Shown here one piece after another: positions 1-64,000 of a DNA stretch of 64,000 nt (positions are counted from its first letter, which is position 1; each line of letters opens with the position of its first letter). The notes under the pieces were generated by a model. It did no database searches, was not told the DNA's origin, and saw only the letters and a program-made list of their open reading frames with translations. The DNA lies in IMG/VR virus record IMGVR_UViG_3300030101_003058, positions 1 to 64,000 of that record; one strand, 5' to 3'. This stretch comes from a virus. A program made the translations under genes and the position numbers.

Positions 1-525
1 CTGGCTTCGACTACGGGCAGGCTTTTAGATTTTGCCGCACTAGGCGATAAATTTGAGCTGGTATTTACACGGTCCGGGTCAGATATATCCCTAGATCTTT
101 ACGATGTGGTGGGTGATTTTGCGGCTGGAAATCCTCCATCTGTAACTGTCACAGCAACAGACTCATCCAAATCATCTAAGCCGATAGGGCTGGCTCAGTT
201 TTGGGCTGGGCAAACGAACGTATACAAAGTGGGAGTGGGCACAGGGGCAGATTCTGCACCAACGGCGCCTACCGGCCCAACTCTCACCGTCACTCAAACC
301 GAACTCACCCCCGGCGGCACAATCTCAGGCAGTTACAGCAATTACGCCACTGTACCCACAACCCTGACCGTCAGCGATGGCACCAACACCATCACGATTC
401 CGACGCCAACGATTTCCGACAACGGCGACGGCACTGGCACGTTTAGCGGAACGATGCCGGGCCTGCCAACATCCGGTACTGCCAATCTGGTGTTGTTCGG
501 TGATGTGACGGTGGAGCTAACCTGA
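1..525 (+). CDS. Virion accessory/tail-associated protein, 5' truncated by the window edge
   Basis: Frame is open from base 1 through the 106..525 ORF; Thr/Gly/Ser-rich beta-type sequence; stop lies 1 nt before the next ATG. Confidence 0.6.
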   Translation: MASTTGRLLDFAALGDKFELVFTRSGSDISLDLYDVVGDFAAGNPPSVTVTATDSSKSSKPIGLAQFWAGQTNVYKVGVGTGADSAPTAPTGPTLTVTQTELTPGGTISGSYSNYATVPTTLTVSDGTNTITIPTPTISDNGDGTGTFSGTMPGLPTSGTANLVLFGDVTVELT

Positions 526-526
526 T

Positions 527-2644
527 ATGGCTACTCAAACAATAGCGTATCAACCGGCAGCAGGTCGAGCGTACATTGACCTGACTTCATGGACCGGGGA
601 CATTGGCGCAACCACAACGCCTGTCGCAGGAGACCAGATCGAAGGCCCGGATACGCTGACGCTTAATGCGGATGGCACGGTGACTGGCGCCGATGGCACC
701 TATACGTTGCGGCACATTCAGGCGGCGAACGGGACGACTGAGGGGGTTAGCTACCAGATCGGTACGCCTGCTCAGGTTCCGCAAGGCACTGTAACCCTCG
801 GCACGCCAACCGTCGGCCAGACCACCATTGACCTGCCGTTCACCTACAACGACACGGATCAGACCGGGTTTGAATACCGTGTGGATGGTGGTCCGTGGTC
901 ATCTGTTGCCAGCCCCGTTGAATTGACCGGTCTGACTGAAGATACCCCGTACCTAATCGAGATTCGCGCCGTCAATGCAGAAGGCGGCGGCACGGTCGCC
1001 AGCACCACCATAACGACTGGTGCAGCGTCTACAATATCCAGTGCAACAGCGACAGTGACGTATGATGTACCAGCCGGAACTACTCTAGCAACTCTTGCAG
1101 AAGGTTTTGATGACTATGCCTTCCAAGAATCTGAACCCGGCGAAATCGTTGCGGGTTGGCAGCTTGTCACAACAGTTGGCTACTTCGACAGCAATGGTGA
1201 TTACTGGCTGTATCCGGATGAAGAACCCGGTGTCTCAGATATGTGGTTCATCGACCTAAATGGGGTTGCGTACTACAGACCACTCGACACTTCGGGGCTT
1301 GCTTCGGCGGTAGACACAACACCAGATCCATTCACAGTAACACCTCTGACAGATCAACCGCTAGATTCTTACGTTGAATTTTCACCAATAGAAGTTACTG
1401 GTGTAGATGCCGGTGAGAATATTCCGGTAACTGTCACAGGAACATCTGTAGAATACGCAGTAGATGCGGGTAGTGGCTACGGTGGGTACACAAGCACAAT
1501 CACGAATGTTCAATTAGGCTACTTTGTAAAACCAAGAATAAGAACAGCAACAGAAGGTTCTGCAGAAATCACGGGTAGCGTTGATATAGGTGGTGAGTCC
1601 TCAGGTCTTTCTGCAACAACAGTTGCTGCTGTTCCCCAAAGTGTTCCTGTGATTAATACGCCAACAACCACAAAGAATTCTGTCAGTGCTTCTTTCACAT
1701 ATTCGGGAAGTGATGCTACGGGCTTTGAGGCACGTATCGGTGCTGGTTCTTGGTCATCTGTGACAAGTCCTTTGACAATCTCAAGTTTGTCAGCGAGTTT
1801 CACTGGCACTCTTGAGATTAGGGCTGTAAATGCCACAGGTGCTGGTTCTTCTGATTCTGTGCAGTTTACTACAGACGCTCTTGAGCCTCCTGTTGGTGTT
1901 ATTTCTTTTGGTACTCCTTCTAAAACAAACTCTACAATAACTCAGCCATACACTTATTCTGCTTCTGATCAGACAGGGTTTGAGCAGAGTATTAACAATG
2001 GCAGTTGGGTTAGCTCAACGAGTCCTGTGAGTCTCTCTGGATTACCCGAGAAGACCTTTGTTAATATCTCAGTAAGACCTGTGAATGCTGATGGTGCTGG
2101 GCAGACATACACAACAAGTGTACAAACTAATGCTGCTCCAGATATAACACCACCAACAATCTCAATTGCTGATGTAAACACAAGGGATCTCACACCAACG
2201 ATCACAGGCTTTTGTGGAGATGCCACAAGCATCACTTTGGTTGTCACGGGGGTTGGTACATATAACCCCACAAACAACCAAGGAACCTTCTCTGTACAGC
2301 TTCCTGAGCTTACTGTTGGTACTTACGAGATGACCTTGGATGCTGAGGATTCGCTTGGTAATGCTTCTGAACAACAGACAGCAACCTTGACAATTCTTGA
2401 GCCTCTACCGCCCCGTGGGAATGCCTTTGGTCTTAGGGATATGGACCCAAGCATTGCTGCTGTAACTCTAATGAGCAACGATGATGGTGCTTGTGAGATG
2501 GATGAATTCGGAAGGTTCACAACAACCAATGCTTATTCTGTAGTTGATGTAGATATGGATGGGATTCAAAGGAAGGTGCTTGTGAAAGCAGATGGAAGAC
2601 CAATCAAACCTTTCTACAAAGTCAATTGGCAGATTTTGGATTGA
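527..2644 (+). CDS. Virion surface protein with three FN3-like repeats and a C-terminal Ig-like domain
   Basis: Three repeats of the pattern (F/Y)TY...D.TGFE....G.W....SP.....L......I(E/S)(I/V)R(A/P)VNA.G.G; DITPPTI...TPTITG motif is typical of bacterial Ig-like domains. Confidence 0.7.
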   Translation: MATQTIAYQPAAGRAYIDLTSWTGDIGATTTPVAGDQIEGPDTLTLNADGTVTGADGTYTLRHIQAANGTTEGVSYQIGTPAQVPQGTVTLGTPTVGQTTIDLPFTYNDTDQTGFEYRVDGGPWSSVASPVELTGLTEDTPYLIEIRAVNAEGGGTVASTTITTGAASTISSATATVTYDVPAGTTLATLAEGFDDYAFQESEPGEIVAGWQLVTTVGYFDSNGDYWLYPDEEPGVSDMWFIDLNGVAYYRPLDTSGLASAVDTTPDPFTVTPLTDQPLDSYVEFSPIEVTGVDAGENIPVTVTGTSVEYAVDAGSGYGGYTSTITNVQLGYFVKPRIRTATEGSAEITGSVDIGGESSGLSATTVAAVPQSVPVINTPTTTKNSVSASFTYSGSDATGFEARIGAGSWSSVTSPLTISSLSASFTGTLEIRAVNATGAGSSDSVQFTTDALEPPVGVISFGTPSKTNSTITQPYTYSASDQTGFEQSINNGSWVSSTSPVSLSGLPEKTFVNISVRPVNADGAGQTYTTSVQTNAAPDITPPTISIADVNTRDLTPTITGFCGDATSITLVVTGVGTYNPTNNQGTFSVQLPELTVGTYEMTLDAEDSLGNASEQQTATLTILEPLPPRGNAFGLRDMDPSIAAVTLMSNDDGACEMDEFGRFTTTNAYSVVDVDMDGIQRKVLVKADGRPIKPFYKVNWQILD

Positions 2645-2665
2645 CAAAAGAATATGCTTGTGTAT

Positions 2666-2830
2666 CTAAGGCACACACAGACAAATCTTTGATTTGGACG
2701 TGCTGAGGATGCGTAGAAACAGCACTGAGAACCGAAGGTTCGATGTGTGTCTTGAGCGAAGCGAAAGCACACCTTAGGACTGTTGTGTTATGCAACAGAT
2801 AATTATAAGAACACCTCTTGTCGTGAGACA
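2666..2830. other. Highly structured intergenic element (multi-hairpin; ssDNA signal or ncRNA)
   Basis: Outer stem TAAGGCACACA/TGTGTGTCTTG enclosing three hairpins, followed by GCGAAGC/GCGAAAGC mini-hairpins and two more stems. Confidence 0.5.
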
Positions 2831-2837
2831 TACCGAA

Positions 2838-2879
2838 ATAAAACCCCAGTTTCCTTGTGCCGGATTCTGGGGTATTTTT
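2838..2879. terminator. Probable bidirectional intrinsic terminator
   Basis: A-rich flank, ACCCCAG...CTGGGGT stem, T-run; lies between convergent genes. Confidence 0.6.
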
Positions 2880-2883
2880 GTGC

Positions 2884-3297
2884 TCAAATTTCAGTAAACG
2901 TATATTCAATCCTTGGATTGTGCTTGTCTACTTCGGTTTCTTCAAATGTCTCAACCTTAATGAAGCTATCGTTGTCATCTTCAAGAACTCCGAGGTTCAC
3001 CAGCGCATCATAAAGAAACTTTGTGTTAGCACCAATAAAATTGTGTTTGTCACTCCTACGATTGCTTTGCTTGTACAACTTAGCAGTAACAGTCACAGGC
3101 TTATCAAAGGTAATCTCTCGTTGGCCCGAGTCAATCAGAAGCTGCTCTACGATTTCCATGAACATTACCTTAGCCTTATTCATCTCTTGATAATGAGCAT
3201 TGCGAGTATAGTTCAAGTTGATTCGGAATACTTTAGGTGCTTTGGTTTTTCTAGGGATTTCTATGGTTAGTGGTGTGGAGATTTTTAGTTGTTTCAT
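2884..3297 (-). CDS. RusA-like Holliday junction resolvase
   Basis: RRSDKHN...KFLYDAL...GVLEDDND...NPRIE fits the RusA D.xN..K...D.L...DD pattern. Confidence 0.75.
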   Translation of the reverse strand: MKQLKISTPLTIEIPRKTKAPKVFRINLNYTRNAHYQEMNKAKVMFMEIVEQLLIDSGQREITFDKPVTVTAKLYKQSNRRSDKHNFIGANTKFLYDALVNLGVLEDDNDSFIKVETFEETEVDKHNPRIEYTFTEI

Positions 3298-4325
3298 TTA
3301 GGTTCCTTATAAGTATCAATGAACCTACCAATGAACTCTGCTTTATCGTTCTTGTCTCTCAGCATCCACAGCAACCTCAAGTTCTCCCTCATGACATCCT
3401 TCCAAGTTACCTCTGCGGCTTTCTCTGAGACTGCACAAGTGTATTTAAAGGAATCTCCATAGGTTTCCCTGTACTTCTCACAAACAACGTGTATAACGCT
3501 CTCTAGAGATTCTATAGGTGCTCCAGAGAATTCCTCTAGAATCTCGTATGCTGTTACGGCACCAACACGCTTACATCCTTCGATGTTGTCCACCTGCTTA
3601 TCGCCAGCAAGCAATTGCCACGCTAGAAATAAGTGACCATACCCGACGATCTTCTTACCGGAACGCTCAAGGACACCAACGATGTTCTTTGGTGAGTACA
3701 CAGGTTCTTCCATTTGATCCACCAGAAGTACCCATGTGCCTGAGCATTGGCAACTGTCCTTGTCACGGCTAATACATACGGCAGACTGACCTTTGCGTTC
3801 CGCCATTAGAACGACATAATCATCAACCTCAACCGATGCAACAGCTTTGGTAATTTCTGGATATGTCAAAGCATATTTGCGGACAGCTTCTAGGTGATGA
3901 GGCTTTCGCATATCTGAACGGTTTTTCTTGTAACCGTGGATTGTCGCAATCTTCGAGCGGAATGTCTTACCACCAGACTTGGGAGACACATAACCTTTCC
4001 ATTGAGAAACACCAGCAGTCTTGAGCCAACGCTTTAGTTCGCTGTCGAATACTTTATAGCAATCTTCAGCATCTTTGATCTCGTGTTCGACTTCTCTTGT
4101 GACTTTCTCTAGGTCATCATCCGACAAACCGAAGAGTGCATCTCCGAAATCACGAGAATCTTCCAACCAAGTCTTATGCGCTTTAGCACTATCAAAGCGT
4201 CCTACCTCTGTATCCCCAAGCATCACCTTATACCACACTTGTTCACCAGCAGAAGCAGCAGCAAACAATAGCGCATCTAAGTCAAGGTAGCCTATTGTGG
4301 GTTTCTTTGGATTTTCTTCTGTCAT
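3294..4325 (-). CDS. 5'-3' exonuclease (T7 gp6/FEN-like)
   Basis: LDLD, YKKNR, EVDD, SRDKD, GDKQVDNIEG..VG motifs; start placed at ATG 4325, which follows a GAGG RBS. Confidence 0.85.
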   Translation of the reverse strand: MTEENPKKPTIGYLDLDALLFAAASAGEQVWYKVMLGDTEVGRFDSAKAHKTWLEDSRDFGDALFGLSDDDLEKVTREVEHEIKDAEDCYKVFDSELKRWLKTAGVSQWKGYVSPKSGGKTFRSKIATIHGYKKNRSDMRKPHHLEAVRKYALTYPEITKAVASVEVDDYVVLMAERKGQSAVCISRDKDSCQCSGTWVLLVDQMEEPVYSPKNIVGVLERSGKKIVGYGHLFLAWQLLAGDKQVDNIEGCKRVGAVTAYEILEEFSGAPIESLESVIHVVCEKYRETYGDSFKYTCAVSEKAAEVTWKDVMRENLRLLWMLRDKNDKAEFIGRFIDTYKEPK

Positions 4326-4344
4326 ACTTTTGTTCCTCTGAAAC

Positions 4345-4369
4345 AAAAAAGGAGGACCGTAGCCCTCCT
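4345..4369 (-). terminator. Intrinsic terminator
   Basis: Minus strand reads AGGAGGGC-TACG-GTCCTCC-TTTTTT. Confidence 0.75.
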
Positions 4370-4376
4370 GTGAATA

Positions 4377-4631
4377 TCAGTACGTATTCTCTCGAAGTTC
4401 TCCTGAACCCGTGTACTTGGACGTATAACCGTTATGTTTGGCAATTCTCTTCATGGCGGTACGCACGATGGCTTCCATATTCAGCTTGGGTTCATGATCT
4501 TCTCGCGAAGAATTTACGGCTGTCACAAAATCAATAATGGATTTCCTCACGTATTTCACATCTGAAAAATTGTAGGTGGGAATGACACCTTCGGTTTCCG
4601 AAATTCGCCTTGCTGGTTTTGTCACAAACAT
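4377..4631 (-). CDS. Hypothetical protein (84 aa)
   Basis: GGAG RBS before ATG 4631; overlaps the end of the upstream endonuclease gene. Confidence 0.6.
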   Translation of the reverse strand: MFVTKPARRISETEGVIPTYNFSDVKYVRKSIIDFVTAVNSSREDHEPKLNMEAIVRTAMKRIAKHNGYTSKYTGSGELRENTY

Positions 4632-5629
4632 ATTTCTTGTACTCCTTCTGTTGTCGCTACGAATTCGTCTAGCATTTGCATTAGTCTTGGGAGTTCTTTC
4701 GGCCAATAACATTCTGTGTAGCCTCCGAAATCCCCCGCTCCCCAGAAATGATCTAAGGTTTTGTCGTTGTGTATTCTACTCTCTGCTTCACAAGCTGGTC
4801 GGGATGGTGATTCAATCCAACGGAGAATTTGAATATCTGCCGTAGGTAACTGCAATCCCAAATGACGGACTCTTTTGCGGGGATCACATGATATTCCTAG
4901 TTTGAGAAAATCCCACTCTGCCAACTCACTCTGGATTCTCATCAGATACAAGACTGTTTCTTCTGTGTTTCTATAATACTCAAGTTCACGAACGCACCGT
5001 AGACACTTCATACCTCGCAGGTGATTGTTCGGGAGTTGCCAAAAGTCTCCGTGGATGTCACATGTTATGCATACCTTGTTTCCAGTTTTGTTGTATTCTG
5101 TTTTCCCGTAAGAATAAAGATTCTGGTGAACAACATTGGCTTTTGCTATAAATTGCTCAGTTGTGATATTAACTGCACCGTTGTTCTTATTGGCTAGATA
5201 GTCACAAAACCCACATCCAACTCCTTTTAAGTGGCCTGCAAGCCTCACTTGAAATTCACCGTGATCAGGACATTTGACGATTATCTTTGAGTCTCTGTTG
5301 TTGTACTCTACTTTAGAGTAGTCGTATCTATCCCCATGAACTTCAGTTGCCTTTTCCATAAATTCACTAAAAGATAGTCGCCTTCGGTTTGCCCTTTGGT
5401 CAACGCAGCAGCCCATGCAACCAAACCCATGAAGGTGATTAGAAGGCGTTTGCCAGAAAGATCCGTGTATTGGGCAAACTATTTCAACCTTCTCTTTGCT
5501 AGACTTATATTCACATTTACTATAATCGTAGAAGTTCCCGTGCTTGCTTTCCGCTTTTATCAGGAACCCTTCTTGGTTTGTAATTCTCTTTCCCATTAGA
5601 ATAAGAGGGGCCGAAGCCCCTCGCCTCAT
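4622..5629 (-). CDS. Free-standing homing endonuclease (three CxxHG zinc-ribbon repeats plus GIY-YIG-like/T5orf172-type C-terminus)
   Basis: Repeats YDYSK.EY....K..I.CP.HG.F.Q....HL.G.GC; C-terminal LYLM...KLGIS..P..R...E..IH...GYTEC. Confidence 0.8.
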   Translation of the reverse strand: MRRGASAPLILMGKRITNQEGFLIKAESKHGNFYDYSKCEYKSSKEKVEIVCPIHGSFWQTPSNHLHGFGCMGCCVDQRANRRRLSFSEFMEKATEVHGDRYDYSKVEYNNRDSKIIVKCPDHGEFQVRLAGHLKGVGCGFCDYLANKNNGAVNITTEQFIAKANVVHQNLYSYGKTEYNKTGNKVCITCDIHGDFWQLPNNHLRGMKCLRCVRELEYYRNTEETVLYLMRIQSELAEWDFLKLGISCDPRKRVRHLGLQLPTADIQILRWIESPSRPACEAESRIHNDKTLDHFWGAGDFGGYTECYWPKELPRLMQMLDEFVATTEGVQEICL

Positions 5630-6298
5630 TTAGTAGATATCGCCGTCATCGTCGTCGTCAGAATTGTCTGGCTCAAACGGGGTATCGTCATCCTCGTCGT
5701 CTCCAAAGTCAGGCTCTGTTCCAGAATCTTTGAAGGAACTGGAGTCTACCTCACCGAGTTCGCTAAGATCGTCGTCAGATCCATAAGAAACCAAGTCATC
5801 AATTCGGAGGGCTGAGAGCTTGGCGCTTACGGTCCCCCACTTCTTATTTTCGTACTCTTTGAACAATGCAGTTACTTTACTTTGGTTCCCGATTAGAGTT
5901 TCTGTATCTTCAACCAAGACAGTTTTTCCATCCTTAACTTCTGGAAACAGAACTTTGGGTTTAGGCATCAGCTTGGTTTTACCGTCCTTGTAATCCGAGT
6001 ACGCATTGTTGGTCTTCAGATTGATAATGCAGATTTCACCATCTTCGTTTGTCTCGACACCTTCTGGTACATCAACCTTGTACTTCTTCTTAAACTCCTC
6101 TGGTGTCAGGGGATCAACCTTTTGCTTCTTAAAACGCTTTGCAAATTCCTTGTATTGCTTGGGATCAACAACTACAGTGACTTTGTACTCAAAATCTAGG
6201 GGATCTTTCGAACCCTCTTTCTGAAATTTAGTGGTTGGTGATTGGACGCAGCAGTAGAATCCGATACCACTGACAACATTACTTTGCTTCTTAGCCAT
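5630..6298 (-). CDS. Single-stranded DNA-binding protein (T7 gp2.5-like)
   Basis: LIGNQSKV...LSALRIDDLVSY motif; acidic tail ending in an aromatic residue; adjacent to the polymerase gene. Confidence 0.8.
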   Translation of the reverse strand: MAKKQSNVVSGIGFYCCVQSPTTKFQKEGSKDPLDFEYKVTVVVDPKQYKEFAKRFKKQKVDPLTPEEFKKKYKVDVPEGVETNEDGEICIINLKTNNAYSDYKDGKTKLMPKPKVLFPEVKDGKTVLVEDTETLIGNQSKVTALFKEYENKKWGTVSAKLSALRIDDLVSYGSDDDLSELGEVDSSSFKDSGTEPDFGDDEDDDTPFEPDNSDDDDDGDIY

Positions 6299-6412
6299 AT
6301 TTACATTACCTCTTGATCAAGTTTTAATTACTTCGATTTCTTCTGTGAGAACACACTACTTATCTTGTGAGCCCTCTTAGAAGTCTTTTGTGGCTATGCC
6401 CCATACTTTTAC

Positions 6413-6441
6413 ATTCTAAGGCATAGTCCCTGTTTCGTCAA
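6413..6441 (-). promoter_or_regulatory. sigma70-type promoter for ssb
   Basis: TTGACG-N17-TAGAAT. Confidence 0.7.
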
Positions 6442-6445
6442 TGGG

Positions 6446-8755
6446 TCAGTGACAGTCTTTCCATGAAAATCCTATCTGATAGTCTCCATCGAAAGGAATA
6501 CGCATACCGTAGTGCTCTGCTGCTTTAACAATAGCTTCTGACATAAGTTCTCCAGCCTTACTGTACCCTGCCAAATACCCACCATCTACATGTGAAATAT
6601 CAGCAATACGTTTACCTTTGACAGAAAACTCCTTGGCTTCATCCTCGGTTTCAAACACATGCGCTTCTACAAGAGATTCACACACCTGCAACTGATATTC
6701 GTCGTGGTAGTGGATCATCTCGGCAGCCTTTCCTTCAATACTAGCATCTTTAAATGGATTGAACAACAGATTCTCTTGTTCTAACCAACGATCTAACATA
6801 ACAGCAGCTTGCTTCATAATGATAACACCACAGGATTGAAACAGAAGGTTTACAAGGCTGTGTTTTGAACGGGCCATGAGTTTCCTTCCGTCAATCCCTA
6901 CGATAAACTTACGCCCTCCTTTCTTTTCCCAGAACTTCTCTACCTTTTCCTTGAGTTGCTTAAGCGGTAAAGCAGCAGACCAGAAATCCTCAAACACTTT
7001 CTTGGCTTTTCCTATGGGCCAATCCATTGACTTTGCAACTTTTGGTGGTTGTGCCCCATAAGAAATTGAGTAGCGAAGAGTTTTTGCTACGTCCCGTGCG
7101 ATCCCCATCTTCTTTGCTGTGACACTATGGATGTCGTTGGGTTTCTCGCCAAGCAATGCCTCAGCATACTCCTGCCCTCCCTCGTAAGGCATAGTGTAGT
7201 GTGCTTCTACCCTAGCTTCAAGTCCAGCAGCATCACAGCCAATCTGATAGAAGCGCTCAGGTACACAGAACATTTCTCGCATAGGTGCTCCATAGACACT
7301 CGTAGGCCGTGGAATATTCGCCACAGTCTTGTGTTGCATCCTTGAAGTGGCAGCACCACAAGTGATTGCAGGGGTCTGTATGCGCCCGTCAATTTCAATC
7401 CTCGGTTGTGCCAAGAACCCTGTTCCTTTGGGACTCAGAATACTGTTCCTACGATGCCTGTAGGTTAACCAAAGAACAACGTCTTTGACAAAACTTACAC
7501 GTTCACCTAGCTTCTCAAGGCTCGGACAAATATCTTTATCCTGATTCACCGTATACTTTGGTGAACTCAAGACTCTCACAGGTCTGTCTCGATCTGCTGT
7601 CATCAACTTCTTATATAGCTCTTTGACATTCCTGCACTGCTGTTGCTCAAGCCTGAACTTTCTGAACGAACTCTCTTTTGTCTCCATACAATAACGATAG
7701 ACAGACTCTTTATACTTTTCGTAAGGGATCTTCTGCTTCTTCGCATTAACCGTAAGATCGTTCTCTGACCAAACCGTAGGCTTCCACCCGAGATCCACGA
7801 GATGTTGCTTAAGATCACTTTGGTTTGCTAGGGTCATCGGCTCTGTATCTTCCAGAGGCTCTTGCGGCAATGGAAGCTCTAAAGTTCTCCCTTTGTACTC
7901 CATGTACCAAGTGTCCCCTTTCTTACCTAAAATACCACCAAGGCGCTCTGCAAACTTCTCTGTATTAGCAGAAGGCTCCCCGTTTTTCTTAAACTGTAGC
8001 TTAGGAGGAACAAACTTCTTCGCTGCTGTCTTGCTAATTTTCTTCTCTGGCAACAAAGGCTCTACACGCTTCTCAATTACCTCCATTTTCTCGTTAAGAT
8101 CATCAAGAGCTTCTTGAGCTTTCTGTTTGTTAAAGCCAAATCCAAAGTGTTCCTGTCTAAAAATAACCTCAGCAATTGCTTGCTCCATACAGATTGCTTT
8201 AGACCAATCCCACTTACCTTGTTCTTCCAGCAAAGCGTTATACACAGCTAAAGTCACTTCTACGTCTTGCTGGCAATATTCCAACATATCCTCGGAGAAC
8301 TCATCCCAAGCATCTTGTTCTTGTCCGTAACTCCCTTTGAGAATCCCTAGTTTCTTACCCCACTCCTTCAAGGAATGCCCTTGTGGACGATCAGGCCAGA
8401 GTGTTCTTGAGATTACAGCCGTGTCTGTGATCCTACAAGGTCTTCCGTCAAGGTAGTCTGTCTCCTCTGGCTTAGACTTTAGCTTGTAATTAACTCCAAA
8501 GTACAACATAAGCACAGGCAGATCATAACCAATGCCGTTGTGGAAAATAACCTCAGTTGCTTCTGAAAATAGTTGCTTTACTTTTTCTTCCGTTAGCGAA
8601 TTTTGATATAGCTTGAACACTTTCCCGCTATCAATATCTTTTGCTACGAGGCAGTGAACCTTGAAACTATCTTTGAGTTTGAACGGATACTTTGAATAGT
8701 CTAGGCTTGTGTGATCGAGCAAACCTGTTGCTTCAATATCTGCTACTAGTCGCAT
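6446..8755 (-). CDS. polA: Family A DNA polymerase with 3'-5' exonuclease
   Basis: ExoI DIEA, HNGIGYD; motif A DAAGLEAR; motif B RDVAKTLRYSISYG; motif C HDEYQ. Confidence 0.97.
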   Translation of the reverse strand: MRLVADIEATGLLDHTSLDYSKYPFKLKDSFKVHCLVAKDIDSGKVFKLYQNSLTEEKVKQLFSEATEVIFHNGIGYDLPVLMLYFGVNYKLKSKPEETDYLDGRPCRITDTAVISRTLWPDRPQGHSLKEWGKKLGILKGSYGQEQDAWDEFSEDMLEYCQQDVEVTLAVYNALLEEQGKWDWSKAICMEQAIAEVIFRQEHFGFGFNKQKAQEALDDLNEKMEVIEKRVEPLLPEKKISKTAAKKFVPPKLQFKKNGEPSANTEKFAERLGGILGKKGDTWYMEYKGRTLELPLPQEPLEDTEPMTLANQSDLKQHLVDLGWKPTVWSENDLTVNAKKQKIPYEKYKESVYRYCMETKESSFRKFRLEQQQCRNVKELYKKLMTADRDRPVRVLSSPKYTVNQDKDICPSLEKLGERVSFVKDVVLWLTYRHRRNSILSPKGTGFLAQPRIEIDGRIQTPAITCGAATSRMQHKTVANIPRPTSVYGAPMREMFCVPERFYQIGCDAAGLEARVEAHYTMPYEGGQEYAEALLGEKPNDIHSVTAKKMGIARDVAKTLRYSISYGAQPPKVAKSMDWPIGKAKKVFEDFWSAALPLKQLKEKVEKFWEKKGGRKFIVGIDGRKLMARSKHSLVNLLFQSCGVIIMKQAAVMLDRWLEQENLLFNPFKDASIEGKAAEMIHYHDEYQLQVCESLVEAHVFETEDEAKEFSVKGKRIADISHVDGGYLAGYSKAGELMSEAIVKAAEHYGMRIPFDGDYQIGFSWKDCH

Positions 8756-8803
8756 AAGTTCTCCCCGGCTGTCATCGGACGAATTGGCCGTTTGCAGTGT
8801 GTT

Positions 8804-10516
8804 TTAATAAGTCGGTGTGTCTTCCTCAAGTTCTTTCAAATCATTATCTGTGTTCTCCTCGTGATGTTCTCCTGTTGCTTCATAATACTGACGAAGAATC
8901 TCTTTTGTTGGCTCCAGATACTTCCCTGTGTTGACATCAAAGTATACAGGGAAACGTACAGTGTTACCAAACATTCGATCTTCTAGGATCACAAACCAAG
9001 ACATATTACGAACAACCTGTGGAAGTTCAGGCGACTTGTCTCGCTCGATACCTACCATGTAATAGGTGCTTTCCATCATTGCCCTAGAGCCACGGAACTG
9101 TTCGCTGATCACATGACCACCTTGGCTGTGCGGGGTGCCGTTCTGTGGAGCCTTCAGGTGACAGAAGCAATAGTACGTGAACCCAAGGTCTTTAGACAAC
9201 TTAGAGATCTCGTCAGAGAACCTGCGAAGCTCTACGTCTGTCTCCGATGCTGTCATTCCTGCTGTCAGTCGGGTGATAGGATCAATGAAGATATCTTTTG
9301 CTCCTTGAACTACAACGGCGTATGTGATTGCTTTCTTGAGCTTATCCCAAGATGTAGCGCCGTAGCTATCGTAAGTCAGAACCTTGCCTCTGAGAGACAT
9401 TACACCTTCTTTTAGCTCCTCGTGTGTAAAGTAATTCTCAAGTTCTTCGTCTGGAATCTTGTCGCCTTTGTAGTCAAGCCCTTCTAAATTCACCTTGTCT
9501 GGCTTATGGAACAACTTACCATGACGTTTACCGGCAACTTTCCTGAACGTCATTGCTGGCTTTTCTTCCAGTTTAAATACGCCCACAGGTGTATCTTCGT
9601 TTTCAATGATATAGTCAATAAGTTCATTTACAGCTTCGGATTTGCCTATTTTCACCCCGGCCCCAAAATAATACCCCTCGCCTTCTCTGCGACCGTAGGT
9701 TGCCTTCGTCATAGAGGGCCAAGGCCAACCCTTACCCATCTTTGGAAGTGCCGTAGCCTCGTCAAAAACATCCTCTACGTCCACGAAACCATCTGGCTTG
9801 AATTCAATAGGTTTCATCAGTTGCCAGTAGAGGTCTTTCTTGCGCTTCTTGATCAGATATTCGTTTGGATCATTCAAATCTTTCAAGTCAACTACTTTAG
9901 ATTTTGACAGGAAGATTGCTGTCAGATCTTCAGTGGCTTCTTTGCCTTTCTTTATGCCTTTCTTACGTTCCTCCGGTGTTGCCTCATCGTTATCCATAAC
10001 GAACACAACTTCGCTGTAATTATCCAGAGCTTTCTTGTTGTCAGGATATCCTACGCACTTAGCAGCATTACCTGTGCCTAGTGACAGAGATACCACTTGT
10101 GGATCAAACCCCTTCATATCCGAACCAGAAATAAGCGTCCAGTAGACAGCCATTTGATCAAACTCACCTTCGGCTACATACACACGCTTTCCGGTGACAT
10201 TCTCACGAAACCCAAATAGACGACTCTCTGCACCTACTTTGCCAATCACTGTGAAGTGGTACTTGTCACTCTTGGGCTTAGTAAAGTCTCGCTTCTTATA
10301 GCCTGTAATCTCTCCTTTTTGATTGTGGTACGGGAAATACACAGCTTCAATAGTCTTCCCGTCTTCCTGAGACAGACCTACCTTCACTCCAAACTTCTCA
10401 AGAACTTCTTTAGGAATCCTACGGTCTGGTAGGTTAGCCGAAGGATATTCATTAATCTCTTCCACCGTCTCTTTTGTTTTCGCCACTACAAACTCCTCGT
10501 TAAAGTTATAACCCAT
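8804..10516 (-). CDS. T7 gp4-like primase-helicase (TOPRIM plus SF4 helicase)
   Basis: AEGEFD and MDNDE TOPRIM motifs; GAGVKIGKS Walker A; IFIDPIT; HLK; FRGS; RMFG. Confidence 0.93.
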   Translation of the reverse strand: MGYNFNEEFVVAKTKETVEEINEYPSANLPDRRIPKEVLEKFGVKVGLSQEDGKTIEAVYFPYHNQKGEITGYKKRDFTKPKSDKYHFTVIGKVGAESRLFGFRENVTGKRVYVAEGEFDQMAVYWTLISGSDMKGFDPQVVSLSLGTGNAAKCVGYPDNKKALDNYSEVVFVMDNDEATPEERKKGIKKGKEATEDLTAIFLSKSKVVDLKDLNDPNEYLIKKRKKDLYWQLMKPIEFKPDGFVDVEDVFDEATALPKMGKGWPWPSMTKATYGRREGEGYYFGAGVKIGKSEAVNELIDYIIENEDTPVGVFKLEEKPAMTFRKVAGKRHGKLFHKPDKVNLEGLDYKGDKIPDEELENYFTHEELKEGVMSLRGKVLTYDSYGATSWDKLKKAITYAVVVQGAKDIFIDPITRLTAGMTASETDVELRRFSDEISKLSKDLGFTYYCFCHLKAPQNGTPHSQGGHVISEQFRGSRAMMESTYYMVGIERDKSPELPQVVRNMSWFVILEDRMFGNTVRFPVYFDVNTGKYLEPTKEILRQYYEATGEHHEENTDNDLKELEEDTPTY

Positions 10517-10531
10517 TGCAGTTCCTTGTGT

Positions 10532-10741
10532 TTAATTAACAACCAAAAGTTCCCTAACAACACCCTCAAGCATCTTCTCAGCAGCCTCAAGATAATCATT
10601 AGCTGGACAAATAAGTTGTGCTCCAGATCGCATAACCAACACAGGATGTGCATATTCGTTCCCATCAGATCCCTCAGCCACTCTAAAGTCAATCGCAGAG
10701 ACATCTTCAGGGTTCACATAAATTCCAGCAACTTTCTTCAT
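10532..10741 (-). CDS. Hypothetical protein
   Basis: Tightly packed in the operon with an RBS. Confidence 0.6.
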   Translation of the reverse strand: MKKVAGIYVNPEDVSAIDFRVAEGSDGNEYAHPVLVMRSGAQLICPANDYLEAAEKMLEGVVRELLVVN

Positions 10742-10746
10742 ATACT

Positions 10747-10992
10747 TTAGTCCTCCTCAACAAAATAAACCAAAGAATTCTCAAGCAACGCCCAAGTCAT
10801 AACAAGAACAGTCTTTTGCTCAGTCTCAAGATACTCCGGCCTGCCTGTCTTGAAAACCTTGTCGATTTTCTTCTGCAAATACTCTTGCTCCCCTCGGATT
10901 GTCACTGTGTAACTCACCTGAGTTCCCTTGGGATTATCCTCAGGATCTCTCAAGGTGCTTTGGTGTGTTATTACTAAAGTTTTCTTTGTCAT
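10747..10992 (-). CDS. Hypothetical protein
   Basis: ATGA overlap with the upstream ORF; GAGG RBS. Confidence 0.6.
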   Translation of the reverse strand: MTKKTLVITHQSTLRDPEDNPKGTQVSYTVTIRGEQEYLQKKIDKVFKTGRPEYLETEQKTVLVMTWALLENSLVYFVEED

Positions 10993-11213
10993 ACCTCAAG
11001 TTCCTCCAAAACATCGACAAGTGCTCTTGCACAATCTCGTGCATCAATAGCAATTCCTGTGCGCCACTCGGGATCAAACCCATATTCTCTAGCGTACTCC
11101 GTGTAATTCTGATAACACACAGGAAGCATTTGTTTTGCTATTGATTTAATCTCCCGCCTACGCTTTTGGTAATTCTTGCGTGCAACCTCGTCCATAACAG
11201 CCTCCGTCAGCAA
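10989..11213 (-). CDS. Hypothetical protein (true start may be the internal ATG of MDEVAR)
   Basis: Operon packing; GGAGG precedes the internal ATG. Confidence 0.55.
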   Translation of the reverse strand: MLTEAVMDEVARKNYQKRRREIKSIAKQMLPVCYQNYTEYAREYGFDPEWRTGIAIDARDCARALVDVLEELEV

Positions 11214-11310
11214 ATTTTAGGCAAGTCCCAAGCAATTCTCAAGAACGCTCTGGCTACAAGCCCCGTTACAAGTTTTCAGTATACACTGGATTAGTTCTTG
11301 GTGTCAATCT

Positions 11311-12285
11311 TTAGCCAACACCAGTAACCTTCTCAATCTGCATAAGAATCTTATCCTCAGCACCATCACGAGCACTAGCAATCTCATAGATATCCGCTGT
11401 GTAGTACCCCATGTGATCCCCTCCCCAACTCAAGCGCATCTCACAAAACTCTGTCACATAATCATCAAGCATACGTGTGAGAGTGATGAGTGTGCTCAAG
11501 TCCATTTGTGAGACAGTGAATTGAGAATGTCCGTTAAAAGTCTCAGCACGACTAATGATATGCCAGAGAATGTCTTTGCTGTTAACCATAGGTTCTCCAT
11601 GTTTGTACATACGAACTTCCTCAGAACTATCCACAGAACTCCTAGAAACACCAACACATGTGTGTGCAGCATCTAGAATCTCTTGTGGGCTTCCTGTGCT
11701 CTCTTGTGAGACGCTTTCGACTCCTTCTGGTACGCTAGTAGCCCATGCTTCTGAAACGTGATCAGAGGCTTCTGTAGGCCGTCCTACAAGATGTTTGTGT
11801 GTTTCTACAGTTCCAATATACTTCAGAGCATTATTAAGGTCATAGTTGTAAATAATGATACCATCTTGATCTTGCGCGTGATTGTACCCGCGCCAACCGT
11901 CGGACGTACCTTTATCAGATCTTGTGATCTCAATGATATCACCCTCAGATGATCTATAAGGGCAGGCAAACCCTTCAGAAGAATCGTCATAGACATACCA
12001 AAGCTGCCCTACAGCAAATTCTGTCGGCAAATCTTCAGCTTCTTCTGTAGACTCCTCAGAAAGCACAATACATCCCTCAGCAATATCACTAGAACAAGCC
12101 AAAGTTACAGCAGCACTATTGACTATTCGCATCTTCCAATGGTCATCATCGTGATCTTCCATCTCAATAGCAATCAAAAGATCACCATCACGAACACGAG
12201 CGTATTCATCTGGCAAAAAAACATTAAACTCTTCAGCATCAATCACACGCCACCGTTGACCTGCTTTAAATTCTATTGTGTTCAT
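11311..12285 (-). CDS. Hypothetical acidic multidomain protein with two SH3-like repeats
   Basis: EFKAGQRWRVID and EFAVGQLWYVYD...GD(L/I) repeats; AGGAG RBS. Confidence 0.65.
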   Translation of the reverse strand: MNTIEFKAGQRWRVIDAEEFNVFLPDEYARVRDGDLLIAIEMEDHDDDHWKMRIVNSAAVTLACSSDIAEGCIVLSEESTEEAEDLPTEFAVGQLWYVYDDSSEGFACPYRSSEGDIIEITRSDKGTSDGWRGYNHAQDQDGIIIYNYDLNNALKYIGTVETHKHLVGRPTEASDHVSEAWATSVPEGVESVSQESTGSPQEILDAAHTCVGVSRSSVDSSEEVRMYKHGEPMVNSKDILWHIISRAETFNGHSQFTVSQMDLSTLITLTRMLDDYVTEFCEMRLSWGGDHMGYYTADIYEIASARDGAEDKILMQIEKVTGVG

Positions 12286-12296
12286 TTGTATTCTCC

Positions 12297-12515
12297 TTAA
12301 TCAATGATGAACTTATACTTACTTTTGTTAATCTCTAGATATTCTCTGAACATCTTCTCTTGGTCAGCAGATGGTGAAACACTGCAAGAAATACCATTAA
12401 AACTGTAGGTAACGTAAGCAGCACTTGTGTTCTTTGCGAGTTCTCTTGCATCCACCGCTGCTGTTTTGAAAGATGTTCCCGGCATTATCTCTACGGGTAT
12501 TTTAAGACTGCTCAT
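12297..12515 (-). CDS. Hypothetical protein
   Basis: RBS; ATGA overlap. Confidence 0.6.
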   Translation of the reverse strand: MSSLKIPVEIMPGTSFKTAAVDARELAKNTSAAYVTYSFNGISCSVSPSADQEKMFREYLEINKSKYKFIID

Positions 12516-12823
12516 TTGCTCTCTCCTGTCTTGCCAAACTTACCAGAGCTATCATACACCTCATTCATCCGAAAAAGCAACAGTGCTTGCAAAGAATTCC
12601 AAGCAGAATGTGCAGCTTTATTCTCGATAGCCCATGTGAGCCACCAGAACCCTTTGAATTTATAACGATGTTTCCTGTGAAAATCATTGATCATCTGTTG
12701 AATCACACGAAACTCTGTGTCTGTCTGTGCGATACAGATCTTGTCGTAGATCTCATAGTAGTCATTGATGTATGGCTCACGATCTATCAGGTAATCTTTA
12801 GGCATCTTGTGTCTCCTTTGCAT
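12512..12823 (-). CDS. Hypothetical protein
   Basis: First gene of the leftward operon; AGGAG precedes the internal MPKD start. Confidence 0.6.
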   Translation of the reverse strand: MQRRHKMPKDYLIDREPYINDYYEIYDKICIAQTDTEFRVIQQMINDFHRKHRYKFKGFWWLTWAIENKAAHSAWNSLQALLLFRMNEVYDSSGKFGKTGESK

Positions 12824-12919
12824 ATGCTTCAGTTTCCAACTCTACACCCAAGCACCACCCCTGTCAACACCCTTGAGAGAATCTTTTGTACACACTTGCA
12901 TCTTGTTCATTATTAATGT

Positions 12920-13285
12920 ACAAAGAACTTTCTTGAACAATCTTAGGAAATACCCTTGACGGTTATCAGAAATTCCATTAGACTTAATCAATAGAAGTGT
13001 AGAGAAATGCAGAAAGACACACAAGCAGTACACAAGAATTCAAAAGAGTGTTCTAAAGAGTTCCTTAGAATTCTCCTAAGAAGGGGTGATGAAGGAGGAA
13101 AAGAATCACCCAATCACAGGAATCTTCTAAGGAATACTAAAGAAGGTTCTTGAGGGTGAGAGATTAATTTCCTTTCTCTCCTTGACAAGAGAAACCTTTA
13201 GAACTACCTTAGAATCAACAGAAACGATTAGAGTTGCTTAAGAATGATTAAGAACACTAGAATTTTCTAAAGAATACTTAGGAGG
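12920..13285 (+). repeat. Promoter plus phased-repeat element, copy A (candidate origin)
   Basis: TTGACG-N17-TAGACT at 12956-12984 is 28/29 identical to the inverted copy at 51791-51819; CT(T/A)AG-type motifs recur about every 11 bp. Confidence 0.75.
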
Positions 13286-13289
13286 AACT

Positions 13290-13493
13290 ATGGAAGATGA
13301 TGGTCTTGGTTTGATCGTGCTAGGAATCTTTGCTGTGTTGATGTTCATCAGCATTGTGTTCCTACCTCTGGGAATTCTCTTGTGGTGGCTTGCCTTCGGC
13401 AAGGAGTTTCACAAGCAACACCAGAAAGATCAACAGGAAGCCAGAGAACGATTGATTGCTAGGGGTGTTGTCAAAGCAGATAAGTTCGTGTAG
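13290..13493 (+). CDS. Small membrane protein
   Basis: AGGAGG RBS; long hydrophobic N-terminus. Confidence 0.7.
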   Translation: MEDDGLGLIVLGIFAVLMFISIVFLPLGILLWWLAFGKEFHKQHQKDQQEARERLIARGVVKADKFV

Positions 13494-13548
13494 AGTGTAA
13501 CCTCAGAGATTACCTTGTGGTGGTCGTAAACTGAACAGGAGAATTATT

Positions 13549-13809
13549 ATGTACACAATAGCTAAACTTCTGCAAGAGTACCACAGCAAGCAAAGCAACG
13601 TAGAGCATCTAAGGCTTGGGCAGTGGTTTCTCAATGAGTATGGTTGGAAACTTGGGATCTGTCCTTGGTCCCAATTGTACCACGAAGAGAACCCCGCAGA
13701 ATGTGTCAAGATTATTGATATGTGGCTTAGGGATAATGGGTATCAATTCAAAGGTCTTCCTAATAAGGCTGTACAGAAGCGTACAAGCGATTCTGAAGAG
13801 AGGCAGTAG
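13549..13809 (+). CDS. Hypothetical protein
   Basis: AGGAG RBS; LRLGQWFLN motif. Confidence 0.7.
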   Translation: MYTIAKLLQEYHSKQSNVEHLRLGQWFLNEYGWKLGICPWSQLYHEENPAECVKIIDMWLRDNGYQFKGLPNKAVQKRTSDSEERQ

Positions 13810-13850
13810 GGTAGCTTAGGTTAACCCCAGAAAAGCCCTTGTAGGCTTCG
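13768..13850 (+). repeat. Dispersed ~85-bp repeat, copy 1
   Basis: TACAGAAGC.TACAAG...TAGGGTAGCTTAGG.TAAC...AGAAA.GC...TGTAGGCT; aligns with 34335-34415 (inverted). Confidence 0.75.
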
Positions 13851-13879
13851 TATGGAAGTCTCAGAGGTATTCAGATGAT

Positions 13880-14116
13880 ATGTGGGAGAGTTTTATGAAA
13901 GTTCTCAAGATGGCTCTAGACAAGCAAGACAATGTAACACTGTCGCTATACCAAGTGGATGATCAAGTGTGCCTGAGAAAGTCTCGTGATTCTCAACAAG
14001 AACTTTACAGGCAATACAAAAGTTTGTCAGAGGCTACAAAGGCGTTTGACAGGCAAATCCAAGAGGACTATCGTGTACGTGGGATTTACTACAATGATTT
14101 CTTTGACGAGACATAA
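13880..14116 (+). CDS. Hypothetical early protein
   Basis: RBS; operon packing. Confidence 0.6.
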   Translation: MWESFMKVLKMALDKQDNVTLSLYQVDDQVCLRKSRDSQQELYRQYKSLSEATKAFDRQIQEDYRVRGIYYNDFFDET

Positions 14117-14125
14117 GGAGAACGC

Positions 14126-14407
14126 ATGAGCCACACAGAAGAACTGCGTAAGATTGTCATGGAAGAGATCTTTGATCAGAGGAAAGCACTCCAGATGCTT
14201 GCACACCTAGACAGCATCAAGACAGAAATTGAGCTATCCAAAGTACGTGTGACAGATCGTGAGGACAGGCTACAGGATTCTTTGGTGAAACTTGGGAATG
14301 AATACGAGCAAGCTTTGGATCTGTTGCTTGAGATGTCTAAGGCGATTCATGAAAGCAATCCAGATCATCCAATGATTTCAAAATATCTTCAGTGGATGCA
14401 CAAGTAG
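14126..14407 (+). CDS. Hypothetical coiled-coil protein
   Basis: AAGGAG RBS. Confidence 0.65.
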   Translation: MSHTEELRKIVMEEIFDQRKALQMLAHLDSIKTEIELSKVRVTDREDRLQDSLVKLGNEYEQALDLLLEMSKAIHESNPDHPMISKYLQWMHK

Positions 14408-14410
14408 GTG

Positions 14411-14439
14411 TTGACACGCACAAGGATGTGCTCTAGTAT
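14411..14439 (+). promoter_or_regulatory. sigma70 early promoter with a GGA-loop hairpin in the spacer
   Basis: TTGACA-cGCACAAGGATGTGCtc-TAGTAT. Confidence 0.75.
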
Positions 14440-14472
14440 ATTCAGAGATTCATTACAGACAGGAGAAATAAC

Positions 14473-14739
14473 ATGAGCGATGCAAACGTAGTAGCACGGT
14501 TGATTGATGAAGCTGGTACACGTATGATTTACCTTGAATATGTCAAGAAATCAGGTGAGAAGAGTTCTGGTGTGTTTCATCCGAAGGTTTCTAAGAATCT
14601 TCGTGGGGGTGAAGACTCAACAAAACACATCCCCTACTACCGGAATCTTTTTAACCAATCTAAGGGTAGGTACGCTAAGATTGATATGCGCAAGATTACC
14701 AAAGCACGTATCAATGGTAAAACTTACAAATTTTCGTAG
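14473..14739 (+). CDS. Small SH3/WYL-like protein
   Basis: LEYVKKSGE...FNQSKGRYAKI pattern; AGGAG RBS. Confidence 0.6.
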   Translation: MSDANVVARLIDEAGTRMIYLEYVKKSGEKSSGVFHPKVSKNLRGGEDSTKHIPYYRNLFNQSKGRYAKIDMRKITKARINGKTYKFS

Positions 14740-14748
14740 GAGATCGTT

Positions 14749-15189
14749 ATGAGTAATACGGAAGCATTATTCAAACTTGCATATCTAGTGGACGGTTTTT
14801 TGAGTAGCGAAGCTGAAGGTAACAATGGTGACGCTAAAGAGTGGAAACGGCACATAAACAACTGGATGGAAGAAAACGACTGGCTTCAGTGGCAACAAGC
14901 AGCCCGCGCACCAAAGGCGCAGGGAGTGCCGGAGTCTTTTGGTGACATAGAGTCGGCAGTTGACATGCTTGAGGATTACGCCTCCGCGCTTGCAAACGGG
15001 GATTTAGATGGTGCGGGCCACAGCAGTTATCAGGATATTCACGCAATTGCCGACAATCTCAAGGGGCTAGTGACCGCGCCACCATCCGATAATCCGGGGT
15101 TGGATTGCTGTTGTGGTGAAACCGAAGAGGCGTGGCGGCTGGGCCGTGTTGGGGGCATAGGCGCGCCAGATATGGGATATGGGAGGTGA
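14749..15189 (+). CDS. Hypothetical protein, apparently chimeric
   Basis: AGGAG RBS; composition shifts near 14890. Confidence 0.6.
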   Translation: MSNTEALFKLAYLVDGFLSSEAEGNNGDAKEWKRHINNWMEENDWLQWQQAARAPKAQGVPESFGDIESAVDMLEDYASALANGDLDGAGHSSYQDIHAIADNLKGLVTAPPSDNPGLDCCCGETEEAWRLGRVGGIGAPDMGYGR

Positions 15190-15192
15190 GAA

Positions 15193-15636
15193 GTGAGCAG
15201 GGCCTACAGAAACAGCAGCGATGTGCCGCTTGATGCAATCATTAAAAGGCTTCATGAGCTATCCGATGCGGTAGTCGGAGGGCGGAAAACCCAAGCGCAA
15301 GAGTTCGTGATGCGCGTTCCGGCTGAGTGCGATCATGACGCAGACCTTATTCTTGCCGAGGCTGCCGTGAGGCTGGATGCGCTCAGGAAATATAACGCGG
15401 AGTTGCAGGCTGAGTCCGTTCAGGCGATCGCCAACAAAGTCTGTGGTGATCTGCCGGATGGCTGGGAGATTAACTTGTGCATGGAGAATGGCTCCGGTTG
15501 GGTGGAAGCCATCAAGCCCAGCGGGTACACAATCGAGATTGATGGCGGGGATTTGTCGTTGGTAGAGCAGATCAATGAAGCCATGAGGCAGGCCCTTGAA
15601 AGCCAATCTGACCAACCGGAGAACACCCATGACTAA
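15193..15636 (+). CDS. Hypothetical protein in a GC-richer insert
   Basis: GGAGG RBS before GTG. Confidence 0.65.
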   Translation: MSRAYRNSSDVPLDAIIKRLHELSDAVVGGRKTQAQEFVMRVPAECDHDADLILAEAAVRLDALRKYNAELQAESVQAIANKVCGDLPDGWEINLCMENGSGWVEAIKPSGYTIEIDGGDLSLVEQINEAMRQALESQSDQPENTHD

Positions 15637-15805
15637 CCGATACATCACCGTAAAACTGATTGACCACGACTGCGCAGGCCGCACACCGACTCATGTACTG
15701 GCCTGCTCACATACACGGATGCCTGCTTTCGGAAAGGTGGAGACGTACCGGGTTAGGCGGCGGAGGTATAACGATATTAAAGCCGGTGGTCTGCTGAAAA
15801 ACTAA
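15629..15805 (+). CDS. Small hypothetical protein (MTNRYITV...)
   Basis: GGAG RBS before ATG 15629. Confidence 0.55.
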   Translation: MTNRYITVKLIDHDCAGRTPTHVLACSHTRMPAFGKVETYRVRRRRYNDIKAGGLLKN

Positions 15806-15814
15806 AGCAATCAC

Positions 15815-15843
15815 TAGACAAGCACAAGGATGTGCTGTAGTAT
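15815..15843 (+). promoter_or_regulatory. sigma70 early promoter, near copy of the 14411 promoter
   Basis: TAGACA-aGCACAAGGATGTGCtg-TAGTAT. Confidence 0.7.
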
Positions 15844-15879
15844 TCATAGAAATCCTCAGAGATACACAGGAGCAATCAA

Positions 15880-16305
15880 ATGAAATACGAAATTCTTAGC
15901 TCAGAAAGTCCAAAGCACAATCCTCTGAAACTTTCTGTAGAATTCACACGTAACGATTGGGATACATTTGATGATCCTGATCTTGTGCCTGTGTATACAG
16001 CAGAAATCTATGGATCAGCCTTTGTTGAGCACCAAGAACCACTATCGTTTGCTGATAATCCTGATGATTTCTATGGGTACACAGATGTAGGTGTTGTGCT
16101 GTATCTCATGGAAGTGTTTGACAGCCGAGGTGTTCTTCTGTCATCCTTTGATCTTGAGACATCTTGTGTTGCTGAAGAAGTGCAAGAGATGTTTGAGGAT
16201 CTTGATCTTGAGCATCTTCGTAAGGATATGCAATTGGCTCTAGAAGTCTACGGAAGAACCTACGGATTGTTTGGAGGGAACTATGATGGTGAAACTGGGC
16301 TATAA
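15880..16305 (+). CDS. Acidic hypothetical protein
   Basis: AGGAG RBS. Confidence 0.7.
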   Translation: MKYEILSSESPKHNPLKLSVEFTRNDWDTFDDPDLVPVYTAEIYGSAFVEHQEPLSFADNPDDFYGYTDVGVVLYLMEVFDSRGVLLSSFDLETSCVAEEVQEMFEDLDLEHLRKDMQLALEVYGRTYGLFGGNYDGETGL

Positions 16306-16732
16306 TCTTTTGTGTGCTGTTGTATTGCTGATGACATCTTGTGCGCCTGTTATGGCAGATGATAGCTTTATCCTGCATGTGGGAGGTTGGAGTAAGCACT
16401 GGGGTTTTGACACGAGTAATATCACCAATGAGAATCATAAGGTGCTTGCTGGTGAGTATAGGGGTTATCTTGCTGGATACTTTGAGAACTCTTATGGTAA
16501 CGATTCTTTCATGGTTCTCAAGACTTGGCGTTGGAATATCACAGAGAATATTCACACCTCTGTTGGTGTTGGTGCTAACTATGGCTACACCACCTGTTAT
16601 GGCGAGAATAATTCCAGCAAAAACATTTGCCCCGATGCTGTAGCTGGTGTAGGATACAAAGTAGGTCGAGTTTCTCTCGGAATTAAAGTCAAACCGGGGG
16701 TTGCTATATTTACACCAGAGATTCACTTTTAA
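16271..16732 (+). CDS. Outer-membrane beta-barrel protein, PagP-like family (start probably MMVKL)
   Basis: Signal peptide, amphipathic strands, WSKHW and FENSYG motifs, C-terminal Phe. Confidence 0.65.
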   Translation: MEGTMMVKLGYNLLCAVVLLMTSCAPVMADDSFILHVGGWSKHWGFDTSNITNENHKVLAGEYRGYLAGYFENSYGNDSFMVLKTWRWNITENIHTSVGVGANYGYTTCYGENNSSKNICPDAVAGVGYKVGRVSLGIKVKPGVAIFTPEIHF

Positions 16733-16747
16733 GATAGGAGATTTATT

Positions 16748-16918
16748 ATGAGAATCAATTGGGTGAGTTTATTTATTGGTATTGCTCTGGCTTTATTGGT
16801 ATCATCAGGGCTTGCCGTAGTTACAAGTATGCTTTTTGGGGACAGGGCTGGTGATTTTGTTGGGTTTGTTATAGGATTTATTGGCGGAAGTCTTGCTGTA
16901 CAACTCTCTCGGAGATAA
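16748..16918 (+). CDS. Two-TM small membrane protein (56 aa, missing from the ORF track)
   Basis: AGGAG RBS; MRINWVSLFIGIALALLVSSGLAVVTSMLFGDRAGDFVGFVIGFIGGSLAVQLSRR. Confidence 0.7.
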   Translation: MRINWVSLFIGIALALLVSSGLAVVTSMLFGDRAGDFVGFVIGFIGGSLAVQLSRR

Positions 16919-16929
16919 GGAGAACACTT

Positions 16930-17175
16930 ATGAGCCCAGAAAAGGTTTGTTACGTCAGCATTACTAGTTTTATCTTGGGGATGATTGGTATGGGGTTTGT
17001 AATGGACAATTCTAACAGAGACTTTGGGATTCTACAGAAAAGTTTCAATAAGGCTGAAGAAATCTGTGAGTCTCTTAACAGCACACCGGCTTGGATTGAT
17101 CTTAATGATGAAATCAAGTGTGCTAATGGCGTTGAGGTGAATTATGAAAAATTTGATCTTGGAGAAACCAAATGA
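16930..17175 (+). CDS. Membrane-anchored small protein
   Basis: RBS; N-terminal TM; two Cys in the soluble part. Confidence 0.65.
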   Translation: MSPEKVCYVSITSFILGMIGMGFVMDNSNRDFGILQKSFNKAEEICESLNSTPAWIDLNDEIKCANGVEVNYEKFDLGETK

Positions 17176-17347
17176 GACTCTTCAGAATGTACCTAAAAGG
17201 TGAATGCCTGTGTGAGATGACGACACACAACGCAAGCATCACCATTGAAGATTGCCTTGGGAAAGATAAAGTGGATGAGGTGTTGCACAAGCTATCCAAA
17301 GGTGATACTGTGGATCTCATGAGTAACTGGACGATTAAGGAGAAATT

Positions 17348-17539
17348 GTGATGCAAGCACTTAAGTGTACATCTGTAGACGATCTTGTGTTCTACCTCAC
17401 CGAAGGTAAGTTCTACAGAATCGTCAGGAGATACAGCGATAACACTTGTGACATTCTGGATGATAACGGTGAACGTACATACGTACACATTCCGAATTCT
17501 TGTCATGGAACTTTTGAGATTGTGGAGGCAGACGAATGA
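17348..17539 (+). CDS. Small SH3-like protein (LKC...TEGK.Y family)
   Basis: Paralogous to 18239, 20034 and 32926 ORFs. Confidence 0.65.
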   Translation: MMQALKCTSVDDLVFYLTEGKFYRIVRRYSDNTCDILDDNGERTYVHIPNSCHGTFEIVEADE

Positions 17540-17724
17540 CAATCGCATTTGGAATTCTTGTGATGGTTGTAGTGTCTCTTATGATTATCTTTGTACTTGT
17601 TGTTGACCACAACACACAAAGAAATCTTGAGAATCTTCAAATTGCTGTTGACAGCTTGAGAGAAGATGTGCAGAATCTAAAGGGTGATGAGGAAACTTAC
17701 GACGGAGAACAGGAGCATATCTAA
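17536..17724 (+). CDS. Small membrane protein with coiled coil
   Basis: N-terminal TM; ATGA overlap. Confidence 0.6.
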   Translation: MTIAFGILVMVVVSLMIIFVLVVDHNTQRNLENLQIAVDSLREDVQNLKGDEETYDGEQEHI

Positions 17725-18067
17725 TATGAGTAAACAAGAGTTCTACACAAGCATTCTCAAGAACATGAACCAATGCTATCACACAGGTGTTGAGAATCCT
17801 GTGCTCACTGAGATGATTGGTGAGTATGCTATTGTGGTGTATAAGGATTCTGTGGGTAATCACAGGGCTGTTCTTATGCACAACGGAGAGAATGTCTCTG
17901 GTTGCCTCTTCAATCACTTTGGAGAAGCTAGGGTTCGCTACACAATTCCTGAGTATCGTGGTCGTAGGCTTTCTAGAGAGCTGTTCGCTTGGCTATCTTG
18001 GAAGATGCCGAAGTGTAACTTTCGACATTCTCAAAATATGACAGAAGCAGGACTAAAGAGCATCTAA
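17684..18067 (+). CDS. GNAT-like acetyltransferase
   Basis: YTIPEYRGRRLSRELF resembles GNAT motif A; C-terminal MTEAG. Confidence 0.55.
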   Translation: MMRKLTTENRSISNMSKQEFYTSILKNMNQCYHTGVENPVLTEMIGEYAIVVYKDSVGNHRAVLMHNGENVSGCLFNHFGEARVRYTIPEYRGRRLSRELFAWLSWKMPKCNFRHSQNMTEAGLKSI

Positions 18068-18168
18068 TGGCAACTAAAGAACATTTAACTAAGCAAGACA
18101 GAAAGAAAGCTAAAGAGTTTCGTAAGAATCGTAGGAATAAACGTGATAGGTGGAATACAGAAAAATAG
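18067..18168 (+). CDS. Basic peptide (33 aa)
   Basis: TAATG overlap; MATKEHLTKQDRKKAKEFRKNRRNKRDRWNTEK. Confidence 0.6.
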   Translation: MATKEHLTKQDRKKAKEFRKNRRNKRDRWNTEK

Positions 18169-18238
18169 GAGTTGACACATGAGTACAGCAGGGGTTGTTA
18201 TTGCAATTGTTATTTTGATTGTTTCGGGAGGATAAGTT

Positions 18239-18973
18239 ATGAAACTTAAGTGTGTTGAAAGTTTGTCTAGTTATCTTACAGAAGGTAAGTTGTATGAATT
18301 TGATGGAAATACGGATGATGGTTTCTGGTTTCATACTGACGAGTCTGAAAGAGCGTATCAGTGGAAACTCAGTGGTTGCCACGGTGTATTTGAAATTGTT
18401 GAAGAACAATCAGAGACTTCACCAGCACTAACACCACGTTCCCTCGGATGCTTCCGAGAAGTTGCTGATGTTATTGGTGAGGAAGCAGCAGAAATTGAAC
18501 TACAGAGGGTTATTGATTATCCTGAGAATGACATTGGTAACGATGCTGACAAATGTTTGATTGATTGTTTTGCTTGGGATTACACACCACAAGACTTCAA
18601 TTTTTGGTCTGATATATATGACCGTAAGATCCCAGAGAGTTACGATGTGAACCAAAAGTCAACTCAAGATTCACCAGTATTCGGAGATGTGCTGCATTAC
18701 AATGGTGGACAAGTGGTTTACTTGAGCAATCTCCATAGCGGTTGTCATCTGGTGTCTTTTGAAAATGGTATTACTCTTGAGGTTACTCTGGATGAGCTTG
18801 ACGAATACAAGCCCAACGAAACACAAGAGCTTCACAACAGGATTCTTGAGCGCTACCAAAGGAAATCCTTAGACAATGCGTGGGATACACTTGTGTGTCG
18901 TGTGGATATGTCTGTGAGTGATCTGATTGATTTTGTTGTTGATAATTTGAATGCTGAGTATTCTGGAGAATAA
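18239..18973 (+). CDS. Hypothetical multidomain protein with N-terminal SH3-like module
   Basis: GGAGG RBS; FAWDYTPQDFNFW motif. Confidence 0.75.
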   Translation: MKLKCVESLSSYLTEGKLYEFDGNTDDGFWFHTDESERAYQWKLSGCHGVFEIVEEQSETSPALTPRSLGCFREVADVIGEEAAEIELQRVIDYPENDIGNDADKCLIDCFAWDYTPQDFNFWSDIYDRKIPESYDVNQKSTQDSPVFGDVLHYNGGQVVYLSNLHSGCHLVSFENGITLEVTLDELDEYKPNETQELHNRILERYQRKSLDNAWDTLVCRVDMSVSDLIDFVVDNLNAEYSGE

Positions 18974-18976
18974 CTG

Positions 18977-19005
18977 TTGACACAAGACCAAGGAAGGTCT
19001 ATAGT
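18977..19005 (+). promoter_or_regulatory. sigma70 early promoter with a GGA-loop hairpin
   Basis: TTGACA-caaGACCAAGGAAGGTC-TATAGT. Confidence 0.75.
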
Positions 19006-19041
19006 TCTCTCAACGTATCAGAGTAAGCAAAGGAGACTCTT

Positions 19042-19383
19042 ATGAACCTGTCACAACAAACAATCCGAAATATGACAACAGAAGAACTTCTGAACACTGC
19101 TGAGACAGTTGAGAGCATCGACAGACTCACTTTCAGCTATATCTCAGAGAAGATTCAGGCAGACTTTGAGGATACTCAGGATGAGCTAAAGCAAGCTGTA
19201 AAGAGTCTTGAGGAAGTTGAGGAGAATCTTTCAGATGCTACTAAGGCTTTTCGTGAGATTGAAGAGATGCTCACAGAAGCTATTGAAGATTGTGAAGGGG
19301 ATTATCAGACAATTGAAAAGATCATGAAGAAAGTTCGTCTGATTGCTGAGAGAAATGCTGATGAGATTGGAGATTGGTTATGA
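19042..19383 (+). CDS. Acidic coiled-coil protein
   Basis: AGGAG RBS; heptad-like Glu-rich sequence. Confidence 0.7.
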   Translation: MNLSQQTIRNMTTEELLNTAETVESIDRLTFSYISEKIQADFEDTQDELKQAVKSLEEVEENLSDATKAFREIEEMLTEAIEDCEGDYQTIEKIMKKVRLIAERNADEIGDWL

Positions 19384-19592
19384 CAAAACCTTTGAATGGC
19401 TACTACACAGCCAAAGAACGCATTCGTGTACGTTGTGGTGTTTCTACATTCCAGTTACCAGAAGGTGCTAAGGTATTTGCAGAGCAATTCGATTGGGATA
19501 ACAAGAAAGTTCTGGTGCGTTTTGGTGGACGTGATATTGATTGGATGTCTATGAGAACTTTTGAGGAATGTTTTAAGCAAGGTGGAGAATAA
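19380..19592 (+). CDS. Hypothetical protein
   Basis: ATGA overlap. Confidence 0.6.
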   Translation: MTKPLNGYYTAKERIRVRCGVSTFQLPEGAKVFAEQFDWDNKKVLVRFGGRDIDWMSMRTFEECFKQGGE

Positions 19593-19593
19593 T

Positions 19594-19908
19594 ATGAGCA
19601 ACTACCAAAGCAAAGCCCTGAATCCTCGCAACGGAACTGTGGAAGTCGTTAGTATGCTTGACGATTACTTCGGCAAACACCAGTATGCTGTAGCATTCCA
19701 AGATGGTTCCAAGTATCCTGAGAATCAAGTTGTGTGTATTCATCCGAATGACTTAGATGCTGAGGATGTTCGTGTGTATTATCAGGGTGAGTCTGCTGTT
19801 ATCTGGACTTACCACGGGAAATACTTGGTAGAAGGGGTTAAGCACAGACGATTCTCAGATGCTTGTATGGCTTTTAAGATTGCTGTTGATCAGTATAGGA
19901 AGAACTAG
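19594..19908 (+). CDS. Hypothetical protein (start MSNYQ)
   Basis: GGAG RBS. Confidence 0.6.
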   Translation: MSNYQSKALNPRNGTVEVVSMLDDYFGKHQYAVAFQDGSKYPENQVVCIHPNDLDAEDVRVYYQGESAVIWTYHGKYLVEGVKHRRFSDACMAFKIAVDQYRKN

Positions 19909-20033
19909 GAAATATCTACAAACACCTCAGGAGGCTTTACAGGCTTTCTGGGGTGATTTTGTATTCTGGTGTTGACACAGGAATTATGCTGGTGTATCTT
20001 TAGCACATACATTGAATGAACGGAGGGATTCAC

Positions 20034-20216
20034 ATGAAACTGAAGTGTATTAACACAAACTCTAATGATCATAGGTTCACAGTGGGCAGGAGCTATAGTG
20101 TTGTTGGTAGTGAACACAAGTTTGGTAAGATGTTCTATACAGTGATTGATAACACACAAGTTAAGTTTAATGTTCCTTTGAACAGTAAAGTTTATCATTT
20201 TGAGGTTATTGAATGA
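20034..20216 (+). CDS. Small SH3-like protein (MKLKC family)
   Basis: GGAGG RBS; downstream of a TTGACA-N17-TATCTT promoter. Confidence 0.65.
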   Translation: MKLKCINTNSNDHRFTVGRSYSVVGSEHKFGKMFYTVIDNTQVKFNVPLNSKVYHFEVIE

Positions 20217-20482
20217 ATCATCGTAGAGAAATGACAGAAAAAGAGATTTACATAATTAATCAATTGCAATTAGCAGGCTATGGGTGACGAAAGTATGCCA
20301 CATCCGTATTGTCACAGGGTTACATTTCAGACAAGCAATCTCAGACACTGCGCACTATGCTTCACAAATTGCGTTCGCAACAAGCTGACGCACAATACAG
20401 GAAAGCAAGAGCACTCTCTAGTGAATCTTATGAACCTGATATATCAGACTTGGAAGCAATGCAATCAGGAGATTACTTTTAA
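20213..20482 (+). pseudogene. 89-codon gene interrupted by a single in-frame TGA at 20285-20287
   Basis: ATGA and TAATG overlaps at the two ends; frame stays open after the TGA. Confidence 0.65.
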
Positions 20483-20670
20483 TGTTAGCTACTGAATCAA
20501 GAGACTTGTGGAAAGAACAGTTTGAACTAGGCTACACACCATCGGATATTGTATTAGATGACTACAGGAGACATCGGGATAATCCATATTGGCGAGTATC
20601 ATCACAAGTAGAACAGCTATGTGAGTACATATTGTATTTAGAAAAAGAGCTTGGGAGAAATCAGCAATAA
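20482..20670 (+). CDS. Hypothetical protein
   Basis: AGGAG RBS; TAATG overlap. Confidence 0.65.
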   Translation: MLATESRDLWKEQFELGYTPSDIVLDDYRRHRDNPYWRVSSQVEQLCEYILYLEKELGRNQQ

Positions 20671-20845
20671 TCTACAGACACCTTGGGACGCTACAGAAGC
20701 TCTCAGGGTGTTTTTGTATCTAGCCTATGCTGACCTAGAGGGTATGTTGATAAAAGCTGTTGTAGACGCTCAGAGGAAGCGAGACAGTGATCTTGACACG
20801 GTTGTTGAGTTGATTTAGAGTGTGTGAGTGTAGACTTAAATAAAT

Positions 20846-21622
20846 TTGGAGGTAAGTGTGAAGTTAAAGCAAGACGGGACACCTAACAAATCAACTGTGG
20901 GTGAGCTGAAGTATAAGTTTGATTCTGGTGATGTTGTCACTAATAACGCAGGCAACAGGTATAAATTTATTAAAAGAACACACAACAGGGTATGGGTTGA
21001 ATTTTTAGATCATAGAAAATATTGTTCGGCATACCCTATTTCTTCTTCATGCGCGTTATCTGGAAAAGTAAAAGATTGGTATGCACCAAGTGTGTATGGG
21101 GTAGGTGTCACAGGCATATTATATGAAGAAGACAGTCCAATATATTATAAATGGAAGTCGATGTTAAATAGGGTTCTATACAGATGTAAGAGTCAATATG
21201 TGGGCTGTGACGTTTCAGAAGAGTTCAGATGTTTTGAAAATTTTTATTGGTGGTATAAAAAGAATGAGCAGGTGGAAGGTTATAACTATGAGCTTGACAA
21301 AGACCTGTTTTGTATGGACTCTAAACTGTATTCTCCAGAGACTTGTTGTTTGCTACCGAAAGAACTGCACAATAAGCTATATAGGAGTCAGAACGTAAAC
21401 AAGGCTGTTAAAGAGACGTCAATGGGGTTTACGCTAGGGAGTGTATTTGGTGATTTCATTGACCGAGAATCAGGAAGATTTTTTGACACACAAAAGCAGG
21501 CTCTAGATTTTTATTGGGATTGCAGGGAGGATAGATTAAGAGAGTGCGCCTATAAATGGAAAGACTATATAAAACCACACGTTTATCGTAGAATTTGCGA
21601 TTTCTCTTTCCGTGACAACTAG
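20846..21622 (+). CDS. HNH-type homing endonuclease
   Basis: W.SML.R...Y.GC.VSEEF..FENF..W...LDKD...YSPETCCLLP; own TTGACA promoter near 20793. Confidence 0.8.
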   Translation: MEVSVKLKQDGTPNKSTVGELKYKFDSGDVVTNNAGNRYKFIKRTHNRVWVEFLDHRKYCSAYPISSSCALSGKVKDWYAPSVYGVGVTGILYEEDSPIYYKWKSMLNRVLYRCKSQYVGCDVSEEFRCFENFYWWYKKNEQVEGYNYELDKDLFCMDSKLYSPETCCLLPKELHNKLYRSQNVNKAVKETSMGFTLGSVFGDFIDRESGRFFDTQKQALDFYWDCREDRLRECAYKWKDYIKPHVYRRICDFSFRDN

Positions 21623-22260
21623 AATTTCACCCGTCAGAGGAATCGACTGAGCGTTCAATGGAATTTCGGTGGGGGAATCAACTGCTGGCAGAGGTTTTCA
21701 TTTGTGTGCTGGCGAATTTTCAACTCCGGCAGACACTTCTGTTTTCTTCCGGATCGAATTTTGACTTTAAAATCAATGAATTACGACTTCCGGCACTTGT
21801 TTTCATCCGAGCCAGCTTTATGTATCGCTCAAAAAATTTCTAGAGAATCTACTTTTCATTTTTCATAGCTCAGATTTTAGTTAGCAAAACTATTAATTAG
21901 CATAAACAACTATTACATAAGCAACCTAACTATCTCGCTAGTTGGCAAAAGTTAGCTAAAGCAATTGTTTGAATTACTATTGATTGCCAGAATGTAGGGA
22001 CAGAATCGCAAGAATGATAAAAGAAATGTCTAATACTTTTTAGGACTAACAGGCGGGACTCTATAGATCAAAAGGTAATACGGAATTTTTTCCAGCGAGG
22101 GTGATTATCTCCTGCCTTATATTGCGCAGCCTGTACCTGAAAGAATAGTTGAACGGATACCAGAAAGCAAGCGAGTAGTTGAAAATAATTTATTGCTACT
22201 TTCTAATCCCGCGCATGCGTGACTAACACAAAAGAAAATCAAAAGTCAACAACGCTAAAA
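21623..22260. other. Non-coding region with phased T-tracts, an IHF site and MarR/SlyA-like repeats (candidate genome-terminus region)
   Basis: Recurrent (A/G)(A/T)TTTC tracts; AATCAATGAATTA at 21771; AGCAA..(T)AACTAT-like repeats at 21877-21960. Confidence 0.5.
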
Positions 22261-22445
22261 TCATGCCATTAATTGCCTGTCGTGCTACTCAAACATTACA
22301 ATTTTTGCTATATTCCAGGATGCTAGGGAAACCCATGTTTTCGAGAACAAAACGTTGTAAGCATTTTTGCCTGTTACACTTGCGCTGGCTTTCTGGTTTT
22401 ACTATAGTAGACCCAACGTCAAACGATAGAGCCAAGGGGTTTACT

Positions 22446-22805
22446 ATGATTATCAACGTTTCAGCCTACGGGATTAGCTCACAGTACAAAGTAGACTTTT
22501 CACGCGCCGATAAGGTGGCATTAGAGACTTTCCTTGCTACCAAGGGTGTATATCTGTCAGATCGTCAAGTAAACGCTTTTGTAGACTCTGGCGAAGGTGT
22601 ACAGTTCGATGGGCATGGTCGGAAGTGGATCGCAGCTACTACCGTGCGCGACATTACAAACGAGGTGATGACCGATAAGGCGCGCCAGATTATCCGCAAG
22701 TTTTTGCGGAGCATTACCGCGAACGCTACTAGTAAAACACTAGTGTCGCGTGCTATGAAAGTTAAGAAAGTAGCGCAAGCTTACAACCTTGAACATATGC
22801 TCTAA
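22446..22805 (+). CDS. Pre-early hypothetical protein
   Basis: Promoter TTGCGC-N17-TATAGT upstream; AAGGGG RBS before ATG 22446. Confidence 0.7.
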   Translation: MIINVSAYGISSQYKVDFSRADKVALETFLATKGVYLSDRQVNAFVDSGEGVQFDGHGRKWIAATTVRDITNEVMTDKARQIIRKFLRSITANATSKTLVSRAMKVKKVAQAYNLEHML

Positions 22806-22816
22806 GGGGGTTTGAC

Positions 22817-22924
22817 ATGAAAATTACTAAAGCAGAATACGATCGTTTAGGCGGTATGAGAAATTCTAAGTTATACCGCAAACAATCCAAAAACGGTCGT
22901 TGGAATTACTACAAGTCTAAATAA
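22817..22924 (+). CDS. Small basic peptide (35 aa)
   Basis: AAGGGGG RBS; MKITKAEYDRLGGMRNSKLYRKQSKNGRWNYYKSK; terminator follows. Confidence 0.6.
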   Translation: MKITKAEYDRLGGMRNSKLYRKQSKNGRWNYYKSK

Positions 22925-23585
22925 AAGTTTTTGCCCCTGATTGGACTACAAAGCCTTGAAGGGGATTTTTTATCTATGAGATATTAAACCCATCGAAACG
23001 CAAAACCTAAAAGGTACAGACCTATGAAAACATCAGAATATACAGCAAACGAATCCCTAGCAGAATCTAAGCAAGCGCCGGATTTAATGGCGGAGAGAAA
23101 ACCGCTTGTATTTTCTGATAGCACTAGGGATAATCAGACGGGTGATAAAGATAAACCGGAAACGTGGAGTATAGTGTGATGAAAACACAAATATCTAATC
23201 TGACATTACCAACGCAAGATCAATCTTATATGCAATACATGAACGTACAATACAAGCTCGAAAGAATACGCCGGAATTCTCGCTTGTCTTTTAAGTGTAA
23301 ACTGGCGGCAATGATTGCTAGTGATAATCGTACTGGAAAGGTTTGGAGCTAATATGAAAGCTACATATAAAGAAGGTAAAGCATTAGATTACATTTTACT
23401 GTACACTGACTGTAGGAATGTTAGTGAGGCTATTGGATACCTCAACGGAATGTATAACGAAGGTATGACAATAGATGAAATCCTAAGTTATTTTGAGGCA
23501 ACAAAACCAAGTTTTATTTGACAAGCGCGTAAGATAGACTAGACTTACTAATGTAAACCAATGATAACTTTTGATAGGTGATTTT

Positions 23586-24005
23586 ATGAAACTTTCTACT
23601 GTAATCAACAATAGCAACATTCCGGCAACTCTGATTCGTTCCGTAGTTCGCCAGTGTGCACCATGGGACGAATTTAGAGAAATAGCGCAAGACGTTACAA
23701 GCCATGGGGCTGATTCAGGATTCAGCGGTTTTATCTATTACCATGAAACTATAGATTTCACAAAACGTAACCGGAAATACATTATTGAACTATTGGAGGA
23801 ACAATCAGCCGATTTTGGTATTGTTAGTATTTATCAGTTTATTTCAGAGTTTAATTGTCTGAGCCGCAACTATACACCGACTGAAATTGCAGAATCATTC
23901 TATCGTGACAATGATGCAAGAATAGCGGTATTCAATGCGCTTGCATGGTATGCACTGGAAGAAGTTTCACGGGCTGTAGTTGATACACTGGAAAGCGAGG
24001 AATAA
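23586..24005 (+). CDS. Phage early protein with GFSGFIYY.ET..F motif
   Basis: AGGTG RBS; TTGACA promoter at 23518. Confidence 0.7.
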   Translation: MKLSTVINNSNIPATLIRSVVRQCAPWDEFREIAQDVTSHGADSGFSGFIYYHETIDFTKRNRKYIIELLEEQSADFGIVSIYQFISEFNCLSRNYTPTEIAESFYRDNDARIAVFNALAWYALEEVSRAVVDTLESEE

Positions 24006-24008
24006 ACA

Positions 24009-24092
24009 ATGCGTAACGTCAACAAAAAAGAGCATAAACAATTCCGTAAGAATCGCCGTAATGCTCGCGGGAAGCGTTGGACAGTTATTTAA
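24009..24092 (+). CDS. Basic peptide (27 aa)
   Basis: GAGG RBS; MRNVNKKEHKQFRKNRRNARGKRWTVI. Confidence 0.6.
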   Translation: MRNVNKKEHKQFRKNRRNARGKRWTVI

Positions 24093-24178
24093 ACATTAAT
24101 GTTTATTTGGCGGTATTCTTTCGAGAGTATCGCCCTGTAAACAAACGAAAGAGCAAGGCAACCGACAAGGGCAAGACA

Positions 24179-24532
24179 ATGACAATTTATACAATGAAAC
24201 ACTCAGAAATTAACTTTTCATCTGTTAATGAAAAGCAAGTAGAGTATTATGAGAAATTACTCTCAGGTATCACACAAAAGGATTTAAAGGATAATACTTT
24301 TGAAGGTAGGCACGGCCTATTAATGAATATGTCATTGGCTGGTGATTCTCCATTAACTTTTGATTACTTGCGGGCACGGGGTATCAAAGAAGAATACAAA
24401 AGAAAGTTTGTTAGCTCTTTTGATAAATATACAACCACTGTTGTCTATAACAATTCTACAATGCTTATTTGGGATGCAGCGGAAAAATACGCAATTGATC
24501 AGACAAAAGACTATACGGGGTGGACAGTATGA
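24179..24532 (+). CDS. Hypothetical protein
   Basis: Start MTIYT follows an AAGGG RBS. Confidence 0.6.
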   Translation: MTIYTMKHSEINFSSVNEKQVEYYEKLLSGITQKDLKDNTFEGRHGLLMNMSLAGDSPLTFDYLRARGIKEEYKRKFVSSFDKYTTTVVYNNSTMLIWDAAEKYAIDQTKDYTGWTV

Positions 24533-24948
24533 TTGATCTACTAAAAAGCCACAGCACACAAAAGAACCACACAACAAAACCACAAACAAAGAAACAAGCA
24601 TTTAAACAAGCTAACGTAAACTCAATACTGCACACGGAAAGGCAAGGGGATACATTGGTAGCATCATTGTATATTGAACCACTGGAAAGCCTAAGCAATA
24701 CTCCAGACAACACAAAAGGGCGCAATAGATTTCTCACAGTGAGACAGGGAAGGCGTATGCGTAGCAGAAGTATTCTAAAGGATTCTCAGGCATTCATTAC
24801 AGCGCTACAGTGGGATTGTACTAGTGTGATTCAAAAGGCTACTAGAGAAGGTCTCAGGGTGGTTCTCAGGTTGCCTATTGTGGATGGCATAGAATGGCCT
24901 GATTATTCTTGTGATTGGATTGCTCAAGAAAGTTTTTTGATGGCTTAG
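24529..24948 (+). CDS. Hypothetical protein
   Basis: ATGA overlap. Confidence 0.55.
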   Translation: MIDLLKSHSTQKNHTTKPQTKKQAFKQANVNSILHTERQGDTLVASLYIEPLESLSNTPDNTKGRNRFLTVRQGRRMRSRSILKDSQAFITALQWDCTSVIQKATREGLRVVLRLPIVDGIEWPDYSCDWIAQESFLMA

Positions 24949-24962
24949 GGAGAACCAGAGCA

Positions 24963-25208
24963 ATGCTTAAACGTATACACATAAACCAGCATAACATCCG
25001 ATACAATGCTAAGGCGGACAAGGGAACAGAACTAAAACCTGTGGTGTCTGTAAAGACTTCTAAGGGCAATTACAAGGGCATGACGACAGACATACTAGGC
25101 GATTCCAAAGTTGTGTACAGCGAGTCTAAGCCGCTTTCATGCGGGGCTAAGGTTTGGATAGAGACACGGGCCGTAGTTGTGCTAGATGGGATACTAGAAA
25201 TTAATTGA
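24963..25208 (+). CDS. Phage hypothetical protein (IHINQH...KPLSCGAKVWIET)
   Basis: GGAG RBS; motif familiar from phage hypotheticals. Confidence 0.7.
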   Translation: MLKRIHINQHNIRYNAKADKGTELKPVVSVKTSKGNYKGMTTDILGDSKVVYSESKPLSCGAKVWIETRAVVVLDGILEIN

Positions 25209-25294
25209 ATTCTTTTTGATTGTTCGCTTGCATTCTTTGAATAGCTCAACTAAGATGTTCATAACGTCAAACGAAACACCAAAGGAGAAACACT

Positions 25295-25450
25295 ATGAAC
25301 GGTTATCAATTGCTCACACAAGAACAGCGGGAAGATCTTGATAGGTTAGTTGAAAAGAATACCCATGCAGACATTACCCCACTAGAAGCAGCACACATAA
25401 GAGCCTATGAGGTTTTATGTGCACAATTGGAGATTGAGTACAGCAAGTAA
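25295..25450 (+). CDS. Small hypothetical protein
   Basis: Promoter TTGCAT-N17-TAAGAT; AGGAG RBS. Confidence 0.65.
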   Translation: MNGYQLLTQEQREDLDRLVEKNTHADITPLEAAHIRAYEVLCAQLEIEYSK

Positions 25451-25473
25451 AACAAACAAATAACTAAAGCATT

Positions 25474-25510
25474 GCCCCGGATTCTCTAAAGGATTGCCGG
25501 GGCTTTCTTA
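25474..25510 (+). terminator. Intrinsic terminator ending the early island
   Basis: GCCCCGG...CCGGGGC-TTTCTT. Confidence 0.7.
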
Positions 25511-25736
25511 TGTCTGATCAACACGTGACAAGGGTCATACAGGGCTACACAAAAGACTTTCCACAGGTAGCCTATGGGATAGCATAGGGATAGGCTAAAG
25601 GCTTGTCATAAGCGCTCTCAGGCTGTTCTATTAGATGCTTTAGATTGTCATTGTTTAGCTGCAATTCTCTTATGTGTTATTGGACTAAGTATCTACTTTA
25701 TTATCTCTTTGGCCTACTTCGGTTAAACCACCCAAG

Positions 25737-25831
25737 TTATCCACAGAACACTCTGACTTATCCACAGGCAACAATAGCAATCTAAAGTTATCCACAAGTA
25801 TGATCTAAAGTTATCCACAGACTTATCCACA
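25737..25831 (+). promoter_or_regulatory. Five co-oriented perfect DnaA boxes
   Basis: TTATCCACA at 25737, 25758, 25788, 25811 and 25823. Confidence 0.92.
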
Positions 25832-25871
25832 GGATGATCTGAAGGTATACACCTGTATACAATAGTATCAT

Positions 25872-25887
25872 TGGCACAACTATTGCT
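25872..25887 (+). promoter_or_regulatory. sigma54 -24/-12 element
   Basis: TGGCAC-AACTA-TTGCT matches TGGCAC-N5-TTGCW. Confidence 0.6.
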
Positions 25888-25981
25888 TATCAATAGCAAC
25901 CTAATATTATCTTAAGCAAGCTATCTAAATTATTCCGAAGGTATGCCGGGGGGGATCTTATGTAGTTCTATTGTGTGCTAG

Positions 25982-25997
25982 TGTTTCACGTGGAACG
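25982..25997. promoter_or_regulatory. parS (ParB-binding) site
   Basis: TGTTTCACGTGGAACG matches 15/16 of TGTT(T/C)CACGTG(A/G)AACA. Confidence 0.8.
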
Positions 25998-26534
25998 TTC
26001 TAGGGGATAGTTTTGGTTAGCTATGGTTGCCAGTGTATAGCCAAGGGATTTAATAGAGTTATCCTTTCAGGGATTACTATTGATATTTTGGGATTTCATT
26101 AGGATGCTATATAGGCGGCTCCGGACTGTCTTAACAGGTCTTGACCAAATCTGAGGAAATACCAGTACAACCCTTGGTACACAAGGGATTAGCACAAGAA
26201 TGCTGTTGATATTTACCAGAAAGAAAATCTAGTGGAATTTTTAGCGCCTATAGTAATCTGTAGAAGAGTAGGGAATTCTAACAAAATCAACAGTTTATAC
26301 TTATATAGCACAAGTATATAAATCAAAATAAATCAAAAATTAACTGTTGACTTTCCTTTGACAACCATAAGTTGACACAGAGAACACACATGAGTGTTGT
26401 TGGTGTATACTTAAGAGGATCTGTTGAGTAGCACAGGTAGGTACACCCCTGCTCTCCTTGCAGTCGATCAGGTAGGATATTTTTCAGATGTGCTTTAGGT
26501 AGGACTTTTGAAATGCAGGTGATATTTCTGGAGA

Positions 26535-26700
26535 AAATTTAGGAAGGTTCTAAAATATCAAAGGTATCCTTAAGAAGGGAGAATTTATTATTCTTATTTC
26601 TCCCTTTCTAAAGCTACACTTTAGCAACCTAAGTTTCTATATAAAATACCTCTGTATTCTAGGGCACTAAAATAAAGTACCTTAGAAATCAATAGTTTAC
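26535..26700. repeat. Phased-repeat plus hairpin element, copy C
   Basis: AAGGTATCCTTA shared with 51639; AAGGGAGAA...TTCTCCCTT stem; IHF site at 26687. Confidence 0.55.
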
Positions 26701-26744
26701 AGAGGAAATTTGCTGATTTTAGACGTTTTGAATCGTAGAAACGT

Positions 26745-28073
26745 CTAAGTGTATTTTCCAGACATCCAATCGTACATTCCATCACGTACTCTTGAGCTTG
26801 GAATATAGATATTCACAGGTTCATCATTACGTACTCTACTTCGATAGATCATCTGTAGAGCTTCAGCAAGCATGTACCTAGTAGGATCTGGTGCAAACTC
26901 ATCACCCTTACGTTTGAGGTGTTTGTATATCTCAGGACTCATGTAAGGATTATACACATAAGCAATCTTGGATACGCCAGCATAACTGTTGACAGCTTTG
27001 ATGTTGTGTGGAACAAACCTTCGTGTATACCCCTTACCTTTAAGCAACCCTGAACCACCTTTGAGACAAGTCCACATACGTTCTTCCATTGGTGCATAAC
27101 CATATGTATTATTGTTGAAGAAGTTGATCAGGTTTTGCTTGGTGGTGTCTACAACAGCATGTGATCTCTGGAAGGCTTTCTGGTGAGTTGCTGAGAAGGC
27201 TTCTAAACGTTCTCCCACTCGATTCATCCTTTCGTTCTCTACGATTCTAATGAGATCAAAAGGATTCTCAGGAATCATAATACCTTTCTTGTGTTCGTAG
27301 GGTATACCATAGCACATAAGGTATTTCTGGAACACACTACCTTCAAACATATAGGTCATAACTTCAACACGATCAAAAGCAGTGATGAACTCTATTGGAT
27401 ATTCCCACATAAACAACTTTCGATCCCCTGTGTCGTCATCAACAAGTAGAAGAGAACCGTTCTTGCACATTCTCTTGATACGTTGTTCCCAAGATAACCC
27501 TGTGCCATCTATGTCAGATTCTTCATCATCAGAACTTGCATCATCTGGTGCTACCCACCTGAGTAGTCCAAAGTCATCTTCCTCAACAAACCCACTGTTC
27601 AAAAGCATCATCCTACGTTCCTTGCGAAGACGTAGTTGCTCAATACACTCAAGTTCCTCATCAACAATAAGAGTGTAGCCGTTGTCCTTGATTGCTTGTC
27701 GTGTTTCTGGTGTGAACATCTTGAGGGCAGCATGTGTGGTTACGATGTCTCTGCCCTCTTGTACCAGCCTTTCGATGTCTTGTACCTTGTTTCTATAGCC
27801 AGCAATGGGGTGGTGGAACTCCCTACCAGAAGCATTACAGCCTGTACCGTTGTAGATCACACGCCCGCGTTCGTCTGTGGCAGGTTTTTTCTTATCACCA
27901 GATTTCTCACAAGGGATTGTACCAGCATACCTGTGACACTCATCTAGAAAGGGTGCTACAACAATATATCTGTTTTCTTCTGGCGCGTTGTTAATGGTTT
28001 CTATCATTCTTGTGGACTTTCCGGTGCCCATCAAGTGGTCGTGTACGATTACATTAGTCATACCTTCCCTCAA
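26745..28073 (-). CDS. SF2 helicase-like protein (candidate origin-binding protein)
   Basis: MGTGKST Walker A, VVAPFLDE, IVTTHA, LIVDEE, QMIYRSRVR motif VI. Confidence 0.75.
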   Translation of the reverse strand: MREGMTNVIVHDHLMGTGKSTRMIETINNAPEENRYIVVAPFLDECHRYAGTIPCEKSGDKKKPATDERGRVIYNGTGCNASGREFHHPIAGYRNKVQDIERLVQEGRDIVTTHAALKMFTPETRQAIKDNGYTLIVDEELECIEQLRLRKERRMMLLNSGFVEEDDFGLLRWVAPDDASSDDEESDIDGTGLSWEQRIKRMCKNGSLLLVDDDTGDRKLFMWEYPIEFITAFDRVEVMTYMFEGSVFQKYLMCYGIPYEHKKGIMIPENPFDLIRIVENERMNRVGERLEAFSATHQKAFQRSHAVVDTTKQNLINFFNNNTYGYAPMEERMWTCLKGGSGLLKGKGYTRRFVPHNIKAVNSYAGVSKIAYVYNPYMSPEIYKHLKRKGDEFAPDPTRYMLAEALQMIYRSRVRNDEPVNIYIPSSRVRDGMYDWMSGKYT

Positions 28074-28383
28074 TCAAAATGCCTTCATTGTGTACTTTAC
28101 CTGTGCCACCACAACATTCACAAGTAGATTCACCGTCGTCTGTGTAGATATCAAAGCAATTCCACAGAAGCATACTGTTGAATTTGTCTTCTGTAATTTT
28201 ATTACCATCATATCCGTAGTGCTTTTCAGCAAGTTCATCAATCGGCTTGTGAATAATTCGGTTTCTCCCGCCGTTCATGTGAAACCTATAGGTGCCATAG
28301 ATACCATGTGAAGCAACCAATGTCTCACCGTCATCCAACCTGTCGTGAATTCTTTTGAACTTCTCAATATTCATTGAACTCAT
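28054..28383 (-). CDS. Hypothetical protein with a CxxCxGxG motif
   Basis: CECCGGTGKV; RBS. Confidence 0.6.
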   Translation of the reverse strand: MSSMNIEKFKRIHDRLDDGETLVASHGIYGTYRFHMNGGRNRIIHKPIDELAEKHYGYDGNKITEDKFNSMLLWNCFDIYTDDGESTCECCGGTGKVHNEGILIEGRYD

Positions 28384-28397
28384 TTAAAATCCTCCTG

Positions 28398-28757
28398 TCA
28401 ATAATAAACCACCCGAACATTTAAACCCTTCTTCTTGGCTGTCTCAATCATATTCAAAGTCCCACGAGATCTTTTATCCCAAAAAGCCACCAGATGCGTT
28501 CCATAGTTTGCCATCTCAGCGTTCCTGATATGTCCTGCTGCCCGTCCATGCTCACTCCAGTTTGCCGGAAATAACTTTAGATCAATACTGTGTTCCTTAG
28601 CGTATCTCTCACCAAGAGCATCCGCACCACGAGCATTCCCAGAAACAATCTCATCAGGCATTCTCTTGCTGAACAAATGATCCAGCTTACGTTTCATCAG
28701 AGCATAGTCATTAAAGTCTCTACCGCCTGCTATGATTACTTTCACACTTCCTCCCAA
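28398..28757 (-). CDS. SLOG/YspA-like (DUF2493-type) protein
   Basis: VIIAGGRDF, IVSGNARGAD, AGHIRNAEM, SRGTLNMI. Confidence 0.85.
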   Translation of the reverse strand: MGGSVKVIIAGGRDFNDYALMKRKLDHLFSKRMPDEIVSGNARGADALGERYAKEHSIDLKLFPANWSEHGRAAGHIRNAEMANYGTHLVAFWDKRSRGTLNMIETAKKKGLNVRVVYY

Positions 28758-31700
28758 CCATCTTCTGTAATCCTAATCTGCATTTCTTGTGGTTTACCAG
28801 AGATAGTAAAGAATTCTCTGCTACACCTATTATCCCGAAGCCAGTTACCAACAATCTGCTTGAGATTTTTCTGCAACTCTGCGGTGTCCAAGTTGTTCAC
28901 CTGATCACACCAATCTATTGCAGTTTCTTCCCCAAGATCATCAAAAGCATTCTCCAACATTAAATCAACCAAGACGTTTGCAAACGCCATATTAGTAACA
29001 TCATAGTGTTCTGTTGGTGCCTCCCAGATTGTAATTGTTTCCCCAACTATATCTTCGAGATCCAAGCAGTCAATAGCATCATCAACTGTTGGCCAATAAA
29101 GTTCATCGTTTGCACTATAACTTTTCATACCCAAGCTCCTCCTTCACCATCTCCCAAACACCTTCAAGCACTCTCATAGAAACAGCATCGGGATGTTCCT
29201 CAGAAATATCAACACCACTTTCGTCAATCACAGGTGTCCAAGGCTTCTCCCACAATTCAAAAGCATTCCTGATGCTTCTCCCAACTGTGCTGTGGTAGAT
29301 CACAAGATCTTCTTTGGGTGTGTCTAGGAATTTCTTGATCTCATCCACGGGTGACTCTTTGAGCCAACCTCTGACTTGTCTGATCATGTAGTCTTGGTTA
29401 CTCATCGAGATACTCCTGCAACCTCTCAGGTAGAATCACCACACGCTTGTTAACACCGTTGTCCACATGATGATGACACCTTATTTCACCGGGCTTACTG
29501 TTGCCATCCCCAAGAACCGTAAGAGTATCTTCTGTCACCTCTTGCACAACCCCAACGTTCAACGGTTTGTGTCGGCTGCTCTTGCCATATACAATAAAAT
29601 CACCTACGCTAATCTCTCGTTTAAAATAATCTTTCATGTACGGCCCCTCCTATAAAACTCTCTAGCAATCTTAGCGTTAAAGTCCACACACTCTCCTGTG
29701 GCAAACTCAGAACCACAAGTGTCGCACAAGTAGCCCCAGCAATCAACAGTTTCTTTTAGTCCGTAAGCTTCTAATGTGTTCTCGTGGGCGTAGAGATAAC
29801 CAACACCTTCTCCGCAGATGCAGGATGCCTCCCAGGGTAATTCATCTGTACCGTTCATTTGTATCTCTCCAAAAGTTCTTCTTGGATCTTGCGAATCTGA
29901 TATACAACATCTACAAAATCCTCTGGCTTATCTGCAACACGCACCCGTGTATCCTCAAAATGAAGGAACACACCTTCTTCTTCAATATCTCCGCCACTGT
30001 CGTACGTGTTTACACTAAACAAAATATCCATAAGTCTCTCCTAATATTACCAACAAAAACGCACGATACCACATCCAGAGATACCGTGCAATGCTTGTGT
30101 TACCATTCGGTTATAACGTAAACTGGATAATCTACAAAAGCATATTCTTTGATATACTCGTAAACATAAGATGCAAACTCCCAAGCATCCGGCGACACTT
30201 CATCAATAATCACATCGTAATGACAATCACCATCAATACTTTGACAAAAGCAAACATCACATACGTTCAAAGACCCCCAGTTAACACCTGTGTACTCATT
30301 ACTGCCGAAGATCTTTGGGTTTTCCAAAGCAGCCTTTGCGTATCGTTGGATTTGTTCAAGTTGTTCTTGTATATGTTCCATACTACCTCCTAAACCCAAA
30401 GCGACCTAAAGTATTCACCAAACAACATAAGCCCCTCTTCAACTTTCTGTTGATGTTCAAGGGACTCTTCCCTATACCTCTCCCAAGCATCCTGATCACT
30501 CACTTCTGTTGTCAAGCGCCTATACCCAGAGTTCTCTATGCGGTCTGTGTGTATCGTGATCTCACCAGAATACTCAGGCTCTATATCTGCAAAAGCATAT
30601 ATCATCTTGTCAATAATCTCAAGCCATTTCTCACTAGAGTTCTCTGGATGCGCCTCAGCAATGTCCACAGGAACGCTGTAGATACCGAGCTTGTCATAAT
30701 CATCGCGGAACTTCACAAGCCACGCTAAGATAATTTCTGACAGTGTTCTGAAGTCTACAGTATCTTTCCTCCCAAACACAGGCTTTCCTTTGGATATTCT
30801 CATACTACCTCCTCAAATAATCCGATTGATCAAGTGCACCATAGATTCTTTGGTATTCTGCAAGTTCATTCTTGAGATTCTCAAGGTCTGTGTAGAGTCT
30901 ATCGTTGCGCTCTACTTCAATCAAGCGTTTCTCATCACATTGCAACCATGCTTTTGCTAGAGTGTAACCAGAGTGTGTATCAGCGATATAACAAGCACTC
31001 TCGTGTAATTCAAAACTATTCATTAGAACCTCCTTTACGACTCTTCCACCACTGCCCAAGTTTATTTGCAAATGTCTGAGAAGGAATCTCATAAAACATC
31101 AATGAACGAATCCTATAGTCCTCAAGAGCATCCTCAGTTTTCACAAGCATCTCTGCAAGTTCATAGGGTGTGTATGTATTCACAAGATCTTCCACTTGTT
31201 GTTGTAGGCTTTTCAAAACGTAGCCTCCCGTTTCACAAGATCATATCCAAGATAATCAGCATCACGCTCAAGCTGTTCCTTGGCATTCTCTATCTCCATC
31301 CTCTGTCGCATCTCATATTCTGCATTAAAGAGCGTCTCAAGCTCTTCATCAGACATCTCAAGACACTCCACAGGGATGCTGTAGCTTTCCCATTGGTCAC
31401 CAAAGGGATCGTAAGAATCCTTATACTCCTTCTCAGCCATCACACAAGATCGCTCAGGAGCATACCGCCAACGGCTAATGAGATCTGTTGGGACAAAATC
31501 AGCAACACCGCAGTCCACCATAATATCAATGATGTGCCCAAGGTGTTCTTCAACAGCAACATTACGCTGTGCTGTTTCTTGCAAATACTCTATTGTTACC
31601 ATTTCCTTCTCCTCTGACACGTTTTATAACTGTTATATCTGATTCTGGCAATTTCCACAAGATACACAAGAATCCCTGCTGCGCAAATCAAAAGAGCAAT

Positions 31701-34700
31701 CGAAAGGTTTGTCATCTGTGCTCCTTCAGTTTCCTGTAAAACTCTTGCTTGTGTTGCCCAAGATACCACTTACGCAACTCAGCAGAACTCTTGAAATGAT
31801 TGTGTGTTTGAGATTGCTCTGGTTGTTTGTTGGATTCTTGTAAAGACATTAGGTAGTTTTTGAGTTTCATTCCTGTGCCTCCTTAAAACTCTTATGATAA
31901 GCACGGAGACACATATAAGCATCTGCGAGTGTCCCAAACTCATCTCGTGTCAGTACAGCAGTGCTTCTCGTGGAGAATCTGTTGTTAATCAGATCCAGCA
32001 CACGCTCAAACTCTTGTAACTCTTCATCGAACATTCCTATCCTCCTCAAAATCCACCCGATAATGCTCTGGTTGAATCATCTGTGACAACAGCGAGTGGT
32101 TCTCACAAGCAAGCATCTGAATATCGTGCTCAAGTGTTTCTATGTAATCGCTGACAGCCTTGAATTCATCCCGTGTAATCACAGCAGATCGTCTTTGGCC
32201 AAGCCTAGCTTCAATAGCAGCCATAGCTTTTGTGCACCCTCTGTTCTCACTCATGTTTATCTCCAGAATCTCCCTTATGAACAAATGGAATCGCAATAGC
32301 TCCCAAGAGCATCCCAATCACCCACACAGTTCCTCCGATAATCCAAGCAACAGGCCAACAGAATCCAAAGAACCATGCCATTGCTGTGTCCATTGTTGGA
32401 TCATCACCTGTCACCAAATGCTTCTTGATGAAATTTGCTGTGATGATTGTAAAGAATATCCACAGAGTTAATCCGGGCAGTGCTGCAATTACATCCATTG
32501 GTATTTCTCCATATCGCTTTTGAATTTCAACTTGCTCTCAAGAATTTCAAGAACATCTGCTACAGAGTGTACCATAACTTGCATATCGGTGTCACAATCG
32601 AAGATGTTGAATCCTTCGGGATCAATTGAGATGCTTAAGTTTGCTCTGGAGCATTGTTCTTGGATGCTTCGGATTGCTGCTACTTGCACGGGCTCTGTTT
32701 GATCTTTCCACAAGGGACCGGTCACCTCTATTGATGTAGAATCTGCTACAATCTCAAACAAATTTATCTCGTCTGTATTTCTTTCAACAAGACTGTCTTT
32801 GTTTATCACACCTGAGTCACAATCATCATCCATGATCACATAAGCATCTTCCCACTCTTCATCAATGTTGTAAACTTTTCCTTCTGTGAACCAACTGTTT
32901 CCTGCTCGTAAACATTTAAGTTTCATAAGTTCCTCCTAATAGCTCCAGTCACAATCAAATCTTCCCCGGTATAAAGGAAAGATAACATCAACCATTTTCC
33001 GTTGCAAGCGATTTACGGTGGTTCTAAGTAAATCTACAGAGCACACAGATTCTTCCCAATGAATTCTGTCGATAAACTCATTGATCTCATAATCGTTCAC
33101 ACGTAGGTTCACAAGGTATCCTCCGAGCTTCTCTTGTGCCCACCACTGGCGCTTGTAGGGATCATCTTTAGATTCATCAAAAAGAAACTCAGCACCACAA
33201 GGTGTCCGCAAGAGTTCTTCGATTTGCTCACTTGTGGTTAACTCAAAATAATCCTCAGAAACCTCATCAAACCAACAAGAGGAGCATGTGTAACTCTCAA
33301 GAACAGTCAAGATCTGGTCAAGAGATTCTGAGGATAGCTCAAAACCCTCTGAGGACATTTTGATTAGTCTGTACATCAATTAAACCTTTCGTATTCGTGG
33401 TTATCCGCGTTAATTACTCTGTATTGTATCTCCTGAATATCCCGCACATCGTAAAAATTAATTTCACAGTCATTTTCTGTGAGCCACTTTTTTACTACTC
33501 TGGATAGTTCTGATTCAAGTTTATCGTATTGCTCTTTTGAAACATCTTCTACAGCACAGATCCACGCATCAGCATGTTCCCCACGATTTTCAAAAACATT
33601 CTCGCAGATATTTTCCATTATCCAGTCGGCATGGATGAATTCTGAAATAAACGGTTTGATAGCAACACCCTCTTGTATAATGATCACATCTCCGTTGTTT
33701 GAATCCTCGCTGGCGACTTCTAGAGTGTAATCGAGGTCGTCACTAAATTCGTCGCCGCTGCTACTCCAGCATTTTTCAATACTCATATCAAAGCTCCTCC
33801 ATCTTCTCAAGACACTTATTAGCACCACCTATGTGTCTCATGTATTCAATCAAAGTTCCAACACCACCTTCTTTGGCTTCATACAGTTCTTCAGCACAAG
33901 GGCTAACCCAAATATTCTCTGAGGTGATCTTCAGTTCCATCTCGTCATCACATCCGATGTGCTTGAGCCACTTTTGTAGCTCGTGAATGTGATGAGCTAC
34001 TGCTACAGAACAATCTACAATTTCTTGTTGCTTTCTTTCGATGCGTTGGAATTCTTCGTCTTCCTCGGCTGTGCTTACAGAGTCTTGTGATTCTTTCTCC
34101 GGTTTGCTGTCGTACTTTTGCATTTCGTGGACAATTGTTTCAAGTGCTTCTAGGCAGATGTTGTCGTGCTCTGCTAGATCATGAGTACAGACTGAAACTC
34201 TAATGTTTTTATTGAGTCCGTCTTTTGATGACCAACCGCTATGCCTTGTGATTTCCACATTAAGTTGTGAGTCATCGTTGAATACTTTAAAGTTCTTAAG
34301 TGTTGTCATAATCATCTCCTCTCGTCTAATCTCAGAGCCTACAGCAGCGTTTCTCATGTTACCCTAAGCTACCCTAGTGGGTATCTTTAAAATGCCCTTG
34401 TAGGCTTCTGTAGGCGCTCCTGTCATTGAATTGAATACCGGAAAAACTCTCCAGCATTTACAACAGTAACATCCATACCATTGAATTGCAACTTCTCTGG
34501 ATCTTCTTTGGTGCTTCCATCGTCTAATACAAGCATCTTGTGATCTTCACATTCTTGTTTAAGTTGTCGCCACAGATCATTAGAGATCCGCAAGGTGTCT
34601 GGTGTCTTGCCTGTGGATTTTGCGTGGACGTATGCTTGGTCAATGATTTCTTCTGTAAGTTTCACGGTTTCAAGCTCCTCTCACGTTGCTCCTCAGTGTC

Positions 34701-35391
34701 TTCCCATGCTTTCGCCAGAATAGCCTTAGCTTCTTCAATGCGTGGCACAGGAACCAACTCACATATAATCGTAACATACGCTTGATGTACTTCTGGGTCA
34801 TCAGCCACTCGCATGTTTGTCCAAGCGTTTGCCAGAAGCCACTCAAATTGTTCACGGTCTTCTTTGTCTGTCACAGAATCTATGAGATCACTCATGCGTT
34901 CTTTTAAGTTCATCAAAATCTCCTTAGTGAAAAATCGTCAGACGTTTATTGAATGTGTTCACGAATCGCGCTGTCTCATCGTCAATAAAGAACATGCTTC
35001 CGCATCGAATGATATTCCGAAGATTATCATAAGCTCTGTAATGACGAGCCACATCGACTTTCCCGTCGAATGCTACAGATTCCATTGAAATCCACAGAGA
35101 ACGATCTTGGTCTGTCAACGTGTCCCTCTCGATTTTCTTGAATAACCAACGTAGAGCGTAGTAACCATCATCGTTGTACACAAGAACATCTTCCTTGTCC
35201 ATCTCACGGATGTTCCGCTGCCACCACGAGGGTTCTTTGGCTTGTGCTAGTGCTTGTGACCATTTCCTGCATGTGTGTTGTTCAAAGGCAATCAGGATTT
35301 CTTCGAAACACTGGATTGCTGTCAAAATTTTGTTGTATCCTCGGGTTTGCTCACCCTTGTCATCGTATCGTGTAACAATTGCTTGGTTCAT
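28742..35391 (-). other. Block of about 20 small tightly packed hypothetical CDS (e.g. 28742-29134, 29115-29405, 29398-29637, 29634-29858, 30100-30399, 30390-30803, 31213-31620, 32247-32498, 32489-32926, 32936-33379, 33376-33786, 33788-34357, 34423-34665, 34662-34916, 34924-35391)
   Basis: Overlapping start/stop codons and GGAG RBSs on the minus strand; no function recognisable. Confidence 0.7.
34335..34415 (-). repeat. Dispersed ~85-bp repeat, copy 2
   Basis: Reverse complement aligns with 13768-13850. Confidence 0.75.
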
Positions 35392-35517
35392 AAAATTTCC
35401 TCTTTAGTATTATCAGTGGTATCATTATGTGCAAAGGTTATTCCTAACCAACCCCTACAATTTTTAAGTCTACGCTAAAGTAGCAATGAGGTCAACACTT
35501 TTCTTTGGAGAAAATAC

Positions 35518-35991
35518 ATGCCTAGAATTTCGGACAATTTCTATTTATCGGAATTTACCAAAAGTGCCACAGCAGATCAACACGGTATTACTAATGATCC
35601 TGACGATGTTGCTCTGATGGCTATCACAGCACTTGTTCATAATGTTCTACAGAAGATTCGGGATGAACACGGGAGGGTCAATATATCTAGCGGGTATCGT
35701 AGTCCAGCTTTGAATGCTCAGGTGGGAGGTTCCAGTAATTCTCAACACGCTAGGGGAAGCGCCGTAGACTTTACTGTAGAAGGTAAGAGTTGTAAAGAGA
35801 TTTGCGAATGGTTGATGCAGAGTGATCTGCCTGTGGATCAGGTTATTTTTGAAACGGAGTATGACAAGGATGGTCGTGAGCTAACCCAATGGGTTCATTG
35901 TTCGCACGAGAGGTTTGGAGAGAATCGTAAGCAATTCTTGACAGCTTACGTGCGCCCAAGTGGCACAGAGTATGTTGCGGGAATTCGGTAG
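35518..35991 (+). CDS. Endolysin, peptidase M15A family
   Basis: ISSGYRS..LN..VGG...SQH..G.AVD...WVH. Confidence 0.9.
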   Translation: MPRISDNFYLSEFTKSATADQHGITNDPDDVALMAITALVHNVLQKIRDEHGRVNISSGYRSPALNAQVGGSSNSQHARGSAVDFTVEGKSCKEICEWLMQSDLPVDQVIFETEYDKDGRELTQWVHCSHERFGENRKQFLTAYVRPSGTEYVAGIR

Positions 35992-36245
35992 GATGTTCTG
36001 GAGGGATACCTCTGGTTGCTTGTGCAGAGCCAGAGGGTTTCTTTGGGATTCTTAGGGGCTATTTAGGTAGGCTTGGACCGCTTGGAGATACAGGCAGTCA
36101 AATGAGAAACCATTAATTTCATCATATCCTATGTGCAGGAGTCCAGAAGCAATTTCTAGGTCTTCTCGGATCACAATGCCGAGTCCAAATGTCCAGTGTT
36201 TGAAATCTAGGGACAGTTCTAGTACGAATGGTATGATTGTTGTGT

Positions 36246-36959
36246 TCATTTAATCCTCCCGTGATCTTTCTCATATTCTTCAAAGGCCATACCCCACATT
36301 TTAGCTTCGTCTGAGCGTACACAATAATCCCAAGAATCAAAGTCAATCATTGCAATGTTCAGGTTTGTATATCCAGCTACATCAATCAGCATTTGTAGAC
36401 CGCTGTATGACTTGAGGTCTTGCTGGTTGACATCACCAGTTAGTACAAGTTTTGAGTTAATCCCTTGGCGACTCACAAGACTCTTTGCAACAGGTCCAGA
36501 CATATCTTCGATTTCATCCACCAGAATGAATGTGTCATCCCAAGACCTACCCTTAACCTGCTCAAGTGCCAGAAGCTCTACACGCCCGTTTTCAAGAAAT
36601 GCTTCTAGGTGCCCTCTGCCCAGCCGCTGTTCAAAAATGTCAATGATAGGCGCACACCAGCCAGATAACTTCTCGTTTTTGTCGCCTTTGAAATAACCCA
36701 GTGATTTACCAACACCCTCAGCAGGGCGGGCTATAATCACTTTTTCTATCTTCTTGGCAAGCAGGAGATCACACGCCATTACTGAGGGAATATACGTTTT
36801 AGAGCTTCCCCATACTCCTGTGCAGATTACAATAGACTCGTTTTTGATAGCATCAATGTATTCTTTCTGGCGATCATTCAAAGGACGCAGAAGAGATGTG
36901 TCCCGGTGTTCATCTGACTTCACTTTCTTGGTCACAGGGGTATTGTTACGCCCTTTCAT
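36246..36959 (-). CDS. phoH: PhoH-family ATPase
   Basis: P.N..QK.Y, GVWGSSKT, IIARP, KGRSW, LVDE, LTGDVNQQD. Confidence 0.92.
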   Translation of the reverse strand: MKGRNNTPVTKKVKSDEHRDTSLLRPLNDRQKEYIDAIKNESIVICTGVWGSSKTYIPSVMACDLLLAKKIEKVIIARPAEGVGKSLGYFKGDKNEKLSGWCAPIIDIFEQRLGRGHLEAFLENGRVELLALEQVKGRSWDDTFILVDEIEDMSGPVAKSLVSRQGINSKLVLTGDVNQQDLKSYSGLQMLIDVAGYTNLNIAMIDFDSWDYCVRSDEAKMWGMAFEEYEKDHGRIK

Positions 36960-36973
36960 AAGTTCTCCTTTTG

Positions 36974-37384
36974 TTACTGCACACGTTCAACAGGAATCCC
37001 AACAGAAATCAAGTAATCAATACCTTTGTCACATCTGTAAGGATGTCTGTAGTATACCTTAGAAATCTTCGCCGTTGCAATCTTTATCGAACACGCAAGA
37101 CACGGTTGATGGCTTATGAATATCTCAGCACCTGTCGACGTTTCTGCTGAATTCCACAGTTTCTCAAAAGCTGCTATTTCCGCGTGTCTGACGGTTGGTT
37201 CAGTATCGCCGTTGATGTCTTCACACCTCTCATAATCCCAACCCGGAGGTTGTCCGTTTACACCAAGGGATATGATGGATTCATTCTTGTAAATCAGGCA
37301 ACCAACCTTTAATCTCTCGGCGGCAGAAGTCTGACCAAATCTCTCAGACATATCCATGAGTGCTTGCTTGTACTTGTGTTTCAC
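36974..37384 (-). CDS. dCMP deaminase
   Basis: KVGC, GVNG, HAE, PCLACS; GTG start at 37384. Confidence 0.9.
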   Translation of the reverse strand: MKHKYKQALMDMSERFGQTSAAERLKVGCLIYKNESIISLGVNGQPPGWDYERCEDINGDTEPTVRHAEIAAFEKLWNSAETSTGAEIFISHQPCLACSIKIATAKISKVYYRHPYRCDKGIDYLISVGIPVERVQ

Positions 37385-38121
37385 TTCCCACACCCCACAG
37401 CAGAATAAGCCCCACAAGTATACGAGAAAGCAATACTCTCGCATTCCTCACGCAAACTATCGAGACTCCCGTAATTCATAATGACATCATCAGCAAGTCT
37501 TGAGAATTCTCCAAACTGTTTTTCAGAATCGTGATCAGATGCTACATTGAATTCTGTTGTGTCTCTTTGGATTCCAATAAGGATTCCATTGTCTTTCACC
37601 CAAACAGCTTCGTGAGCAAATCTTACATCAGGCACCAACAGCACTCTATCAAGATTCTGTTTCATTACAGTTTCAACAAAAGAAACCCAAATGTTTTTCC
37701 CGAAATACCCTTGCGCCCATTCAGTGCCTAGTTTTTGCAAGCAAAGTCTCGGGGACGCTTGGAATCGAATCACAGGACTCAACCAATTACCAGAGACACA
37801 GAAGGATTCGTTCAGAACTTCCTTCAAAGCCGCTACGGCATTCTTGAGATCACTTCGGCTGTCTAGGTGTTGTGCAAACATATCCGCAATAACACACTCA
37901 ACGATGTCCAAGTGCAATTCACAGTCAATCACACGATCCTTTCGCTTTCCATAGAGTTCCTCATGAGACCACCCAAAGATGCGTCCGAGGAATTCTTTTA
38001 AAGGTGTGGCAAAGGCGTACTCTAGTGTTTTGTACCCGTGACCGTTCAGGTAGTCTGCGATATACTTTGCACTCTGCCCTTTCCCCGCACGAGCCTTACC
38101 TGAGATACCTATGACGTTCAT
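37381..38121 (-). CDS. Deoxynucleoside monophosphate kinase
   Basis: IGISGKARAGK, AFATPLK, PR..LQKLGTE, DVRFAHE, HDSE. Confidence 0.9.
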   Translation of the reverse strand: MNVIGISGKARAGKGQSAKYIADYLNGHGYKTLEYAFATPLKEFLGRIFGWSHEELYGKRKDRVIDCELHLDIVECVIADMFAQHLDSRSDLKNAVAALKEVLNESFCVSGNWLSPVIRFQASPRLCLQKLGTEWAQGYFGKNIWVSFVETVMKQNLDRVLLVPDVRFAHEAVWVKDNGILIGIQRDTTEFNVASDHDSEKQFGEFSRLADDVIMNYGSLDSLREECESIAFSYTCGAYSAVGCGK

Positions 38122-38790
38122 TAGAAACCCTCCAATGTCATTTGCCCGTCTTCAGAAAACACTTCAAAAGTAACACCGTGGCAAATGTCACCCCCAATAA
38201 ACTCTGCCTGTAACTCTCGTATTCCTGTCATTTGCTTGAGCCTCTCGTATTCTTCGAGATTCATCATCTCAAGATGCACCTTGCAATAACTCGTTGGAAA
38301 AGTCACCGATGATCCCGCGTGGGGCAACTTAGATTGCGATAGAATTGTCAATAGCCTGTTGAGTTGCATCGGTGACTCCTTTTGGTTAGTTTAGATTACT
38401 TTTGGGCCTACCATTGTCAGATCCCCGGTTTCTTGTCAAAGCCTTCGTAGTCGTCTTTGAGATCTACAGTGTCTCCGGGACGTTTGCAAGTTGTTACTTT
38501 CATTATTTTGGACCTCTCGGGTTGTACCTAAAGATATCAACTGTTTTACCCTGCTCGTTAATCAGATACACACGCTCTGCCGTAGGAAAATCTGGAATAT
38601 TACTATCGTCAGATTCGCTAGGGTGAATTATGATGGTTTTATTCTCGTTCTCCGCAAAGAAGCTGAGGTATTCAAAGCCACATTCCACAACCTGATGATC
38701 AACTGCTGTAGTTGTGAAATACGTGGTGTGTCCGGGATTACATACTTTTACTGTAAACATACTTTCATTCCTTCTCTCGTTCTACTTTGG

Positions 38791-39297
38791 TTATGCTCCG
38801 ATATACTCTCGAAGCTGTTTGGCGACATCTGCCTTACTGCGACCTGAGATGCCAACAGGTTCTGCAAGTTCATTCAGCTTGGCCATCGAACCTTTTGCTT
38901 GCTCAATATCCTCTAGTGTAAACGGCTGTTCGTTACCTTGAAATACCGGCTTAGCGTCTGTTGGTACTGCCTCTACTTCTCCACCGGATTCTCCTTCGGA
39001 GTCACTCGCGTTCTCTTGGTAAAAACCCTTTGCTCGCTCGTCAGAAGATTCTTCTGCTGTTGCCTCCGGTTGCGCTGGAGATTCTGGTGCTTCTTCTTGA
39101 GCAGGCGCTTGGGTTTCAACAGAAGTCTCCTCTTGGGTTTGTGCAAATGATGCAGAAAAACTCATGCCAATACGCCGAGCAGAATTGTAGTCAATACTTT
39201 GGCCTGCTTTGGTTGCTTCTACGATTGCCTCAACAAATGCGTTGATTGTGTAGGCTGAGATGCCTGAGTCTTTGATGAAGTAGTCTTTAGTCTGCAA
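38791..39297 (-). CDS. Hypothetical protein with acidic linker and C-terminal helical motif
   Basis: KLNELAEPVGISGRSKADV; RBS. Confidence 0.6.
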   Translation of the reverse strand: MQTKDYFIKDSGISAYTINAFVEAIVEATKAGQSIDYNSARRIGMSFSASFAQTQEETSVETQAPAQEEAPESPAQPEATAEESSDERAKGFYQENASDSEGESGGEVEAVPTDAKPVFQGNEQPFTLEDIEQAKGSMAKLNELAEPVGISGRSKADVAKQLREYIGA

Positions 39298-39514
39298 TTT
39301 TGTTCTCCTTTAGGAATTTATTGGTTGCTTCGTATCCACCAATGTGTTCACCGTAGCGGTACACTTGGGGAACTGTTTTGTGACCTTGCGATCTGATGTA
39401 TTCCAATGCCTGATCATCTTTAGATAGATCAATATAAGTGTGTGCTTGACCATGCAGAATATCTTTCACTCGATCACACCAAGGGCACTCTGGTTTACCG
39501 TATACTACAAACAC
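39287..39514 (-). CDS. Glutaredoxin (NrdH/Grx-like)
   Basis: CPWC, TVPQV, IGGY. Confidence 0.93.
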   Translation of the reverse strand: MFVVYGKPECPWCDRVKDILHGQAHTYIDLSKDDQALEYIRSQGHKTVPQVYRYGEHIGGYEATNKFLKENKIAD

Positions 39515-39531
39515 CTTCTCTCCTTATGTTA

Positions 39532-40629
39532 TCAGAAATCAATATCAAACTCATGCCCTGCGTCATCTCTTCGCATTACATTTACCTTGTATTGGGCAAT
39601 GTCTTCTTCCTGAGGACTCCCTTGACTTTTACCGATGTTCAACCAGTTTTCCATAAACTTCAACGGATTGTTCCTTGGAAACTTGAATTCGCTATCAACA
39701 CCCAAGAAGTTTACCACATCTTTTGCACAGAACAAAGTCCATTGTTTAAGAATCTCTGCATTCATGCCAACGAGTTCTCTGCCCTCGGAGAATAGGTAAT
39801 CGACCCATTCGAACTCCGACCGAATAACCTCGTCAATCAAATCTTGAATATCTTGCCTACATTGTTCCAGAGCAATCTTACCACGTTCGGTCTTTAGCTC
39901 AGACCTAAGGACAGCTTTATCAAGTTCTACGTGAACCTCAAGTTCATCTTGAGCAATCTTCTGGACAGCCTTACCTATTGGTTGGAATAAGCCTGTGTCA
40001 CAAACACTAAAGGTGATTGCAAAGCTACTCATAAACTGAATCCGTTCGAGCACCAGCATTCCTACAGTAAACATAAAGATGTCGTTATAGGTTTCTTGGT
40101 TTGCCTCTACTTGACCCAAAGCATACTTGTGTGCTGTGCGGTATCCGCTACCCATAACCTCAGAAACTGTGCTCATTCTACTCATTGCTTCTTCAACTCT
40201 GAGAACTTCATCGAGAACAACCGAGGGGTCTTCAAAGCTGTTTCTTACGATTTCAGAGTATGCCGCAGCATGTACCACCTCATTGTCGCTAATACGTTGC
40301 CAAGCTGCCCATAGTTCACTAGATGTAACAACTGATCCAACAATGGGACTTATTCTAGATGCGGCTGAATCCAATTCCCACTGAAAAGCAAGTGTCTTAA
40401 TCATCATATCATAGGTTGCGCGATCACATGATTTAAAATCGTTTACACAAGATGAGTAATTAAATTCGTCCTCAGACCAGTCCAAGGATTTCATTGTCTT
40501 GTAGAGTTCCCAAATCTCGGGAAACTTCTTGTTGACTGTATCAAATAATCCGTTGCCTCCTTCTCCGAAGAAAAGACTTGGCTTCTCATAATCTTCTTTT
40601 GTTACGTTAAAAATTGTATTATCTACCAT
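39532..40629 (-). CDS. nrdB: Ribonucleotide reductase class Ia beta subunit
   Basis: NEVVHAAAYS, LERIQFMSSFA, DELEVH. Confidence 0.95.
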   Translation of the reverse strand: MVDNTIFNVTKEDYEKPSLFFGEGGNGLFDTVNKKFPEIWELYKTMKSLDWSEDEFNYSSCVNDFKSCDRATYDMMIKTLAFQWELDSAASRISPIVGSVVTSSELWAAWQRISDNEVVHAAAYSEIVRNSFEDPSVVLDEVLRVEEAMSRMSTVSEVMGSGYRTAHKYALGQVEANQETYNDIFMFTVGMLVLERIQFMSSFAITFSVCDTGLFQPIGKAVQKIAQDELEVHVELDKAVLRSELKTERGKIALEQCRQDIQDLIDEVIRSEFEWVDYLFSEGRELVGMNAEILKQWTLFCAKDVVNFLGVDSEFKFPRNNPLKFMENWLNIGKSQGSPQEEDIAQYKVNVMRRDDAGHEFDIDF

Positions 40630-40638
40630 TGGTTCTCC

Positions 40639-42888
40639 TTAAAGTTTACAGGATTCACAGTCTTCTTCATCCTCTTGCTCTTGCACTTTCCCATTGATCG
40701 AGGTGTAGCTGTTGATATAGTAACGAGTCTTCATGCCCATTTTGGTCATGTATAGATAATCCGAAATCATCTCTTTAGTTGTTACAGCATCAGAACCAAT
40801 GATCTTTCTGTAGAGGTCCGCAGAAATCGCTTGGTCTGTCCATTTTTGAACAATAGCATATACGTCTACAAGATCTTTCGTTGGTATCTCCCAAGAGCTT
40901 TCGTACCACTTCTGCAATCTTTCACCTTCAGGAGCAGCCCAGTAGACAACATTACTAAGATCAGTCTTCATCATAGTCAACTCGCGGATCGGATAGATAC
41001 CGTTGGTTGTACCAGACGCTTTTGAGCTACTTTCCCCCGGCATGTGATTGATCAAAGAACTGTTCCGAATACCACCGTTGTCAATAATGTCTCGCCTAAG
41101 ACTTTCCCAGTCAAATGTCAGATCAGAAGAAGCAACATTATCCACATTACGGTTATACGTGTCAATAGGCAACCAGCCTTCGGGCCACTTTGTTCGATCC
41201 ATCCAAGGCGCTACACCGAGTTCTTTGGAAAGCCTCAGGGATGCCTTGATTACGCTGTAGGCGTGTTGCTCACCAAGTTTATTGATTAACTCTTTACCTT
41301 CTGGAGAACTATAGTTTACTTTGTTTTTTGCAAGGTAGTGTGCCATACCCATCAGACCAATGCCAGCATTTAGACGAGACTTTGCTGTTACCCCAACATG
41401 CGGCAACGGATAGTCTGCCTTGTGTATACATTTGTCCACCATTAGTAAAGCATAGTAGGCAGCATCTTCGTATTGCTTTTGATCTTTGATATTAGCTGCA
41501 TTGATAGCACCTAAGCTACACATCGCCACCTCACCAACGCGCTCTGGATTGTCAGAGTACAGATCAGACATGGACTCGTATGCTTTTGTCGGCAATGATG
41601 TCTCTGTGCACAAGTTTGAGGTATACACAGGATCTTTGTGTGGAGTATGCCGATTCATCTCATCAGCCCACATCATGTAGGCTTTACCTGTCTCGTAAGC
41701 CTCGTTTAATTGAGACAGAAGAATCTCACGAGCACTTACCCAAGTTTTCTTAAACTTATTATTGCTTTCGTATTTATTGTAGACTTTTTCGAACTCTTCC
41801 GCATCCCCCGAGAACATTGCCGCTGTCAAATCTGGTGCAGTGAAGACATTAAACAAGAATATATCTTCGTTCTTGGCAACCTTCTTGGCAAAAAACTTGT
41901 TCTGAAGCATTGCATAGTCAAGACCACGGATTTGTTTGTCCTTGGTGGTCATGGGATTCTTCAGTTTGCTAATGTCAACAGCTTCTGGATCAAATGCGCT
42001 AAAGTAGGTTGTGCAGGCACCTCCACGTCCAGCTTGTAGGTTCGCATGTACCGCCCCATCAAGCGACCTGTAGTACGGGAGCTTACCTTGGTGTTTGATT
42101 GCACCGTTGCGGACAGGATCACCAACAGAGCGTGACTCGATGTACGATCCAATACCTGCGCTCATGTACGTCATTGTGTACGCAATATGATCACCTACTG
42201 CCAAGGACGTAGCAGAATCACCAGATTTATAAATACAGCAACTCGCAAGCCCATTGAAAGGCGTACCGAGGTTGATGTAGTTAGGTGTCGGCGCATTGAT
42301 ACGTTTACACGAGAAATTATCATACCATGCTTTTACATCATCTAACTTACGTTCTTTCGCCTGATCTTCGGCAAGAGCCATTGCCATTCTCATGTATACA
42401 AACTGCTGTGACTCGTATTCTTCACCGGTGACACGGTTGCGTAGCGAGTATTTCTTCCGAACCTGTTCAAGCTCAAAATGAGCAGCTTTAAAATCTCTCT
42501 TGTGGTCAATGAACTTATCAACTTGCTCGTATTCTTCCTCAGAGTAGTTGAGAGTTTTCATCAGACCCTTGCTTTGGAGTTTCTCATGCAGTTCTTTAAT
42601 AGTTGGTGGTGTACCGTTGTACAGCTTCTTGTTCAAAAGCGCAGCATAAAGTCTACCTGCCATTCTGTTATAAGACCAACTATTGTTATCCAAACAAGTC
42701 TTGATAAGACGCTCCTGTAAAAGTTCTGAGGGGCAGGTTTCGGGGCAAGTGCTTACTGTGTGGATTACAACGCTACTCCAGTCTACGTAGCGACCTAAAG
42801 TCTTACTTGCCCACTCACCCCATTTGTTTACTTTAGCGGGTTGAAACTCCTCAGTACTACCGTCCCGCTTCTTAATGTATTTTATCAC
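40639..42888 (-). CDS. nrdA: Ribonucleotide reductase class Ia alpha subunit
   Basis: ATP cone, PTP, ASCC, SNLCTE, C-terminal CESC. Confidence 0.96.
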   Translation of the reverse strand: MIKYIKKRDGSTEEFQPAKVNKWGEWASKTLGRYVDWSSVVIHTVSTCPETCPSELLQERLIKTCLDNNSWSYNRMAGRLYAALLNKKLYNGTPPTIKELHEKLQSKGLMKTLNYSEEEYEQVDKFIDHKRDFKAAHFELEQVRKKYSLRNRVTGEEYESQQFVYMRMAMALAEDQAKERKLDDVKAWYDNFSCKRINAPTPNYINLGTPFNGLASCCIYKSGDSATSLAVGDHIAYTMTYMSAGIGSYIESRSVGDPVRNGAIKHQGKLPYYRSLDGAVHANLQAGRGGACTTYFSAFDPEAVDISKLKNPMTTKDKQIRGLDYAMLQNKFFAKKVAKNEDIFLFNVFTAPDLTAAMFSGDAEEFEKVYNKYESNNKFKKTWVSAREILLSQLNEAYETGKAYMMWADEMNRHTPHKDPVYTSNLCTETSLPTKAYESMSDLYSDNPERVGEVAMCSLGAINAANIKDQKQYEDAAYYALLMVDKCIHKADYPLPHVGVTAKSRLNAGIGLMGMAHYLAKNKVNYSSPEGKELINKLGEQHAYSVIKASLRLSKELGVAPWMDRTKWPEGWLPIDTYNRNVDNVASSDLTFDWESLRRDIIDNGGIRNSSLINHMPGESSSKASGTTNGIYPIRELTMMKTDLSNVVYWAAPEGERLQKWYESSWEIPTKDLVDVYAIVQKWTDQAISADLYRKIIGSDAVTTKEMISDYLYMTKMGMKTRYYINSYTSINGKVQEQEDEEDCESCKL

Positions 42889-43007
42889 TCAAATCCTCCA
42901 AGTTAGTTTGTTAATCCCACCAGAGCCTCCAAAAGAAACCCCAGCAGTGCCCATAATGATAGCAGGAAACCGCTGAAGTAATCCAATCGTATTTGCCTAT
43001 ATATGCT

Positions 43008-43700
43008 TTAGACTTTCAAATGCTTCATCAGAGCTTTCCAAGATACAGGATAAAGTGGTGCTACAGTGTCCTCAATCATCTGTGCAAGTTCCTGAGCTTC
43101 AACCTGAGCATGGCTGTCGAGACGCAGTTTACACACACGAGCAAACGCCATGATGCTCCCTGTCCAAATCCAATTTGTCATAGTATTCTGTGGAAGAACC
43201 ATACGTGCTTGTTCTGGTGCAATACCGGACTCCAACATATTGTTGTACAAGTACAAGCAGGCGTCTACAACATTTTCAGTGCAATTTCTTGGGTCTTGAT
43301 CTCCAGCAGCATCGTTCCACCGCAGATATTCTACTGAGGCATCCCCGCTCCCTTGTTTAACATTCTGCGGGCGACTCCTCCAAACTTCAGGTAAGTAGAA
43401 CTCAGGAGTATCATCAATGTAGCGCCGACTCTCTTCGTTCCACACAAGACCAACCTGATGTTTCACGAACTGCCTTGCCATAAATATTGGTGCTTTTACA
43501 CGAATGCTTACGCTGGTGTGTGCCAGCGGACTCCAGTGGTTATGCTTGCACAGATAGTTGATCAAACCGGTGTCTTTCTTTGGATCAAACTCTGAGACTT
43601 CTTTAGCGAAGGAGCACCTCGCGGCATTTACTACGTTTACATCTGATCCCATGTGGTCTAAGTATTGCACTTGCATTCCAACAAACTTAGGTTTTAGCAT
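43008..43700 (-). CDS. thyX: Flavin-dependent thymidylate synthase
   Basis: VVNAAR.SF, HWSP..H, RQFVKH...NEESRRY, EQARMVLP, AQVE; GGAG RBS before ATG 43700. Confidence 0.95.
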   Translation of the reverse strand: MLKPKFVGMQVQYLDHMGSDVNVVNAARCSFAKEVSEFDPKKDTGLINYLCKHNHWSPLAHTSVSIRVKAPIFMARQFVKHQVGLVWNEESRRYIDDTPEFYLPEVWRSRPQNVKQGSGDASVEYLRWNDAAGDQDPRNCTENVVDACLYLYNNMLESGIAPEQARMVLPQNTMTNWIWTGSIMAFARVCKLRLDSHAQVEAQELAQMIEDTVAPLYPVSWKALMKHLKV

Positions 43701-44226
43701 AATATTCTCCATTTTTAATTTTGATTAAAACTGTCCGCGTGACACCTAGTCTATCGCAAAGCTCTTTGACTGCTCCATTTGGAGCTTTCTTACCATCTAG
43801 CTTTTTGTAGAATTCCCTCACCACATCCACTTGTTCTTTATCTAACTTGGCGTTCACTGGGGTGTACCCCTGACTCTTCCTTGCGGCTTTGGCCGACTCT
43901 ACCCTGCTATCTCCCGGCTTATCCAAATTATTTTCAGAGTGTGTGCCGAGGATAATATTTTCTTTTGAGAAATTTAACGTATTTGCATCTAGATGCCTAA
44001 CCACAAGTGAGGGATTAAAAGCATCTTCTCCGTAGAAACAGTAGGCAGCGAATCTATGCACTGGTATCCCAAAGACGTAGCCCCAGTTTGTACTAAATGT
44101 TGGATACCGTTGTTTACCCGACAATCTTACATTAATCACGCCTTTTGGCCCAAACAGAACACCTTCTTCAGTTACTCGATATCCCCGCTCAACAGCCTCT
44201 AGTATCCTCTGCTGTGTTTTCGTCAC
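43687..44226 (-). CDS. HNH homing endonuclease
   Basis: VHRFAA...VVRHLDAN..N...NI..GTHSEN; C-terminal HTH. Confidence 0.88.
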   Translation of the reverse strand: MTKTQQRILEAVERGYRVTEEGVLFGPKGVINVRLSGKQRYPTFSTNWGYVFGIPVHRFAAYCFYGEDAFNPSLVVRHLDANTLNFSKENIILGTHSENNLDKPGDSRVESAKAARKSQGYTPVNAKLDKEQVDVVREFYKKLDGKKAPNGAVKELCDRLGVTRTVLIKIKNGEYYAKT

Positions 44227-44345
44227 TTCTTACCCTTAGTCTTGTTAGCGTTATAAACTACTCGTGCAGCATTGATCACATTTACGTCACCACCCATGTG
44301 ACCGACATAGGATACTTCCATAGGTGCAAATTTAACATCAGTCAT
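44223..44345 (-). pseudogene. Orphan 5' fragment of thyX (40 aa)
   Basis: MTDVKFAPMEVSYVGHMGGDVNVINAARVV... versus intact MLKPKFVGMQVQYLDHMGSDVNVVNAARCS. Confidence 0.85.
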
Positions 44346-44691
44346 CGTCGCTATCAATCTCCTGTTCAATCTTCTGCAAACTTTCAATGATCACATTGGC
44401 AACACTAGAGTCTTGCTTCAGTCCTGCTAGAAGGCTCACACAAGAAAGCATACTGACATTCCCAAGAATATCTTCAATCTCTCGTACAGCGAAGTCTAGT
44501 CGCTGGAATTCTTCTTTTGTAAGGCTCATGTATGCTCCTAATTAATCTTAAAACGTGTTGGGCAGATCAGCGCAGCTACTAACAAAAACCAACCCCAACC
44601 ACCGAGGGAATTCATTGCCAATAAAACGGCACCTGTTGTCAGAATGATTGCTGGCGAATATCCAACCAGCAACCCCAGAATATCTTTCATA

Positions 44692-44943
44692 TCACAAACC
44701 CTTAATCACATCAACCTTCTCAGCCATACCTTCAACTTTAGAGAAGGCATCAGGTTTGTAATTCTTCTTATAGAATAGATCAGCATACTGACGAAACTCC
44801 GCTTTATCCATATCGAGTTTCTCTGCTGCTGTCTCTACAATGCTTTTCTGAAGATCTGCCTGAGATTCCTTCTCCAATTGTGAGTCGCTCCATTCCTGTG
44901 CGTACTTCTTGAGTTCTTTTGTGTTAATAGCGTTCTCGGTCAT
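44692..44943 (-). CDS. T4 DsbA-like dsDNA-binding protein
   Basis: E.SD......L.K.I...A.EKL.MD...F.....LFYK.N pattern, recalled from T4 DsbA. Confidence 0.55.
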   Translation of the reverse strand: MTENAINTKELKKYAQEWSDSQLEKESQADLQKSIVETAAEKLDMDKAEFRQYADLFYKKNYKPDAFSKVEGMAEKVDVIKGL

Positions 44944-45296
44944 TCTTTAGTCTCCTCCCGTTTAATTTCAGAAATTTCAGTGTAATCTTCACCAGTCGCA
45001 AAGTCAATCCCAAATAACCTCTGAACAACTTCTTTGTCACTCTCAGAAAGTTCTTCAAGATCAATGATTGCTTCTGGCATATCTCCAGCTTCTTCGGTGT
45101 CAATCTGTCCTGACATCACTTTTCTCTCGAAGTCCTCGAAATCCAAAGCATACTGGAATTTAGAATATAACACACCAGAGCCAATGAATGCAAGACACGC
45201 TAGAGTGAATGCTACAGATCCTCCGATGATAATCAACAGAATTGCTCCGATGATTAGTGCTAGGGATGACAGGAGGAATGTTTTTGAGTTATTCAT
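44940..45296 (-). CDS. Two-TM membrane protein with acidic tail
   Basis: Hydrophobic N-terminus; GGAG RBS before MNNSK. Confidence 0.65.
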   Translation of the reverse strand: MNNSKTFLLSSLALIIGAILLIIIGGSVAFTLACLAFIGSGVLYSKFQYALDFEDFERKVMSGQIDTEEAGDMPEAIIDLEELSESDKEVVQRLFGIDFATGEDYTEISEIKREETKE

Positions 45297-45789
45297 TGGG
45301 TTCTCCAGATTGTTCAAATAGAAGCTCTAAAAATGGCTCCACGAATTTCAAGGGCTTCCTCACCTTGCTATCTTTGTCGATGATAGAACCAGTAGGTACG
45401 GCATCTTCAAAACCTGTGTAATCAGCACGAACTACACGCAAACCTTCGTAACCTTTTTGTGCAAGAGCATCAAGTGAATCTTGACAGTTCTCTAGTTCAT
45501 CACCTATAAGAGTTTTTGTGCTGTTACTCGCGTTCACTAGAGCAAGCCCATCTTCAATCGGAAGATCGTTGCGATATGCGAAATCTAGCGTAATGATGAG
45601 AATATCCGCACAAGCGTCTAGCATGGCTACACGATCATTTGTATCTACAGCTTCTTGTAACTCCTTGAGTTCTTCTTTGATAAATTTGATTGAATTCTTT
45701 TGTGCTTTCTTTGTTTGCTTACCTCGGGGAATGCCCCATGAATAGAAAATGTCCAACGTGTCGGACAGTGGGTTTTCAAAGTTATCCAT
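45289..45789 (-). CDS. MazG-like NTP pyrophosphohydrolase
   Basis: IKEELKEL.EA....D....LDACADI...V.ASN.TK...KVRKP. Confidence 0.85.
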   Translation of the reverse strand: MDNFENPLSDTLDIFYSWGIPRGKQTKKAQKNSIKFIKEELKELQEAVDTNDRVAMLDACADILIITLDFAYRNDLPIEDGLALVNASNSTKTLIGDELENCQDSLDALAQKGYEGLRVVRADYTGFEDAVPTGSIIDKDSKVRKPLKFVEPFLELLFEQSGEPNE

Positions 45790-46628
45790 TAAAGCTCCCT
45801 TATAATTGATTCGTAATTTTCGTTCGGGATGATGTAGTCTTCTACGCAGTCTCCAAGAACAGATCTGATGTCTTCACCTAGCGTTTTTATACGGTAGTGT
45901 GCGTGTTTGTAACCAATCCCAACGCGCTCAGAAGCACTTCTCAGTGACATCCATTCACCAGAAATCTTAATTTTCCAAGTGACTCTTTTATTAAGACTTT
46001 GCTCTATGCCGTTAGACCACTTACAGTTCTCCGGAGAGTAGTCTTTATTCACATCTACGCGGTCTAAACTACAATCATTTGGGCACTCGCCCATATCGGA
46101 CAGAAAAGTATCAAACGATTCTCTCCATCTTTCACAGACTCCGATTCCTCTTGCGCCGTATAAATAATACCTATTGTTGTTTGGCTCGTAACACCTGCGG
46201 CGCATGTTCAACCAACTGGAATAGGTTCTGTCACCACCACAAGACTTTCCGTGTCTCTTGTTCCACGGAACTTTTGTTTTAATCCAACAGTCTCTGCATT
46301 TACTAGAAGATTTCCTGCCTCTTATTTGGTTCGGGGGATAGATGCCGCTGTGACCGCACTCCGTGTGTATAAATTTGTACTCGCCAGATCCCACATACCC
46401 AAGAGCAATAGCCCCGTTTATAATCTTACCAGTATAATCCTTCGTTGGTTTATACTTAGAGATACAACCGCAAGACTGCACTGCTCCACTTCTCAAATGA
46501 TTTTGAAAAACGTCTTTGGTGCTGTTACATATCAGACATTTACACGTAATTGTTCTTGGTTCCCTGTCAGGATTTTGCATATCTTCAGGCAACACACGTA
46601 AGTAATCTGAGTTATTCTCAATATCCAC
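45789..46628 (-). CDS. HNH homing endonuclease
   Basis: SWLNMRRRC...YGARGI.VCERW...F..DMG...SLDRVDVNKDYSPENCKW. Confidence 0.9.
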   Translation of the reverse strand: MDIENNSDYLRVLPEDMQNPDREPRTITCKCLICNSTKDVFQNHLRSGAVQSCGCISKYKPTKDYTGKIINGAIALGYVGSGEYKFIHTECGHSGIYPPNQIRGRKSSSKCRDCWIKTKVPWNKRHGKSCGGDRTYSSWLNMRRRCYEPNNNRYYLYGARGIGVCERWRESFDTFLSDMGECPNDCSLDRVDVNKDYSPENCKWSNGIEQSLNKRVTWKIKISGEWMSLRSASERVGIGYKHAHYRIKTLGEDIRSVLGDCVEDYIIPNENYESIIREL

Positions 46629-47526
46629 CCGCCCAATCTCCTTGTGAATCTAACACCATCGGTTCAAGAACAGGCATACCATCAATAATCAAGCCCGTTC
46701 CAATAATGGGACGTTTAATATTGACATTGTTATAGCTAAAGGCATAGCTAGAGTCGTCAATCAAACAACCAACTTGGAAGCCCCAGAATAACCCGTTTGG
46801 ATTGCCCCAATAGTCAATCTTGAACCTCTCGTGGAAGTGACCTTGGACAGCGCACATACCCATTTGCTGACTGAGCTTTGTAACATCAGCACTCTTGCCA
46901 TGATGGAAGTAACACTTATTACCTGTGGGTAATTCAATAGTCAAATCAAAATGCCATTGCCAGTTATCATCAACACCAAGCACTTCATTGTAACTTTTTA
47001 GATAATGCCTTGGTACACCGTGCGTCTTTGCTTTACGCCACACAAGACTACCGTGATTGCTCTCAAGAATATCCATAACAGGAAACATTTTCTTGACTTC
47101 CTGAATCACTGGAATGCTCTTTCGAAGTTCATCACCCGCAGAAGGAAGATCTGGGTCAGAATCGTGATAGCTTAGTGCGTGTTTGTCAAGCTCATCCCCC
47201 ATGCAAATCACACGAGTGGGTTTATACTTCTCTTTTAGATATTGCAAAAACGCCAACGTGTCCTTGTGGTGGTACGGGATGTGCATGTCTGAAATAATTA
47301 ACACACGATCATTACACACATTGCGGTGTACTTTTGTATAACGGTGTTCATCTTGGTTCCAACCAAGTTTGTTTTGCTCAGCAATGAACTCACGCTTGCG
47401 ATCAAGGCACCATTCAGACAATGTGCTCCTTGGCATATCAAGAATAGCTGCAACGGCTCTTTGTGAGAGTCCCTCTTCCAGAAGGTCAAATGCGTTTTGT
47501 TTATATTCTTCGGTGTACCTCGTCAT
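46618..47526 (-). CDS. Calcineurin-like metallophosphoesterase with N-terminal HTH
   Basis: ISDMHIP, GDE.D, SNH, HHG, QGHFH. Confidence 0.88.
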   Translation of the reverse strand: MTRYTEEYKQNAFDLLEEGLSQRAVAAILDMPRSTLSEWCLDRKREFIAEQNKLGWNQDEHRYTKVHRNVCNDRVLIISDMHIPYHHKDTLAFLQYLKEKYKPTRVICMGDELDKHALSYHDSDPDLPSAGDELRKSIPVIQEVKKMFPVMDILESNHGSLVWRKAKTHGVPRHYLKSYNEVLGVDDNWQWHFDLTIELPTGNKCYFHHGKSADVTKLSQQMGMCAVQGHFHERFKIDYWGNPNGLFWGFQVGCLIDDSSYAFSYNNVNIKRPIIGTGLIIDGMPVLEPMVLDSQGDWAGGY

Positions 47527-47987
47527 TAATCATCTCCACCATTTGAAAGTTTGTCTGCTTGGTCTTGCATATCAGAAACGTTAGAGGTCCAAAGTTGAAT
47601 GTCAAGTGAGGCTCTACCGCTTTGAAGATAAGATTTGTCGGATCTTTCGTATGACATTATCCGGTAATCATACACTGGCTCTTTTTGAGATAGACACCGG
47701 TGTCTCTTCTTCGGACACACCCACCAACGCTTACCTTCGCCTAGTGTGTCAAGCCCAAGAACGTGAAGAAATTCTGCTGTATAGTTCTTAGGAAAAGGCT
47801 TGCCATCTTTTTTCACACTTAAGATTTTGACCGCAGTGACAACCTCCCCGCTATCTTTGGTCTTTTCTAGCTCTTGGAAAACAAATTCGAACCCGAGAGC
47901 TTCCATATCTACCACAGAAACCCAAGCAACAGGTTTAGACTTTCTACCACCTCTATCATCAATCACTAGCACACCTCCGCTTATCAA
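47526..47987 (-). CDS. Hypothetical protein
   Basis: Operon packing. Confidence 0.65.
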   Translation of the reverse strand: MISGGVLVIDDRGGRKSKPVAWVSVVDMEALGFEFVFQELEKTKDSGEVVTAVKILSVKKDGKPFPKNYTAEFLHVLGLDTLGEGKRWWVCPKKRHRCLSQKEPVYDYRIMSYERSDKSYLQSGRASLDIQLWTSNVSDMQDQADKLSNGGDD

Positions 47988-48916
47988 TAATTATTATCCA
48001 GAATATTCAACCAATCCTCACGCACAACACCAGCGGCTTCCTTATTAACACTCTTAGCAATCAGCTTCCAATCATCCGAAGAAATCTCATATTCATCACG
48101 CTCAAATTCTTCTTTGGCATCTTTCACAAGCAACCCTTGGAGTTTACCAAAGTCTTTCTGAGAAACTTCCCCGATCTCGCTGATGACGTTATTAAAACGA
48201 TTCTTGTTGAGATACTGTAGAAAGTCTTCAAAGATTCCTTTGACTTCTTCGGGCATCTTAAACGGCTTTTTCGGTGCTTTCTGTTTCTTCTCAGAAAAGC
48301 TCTTGGACTTGTTCTTGATGATAGCACGGGAGCCTGTCCGAAGAAATGCTTCATCTTGCAACTGCTTAATCACCAAACCTTCTGCTTTGCTGTCGTACCC
48401 ATTACGTTTAGATACAATAGAATCAAACTCAGGAGAAACCTTAAGAAGCTGCTCAAGAGTGTCACGGCCAATTTCCGGTGCAGTTGGAATACTGTAGTCT
48501 GCACAAACTTTCACAACAACATCCCAATCAACAAACACTTCGTCATCCATCAGGTAAATGTCGAAAGCAATAAAATCCTTTGGTCCGTACTGAATTTCTT
48601 TCTGGACACCTTCGCCATACAACTCACCATAGATTTGTACAGGTTGATCAAACACAAGCTCGATGTTCTTCACTAGATTCTTATAAATGTCCACTACAGG
48701 ATTACACCCGTAGAATTCGTAAGAACCTGTTTCGGGGTTTGCTCCGATTGTGCTTGAGCGTTTGAATGGTGTGACCTCACCACCCTCTACAATAAAACCA
48801 AAGTTCGCTCCGTGGATCTTCTCAAGAGCTACCCACTCACTTGCTCCAAGTTCTCTGCAATCGTTTACAAACTTCTCTCTGTAAGCATTCTCAAGACTGT
48901 TGAATTTCTTAAACAC
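47984..48916 (-). CDS. RNA ligase, Rnl2 family
   Basis: MFKKFNSLEN start (GTG after AAGGAG), EKIHGANF, GELYG, AFDI, EGLVIK, IIKNK. Confidence 0.92.
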   Translation of the reverse strand: MFKKFNSLENAYREKFVNDCRELGASEWVALEKIHGANFGFIVEGGEVTPFKRSSTIGANPETGSYEFYGCNPVVDIYKNLVKNIELVFDQPVQIYGELYGEGVQKEIQYGPKDFIAFDIYLMDDEVFVDWDVVVKVCADYSIPTAPEIGRDTLEQLLKVSPEFDSIVSKRNGYDSKAEGLVIKQLQDEAFLRTGSRAIIKNKSKSFSEKKQKAPKKPFKMPEEVKGIFEDFLQYLNKNRFNNVISEIGEVSQKDFGKLQGLLVKDAKEEFERDEYEISSDDWKLIAKSVNKEAAGVVREDWLNILDNNY

Positions 48917-49994
48917 ACCATCGTCTCCTTTAAATACCAATGTTAAACTTTAGTTTAAACCACAACCACACTCAAGATCACCCCCTGCACTTCCTCAGCA
49001 ACCATCTGACGACTCTCATAATCAAACCTTTGAATATACTTATGCTCATCGTCAACACAAAGCTGCTCAATGCAATCTAGGGTATATCGCTGAGAATCTG
49101 TTGTTACTATTACGCTTTCTGGGGTCATTCTGGATTCTCCAGTTGGTACTCTAGTTTACTTCTTTCGCCCTTATAGAGAATCTTCCGTGACAAACCATCT
49201 CTATACTGCTGCTTCTCGAACTCAGCAATCTTTTCATTGGCTTTAGCTAATTCTCGAACTGTTCTCCAGTGTTCTTTCTGTAATCGTTCGGCGGATTGAC
49301 TTGTGAATAGGTTAATGCATATAAGTTCGTTGACTTCTTTCTCGTGTGTTTTCTTTAGCATAAACATCAGCTTGCCTCCAAGTCATCCAAAGCACTCAAC
49401 ATATTCTCAAGATCTTCTCTTGTGAGTTCTACTAACGCCATATAACCTATAGAGTCTTCTATATCAAGATCTATTGTTGGTTCTGGCCCCATGTTAATAC
49501 AAGGTTCCCACTCGTGATCTTCTCTTTTTAATTTCATAAGTTACCTCTTCTAGTGTCCATACTTATACATTCTAAGTCTAATCCTCAGAGATGTCAACGC
49601 TTTCACAAGCATTCTCTAGAATTCATCGTCAATATCATCGTTGATATGATTAATCAGCACAACAACGATACACAAGATAGCAACAGCCCCGTAAAGCATT
49701 GCCAGAATTCCCGTCAAAGGAATCGCAAGCACTACGAAGATAATCGCCAGAAGGCACATGATTTCTGTGTTTAGTAAGTTCATATCTAAGTCCCCCTAAA
49801 GTAAAACTTTGATTTCCACAACAGTGCCCATACTAGGCAAAGCTGCGTTAAGTTGCAAGGTCCACTTGCGAAACTCTCTGAGAGCTTCTGAGAAGACTCT
49901 TGAGCGATACATCTCTACGTTATCAGCGTAAACGACATACACGCAATTGATAGCACCAAAGAAGTCCAGAGTGCTTCCAAAGTCTGTGTCTAAG

Positions 49995-50429
49995 TTATTC
50001 TGTTTGTCCATTTGTGTTCTCCAGTTCGCTATAGATTTTAGACCAACGCTTCCTCTTGCGTTCTTGCACACGAGCCTTCTTCATGTACAGCCATTTTCTT
50101 CCTTCAAAAATCAAAAGTTTGTTCTCGGCTTCTGATAGTGCAAAGGGTGCATCGACGAATTCACCAAATGTATCTCTTGTAAGCCTGAATACAGCTTTTG
50201 TTTTCCTGTCCACAGCCTCATAACTGTAAAACCCCAAACCAAACTCTTTAGATCTAATGTAAAAGCTCTTGGGACGTTCCTGTAATGCCTTTACAATCAT
50301 CAGAACAGGCTCTGAAATATCTTTGGCTTTTTCTTCTGCTTGCTCTGTTGCAGCATCAATAGCCTTCCCGCATTCTTCAATGTCCTCCTCAATCTGTTTT
50401 TCGTGCTTACTTTTCCAAAACTGCCACAT
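49995..50429 (-). CDS. Hypothetical protein
   Basis: GAGG RBS. Confidence 0.6.
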   Translation of the reverse strand: MWQFWKSKHEKQIEEDIEECGKAIDAATEQAEEKAKDISEPVLMIVKALQERPKSFYIRSKEFGLGFYSYEAVDRKTKAVFRLTRDTFGEFVDAPFALSEAENKLLIFEGRKWLYMKKARVQERKRKRWSKIYSELENTNGQTE

Positions 50430-50457
50430 AACAATTCCTCCTATACTCTCTCGTCTC

Positions 50458-50542
50458 GCACAGGCGTCTCTAAGGCTATTCCAACATACCCCGCTGGGGT
50501 TGCTTAGGGTAGCTCACGAAACGCTCTTGTAGGCTTCTGTGT
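50458..50542 (+). repeat. Dispersed ~85-bp repeat, copy 3
   Basis: ...GCTTAGGGTAGC...GAAACGCTCTTGTAGGCTTCTG. Confidence 0.7.
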
Positions 50543-50781
50543 GCGCTTGTGTTGCTATTGTAAATCTATCCCAAGCATCTCCACCACATCACCACCAATA
50601 TTATCAAGATCATTGAAGTAGCGATACATAGAATACTCATGAACATTCTCAAAATGCTTCAGTTCACACCTTCCGTGTTTCTTTGCGTGTTCACTGAAGG
50701 CTCCTGAGATGTTGTTGCTGGCACCTGCTCTCCAGAGATCAAATTCTGTTTCAATGTAAAAACTTGGGACTGTTGGTTGTT

Positions 50782-51402
50782 TCATGTGTTCTCCTTTTGT
50801 TTGTCTTTGGTGCTTATGCTTGGTTTTCCATGGCGTTTTGTGTAACCTAGTTGTGGATTTTTGGCGAAAAACTCTTCACGGGCTTTAGCGGCCTCCTCTA
50901 TAGTGTTGTAATAACCAAGACCTTTGCGACTACCATCAACACTAATCTGAGCCTTCCACTTTTCCAGTTTTTTGCACCAACATACGCCCGTAACACCGGA
51001 TGTGTTGTCCTTTCTAATTCTTTGGTTCCTGACATTGATTTTTTGAGGTACATCCCTTAGATTCTCAATTTTGTTATTTTCAGGGTTTCCGTCAATGTGG
51101 TCAATATGATGTTCTGGCATATTACCATAAGTCAACACCCAAACAATTTGATGTGCAGTTATTCCCTTTATTCCACCAGCACCTACTACCAAGTACCCAT
51201 GCCCTTGTCTGCCGAATTTCACAATTTTCCCTGCACGCTCCCGAAGAAAATTTCGATATCTGCCTTTATACTTGTTCCACCTCGGGTCAATCCAAGATTT
51301 CCAGCAGATTGCTCCTGTATCAGCATCATAGTCAAAAAATGCTTTAATCACACCTTCTTTTGATCTATCAAGTAATTCTCCGGTGTTTTCTACGTCTTGC
51401 AT
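50782..51402 (-). CDS. HNH endonuclease with AP2 DNA-binding domain
   Basis: IDHIDGNPENNKIENLR; NTSGVTGVCW...KWKAQI...LGYY...EEA. Confidence 0.92.
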   Translation of the reverse strand: MQDVENTGELLDRSKEGVIKAFFDYDADTGAICWKSWIDPRWNKYKGRYRNFLRERAGKIVKFGRQGHGYLVVGAGGIKGITAHQIVWVLTYGNMPEHHIDHIDGNPENNKIENLRDVPQKINVRNQRIRKDNTSGVTGVCWCKKLEKWKAQISVDGSRKGLGYYNTIEEAAKAREEFFAKNPQLGYTKRHGKPSISTKDKQKENT

Positions 51403-51539
51403 AGAATATCTCCTTAGTTCGTTCTTGTGTTCAATCTGATGCGTAGCATATCAGCACACAACACATCTTGTCAACAGAATTCTTTAGGCTGCTTCGCTCT
51501 GGCACACGAAACTATGCTTTCGCTTATGAATACTTTAAC

Positions 51540-51850
51540 GTATCTATAGTTACTCTTAAGAGTATCCTCAGATGATTCTTGAGTTTGGAAGGTTCTCATT
51601 TCCACCTTCCCTTGTCAAGAGGTTACTGAGGTGTTCTTAAGGTATCCTTAGATTATCCTTAAGAGGGAAGGTAATGTGATTACCATTCCTTCCTTACCTA
51701 AGTTCTTTCTAAGAATGTTCTAGGGAATTCTTTAGATCATTCTTGTGTGATCTGTGTGTATCCCTGCGTTCCTTTGTTTTCTATTGTTTGAGTCTAACGG
51801 AATTTCTGATAACCGTCAACACCTAAGGTTTTCTGAGAATTTCTTTAGTT
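51540..51850 (-). repeat. Promoter plus phased-repeat element, copy B (inverted relative to A)
   Basis: TTGACG-N17-TAGACT at 51819-51791 plus downstream similarity to 12985-13060. Confidence 0.75.
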
Positions 51851-52025
51851 TGCTATTGACAATAAGCTGAAAATCGTCAAAGATAGTAACTATGGAGTTA
51901 TAATGAATTACTTAAGTATTCTAAAGAACTATCTTAAGATTCTCTTTATTATATTCTTTACTATTCAATACTATTACTTACTAGAGTATTCTAAAGAGAT
52001 TCTTGAGTATATACAGGAGAAACGT

Positions 52026-53102
52026 ATGACTGAAATCATAGATCTCAATTCTAAACGAAAGCAATCCCAACAATCCCCACAGAACACATCAATCGACACA
52101 ATGCTGATGTTGCTTGAGAAATACCACAGTATGCTTAGGCAGATGAAAGATTCTGGTGTAGAACATTTGGATGTCACAGTTGGTGACAGTACACTTGAGT
52201 TTGTCCCTAAGAGCTTGTGTGTGATCGTTGGAGACGGATCTGTGGTATTGTCCGAGGGGTTGCATGGGTTAAATTCAATAGAAGCTCTAGGGCTTCAGAG
52301 CAAGCTCAAAGAGATTGTTTTTGAACAGACGTAAGTAAACAATGGAGGGTATATGAGTAACAGAAAAACACCAGAAGAAATTCTACAGATTAATGGCTTT
52401 GAAAAACACCTAAACCACAGATGGTTTTTTAAGAACGACTTTGGAATTATTCGGGTAGATCTAGACAAGGAAGAAATTGCTTTTAGGAAGCCAACAGATC
52501 CTTCTCAAGATTTTTACCAAATGTACGATCAAGAAACATTTGATGCAGCCCTTGTGCAAACCTATGTGCGCTCTGGGATGTATGATTATCTTCGGCAGAA
52601 ACAGGAGAGTACATGAGCGTCCGTTGTAAGTGTTGCGATGTGCAGCTACTCACCATTCATCGCAAGAAAAACTCAAGCGAACTTGAGGATCTCTGCTCAA
52701 CCTGTCGATCAGCAGCATGGTATCAATACAATTACTTGAATGATCATCGGTATGTCCATCAGGAAGCTGAAGATGGCGATGTTAGTTATCCGCATGACTG
52801 TTCGAACTACTAGCTAAAGGGGTATTATGAATAAGGCGATCATTAAAGATATAAGGATAGATGGTGGAGACACCTACGGTTTCATAGATACGTTTGAATC
52901 GGAGGGTGTATTGTATTCCGATTGTGCTATCGTGAACACTACAGTTTTTATCAGAATGAACTCAGTCCCGTTTCAAAGATGTTACTTTGAGAATTGTGAA
53001 ATAAAAACTGAGGCAGGATCAATACACGGCTTAGGTGGTCAGAACTTTATCTCCAATAGTAAAATCAATGGTGAATTCAAAGAAGACTTCCGTACATATT
53101 GA
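52026..53102 (+). other. Four small hypothetical CDS (52026-52334, 52353-52616, 52613-52813 with Cys pairs, 52827-53102)
   Basis: RBSs and packing; upstream TTGACA promoter near 51856. Confidence 0.65.
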
Positions 53103-53234
53103 AATCTGTGAATTGTACCAGAATATCATTTGCTTGACAAGAGATAATTTTATGTTCATACTTAAGTACGTACAGGAGATTCTATGAATTTCTTTTGAAA
53201 CACTAATTTAACACAACTATAGCTGGAGAAATTT

Positions 53235-53573
53235 ATGGCTACTAAGAAAACTAAAGGTGTCGGCGGAAGAAAGCCGGGGATGACTAAAGAGATCGTCTCA
53301 GCGAGAAAACACCTGAGAACATGGGCAGAACTTGAGCATGAGGTTTCTGAGGATGTCTTGGAAGCATATAATGTTGTCCGAAGCGTTATGAAGGATTCTT
53401 CTGCTCCTCCTGCATCTCGTCGGGCTGCTGCTAATGATATCATCGCGTTCTTCAAAGAATTGCAACAGAAGTCTGAGAAGACTGTTGAGGATTTTGAAGG
53501 GAGTTTTGAGAATGACGGGGGGGATTCTGAAGATGGTTCTAATGTACAGCCTTTGTTTAAATGGAGTGAATGA
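53235..53573 (+). CDS. Probable terminase small subunit
   Basis: Directly before terL; N-terminal GGRKPG; helical. Confidence 0.55.
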   Translation: MATKKTKGVGGRKPGMTKEIVSARKHLRTWAELEHEVSEDVLEAYNVVRSVMKDSSAPPASRRAAANDIIAFFKELQQKSEKTVEDFEGSFENDGGDSEDGSNVQPLFKWSE

Positions 53574-53594
53574 TAGTAATACGGGAGGTGTTGT

Positions 53595-56500
53595 TTGAGT
53601 AACGAGAGACACGTACTGAAGCCGCAACCGGGACCACAAACAGATTTCCTTAAAGCCGATGAAACTTATGTTTTCTACGGCGGTGGTGCTAAGTAACACT
53701 GGTTCCACCTTAAAAACACCTGTCTAATCGGGGAAACCTACGGTTGATTTATCAACTAGGGCAATCCTGAGCGAATATCGTAATCAATATAAACTCTAAG
53801 ATTTATCTAAGGAGAAACAGAAATGCCAGACATTAAGCCGATATACGGTTACCCAAACTATTCAGTATCTTCGGATGGTGTTGTTTGGAGCAACATTACG
53901 GGGAAGCCTGTAACTGAGTATATTACCGAATCTAGCCCCACTGTCAAAAGGGGTTCCGGTTACCATAGGGTACAGCTTTACAAGAACGGTAAAGGTAAAA
54001 AGTTCTTTGTTCATCGTCTTGTAGCGTTAGCCTTTATATCAAACGATGACCCAGAGGCCAACTGCGTTAACCACAAAAACGGTAATAAAGCAGATAATTC
54101 TGTGGAAAATCTTGAGTGGGTTACACACCGCCAGAATGTAGATCACGCAGTTGAAACAGGTCTGCAACTCAAAGGCGAGGCAGTAGGCACTTCCATCTAC
54201 GAGGAACAAATGGTTCACAAGGCTTGTCAGATGATTGCTCGGGGTGATTTATCACTTCAAGACATCTCTGATGAGACGGGACTTGGTTACCACACAGTGT
54301 CTGATCTGAAGAATCGGCGCTCATGGAACCATATCACCGAACAATATGATTACGATAAGGCCAAGAGACTACCGAGGTCGCGCAGAACTGCGTAAGATAG
54401 TAGGGTAGGCTGCAAGTGCAGCCGAAACGGCAGGAACGTGTTTACACGTTAAGATATAGTCCGATACTCGGGGAAACCCGAGAGTGACCTCACGAGTCAC
54501 ATAACAGCCACGGGTGGTGGCAAGAGTTGGGCCATACTTGCAGATAATCTCAAGTACATACATGACCCAAATTATTTCTCAGTGTTCTTCAGGGAAACCA
54601 CGACCCAGATAGAATCTGGACTCTGGCCCGAGGCCCTGAAGATGTATGAACCGTTCTTGAAATATCAGAGCGGCCCAAAGAAAGGTAAACTTCTTCCCGG
54701 TGTCAAAATCCGAGATAAAGACAAAACAATAATCTGGCCCTCGGGTGCCAAGACACGTTTCAGTTACCTTCAGAATGACCGTGATGCTAACCAGTGGTAC
54801 GGTACGGAGCTTTCTCGGGTGTATATGGACGAGTTCCAGCATTTCTCCGAAGTGCAGTTTACCGTACTTCGTTCGCGTCTGCGTTCTAAAGCTAAGTTCC
54901 CATCTGCAATGCGCTGTACAATGAACCCAGACAGCGGACACTTTGTTCTTGAGTTTATCCGAAGATATCTTGACGAAGATGGTTATCCTATCAGGGATTA
55001 CTCAGGTAAACGCGCATGGTTCATTATGCAAGGCGGGGATATCTATACGGATTGGGATTTTGATGCTCTGCAAGAAAAGTTCCCAGATCAGACACCACAG
55101 AGCTATACGTATGTCCCGTCGGTGCTCTCTGATAACCAAGAGTTGTTAAAACTTGAGCCGGGATATGCAGATATCCTTAAGTCTTTGCCTGATGTAAAAC
55201 GCAGGCAGCTTCTGGAAGGTTGTTGGTTCGTGAGCGACAACAATGCGATGTACTTTGATCGCACTTGGTTACACAGGATAAACTCTGTCCCTCCAAATTG
55301 TAAAGCAGTCCGCGCATGGGATAAAGCATCTGAGGAACCGAACCCTTCCCTCCGACATCCTGACTACACTGCATCTGTTAAGATGTACAAGGATAAGCAC
55401 GGGAATTACTATTTGTGTGAGGGCACAAGGTTCCGCAAGCAGTCTGGTGAACGGGATATGATGATTCTGAATCAAGCAGAGCATGATGGTAGGGATTGCT
55501 ACATTGTGTTTCCGATAGATCCGGGATCTTCTGGAAAATCTGAGTTCCGACACTCAACTAAAACATTTCTGGAAGAAGGCTTTGTAGTAAAGCGTGACCC
55601 TATGGCCCCGACAAAACCGAAGGTACTGAAGTTTGAGCCATTTGCAACAGCGGCTCAGAACGGTCAAGTATATTTGGTTGAGAAGGAATGGGATTCTGAT
55701 AATCTCAAGGCTTATTTGGATGAGCTTGAGTCATTTACAGGGGAACGTTCGAATGCTTCAAGAAAAGACGATTAACAACTTTGTTACCACAGCAAACCCA
55801 GTCGTCTATAAACTCCTTTAATTGCTGGAAACTCCAGTCAGACTTTGAGTAGGATATTGCACGGTAACGTAGCAACGAACCCTGAAAACCTCAAAGGTAT
55901 GGACAATCAGCAGACAATAGTGTAGACTCTGTAAGTAGAGATATAAATTTATTTACGGAGGAATTATTTTGGAAATTAAAAAAGTAAGAGGTTTTGAAAA
56001 CTATTATGTGAGTAAAAACGGCGATGTGTTTTCTACATGGCACGGGACCATGAAGAAAATGACCTTACAACTTCATAAGAGCGGTTACTACAGCATTCGA
56101 CTGTCTAGAGGGTTGCGGGATTACCAAGGTTTTATGGTGCACAGGCTTGTAGCAGAAGCCTTTATCGAAAACCCGGAAGATTTACCTACCGTAAACCACA
56201 AAAATGGTATTAAAACTGACAACCGTGTTGAGAACCTTGAGTGGATGACATATAAAGAAAACAACCGCCACGCATGGGATATTGGCTTGTGCGATGGTCG
56301 CCGGGGTGTCAACAACCATTTCTCTAAAATATCAGAGGGTGATGTTCGAACTATTTGTGAGCTTTTGCAAGAAGGTAAGCAGAGTAGACAAGAGATTGCC
56401 GATTGTGTTGGTGTCAAATACAACATAGTCAGCTCTATTGTGGAACGTAGGGATTGGGCACACATAAGTCAGGACTACGACATCCCAAAGCCGCGTAAGA

Positions 56501-56979
56501 TTGCTAAGAAAACTTCTGACGATGTTGCAATAGAAGTCTGTAAACTTCTCAATCAAGGTGTTCGTAATAAAGACATTTGCAAGAAGCTGCAAGTTAATGC
56601 AGGTTTTGTTACGTCTATAAAAATCGGTAGACGTTATAAACATATTTCCAAAATATATTTACACTAAGTTTCAACGACCATCGAAAGCACACGAAAGTGT
56701 AGTTAGTAGAGTAGGCTTAAGCAAGCCGAAACTAGGAGAGGAGTCTTGAAAGACTCCTAAGATATGGTCTGATCTGCATAGAGATATGCAGCAGCACTTA
56801 GAGTGCGGGGAGAGCGTAGCGAACTCTCCTGAACATCAATGTGGGTAGATGCAACAGCATCAGCATTCAACAGCCTAAGCCGAGAAAAAGTAATCCCCCA
56901 ATTCTCCTTAGGCGAATTTTCCAGTAACAGTCCCACAGCTTTCAAAACACACAAGGATTCCGTAGATTACTACGAATAA
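53595..56979 (+). CDS. terL: Terminase large subunit; exons 53595-53690, 54513-55772, 56842-56979 (497 aa spliced)
   Basis: Splicing restores FYGGGA|GGGKSW (Walker A) and RKDD|WVDA; YMDEFQ Walker B; RCTMNP motif. Confidence 0.93.
53691..54512 (+). ncRNA. Group I intron 1 in terL
   Basis: 5' exon ends in U paired with G of IGS GGTTCCACC; P3 CCTGTC/GGCAGG; P7 GACTA/TAGTC; terminal G at 54512. Confidence 0.92.
53823..54395 (+). CDS. Intron-encoded NUMOD4-HNH homing endonuclease
   Basis: YSVSSDG.V, VHRLVA.AF, VNHKNGNKADN...NLEW. Confidence 0.92.
   Translation: MPDIKPIYGYPNYSVSSDGVVWSNITGKPVTEYITESSPTVKRGSGYHRVQLYKNGKGKKFFVHRLVALAFISNDDPEANCVNHKNGNKADNSVENLEWVTHRQNVDHAVETGLQLKGEAVGTSIYEEQMVHKACQMIARGDLSLQDISDETGLGYHTVSDLKNRRSWNHITEQYDYDKAKRLPRSRRTA
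55773..56841 (+). ncRNA. Group I intron 2 in terL
   Basis: GACGAT pairs with IGS GTCGTC; P10 ACCCA/TGGGT; TTGCTGGAAA and AATCAGCAG P4 elements; P7 GACCAT/ATGGTC; terminal G at 56841. Confidence 0.92.
55969..56667 (+). CDS. Intron-encoded NUMOD4-HNH endonuclease with two HTH repeats
   Basis: YYVSKNG.V, VHRLVAEAF, VNHKNGIKTDNRVENLEW; GGAGG RBS before TTG. Confidence 0.92.
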   Translation: MEIKKVRGFENYYVSKNGDVFSTWHGTMKKMTLQLHKSGYYSIRLSRGLRDYQGFMVHRLVAEAFIENPEDLPTVNHKNGIKTDNRVENLEWMTYKENNRHAWDIGLCDGRRGVNNHFSKISEGDVRTICELLQEGKQSRQEIADCVGVKYNIVSSIVERRDWAHISQDYDIPKPRKIAKKTSDDVAIEVCKLLNQGVRNKDICKKLQVNAGFVTSIKIGRRYKHISKIYLH

Positions 56980-57031
56980 CAACAATTATACCAGAATCTC
57001 AAACAAATGTGTAGTTTGCTACTAATAAGTA

Positions 57032-57060
57032 TTGACAACCAAGAGGTTATCCCCCATAAT
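57032..57060 (+). promoter_or_regulatory. sigma70-type promoter upstream of portal
   Basis: TTGACA-N17-CATAAT. Confidence 0.6.
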
Positions 57061-57193
57061 GTAAGTGTAAGGGGAGAGGAAATAGAACATTATAACATAG
57101 CGTTCTTTAGCCCCCTTAGCAGAATTCCAAAGGATAGCCTCTGGTTGTCTTTTTGTATTTTCACCAAATACACCAAGAGGATATTAAAATTAT

Positions 57194-58654
57194 ATGAGTG
57201 ATGACGACATCGTTGTAAAGCCAACAGGTGTCGCCAGCGAAGAATCCGCAACCAGTCGCATGAACCTATCCCAAGTAGGTTACACTGGTCTGAAGGAAGT
57301 CTCAGGCTACATCTTTGAAGATGCAAAGGTGGAGCTTAGATATCCTTACGCTGGTGAAACCTACCGCAAGATGATGCTCGATCCTACCATTGCTTCTGTG
57401 ACAAACTTCATCAAACTGATGATTACCAAAGCAGAATGGGCTGCATCATATCCAGAGGACGCTTCTGAAGAAGTTAAGGAAGCAGCAGAATTCCTCGGGT
57501 ACTGCATGAGCAATATGGTGGATCAGACTTGGCGAGAGTTCATAAGTCAAGTTGTTGATTACATCTTCTACGGTTTTCAGATTAACGAGAAAGTCTACAC
57601 CCGAGTGACATCAGGTGAATGGGCTGGAAAGATTAAGTGGAAGCATCTTCCAAGCAGACCTCAAGATACTCTGACAGGCTGGGGTATTTCCAAAGACGGT
57701 CTTGTGCAATATGTCAAGCAAAACCCCTCCCGCCTTGGTGTTTCGGCTCCAGAAGGCGAAGTCAAGATCCCCCGCAAGAAGTTCCTTCATTTCAAGCATC
57801 ATCCAAGGAGTAGTAACCCCGAGGGTACTGCTGGTCTTCGTGGATGTTATTTGCCATGGAAGGAAAAGACTCTCGCAAACGAACTTGAGCTTGTAGGTCT
57901 TACAAAAGACTTGGCTGGGATTGTTAATATAGGCGTAGACGCAGAGTATCTTGCAAAAGCTGCTTTGAATCCGGCTGGTCCTGAAGCACGTAATATTGAG
58001 CAGATGAAAAAAGATGCTGCTAATCTTTCCGCAGGATCTCAATCTTTCGTAATAACGCCCATTGCTTATTCTGAGTCAGGTAAAGACCTGTTCAACTTTG
58101 AATTAACTGGGGTCCAAGGTTCAGGAAAACAATTTTCGACTGACACTGTTATTCGAAGAAAGCAGAACGAGATGTTGACCGTATTTCTGGCAGATGTCCT
58201 AAAAATAGGTCAGGACTCAGCAGGCTCCTACGCTCTCAGCGATTCCAAGAACAACATCCTTGCCCTTGCCCTAGAGGGTTATCTAAAGACAATCTCCGAT
58301 GTAATCAACCGCGATCTTGTTCCCCAGACTCTAGCCATGAATGGTTGGAAGTTTTCTGCTGAGGAAATGCCCAAGATTACCTTTGGTGATATTGAAGATC
58401 GTGACTTGGATGTTCTTTCTAAGTATCTACAAAGGGTTGCCGCCACGGGCTTGATTTTCAAAGATAAGAAGCTAGATGCTGCTATCCGTAAAGCTGCAAA
58501 TCTTCCAGAAGCTGATTACGATGATCCAATGCCTGAGCAAGACTCAGGTGACTCAAGGTCTGGATCGGGGTTATCCGAAGGAATGCCCAACGGCACTGGA
58601 GATAGCGATGGAGACTCAGGAGACGATTCAATTGATAATGCTGAAAACGCCTAA
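57194..58654 (+). CDS. Portal protein
   Basis: Follows terL; Y.KM..DP.I, YGF...EKVY, NPEG...L, GSYALS motifs. Confidence 0.88.
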   Translation: MSDDDIVVKPTGVASEESATSRMNLSQVGYTGLKEVSGYIFEDAKVELRYPYAGETYRKMMLDPTIASVTNFIKLMITKAEWAASYPEDASEEVKEAAEFLGYCMSNMVDQTWREFISQVVDYIFYGFQINEKVYTRVTSGEWAGKIKWKHLPSRPQDTLTGWGISKDGLVQYVKQNPSRLGVSAPEGEVKIPRKKFLHFKHHPRSSNPEGTAGLRGCYLPWKEKTLANELELVGLTKDLAGIVNIGVDAEYLAKAALNPAGPEARNIEQMKKDAANLSAGSQSFVITPIAYSESGKDLFNFELTGVQGSGKQFSTDTVIRRKQNEMLTVFLADVLKIGQDSAGSYALSDSKNNILALALEGYLKTISDVINRDLVPQTLAMNGWKFSAEEMPKITFGDIEDRDLDVLSKYLQRVAATGLIFKDKKLDAAIRKAANLPEADYDDPMPEQDSGDSRSGSGLSEGMPNGTGDSDGDSGDDSIDNAENA

Positions 58655-58663
58655 GGAGGTTAA

Positions 58664-60115
58664 ATGGCACATTCACTAAATAGGCTCCTTGGGTCTATCA
58701 CTCAAACGCCTATGCTTACTACTCAAGAGAACTTACTGAGTGTTCTTGAGTATATTAATTCTAGGAATGCTCAAGAAGATTTTGCAATCGTATCTCAGGC
58801 AGAGGCTAGAGCGTTCTCTAAAGAATCCCCGCCGACTGTTGAGAACGGCATTGGCCTTCTGACCATTGAAGGTAGTCTGACATACAAATGGAATTGGTTG
58901 TCCGCAATGTGTGGATTGGCCAGCTACCAACAGATCACTGCTGATTTCGAGAACATGATTGAGCAAGGTGCTCATACCGTGGTGCTTGACATTGATTCCC
59001 CAGGCGGGATGGCACATGGAAATTTCGAAGCCGCAATGGCTATGCGGGATATGGCTGATGCAAACGGTGTCAGAATTGTTACCTACGTGGACGGCATTTG
59101 CGCCTCAGCCGCACTAGCATTGGCAAGTGTCTCGGACGAAATTATTATGAACCCCCTTTCAAAAATAGGGTCGATTGGTGTTGTCGTAAGTCTATACAAC
59201 GAACTTCCGATGAAGATCAAAGAGGGTGCTGAAGCAATCTTTGTTTACTCTGGTGATTCCAAAGTCCCCTATGATGCTGAAGGTAAGATTCGACAGGATT
59301 TCATTGATGAGATTCAAAAAGACACTGACGCTCTCTATACACAGTTCATCCGACACGTAGCACAGTTTAGGCCAATGTCCGAAGGTGAGATTAGAGACAC
59401 CCAAGCAAAAATGTTTAGGGCTGAAGACGCAACCGTAAAAGGTCTTGCTGATCGAGTAATGACTTCTGCTGAATTCATCGAATACCTTGCCCAACTATCA
59501 GAGAAACAACAGGAGAAAGAATCAATGCCTATCTTTGGTTTCGGCAAGAAGAAGCAGCCGAATATGTCCCAAGAAGAACCCGAGGTTTCCCTTGAGGAAC
59601 CATCCCCTTCTAGTGAATTGCTGGAGGGTAACAATCAGGAGGGTGTTCAGGATAACCCAGAATCTCCCTCTATGCAATCCAAAGAAGAAACTAACGAAGA
59701 GGTTAATATGACCCTTGAAGAATTGCTGGCTTCCAACCCGGAAGCGAAAGAGCAGTTTGATACACTGACTTCTGCTAAAGCTGAAGAACTTTCTGGTGAA
59801 CTCAAGAAGCAACTTGAGAAACTTGAGAGTGAGCGTGTTGAAGCTGCCAAAGCTGAATACAAGGAATTGGTCGCTGGCTATTCCTTTGTGGGTGCAGATG
59901 CACAAGAGAAAGTAGCTACCTTCCTGTACAACGCTAATGCCGAGAAGATGGAAGGCGTTGAAGAAGTAATGGAAGCTCTTGAGTCTGCCCGTAATGCTGT
60001 TGAAGCTGTTGTTGATGAAGAAATTGGCGACAGTGGTGAGCAGCTTGAAGTAGACGAACAGGCTCGTGATCAATCACTTGTTCGTGAACAAATTAAAAAG
60101 CGTTACGCAAAATAA
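58664..60115 (+). CDS. Prohead protease (S49) with C-terminal scaffold
   Basis: LDIDSPGG, ICASAA, GSIGV; acidic coiled-coil tail. Confidence 0.9.
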   Translation: MAHSLNRLLGSITQTPMLTTQENLLSVLEYINSRNAQEDFAIVSQAEARAFSKESPPTVENGIGLLTIEGSLTYKWNWLSAMCGLASYQQITADFENMIEQGAHTVVLDIDSPGGMAHGNFEAAMAMRDMADANGVRIVTYVDGICASAALALASVSDEIIMNPLSKIGSIGVVVSLYNELPMKIKEGAEAIFVYSGDSKVPYDAEGKIRQDFIDEIQKDTDALYTQFIRHVAQFRPMSEGEIRDTQAKMFRAEDATVKGLADRVMTSAEFIEYLAQLSEKQQEKESMPIFGFGKKKQPNMSQEEPEVSLEEPSPSSELLEGNNQEGVQDNPESPSMQSKEETNEEVNMTLEELLASNPEAKEQFDTLTSAKAEELSGELKKQLEKLESERVEAAKAEYKELVAGYSFVGADAQEKVATFLYNANAEKMEGVEEVMEALESARNAVEAVVDEEIGDSGEQLEVDEQARDQSLVREQIKKRYAK

Positions 60116-60139
60116 TTAATCCTCTGGAGGTTTTTACAA

Positions 60140-60517
60140 ATGGCTAAACTTGGTGAGCGCGGTAATAAGCTCGGTAATCTGGTGAAGTACGAAGAAGGTA
60201 CTCACATCGGTTACTGCCGCAAGGTTGTAGTTGCTAATGAAGCGGCTGCTGAAGAATACACTATCGGTACTCTGTTGGGTTTCGATGGTACTGATTGGAA
60301 GATTTCTGATCCTGCTGCTGTAGACGGTTCTGAGACTCCGGCTGCAATCGTTATTGAAGATGTTTCTGTTCCTGCTACGACTAATACTGACGTAGTTGTT
60401 CTGTATCGTGGTCCTGCTGGCGTTGCTGATGAAGCTCTGGTACTTGGTGATCATACCCAAGCAGATGCTAACGCAGCAGTTGAAGCACTCGGTATCAAGG
60501 TAATGGAGCAGGTTTAA
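60140..60517 (+). CDS. Head decoration protein
   Basis: IGTLLG...DGSETPAAIV...VVLYRGP; directly before the capsid gene. Confidence 0.8.
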   Translation: MAKLGERGNKLGNLVKYEEGTHIGYCRKVVVANEAAAEEYTIGTLLGFDGTDWKISDPAAVDGSETPAAIVIEDVSVPATTNTDVVVLYRGPAGVADEALVLGDHTQADANAAVEALGIKVMEQV

Positions 60518-60559
60518 TCCTGCTTCTGCTGAACTAACAAATAGGAGTTATAGATTACA

Positions 60560-61597
60560 ATGGCTATTACCCGCGATGTATCCAATCTTAATCGCATTAT
60601 TGATTGGACTCAAGAAATCAATGAAATCCCGAACCAGTACGGTTGGGTAAAGAATCAGGGCATCTTCAACGTTCGCCCGACTACTCAGACTGCGATCATC
60701 TTCGACAAGAACGAAGCTGAAACTACTCTGCTGCCTCAGGTTCCCCGTGGTAGCCGTGAGACTACTGTAGGTAAAGATCGTAAGGTTGAAACCTTCAGTC
60801 TGCCGCTGGCATATTTCAAGCATACCGACTACATCACTCCTGAGGACATTCAGGGTCAGCGTATGCCGGGTACTCCCGACCAGCCTGAAACTCTTGCGAA
60901 TGTTCGTATGGAGAAGCTGGAAGATATGCGTCGTGCTGTTGACCAAACTCACGAGTATATGCAGATTCAAGCACTGAAGGGTATTTCCTCTACCCCTGAC
61001 GGTACTGTTCTGGCCAATATGTTTACCGAGTTTGGTGTAGCACAGCCTACCGTAGACTTTGATCTGGGTACTGCTGCTACCAACATCGACAGCAAGATTG
61101 CTGAAGTTAAGCGTGGTGTTACTGCTAACCTGAAGTCTGGTGGTACTATTCAGGGCATCGACATCATGTGTGGCGAAACCTTCTTCGATAAACTTATCGA
61201 CCATCCGAAGGTTCGTGAAGCATACCTCAACGCTGCTTCTAACGCACAGTATCAGCGTGACATTTCTCAGTATATGCCTTGGGGCGTATCTGATGTGTTC
61301 GTTTATCGTGGTGTTCGCTTCTTTACCTATCCGGCTGTGTTCTTGCTGCCTGACGGTACTTCTGAGCAGTCTGTAGCTGATGACGAAGCACACGTTATCC
61401 CGCGTGTACGTGATCTGTTCCGTGGCTATGTTGGCCCGAACAACAAATTGGGCGGTGCTAACAACTTCGGTGCTGAGATGTTCGCATTTGAGTACACCGA
61501 TCCAAAAGATGAGTATCACGAGCTTCAAGTGGAAACAGCCCCGCTGTTCTTCGCAACCAAGCCCGGTGTACTTTACAAGCTGACCACTTCTACCTAA
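60560..61597 (+). CDS. Major capsid protein
   Basis: 345 aa; strongly biased codons; THEYM...ALKG; lambda gpE-like; terminator follows. Confidence 0.9.
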   Translation: MAITRDVSNLNRIIDWTQEINEIPNQYGWVKNQGIFNVRPTTQTAIIFDKNEAETTLLPQVPRGSRETTVGKDRKVETFSLPLAYFKHTDYITPEDIQGQRMPGTPDQPETLANVRMEKLEDMRRAVDQTHEYMQIQALKGISSTPDGTVLANMFTEFGVAQPTVDFDLGTAATNIDSKIAEVKRGVTANLKSGGTIQGIDIMCGETFFDKLIDHPKVREAYLNAASNAQYQRDISQYMPWGVSDVFVYRGVRFFTYPAVFLLPDGTSEQSVADDEAHVIPRVRDLFRGYVGPNNKLGGANNFGAEMFAFEYTDPKDEYHELQVETAPLFFATKPGVLYKLTTST

Positions 61598-61609
61598 GAA
61601 TTGGCCAAT

Positions 61610-61636
61610 GGGGGAGCTTCGGCTCCCCTAGCTTTC
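61610..61636 (+). terminator. Terminator after the capsid gene
   Basis: GGGGAGC-TTCG-GCTCCCC stem. Confidence 0.7.
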
Positions 61637-61687
61637 TTGAGAGTATTCTGGTGAGTATTCTTTGGAAAGCAATTAGGAGAATAAATA

Positions 61688-62155
61688 ATGCCAGCAGATT
61701 TTACAACAGAAAATGGTAAGGTGAGATTCAACATTGGCGACATCGAAGAACCCTATATTCTTTCCGATGTTGTCATTGATGGTCTTCTTGCCAAATATAC
61801 AGAAGAATCAGAAGAATACCGAATCTGGAAAGCAACAATTGATGCTCTCTATATTCTCAAGGGTATTGCTGCTAAGAACTCAGAAAGACGTAGGGAACGT
61901 GAAGGTTCTGTAGAAGTAGAAGTATACAGCAACCTCACCTACGATTCTATCAGCGATCTTCTCGACTATTACAAAAGCAATCCCCCGATGCCTGCTGCCT
62001 ATGGGTATGATCTTCATATCTTCGGTGGTGTGTCTAAGGATGAGAAGAGTCGTGTTAAGAATGATCCTGATTCTGCAAGACCTTATCCCGAGGTTGATGG
62101 AACTTACGAGCAAGAGCCTCGGTATATCCCTGAGGAATTTGAAGGACTCTACTGA
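61688..62155 (+). CDS. Head-tail adaptor
   Basis: VRFNIGD...LSD..I; position in module. Confidence 0.7.
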   Translation: MPADFTTENGKVRFNIGDIEEPYILSDVVIDGLLAKYTEESEEYRIWKATIDALYILKGIAAKNSERRREREGSVEVEVYSNLTYDSISDLLDYYKSNPPMPAAYGYDLHIFGGVSKDEKSRVKNDPDSARPYPEVDGTYEQEPRYIPEEFEGLY

Positions 62156-62610
62156 TGACTCTTAAGTGTGACACCAGAATCCTTGACAGCCTCATTAGAC
62201 AAATTTCTAAAGGTGACAAGGGGGCTGCTATAGGGTACTTCGATGACTCCGGTAAACACCCCAGAAGTGGTGCTACGGCTTACGAGATTGCTGCTATAAA
62301 CAACTTTGGTGCTCCTGAGAGTAATATCCCCGAACGTCCCTTCGTAACTGATGGTGCTTTCGAGGGTGAGCTTCCGACATCTGCAAGTATGAAACGTGGT
62401 GTTCGAAAGATTCATAAGGGTGCTAGTACGTATCACAAAGAGATCAGAGAAGCAGCAAAGATTCAGAAGAATTACATAAGTGCTCAATTGGTTCTTGCTC
62501 AATTCCAATACGCACGAAATGCTGAGGCAACTGTAGCAAGCAAAGGATTTAACTCACCAATGTTTGAGACAGGTTGGCTTCAGAAACAAATTGACATCAA
62601 ATACGACTAA
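62155..62610 (+). CDS. Neck/tail completion protein
   Basis: IAAINNFGAP..NIPERPF; KGFNSPMFETG. Confidence 0.75.
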   Translation: MTLKCDTRILDSLIRQISKGDKGAAIGYFDDSGKHPRSGATAYEIAAINNFGAPESNIPERPFVTDGAFEGELPTSASMKRGVRKIHKGASTYHKEIREAAKIQKNYISAQLVLAQFQYARNAEATVASKGFNSPMFETGWLQKQIDIKYD

Positions 62611-62620
62611 GGAGGTTTAG

Positions 62621-62986
62621 ATGGGTTCTTGGAATCCCAAGTTGCTACCAAGGCGAACCTTTAATGGTCGTAGAGTAAGTCAGACGCTAGATGAATTTAA
62701 TCTTCCCTCCGAGACTACCGTTGAATTTACAGTCGAACAAGCAAACGCTCAGCCGGTCACAGGCCATCACTTAGAAGTTCTTCCAGAAGGCTACAGAGAT
62801 CGTAAGGTTTATAAGGTGTATACAACTACTCCTGTGTATTCTGCTGAGGAGGGTACAGATCAATTCTCTGATGAGATTGAAGTGTTACCGGGGGAATGGT
62901 TCAAGGTTATTAAAGTTGAAGCGTGGCAAGGATATTCTTTGCAATCTCATTACCTAGCATATACAGCGGAGGTTAATGAGCGATGA
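62621..62986 (+). CDS. Head closure protein
   Basis: QP...L..LPEG.R; position in module. Confidence 0.65.
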   Translation: MGSWNPKLLPRRTFNGRRVSQTLDEFNLPSETTVEFTVEQANAQPVTGHHLEVLPEGYRDRKVYKVYTTTPVYSAEEGTDQFSDEIEVLPGEWFKVIKVEAWQGYSLQSHYLAYTAEVNER

Positions 62987-63564
62987 CAATTGTGTATGAT
63001 CCTACAGATGATCTTGAGATTGCTGTTTATAAAATCTTCAATAAGTTCTCAGGTCAGATTCTAGAAGATCCTGTGTATCTCATGGATAGCAACTTTGTCC
63101 CTCCTGCTGGTCCTTATGTTGTTCTCAAGTTGAATGAGATAACTCCGGTATCAACTAAGACTGGTTGGCAGACATCTATCGTTGACGAAACACTTGAGCA
63201 AGTAACTTACAATAACTTTGTTGGAATTGCAAACGTATACACATACGGTTCACGAGCACTCAGCAAAGCACAAAAGATTGCCTTTGCAACCAAGGATAAC
63301 AATCTAAGGAAACTTCTTGTTGACAATGGAATTGGTGTAAGTAACACCAGTGGAGTCCGCAATGCTTCTAGAGCAATCAGCGGAACAGAGATGGAAGAAC
63401 GGGCGCAGTTCTCCATTGCATTCAACTTTGTTCAATCGCTCTCTGGGGTTAACTCAGATGGTATTATTGAGCATATCAATACTGAGGGTGATCTTACGGA
63501 TCACGAGGGAAATATCATTGAAGAGATCTTCCCTTCTGCATCTGACCCGAATCCTCTCCCCTAA
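62983..63564 (+). CDS. Neck/tail terminator protein
   Basis: Position before the sheath gene; EERAQF motif. Confidence 0.6.
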   Translation: MTIVYDPTDDLEIAVYKIFNKFSGQILEDPVYLMDSNFVPPAGPYVVLKLNEITPVSTKTGWQTSIVDETLEQVTYNNFVGIANVYTYGSRALSKAQKIAFATKDNNLRKLLVDNGIGVSNTSGVRNASRAISGTEMEERAQFSIAFNFVQSLSGVNSDGIIEHINTEGDLTDHEGNIIEEIFPSASDPNPLP

Positions 63565-63603
63565 GATATTAAAGTTAGCTAACACAAATTTAGGAGAAAC
63601 TTA

Positions 63604-64000
63604 ATGGCTAGTGTTTTCACTATTGAGGACATTGTTGACGTAAATATTACGCTCGGTGATCGTCCCATTGCCCAAAGCAACTTCAGCACTCCACTGATTC
63701 TAACCGCAGATGCTCCATTTGCACCTGATCGTATTCTTACGGTTACTGGTGTAGACGATATGACATCTGCTGGTTTTACAGATGGTGATGCTGCTTATGA
63801 AATGGTTGCTCTAATTTTCGGAGGTGATAATCCGCCTCGTGAAGCAATCATTGGTAACGTGGACGTAACTGGTACAGAGACTTACATTGAAGCTCTTGCA
63901 GCTATTGAAGCTGAAACTACAGATTGGTTCTTCATTCTTGCAGATACTCATACAGAAGCTGAGCAGGAAGCTCTGGCGCAATACGCCGAAGCAGAACGCA
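63604..64000 (+). CDS. Tail sheath protein (DUF3383-type), 3' truncated
   Basis: AGGAG RBS; MASVFTIEDIVDVNITL...FSTPLIL; open to the window end. Confidence 0.75.
   Translation, partial: MASVFTIEDIVDVNITLGDRPIAQSNFSTPLILTADAPFAPDRILTVTGVDDMTSAGFTDGDAAYEMVALIFGGDNPPREAIIGNVDVTGTETYIEALAAIEAETTDWFFILADTHTEAEQEALAQYAEAER

Follow-up and report, generated by a model that had tools for sequence, protein, structure and literature searches.

Candidate docking sites for host DnaA, sigma-54, and ParB appear as exchangeable modules in an intergenic gap of a marine myovirus-type phage

Introduction

The closest described counterparts of the locus reported here are found in phages T5 and phi29. In the accessible part of a preprint, the injection-stop region of T5 (iss) is presented as a large untranslated region with repeats and consensus DnaA boxes “reminiscent of oriC” (Davison 2020, bioRxiv 10.1101/866236, which cites Heusterspreute 1987 for work on iss). 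The virulent Bacillus phage phi29, according to the available sections of PMC2731898, uses host Spo0J-parS and Spo0A boxes in cis as part of an alternative infection strategy, and Meijer 2005 is cited there for the parS sites of phi29 and Nf. Centromere-like sites are also carried on the genomes of P1, N15, and mycobacteriophage ParABS prophages, which encode ParA and ParB with site types of their own.

Here, we analyze a gap of 1.3 kb (positions 25451-26744) between two gene blocks of an uncultured phage; the window, i.e., the whole stretch of DNA that was analyzed, comprises positions 1 to 64,000 of IMG/VR record IMGVR_UViG_3300030101_003058. As far as the T5 iss is described in the accessible text, the gap resembles it in being a repeat- and palindrome-dense untranslated region after small early genes in a phage with its own replisome, and in holding a pair of DnaA boxes 3 bp apart (one such pair here, 25811 and 25823) and an inverted repeat around boxes, here boxes 1 and 2. 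However, the eight boxes described there for T5 are grouped in four pairs that lie within inverted repeats, and around half are variants, whereas the five boxes of our locus are perfect and co-oriented. Moreover, T5-like phages conserve their boxes strongly as a family, while clustered boxes are absent from 5/5 complete distant relatives of the present phage, which is not T5-like in gene content (PolA matches, Mu-type portal). To our knowledge, T5 has no parS and E. coli no ParABS.

With phi29, going by the same sections, the phage shares a chromosomal-type parS on a virulent genome without its own ParB, plus sites for host regulators. In contrast, phi29 has five parS sites and Spo0A boxes with demonstrated binding, whereas our locus has one parS together with DnaA boxes and a sigma-54 core recognized from sequence only, and the spore entrapment known from phi29 is not applicable to a probably Gram-negative marine host. 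Unlike P1, N15, and the ParABS prophages, this phage encodes neither ParA nor ParB, and its site follows the chromosomal consensus. A preliminary description of the window had presented the gap as a mimic of a host oriC, a system of an undescribed kind. Docking sites for host proteins have precedents in print in the T5 iss boxes and, in the accessible part of PMC2731898, in the parS and Spo0A sites of phi29; what is new is the combination of candidate DnaA, sigma-54, and ParB sites.

Results

The record is 87,036 bp (~87 kb) long, is annotated as “linear, no end repeats,” and derives from an uncultured marine phage of virulent and myovirus type. The phage encodes a replisome of its own (PolA plus the primase/helicase phrog_239), as previously proposed; PolA has its best matches in Aeromonas, Vibrio, and PAK_P3-type myovirus records (39-42%), and the portal protein is Mu-type. 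No DnaA (DnaA_C), ParB (ParB_N), ParA (AAA_31), sigma-54 (Sigma54_DBD), sigma-54 activator (Sigma54_activat), or integrase was found in the whole record, so that the absence of dnaA and parB first noted for the window holds for all 87,036 bp. The host is probably Gram-negative and marine; that it possesses ParABS and sigma-54 is our assumption, the source being a marine metagenome.

The gap lies between converging gene blocks, at the boundary of two transcription blocks (Table 1). Its longest ORF has 58 aa, in agreement with its portrayal as ORF-free, and downstream of 25785 it contains no + strand ORF of at least 30 aa. The + strand block on its left consists of small early-type genes. On its right, the gene for the helicase-like protein phrog_2467 adjoins a long gap in all relatives found, and a long ORF-poor stretch follows this gene in 5/5 relatives whose contig extends beyond it; in Vibrio phage VH-8 and Edwardsiella phage ET-ABTNL-9, two relatives available in culture, the gene stands in another context. 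The AlphaFold2 model of the protein (pLDDT 87.8) finds its best Foldseek matches in DinG, XPD, and CasDinG (E 5e-7 to 1e-4, TM ~0.4-0.5); the precomputed Pfam label is PF27199, and a PDB sequence search with a profile of the protein gave 0 matches. The hairpin at the far end of the gap, read by eye, is probably a bidirectional terminator for this gene. Rfam yielded just sub-threshold chance matches over 25000-27200 and therefore no known RNA family, a scan for sigma-70 promoters and terminators found fewer promoter-like sites than in shuffles, and the whole gap had 0 matches among cultured phages (blastn, distant mode). Contig ends of relatives are not consistently close to the gap. The cumulative GC-skew maximum at the gap was considered as an origin or terminus signal and rejected, because the skew tracks gene strand here.

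Table 1. Features of the gap and its right-hand flank, in window coordinates
Feature	Position	Strand	Remarks
Terminator-like hairpin GCCCCGG...CCGGGGC, then T-run; closes early-type block	25474..25509	+	Read by eye; loop exceeds limit of terminator scan
18-nt inverted repeat around DnaA boxes 1 and 2	Arms 25638-25655, 25770-25787	.	89% complementary; pair I2
Five perfect co-oriented DnaA boxes TTATCCACA	25737..25831; starts 25737, 25758, 25788, 25811, 25823	+	Exact matches
Degenerate sixth unit of array	25831-25852	+	Family D3; carries first GTATAC
Twin GTATAC palindromes	25845 and 25855		Spacer 25831..25860 variable, lost in natural variant
Predicted sigma-54 (-24/-12) promoter core TGGCAC-N5-TTGCT	25872..25887	+	Perfect match; points rightward into ORF-free DNA
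Chromosomal-type parS TGTTTCACGTGGAACG	25982..25997	.	15/16 to palindromic consensus
Four co-oriented GGGATW repeats directly 3' of parS	26004..26095	+	
Palindrome CCCTTG-N5-CAAGGG	26171..26187	.	In block swapped in X5
AT-rich tract with 16-nt inverted repeat (I6), tandem ATAAATCAAA, then three TTGAC repeats	26280..26377	.	
Three CAGGTAGG-type iteron-like repeats	26434..26504; starts 26434, 26469, 26496	+	
Hairpin GGGAGAA...TTCTCCC between T-runs	26564..26617	.	Inverted pair I3
Second copy of 14-nt AAATCAAYAGTTTA repeat, IHF-consensus match	26686..26699	+	Family D13
442-aa SF2 helicase-like P-loop protein, phrog_2467	26745..28073	-	

The most conspicuous feature is the array of DnaA boxes, packed within 95 nt, while the entire record contains one further perfect box, at 41138. 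At least five boxes were reached in 0/1000 dinucleotide shuffles of the gap (mean, 0.013), and the five boxes reported at the outset thus stand, all of them perfect and co-oriented. The repeat unit behind the array measures ~22 nt, and boxes 4 and 5 are paired, 3 nt apart. The twin GTATAC palindromes are present as first described. The GATCT reported among the boxes is a weak feature: the array has two copies, and GATC occurs in the gap about as often as genome density predicts (6 observed versus 5.3 expected). In oriC, the unwinding element lies ~11-12 bp from box R1. Beside the array, no DnaA-trio or 13-mer was seen by eye; the 114 nt on its 3' side have 33% GC and contain the predicted sigma-54 core, and a tract of 18% GC lies ~450 nt away from the boxes. 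The term “oriC mimic” is therefore an overstatement, since no unwinding element was recognizable by eye next to the boxes and a candidate sigma-54 promoter is found there instead.

The comparison with bacterial loci points in the same direction. Like oriC, datA, and DARS, the locus has clustered high-affinity R-type boxes arranged head to tail, with a 3-nt-spaced pair and IHF-consensus sites nearby; unlike them, the window lacks dnaA, dnaN, and other origin-linked genes, and it has the sigma-54 core where the unwinding element of a bacterial origin would adjoin the boxes. At least 120 bacterial genomes from different phyla share the head-to-tail three-box architecture with the 3-nt pair. When 120 bacterial box-array loci were compared with the gap, they resembled it over 25728-25839 and no further, the similarity stopping at the boxes. 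E. coli genomes gave 0 matches to the region, and a link to the enterobacterial oriC is therefore absent. Judged by its sequence, which has no identity to these loci beyond the boxes, and by the lack of DnaA_C in the record, the gap is not a copy of a bacterial oriC. An assembly chimera, envisaged as a source of error in the preliminary description, is ruled out by these comparisons together with the occurrence of the region in phage context elsewhere.

The predicted sigma-54 promoter, with -24 GG and -12 GC elements at exact spacing (TGGCAC-N5-TTGCW), lies 41 nt downstream of the boxes. It is the sole match in the record even when one mismatch is allowed, and a core was found in 3/1000 shuffles of the gap; the sigma54 element claimed at 25872 is thus both perfect and unique. 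On its 3' side there is no + strand ORF of at least 30 aa and no site for an enhancer-binding protein; the stretch upstream is filled by the DnaA boxes.

We then surveyed 120 IMG/VR loci, selected solely for having at least 3 co-oriented DnaA boxes. The density of the motif GGCAC-N5-TTGC was 0.25 per kb up to 300 nt from the boxes versus 0.013 per kb elsewhere, a 19-fold difference. A core near the boxes was present in 16/120 loci, corresponding to 4/72 sequence clusters, and in 0/120 bacterial box-array loci. The boxes lay upstream on the promoter strand, the polarity seen in our locus, in 18 of the 23 cases with core and boxes (unrelated phage contigs). Because 13 of the 16 loci belong to one large sequence cluster, the independent lineages are few (four clusters plus our locus). 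In podovirus-like contigs, the cores are placed upstream of early operons and are therefore likely to be promoters there. Among cultured phages, no DnaA-to-sigma-54 composite was found, matches being confined to the box part, and a literature search that took in few subscription journals returned no account of such a polar pairing. The recurrence, in unrelated phage contigs, of predicted sigma-54 cores just 3' of DnaA arrays with the same polarity is thus, by this search, new here.

A parS of 15/16 was reached in 2/1000 shuffles of the gap, in support of the parS initially reported at 25982. GGGATW occurs seven times in the gap against 1.0 expected (0/500 shuffles). A parS is also found in the equivalent gap of contigs L002 (perfect) and L128 (15/16), and parS followed by GGGATW repeats on its 3' side is a module common to our locus and L128 (58%-identity relatives). 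No parA or parB gene, as expected of a phage-plasmid ParABS cassette, stands beside the parS. Two more phage contigs (L077 and L109) have parS within ~150 nt of DnaA arrays, where our own arithmetic gives ~0.015 expected. Yet a survey that started from 119 viral loci carrying a perfect parS gave just six in which any perfect DnaA box lay within 500 nt, and 0 with an array at that range, which makes the pairing of parS with DnaA sites rare rather than general.

Further motifs listed at the outset are present as well: the CCCTTG-N5-CAAGGG palindrome, the CAGGTAGG-type repeats, and the IHF-consensus sites at 26285 and 26687, which are two copies of one 14-nt repeat (two such matches in 9/1000 shuffles). 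The gap also has four TAGCAACCTAA-type boxes, the candidate SlyA/MarR sites of the preliminary description, when up to one mismatch is allowed (0/1000 shuffles). The GC content falls to 18% over 26280-26345. The copy number of the CAGGTAGG repeat varies in natural populations (joints 26435/26438 -> 26470/26471), and eight tandem copies stand at the end of contig L002.

The region is present in phage context in metagenomes of two other studies. Runs X6-X8, containing near relatives, cover the DnaA array; in X7 and X8, a joint (25835->25884) marks the replacement of the 48-nt spacer, and the replacing sequence re-creates the -24 element, so that the GG-N10-GC spacing of the sigma-54 core is maintained. 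In the near relative of run X5, the DnaA/sigma-54 block is swapped for 505 letters of other sequence, while the parS piece (25967-25999) and the blocks 26014-26096 and 26283-26438 are kept. Small shares of the stretch were also seen in runs X9-X20. Closer relatives by sequence are P0001 (94%) and P0002 (70%), encoded on contigs of 85.6 and 82.4 kb, respectively; no loci related to P0002 were found in IMG/VR. Aligned with six relatives, the gap is unalignable save for islands of parS and CAGGTAGGA shared with L002. The flanking gap sequence thus evolves fast, and perfect sites persist amid diverging surroundings. Neither clustered DnaA boxes nor parS nor the sigma-54 core was found in any of the five complete distant relatives, from which we conclude that these host-type sites are accessory and not the family's essential origin. 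Since X5 also lacks the DnaA/sigma-54 block, the modules are dispensable and may act separately. The single system originally proposed thus dissolves into separable parts. Overall, the candidate sites are non-random, under constraint in natural variants, and recurrent as combinations in unrelated phages.

Discussion

We tentatively favor, at a probability of roughly 40%, the reading that the gap is a modular accessory docking region acting in cis for host DNA-binding proteins, and neither an oriC copy nor an essential origin. That host proteins bind here, and with what effects, is what the sites lead us to predict. A first module comprises the head-to-tail DnaA array just upstream of, and co-oriented with, the predicted sigma-54 promoter; a second comprises the putative host-type parS and the four co-oriented GGGATW repeats; the AT-rich tract with the CAGGTAGG iterons forms a third, probably bound by a phage protein. 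Host DnaA would load on the array and gate the adjacent sigma-54 promoter, whose non-coding transcript would cross parS, the AT-rich tract, and the iterons, and host ParB loaded at parS might hold or partition the phage genome. The activity and inheritance of the phage DNA would then be tied to the growth and replication state of the host, possibly as an alternative or delayed mode of infection, for which phi29 offers the demonstrated example. Several observations count against docking, namely the single parS (versus five in phi29), the sigma-54 core's lack of both a downstream gene and an enhancer-binding-protein site, the absence of all three site types from the five complete distant relatives and of the first module from X5, the rarity of parS next to DnaA arrays, and the small number of independent lineages with core and boxes.

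It is tempting to speculate, although we regard this as very unlikely, that DnaA itself activates the adjacent promoter, so that the array-core cassette fires only in an initiation-competent host. In a head-to-tail filament, DnaA-ATP would separate the strands immediately 3' of the array, at the position of the unwinding element in oriC, and thereby open the closed sigma-54 complex with no need for a conventional enhancer-binding protein; the transcript would enter the parS/iteron region, which would control the location and retention of the phage genome. The same cassette would serve phages of several unrelated lineages.

Theta-type origins such as P1 oriR and pSC101 combine DnaA boxes, a promoter, an AT-rich tract, IHF sites, and iterons. 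All of these classical ingredients occur within the 1.3 kb studied here, including the tract of 18% GC (26280-26345) and iterons of variable copy number, and the gap marks the border between two transcription blocks, with an ORF-poor stretch after the helicase-like gene in five relatives. That the gap is a DnaA-dependent, theta-type phage replication origin (oriLyt) nevertheless strikes us as rather doubtful. DnaA is not the family's initiator, given that clustered boxes occur in 0/5 complete relatives and that X5 swaps the box block. Furthermore, the AT-rich tract is distant from the boxes (~450 nt), the array lacks an adjoining DnaA-trio or 13-mer (by eye), primase/helicase and PolA are encoded by the phage itself, and the GC-skew maximum follows gene orientation.

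DnaA, ParB, and sigma-54 sites bind their proteins stably without cofactors, and amplified copies could act as a decoy that soaks up scarce host DnaA, ParB, and sigma-54 holoenzyme, so that replication initiation, segregation, and the sigma-54 regulons of the host would come to a halt. Such a sponge would suit sites that are perfect or near perfect rather than regulatory-grade variants, a sigma-54 core without a following gene, and modules gained and lost like accessory host-takeover functions. We consider it unlikely, however, as it makes the fixed polarity and short box-core spacing in unrelated phages superfluous, the cores upstream of early operons in podovirus-like contigs are likely to be promoters, and little protein would be bound by a genome with a single parS and a single sigma-54 site.

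A T5-type injection stop, or an anchor for the first-entering DNA that pauses it via the largely membrane-associated DnaA, is suggested by the layout shared with the accessible description of T5 iss (untranslated region, repeats, 3-bp box pair). Among cultured phages, 510 records match the paired-box stretch, and most of these are T5-like; of the 40 matches listed, six (H86-H91) are annotated as “left terminal repeat,” near 9.44 kb, and further matches lie at the genome ends of some T7-like and KP34-like phages. Against this stand a gene content that is not T5-like, a record without end repeats, relatives whose contigs do not regularly end close to the gap, and distant relatives without boxes, and a role of DnaA in T5 itself is a hypothesis, leaving this explanation distinctly unlikely. 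Finally, passenger DNA or chance, i.e., host relics from recombination without a phage role, would account for modules missing in many relatives amid fast-evolving flanks but is highly improbable, because bacterial loci resemble the gap in nothing but the boxes, perfect sites persist while their surroundings diverge, unrelated phages show the combination again and in a fixed polarity, and chance is excluded by the shuffles.

Independence from host chromosome-cycle proteins is commonly taken as a trait of virulent phages. With the locus described here, a marine myovirus-type phage joins the few cases (T5, phi29) with docking sites for such proteins, here perfect or near-perfect candidate sites that behave as exchangeable modules. 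The basis of the “persistent virulent phage” and of pseudolysogeny is described as open in the accessible part of bioRxiv 10.1101/2024.12.31.630880. If it is true that ParB-parS holds genomes of this kind in slow-growing cells, this would provide a mechanism for persistent virulent phages and pseudolysogeny.

Sites in the gap

The gap holds no ORF longer than 58 amino acids, in agreement with its preliminary description as ORF-free, and no + strand ORF of at least 30 amino acids lies 3' of the sigma-54 core. Every element listed in that description was recovered in place on the sequence, the gyrase and SlyA/MarR labels being putative. As a chance control, we generated 1,000 dinucleotide-preserving shuffles of the gap and counted, for each motif, the shuffles reaching the observed number: none for the five perfect DnaA boxes and the four TAGCAACCTAA-type boxes, one for the two CAGGTAGG, two for parS at ≤2 mismatches, three for the sigma-54 core, seven for GTATAC and nine for the two IHF-consensus matches. 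The "interspersed GATCT" carries no weight, because GATC is not enriched in the gap (6 seen versus 5.3 expected). The box array consists of local duplications of a ~22-nt unit, whose degenerate sixth copy holds the first GTATAC; a single further perfect TTATCCACA box occurs in the whole record. One-mismatch boxes of the TAGCAACCTAA type also occur at 21919, in non-coding DNA to the left of the small-gene island, and at 51845, at the divergence point at 51.8 kb, which suggests an operator specific to the phage and not a SlyA site of the host.

Positions of the gap, its flanking gene and DnaA-box arrays in phage sequences
Feature	Sequence	Position	Strand or remark
Gap	window	25451-26744	between + strand small-gene block (ends 25450) and - strand block (last gene ends 26745)
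Five perfect TTATCCACA boxes	window	25737, 25758, 25788, 25811, 25823	+
442-aa SF2 helicase-like protein	window	26745-28073	-
Box array + sigma-54 cores	L033	10194-10460	
Box array + sigma-54 cores	L038	9082-9230	
Box array + sigma-54 cores	L061	2640-2800	
Box array + sigma-54 cores	L124	3560-3800	
Box array + sigma-54 cores	L088	5018-5130	
Box array + sigma-54 cores	L117	278-530	
DnaA-box pair/array	Shigella phage A7	19-66	
DnaA-box pair/array	Enterobacter phage phiEap-1	70-104	
DnaA-box pair/array	Klebsiella phage Kp7	139-229	
DnaA-box pair/array	ZK1	70-145	

The window covers the first 64 kb of an 87,036-bp record that is linear (IMG/VR class) and 100% complete (CheckV). The record carries a virulent-type tailed-phage gene set, with a Mu-type portal, S49 protease, T4-type large terminase, both ribonucleotide reductase subunits, exonuclease, thymidylate synthase, PhoH and RNA ligase, and no tyrosine integrase. 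The polymerase and helicase ascribed to the phage were identified as a family-A DNA polymerase with exonuclease and a primase/helicase (phrog_239), and the reported lack of dnaA and parB in the window extends to the whole record, which encodes no DnaA C-terminal domain, ParB_N, ParA-type AAA_31, sigma-54 activator domain or sigma-54 DNA-binding domain. The closest cultured-phage polymerases (39-42% identity) are those of Pseudaeromonas, Aeromonas and Vibrio phages and PAK_P3-type Pseudomonas myoviruses. Marine metagenome runs from a single study, probably the source, contain the words of the gap region completely; runs from other studies contain them in part. Window positions 1-1000 (57% GC versus ~42% for the rest) are followed by a gene whose 705-aa product carries Big_13 and fn3 domains and is probably a tail fibre or decoration protein.

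The 442-aa protein encoded next to the gap is homologous to SPbeta YonV and has Walker A and B motifs (invariant G16, G18, K19, D138 and E139). Its confidently predicted fold (pLDDT 87.8) resembles DinG/XPD-type SF2 helicases in Foldseek (E from 5e-7, TM about 0.4-0.5), and it has 211 homologues at E≤1e-5, to which Logan assemblies contribute one relative at 94% and two at 70%. The protein does not correspond to any known initiator.

The region had been presented as a mimic of a host oriC. At least 120 bacterial genomes, spread over many phyla, have the three-box pattern at the window's spacing; the gap resembles those 120 loci only over the box array (25728-25839) and does not match E. coli genomes, so that a copied bacterial oriC was rejected. 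An assembly chimera was likewise rejected, since contigs from two other studies join the region to the phage helicase-like gene.

Natural variants and relatives

Variants were compared on metagenome contigs only, in which presence is demonstrable and absence is not. A 12.3-kb contig from run X5, whose helicase-like gene shows 39 differences over 1331 nt, retains 25967-25999 (parS), 26014-26096 (the GGGATW block), 26283-26438 and all sequence from 26470 on, and carries 505 other letters in place of 25513-25966 (boxes and sigma-54 core). The box array is covered in runs X6 to X8. In the variant of X7 and X8, 25836-25883 are exchanged for 17 letters and the twin GTATAC is lost; because these letters re-create a -24 element that is correctly spaced from the -12 GC, which is retained, the core now lies ~10 nt past box 5. 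Core-region substitutions, among those listed, affect either the N5 spacer or sequence beyond the core, and the number of CAGGTAGG repeats varies, the skips being 31-35 nt long. Judged from these contigs, the pattern is that expected of separable, constrained modules.

The 442-aa protein led to six IMG/VR and twelve metagenome relatives (51-59% identity). An ORF-poor stretch of ~0.5-1.7 kb follows its gene in the five IMG/VR relatives whose contig continues, with no sequence alignment to the window gap. In L002, whose contig ends inside the gap, two islands are a perfect parS and the CAGGTAGGA motif of three window repeats (26434-26504); eight perfect tandem 14-nt units containing it (L002:6964-7077) reach the end of the contig, probably because the assembly broke inside this repeat. 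L128 has a 15/16 parS at the same place as the window, and in both, four co-oriented GGGATW repeats follow on the 3' side, although the two lineages carry the whole module in opposite orientations with respect to the helicase-like gene. Five complete distant relatives (84-93 kb) have 0-3 perfect DnaA boxes each, none clustered, and in 5/5 lack parS at ≤1 mismatch and the sigma-54 core. Because these five lack them, the predicted host-protein sites are, on this comparison, accessory to the window's sublineage.

Box arrays in other phages

An IMG/VR scan for three co-oriented perfect DnaA boxes returned at least 120 stretches, 120 of which form 72 sequence clusters. These 120 loci (1.0 Mb), in phages unrelated to that of the window, contain 35 sigma-54 cores (GGCAC-N5-TTGC), 23 of them ≤300 nt from a box, corresponding to 0.25 per kb near boxes versus 0.013 per kb elsewhere. 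Cores near boxes occur at 16 loci in four clusters, versus ~0.4 clusters expected by our own arithmetic; the 120 bacterial box-array loci hold seven cores, none near boxes. Boxes lie upstream on the promoter strand in 18 of the 23 cases, often 12 nt from the core (L033, L038, L061 and L124), and the window has the same polarity at 41 nt. One large cluster of podovirus-like contigs accounts for 13 of the 16 loci; where examined, the module there separates a leftward operon for packaging (large terminase, SU10/P22-type portal, M15 peptidase) from a rightward early operon, and the cores are probably working promoters.

In the uncultured podovirus-like contigs listed, one to four tandem cores follow the array, often exactly 12 nt later, and in L038 and L061 they make up imperfect 38-nt palindromes in which two cores diverge and overlap.

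A parS (perfect or 15/16) is nested in or 15 nt from the array in L077 (3230-3330) and 151 nt away in L109 (3740-3960): two contigs at ≤1 mismatch, versus ~0.015 expected by our own arithmetic. The reverse search found a box array ≤500 nt from a perfect parS in 0/119 viral loci. Both contigs' arrays adjoin consensus sigma-70 promoters upstream of terminase genes.

Among cultured phages, 510 records match the paired boxes of the window, most of them T5-like. Six among the matches listed (H86-H91), near 9.44 kb, bear the annotation "left terminal repeat"; certain T7-like and KP34-like records match at their genome ends, and a number of matches are to microviruses. In several T7-like and KP34-like records, box pairs or arrays fall inside the first ~250 nt, in unannotated DNA.

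Discussion

The gap is best explained as a set of accessory cis-acting modules predicted to dock host DnaA, sigma-54 polymerase and ParB. That it is purely a sponge for such proteins is improbable, as this would leave the fixed box-to-promoter polarity unexplained. Somewhat less probable still is a T5-type injection stop, which hinges on physical ends. As described by Davison (2020, bioRxiv 10.1101/866236), the T5 injection-stop region is large, untranslated and repeat-rich, is conserved in 25 T5-like phages, and contains eight DnaA boxes, paired 3 bp apart and "reminiscent of oriC"; membrane-bound DnaA is proposed to stop injection, and a replication role is considered unlikely. Origins of the Ori-Finder type with DnaA boxes are predicted for other lytic phages (PMC11512268, PMC12484599). 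For the gap, an essential DnaA-dependent origin is unlikely, since there are relatives without boxes and a near relative (X5) swaps the box block.

Nothing relevant on sigma-54 combined with DnaA boxes in phages appeared in the literature searched, most subscription journals being outside its scope. In oriC, the unwinding element lies at the place taken in the window by the predicted sigma-54 promoter. As the boldest reading, it is tempting to speculate that the DnaA filament itself may open the promoter.

According to PMC2731898, virulent phi29 carries five host parS sites and Spo0A boxes, which mediate lytic-cycle suppression and genome segregation into the prespore. With an origin unlikely, a sponge at odds with the polarity and an injection stop dependent on physical ends, we favor, with modest confidence and by analogy, a role of the phi29 kind for the docking modules, in which docked host proteins would couple control and partition of the phage to the state of its host.
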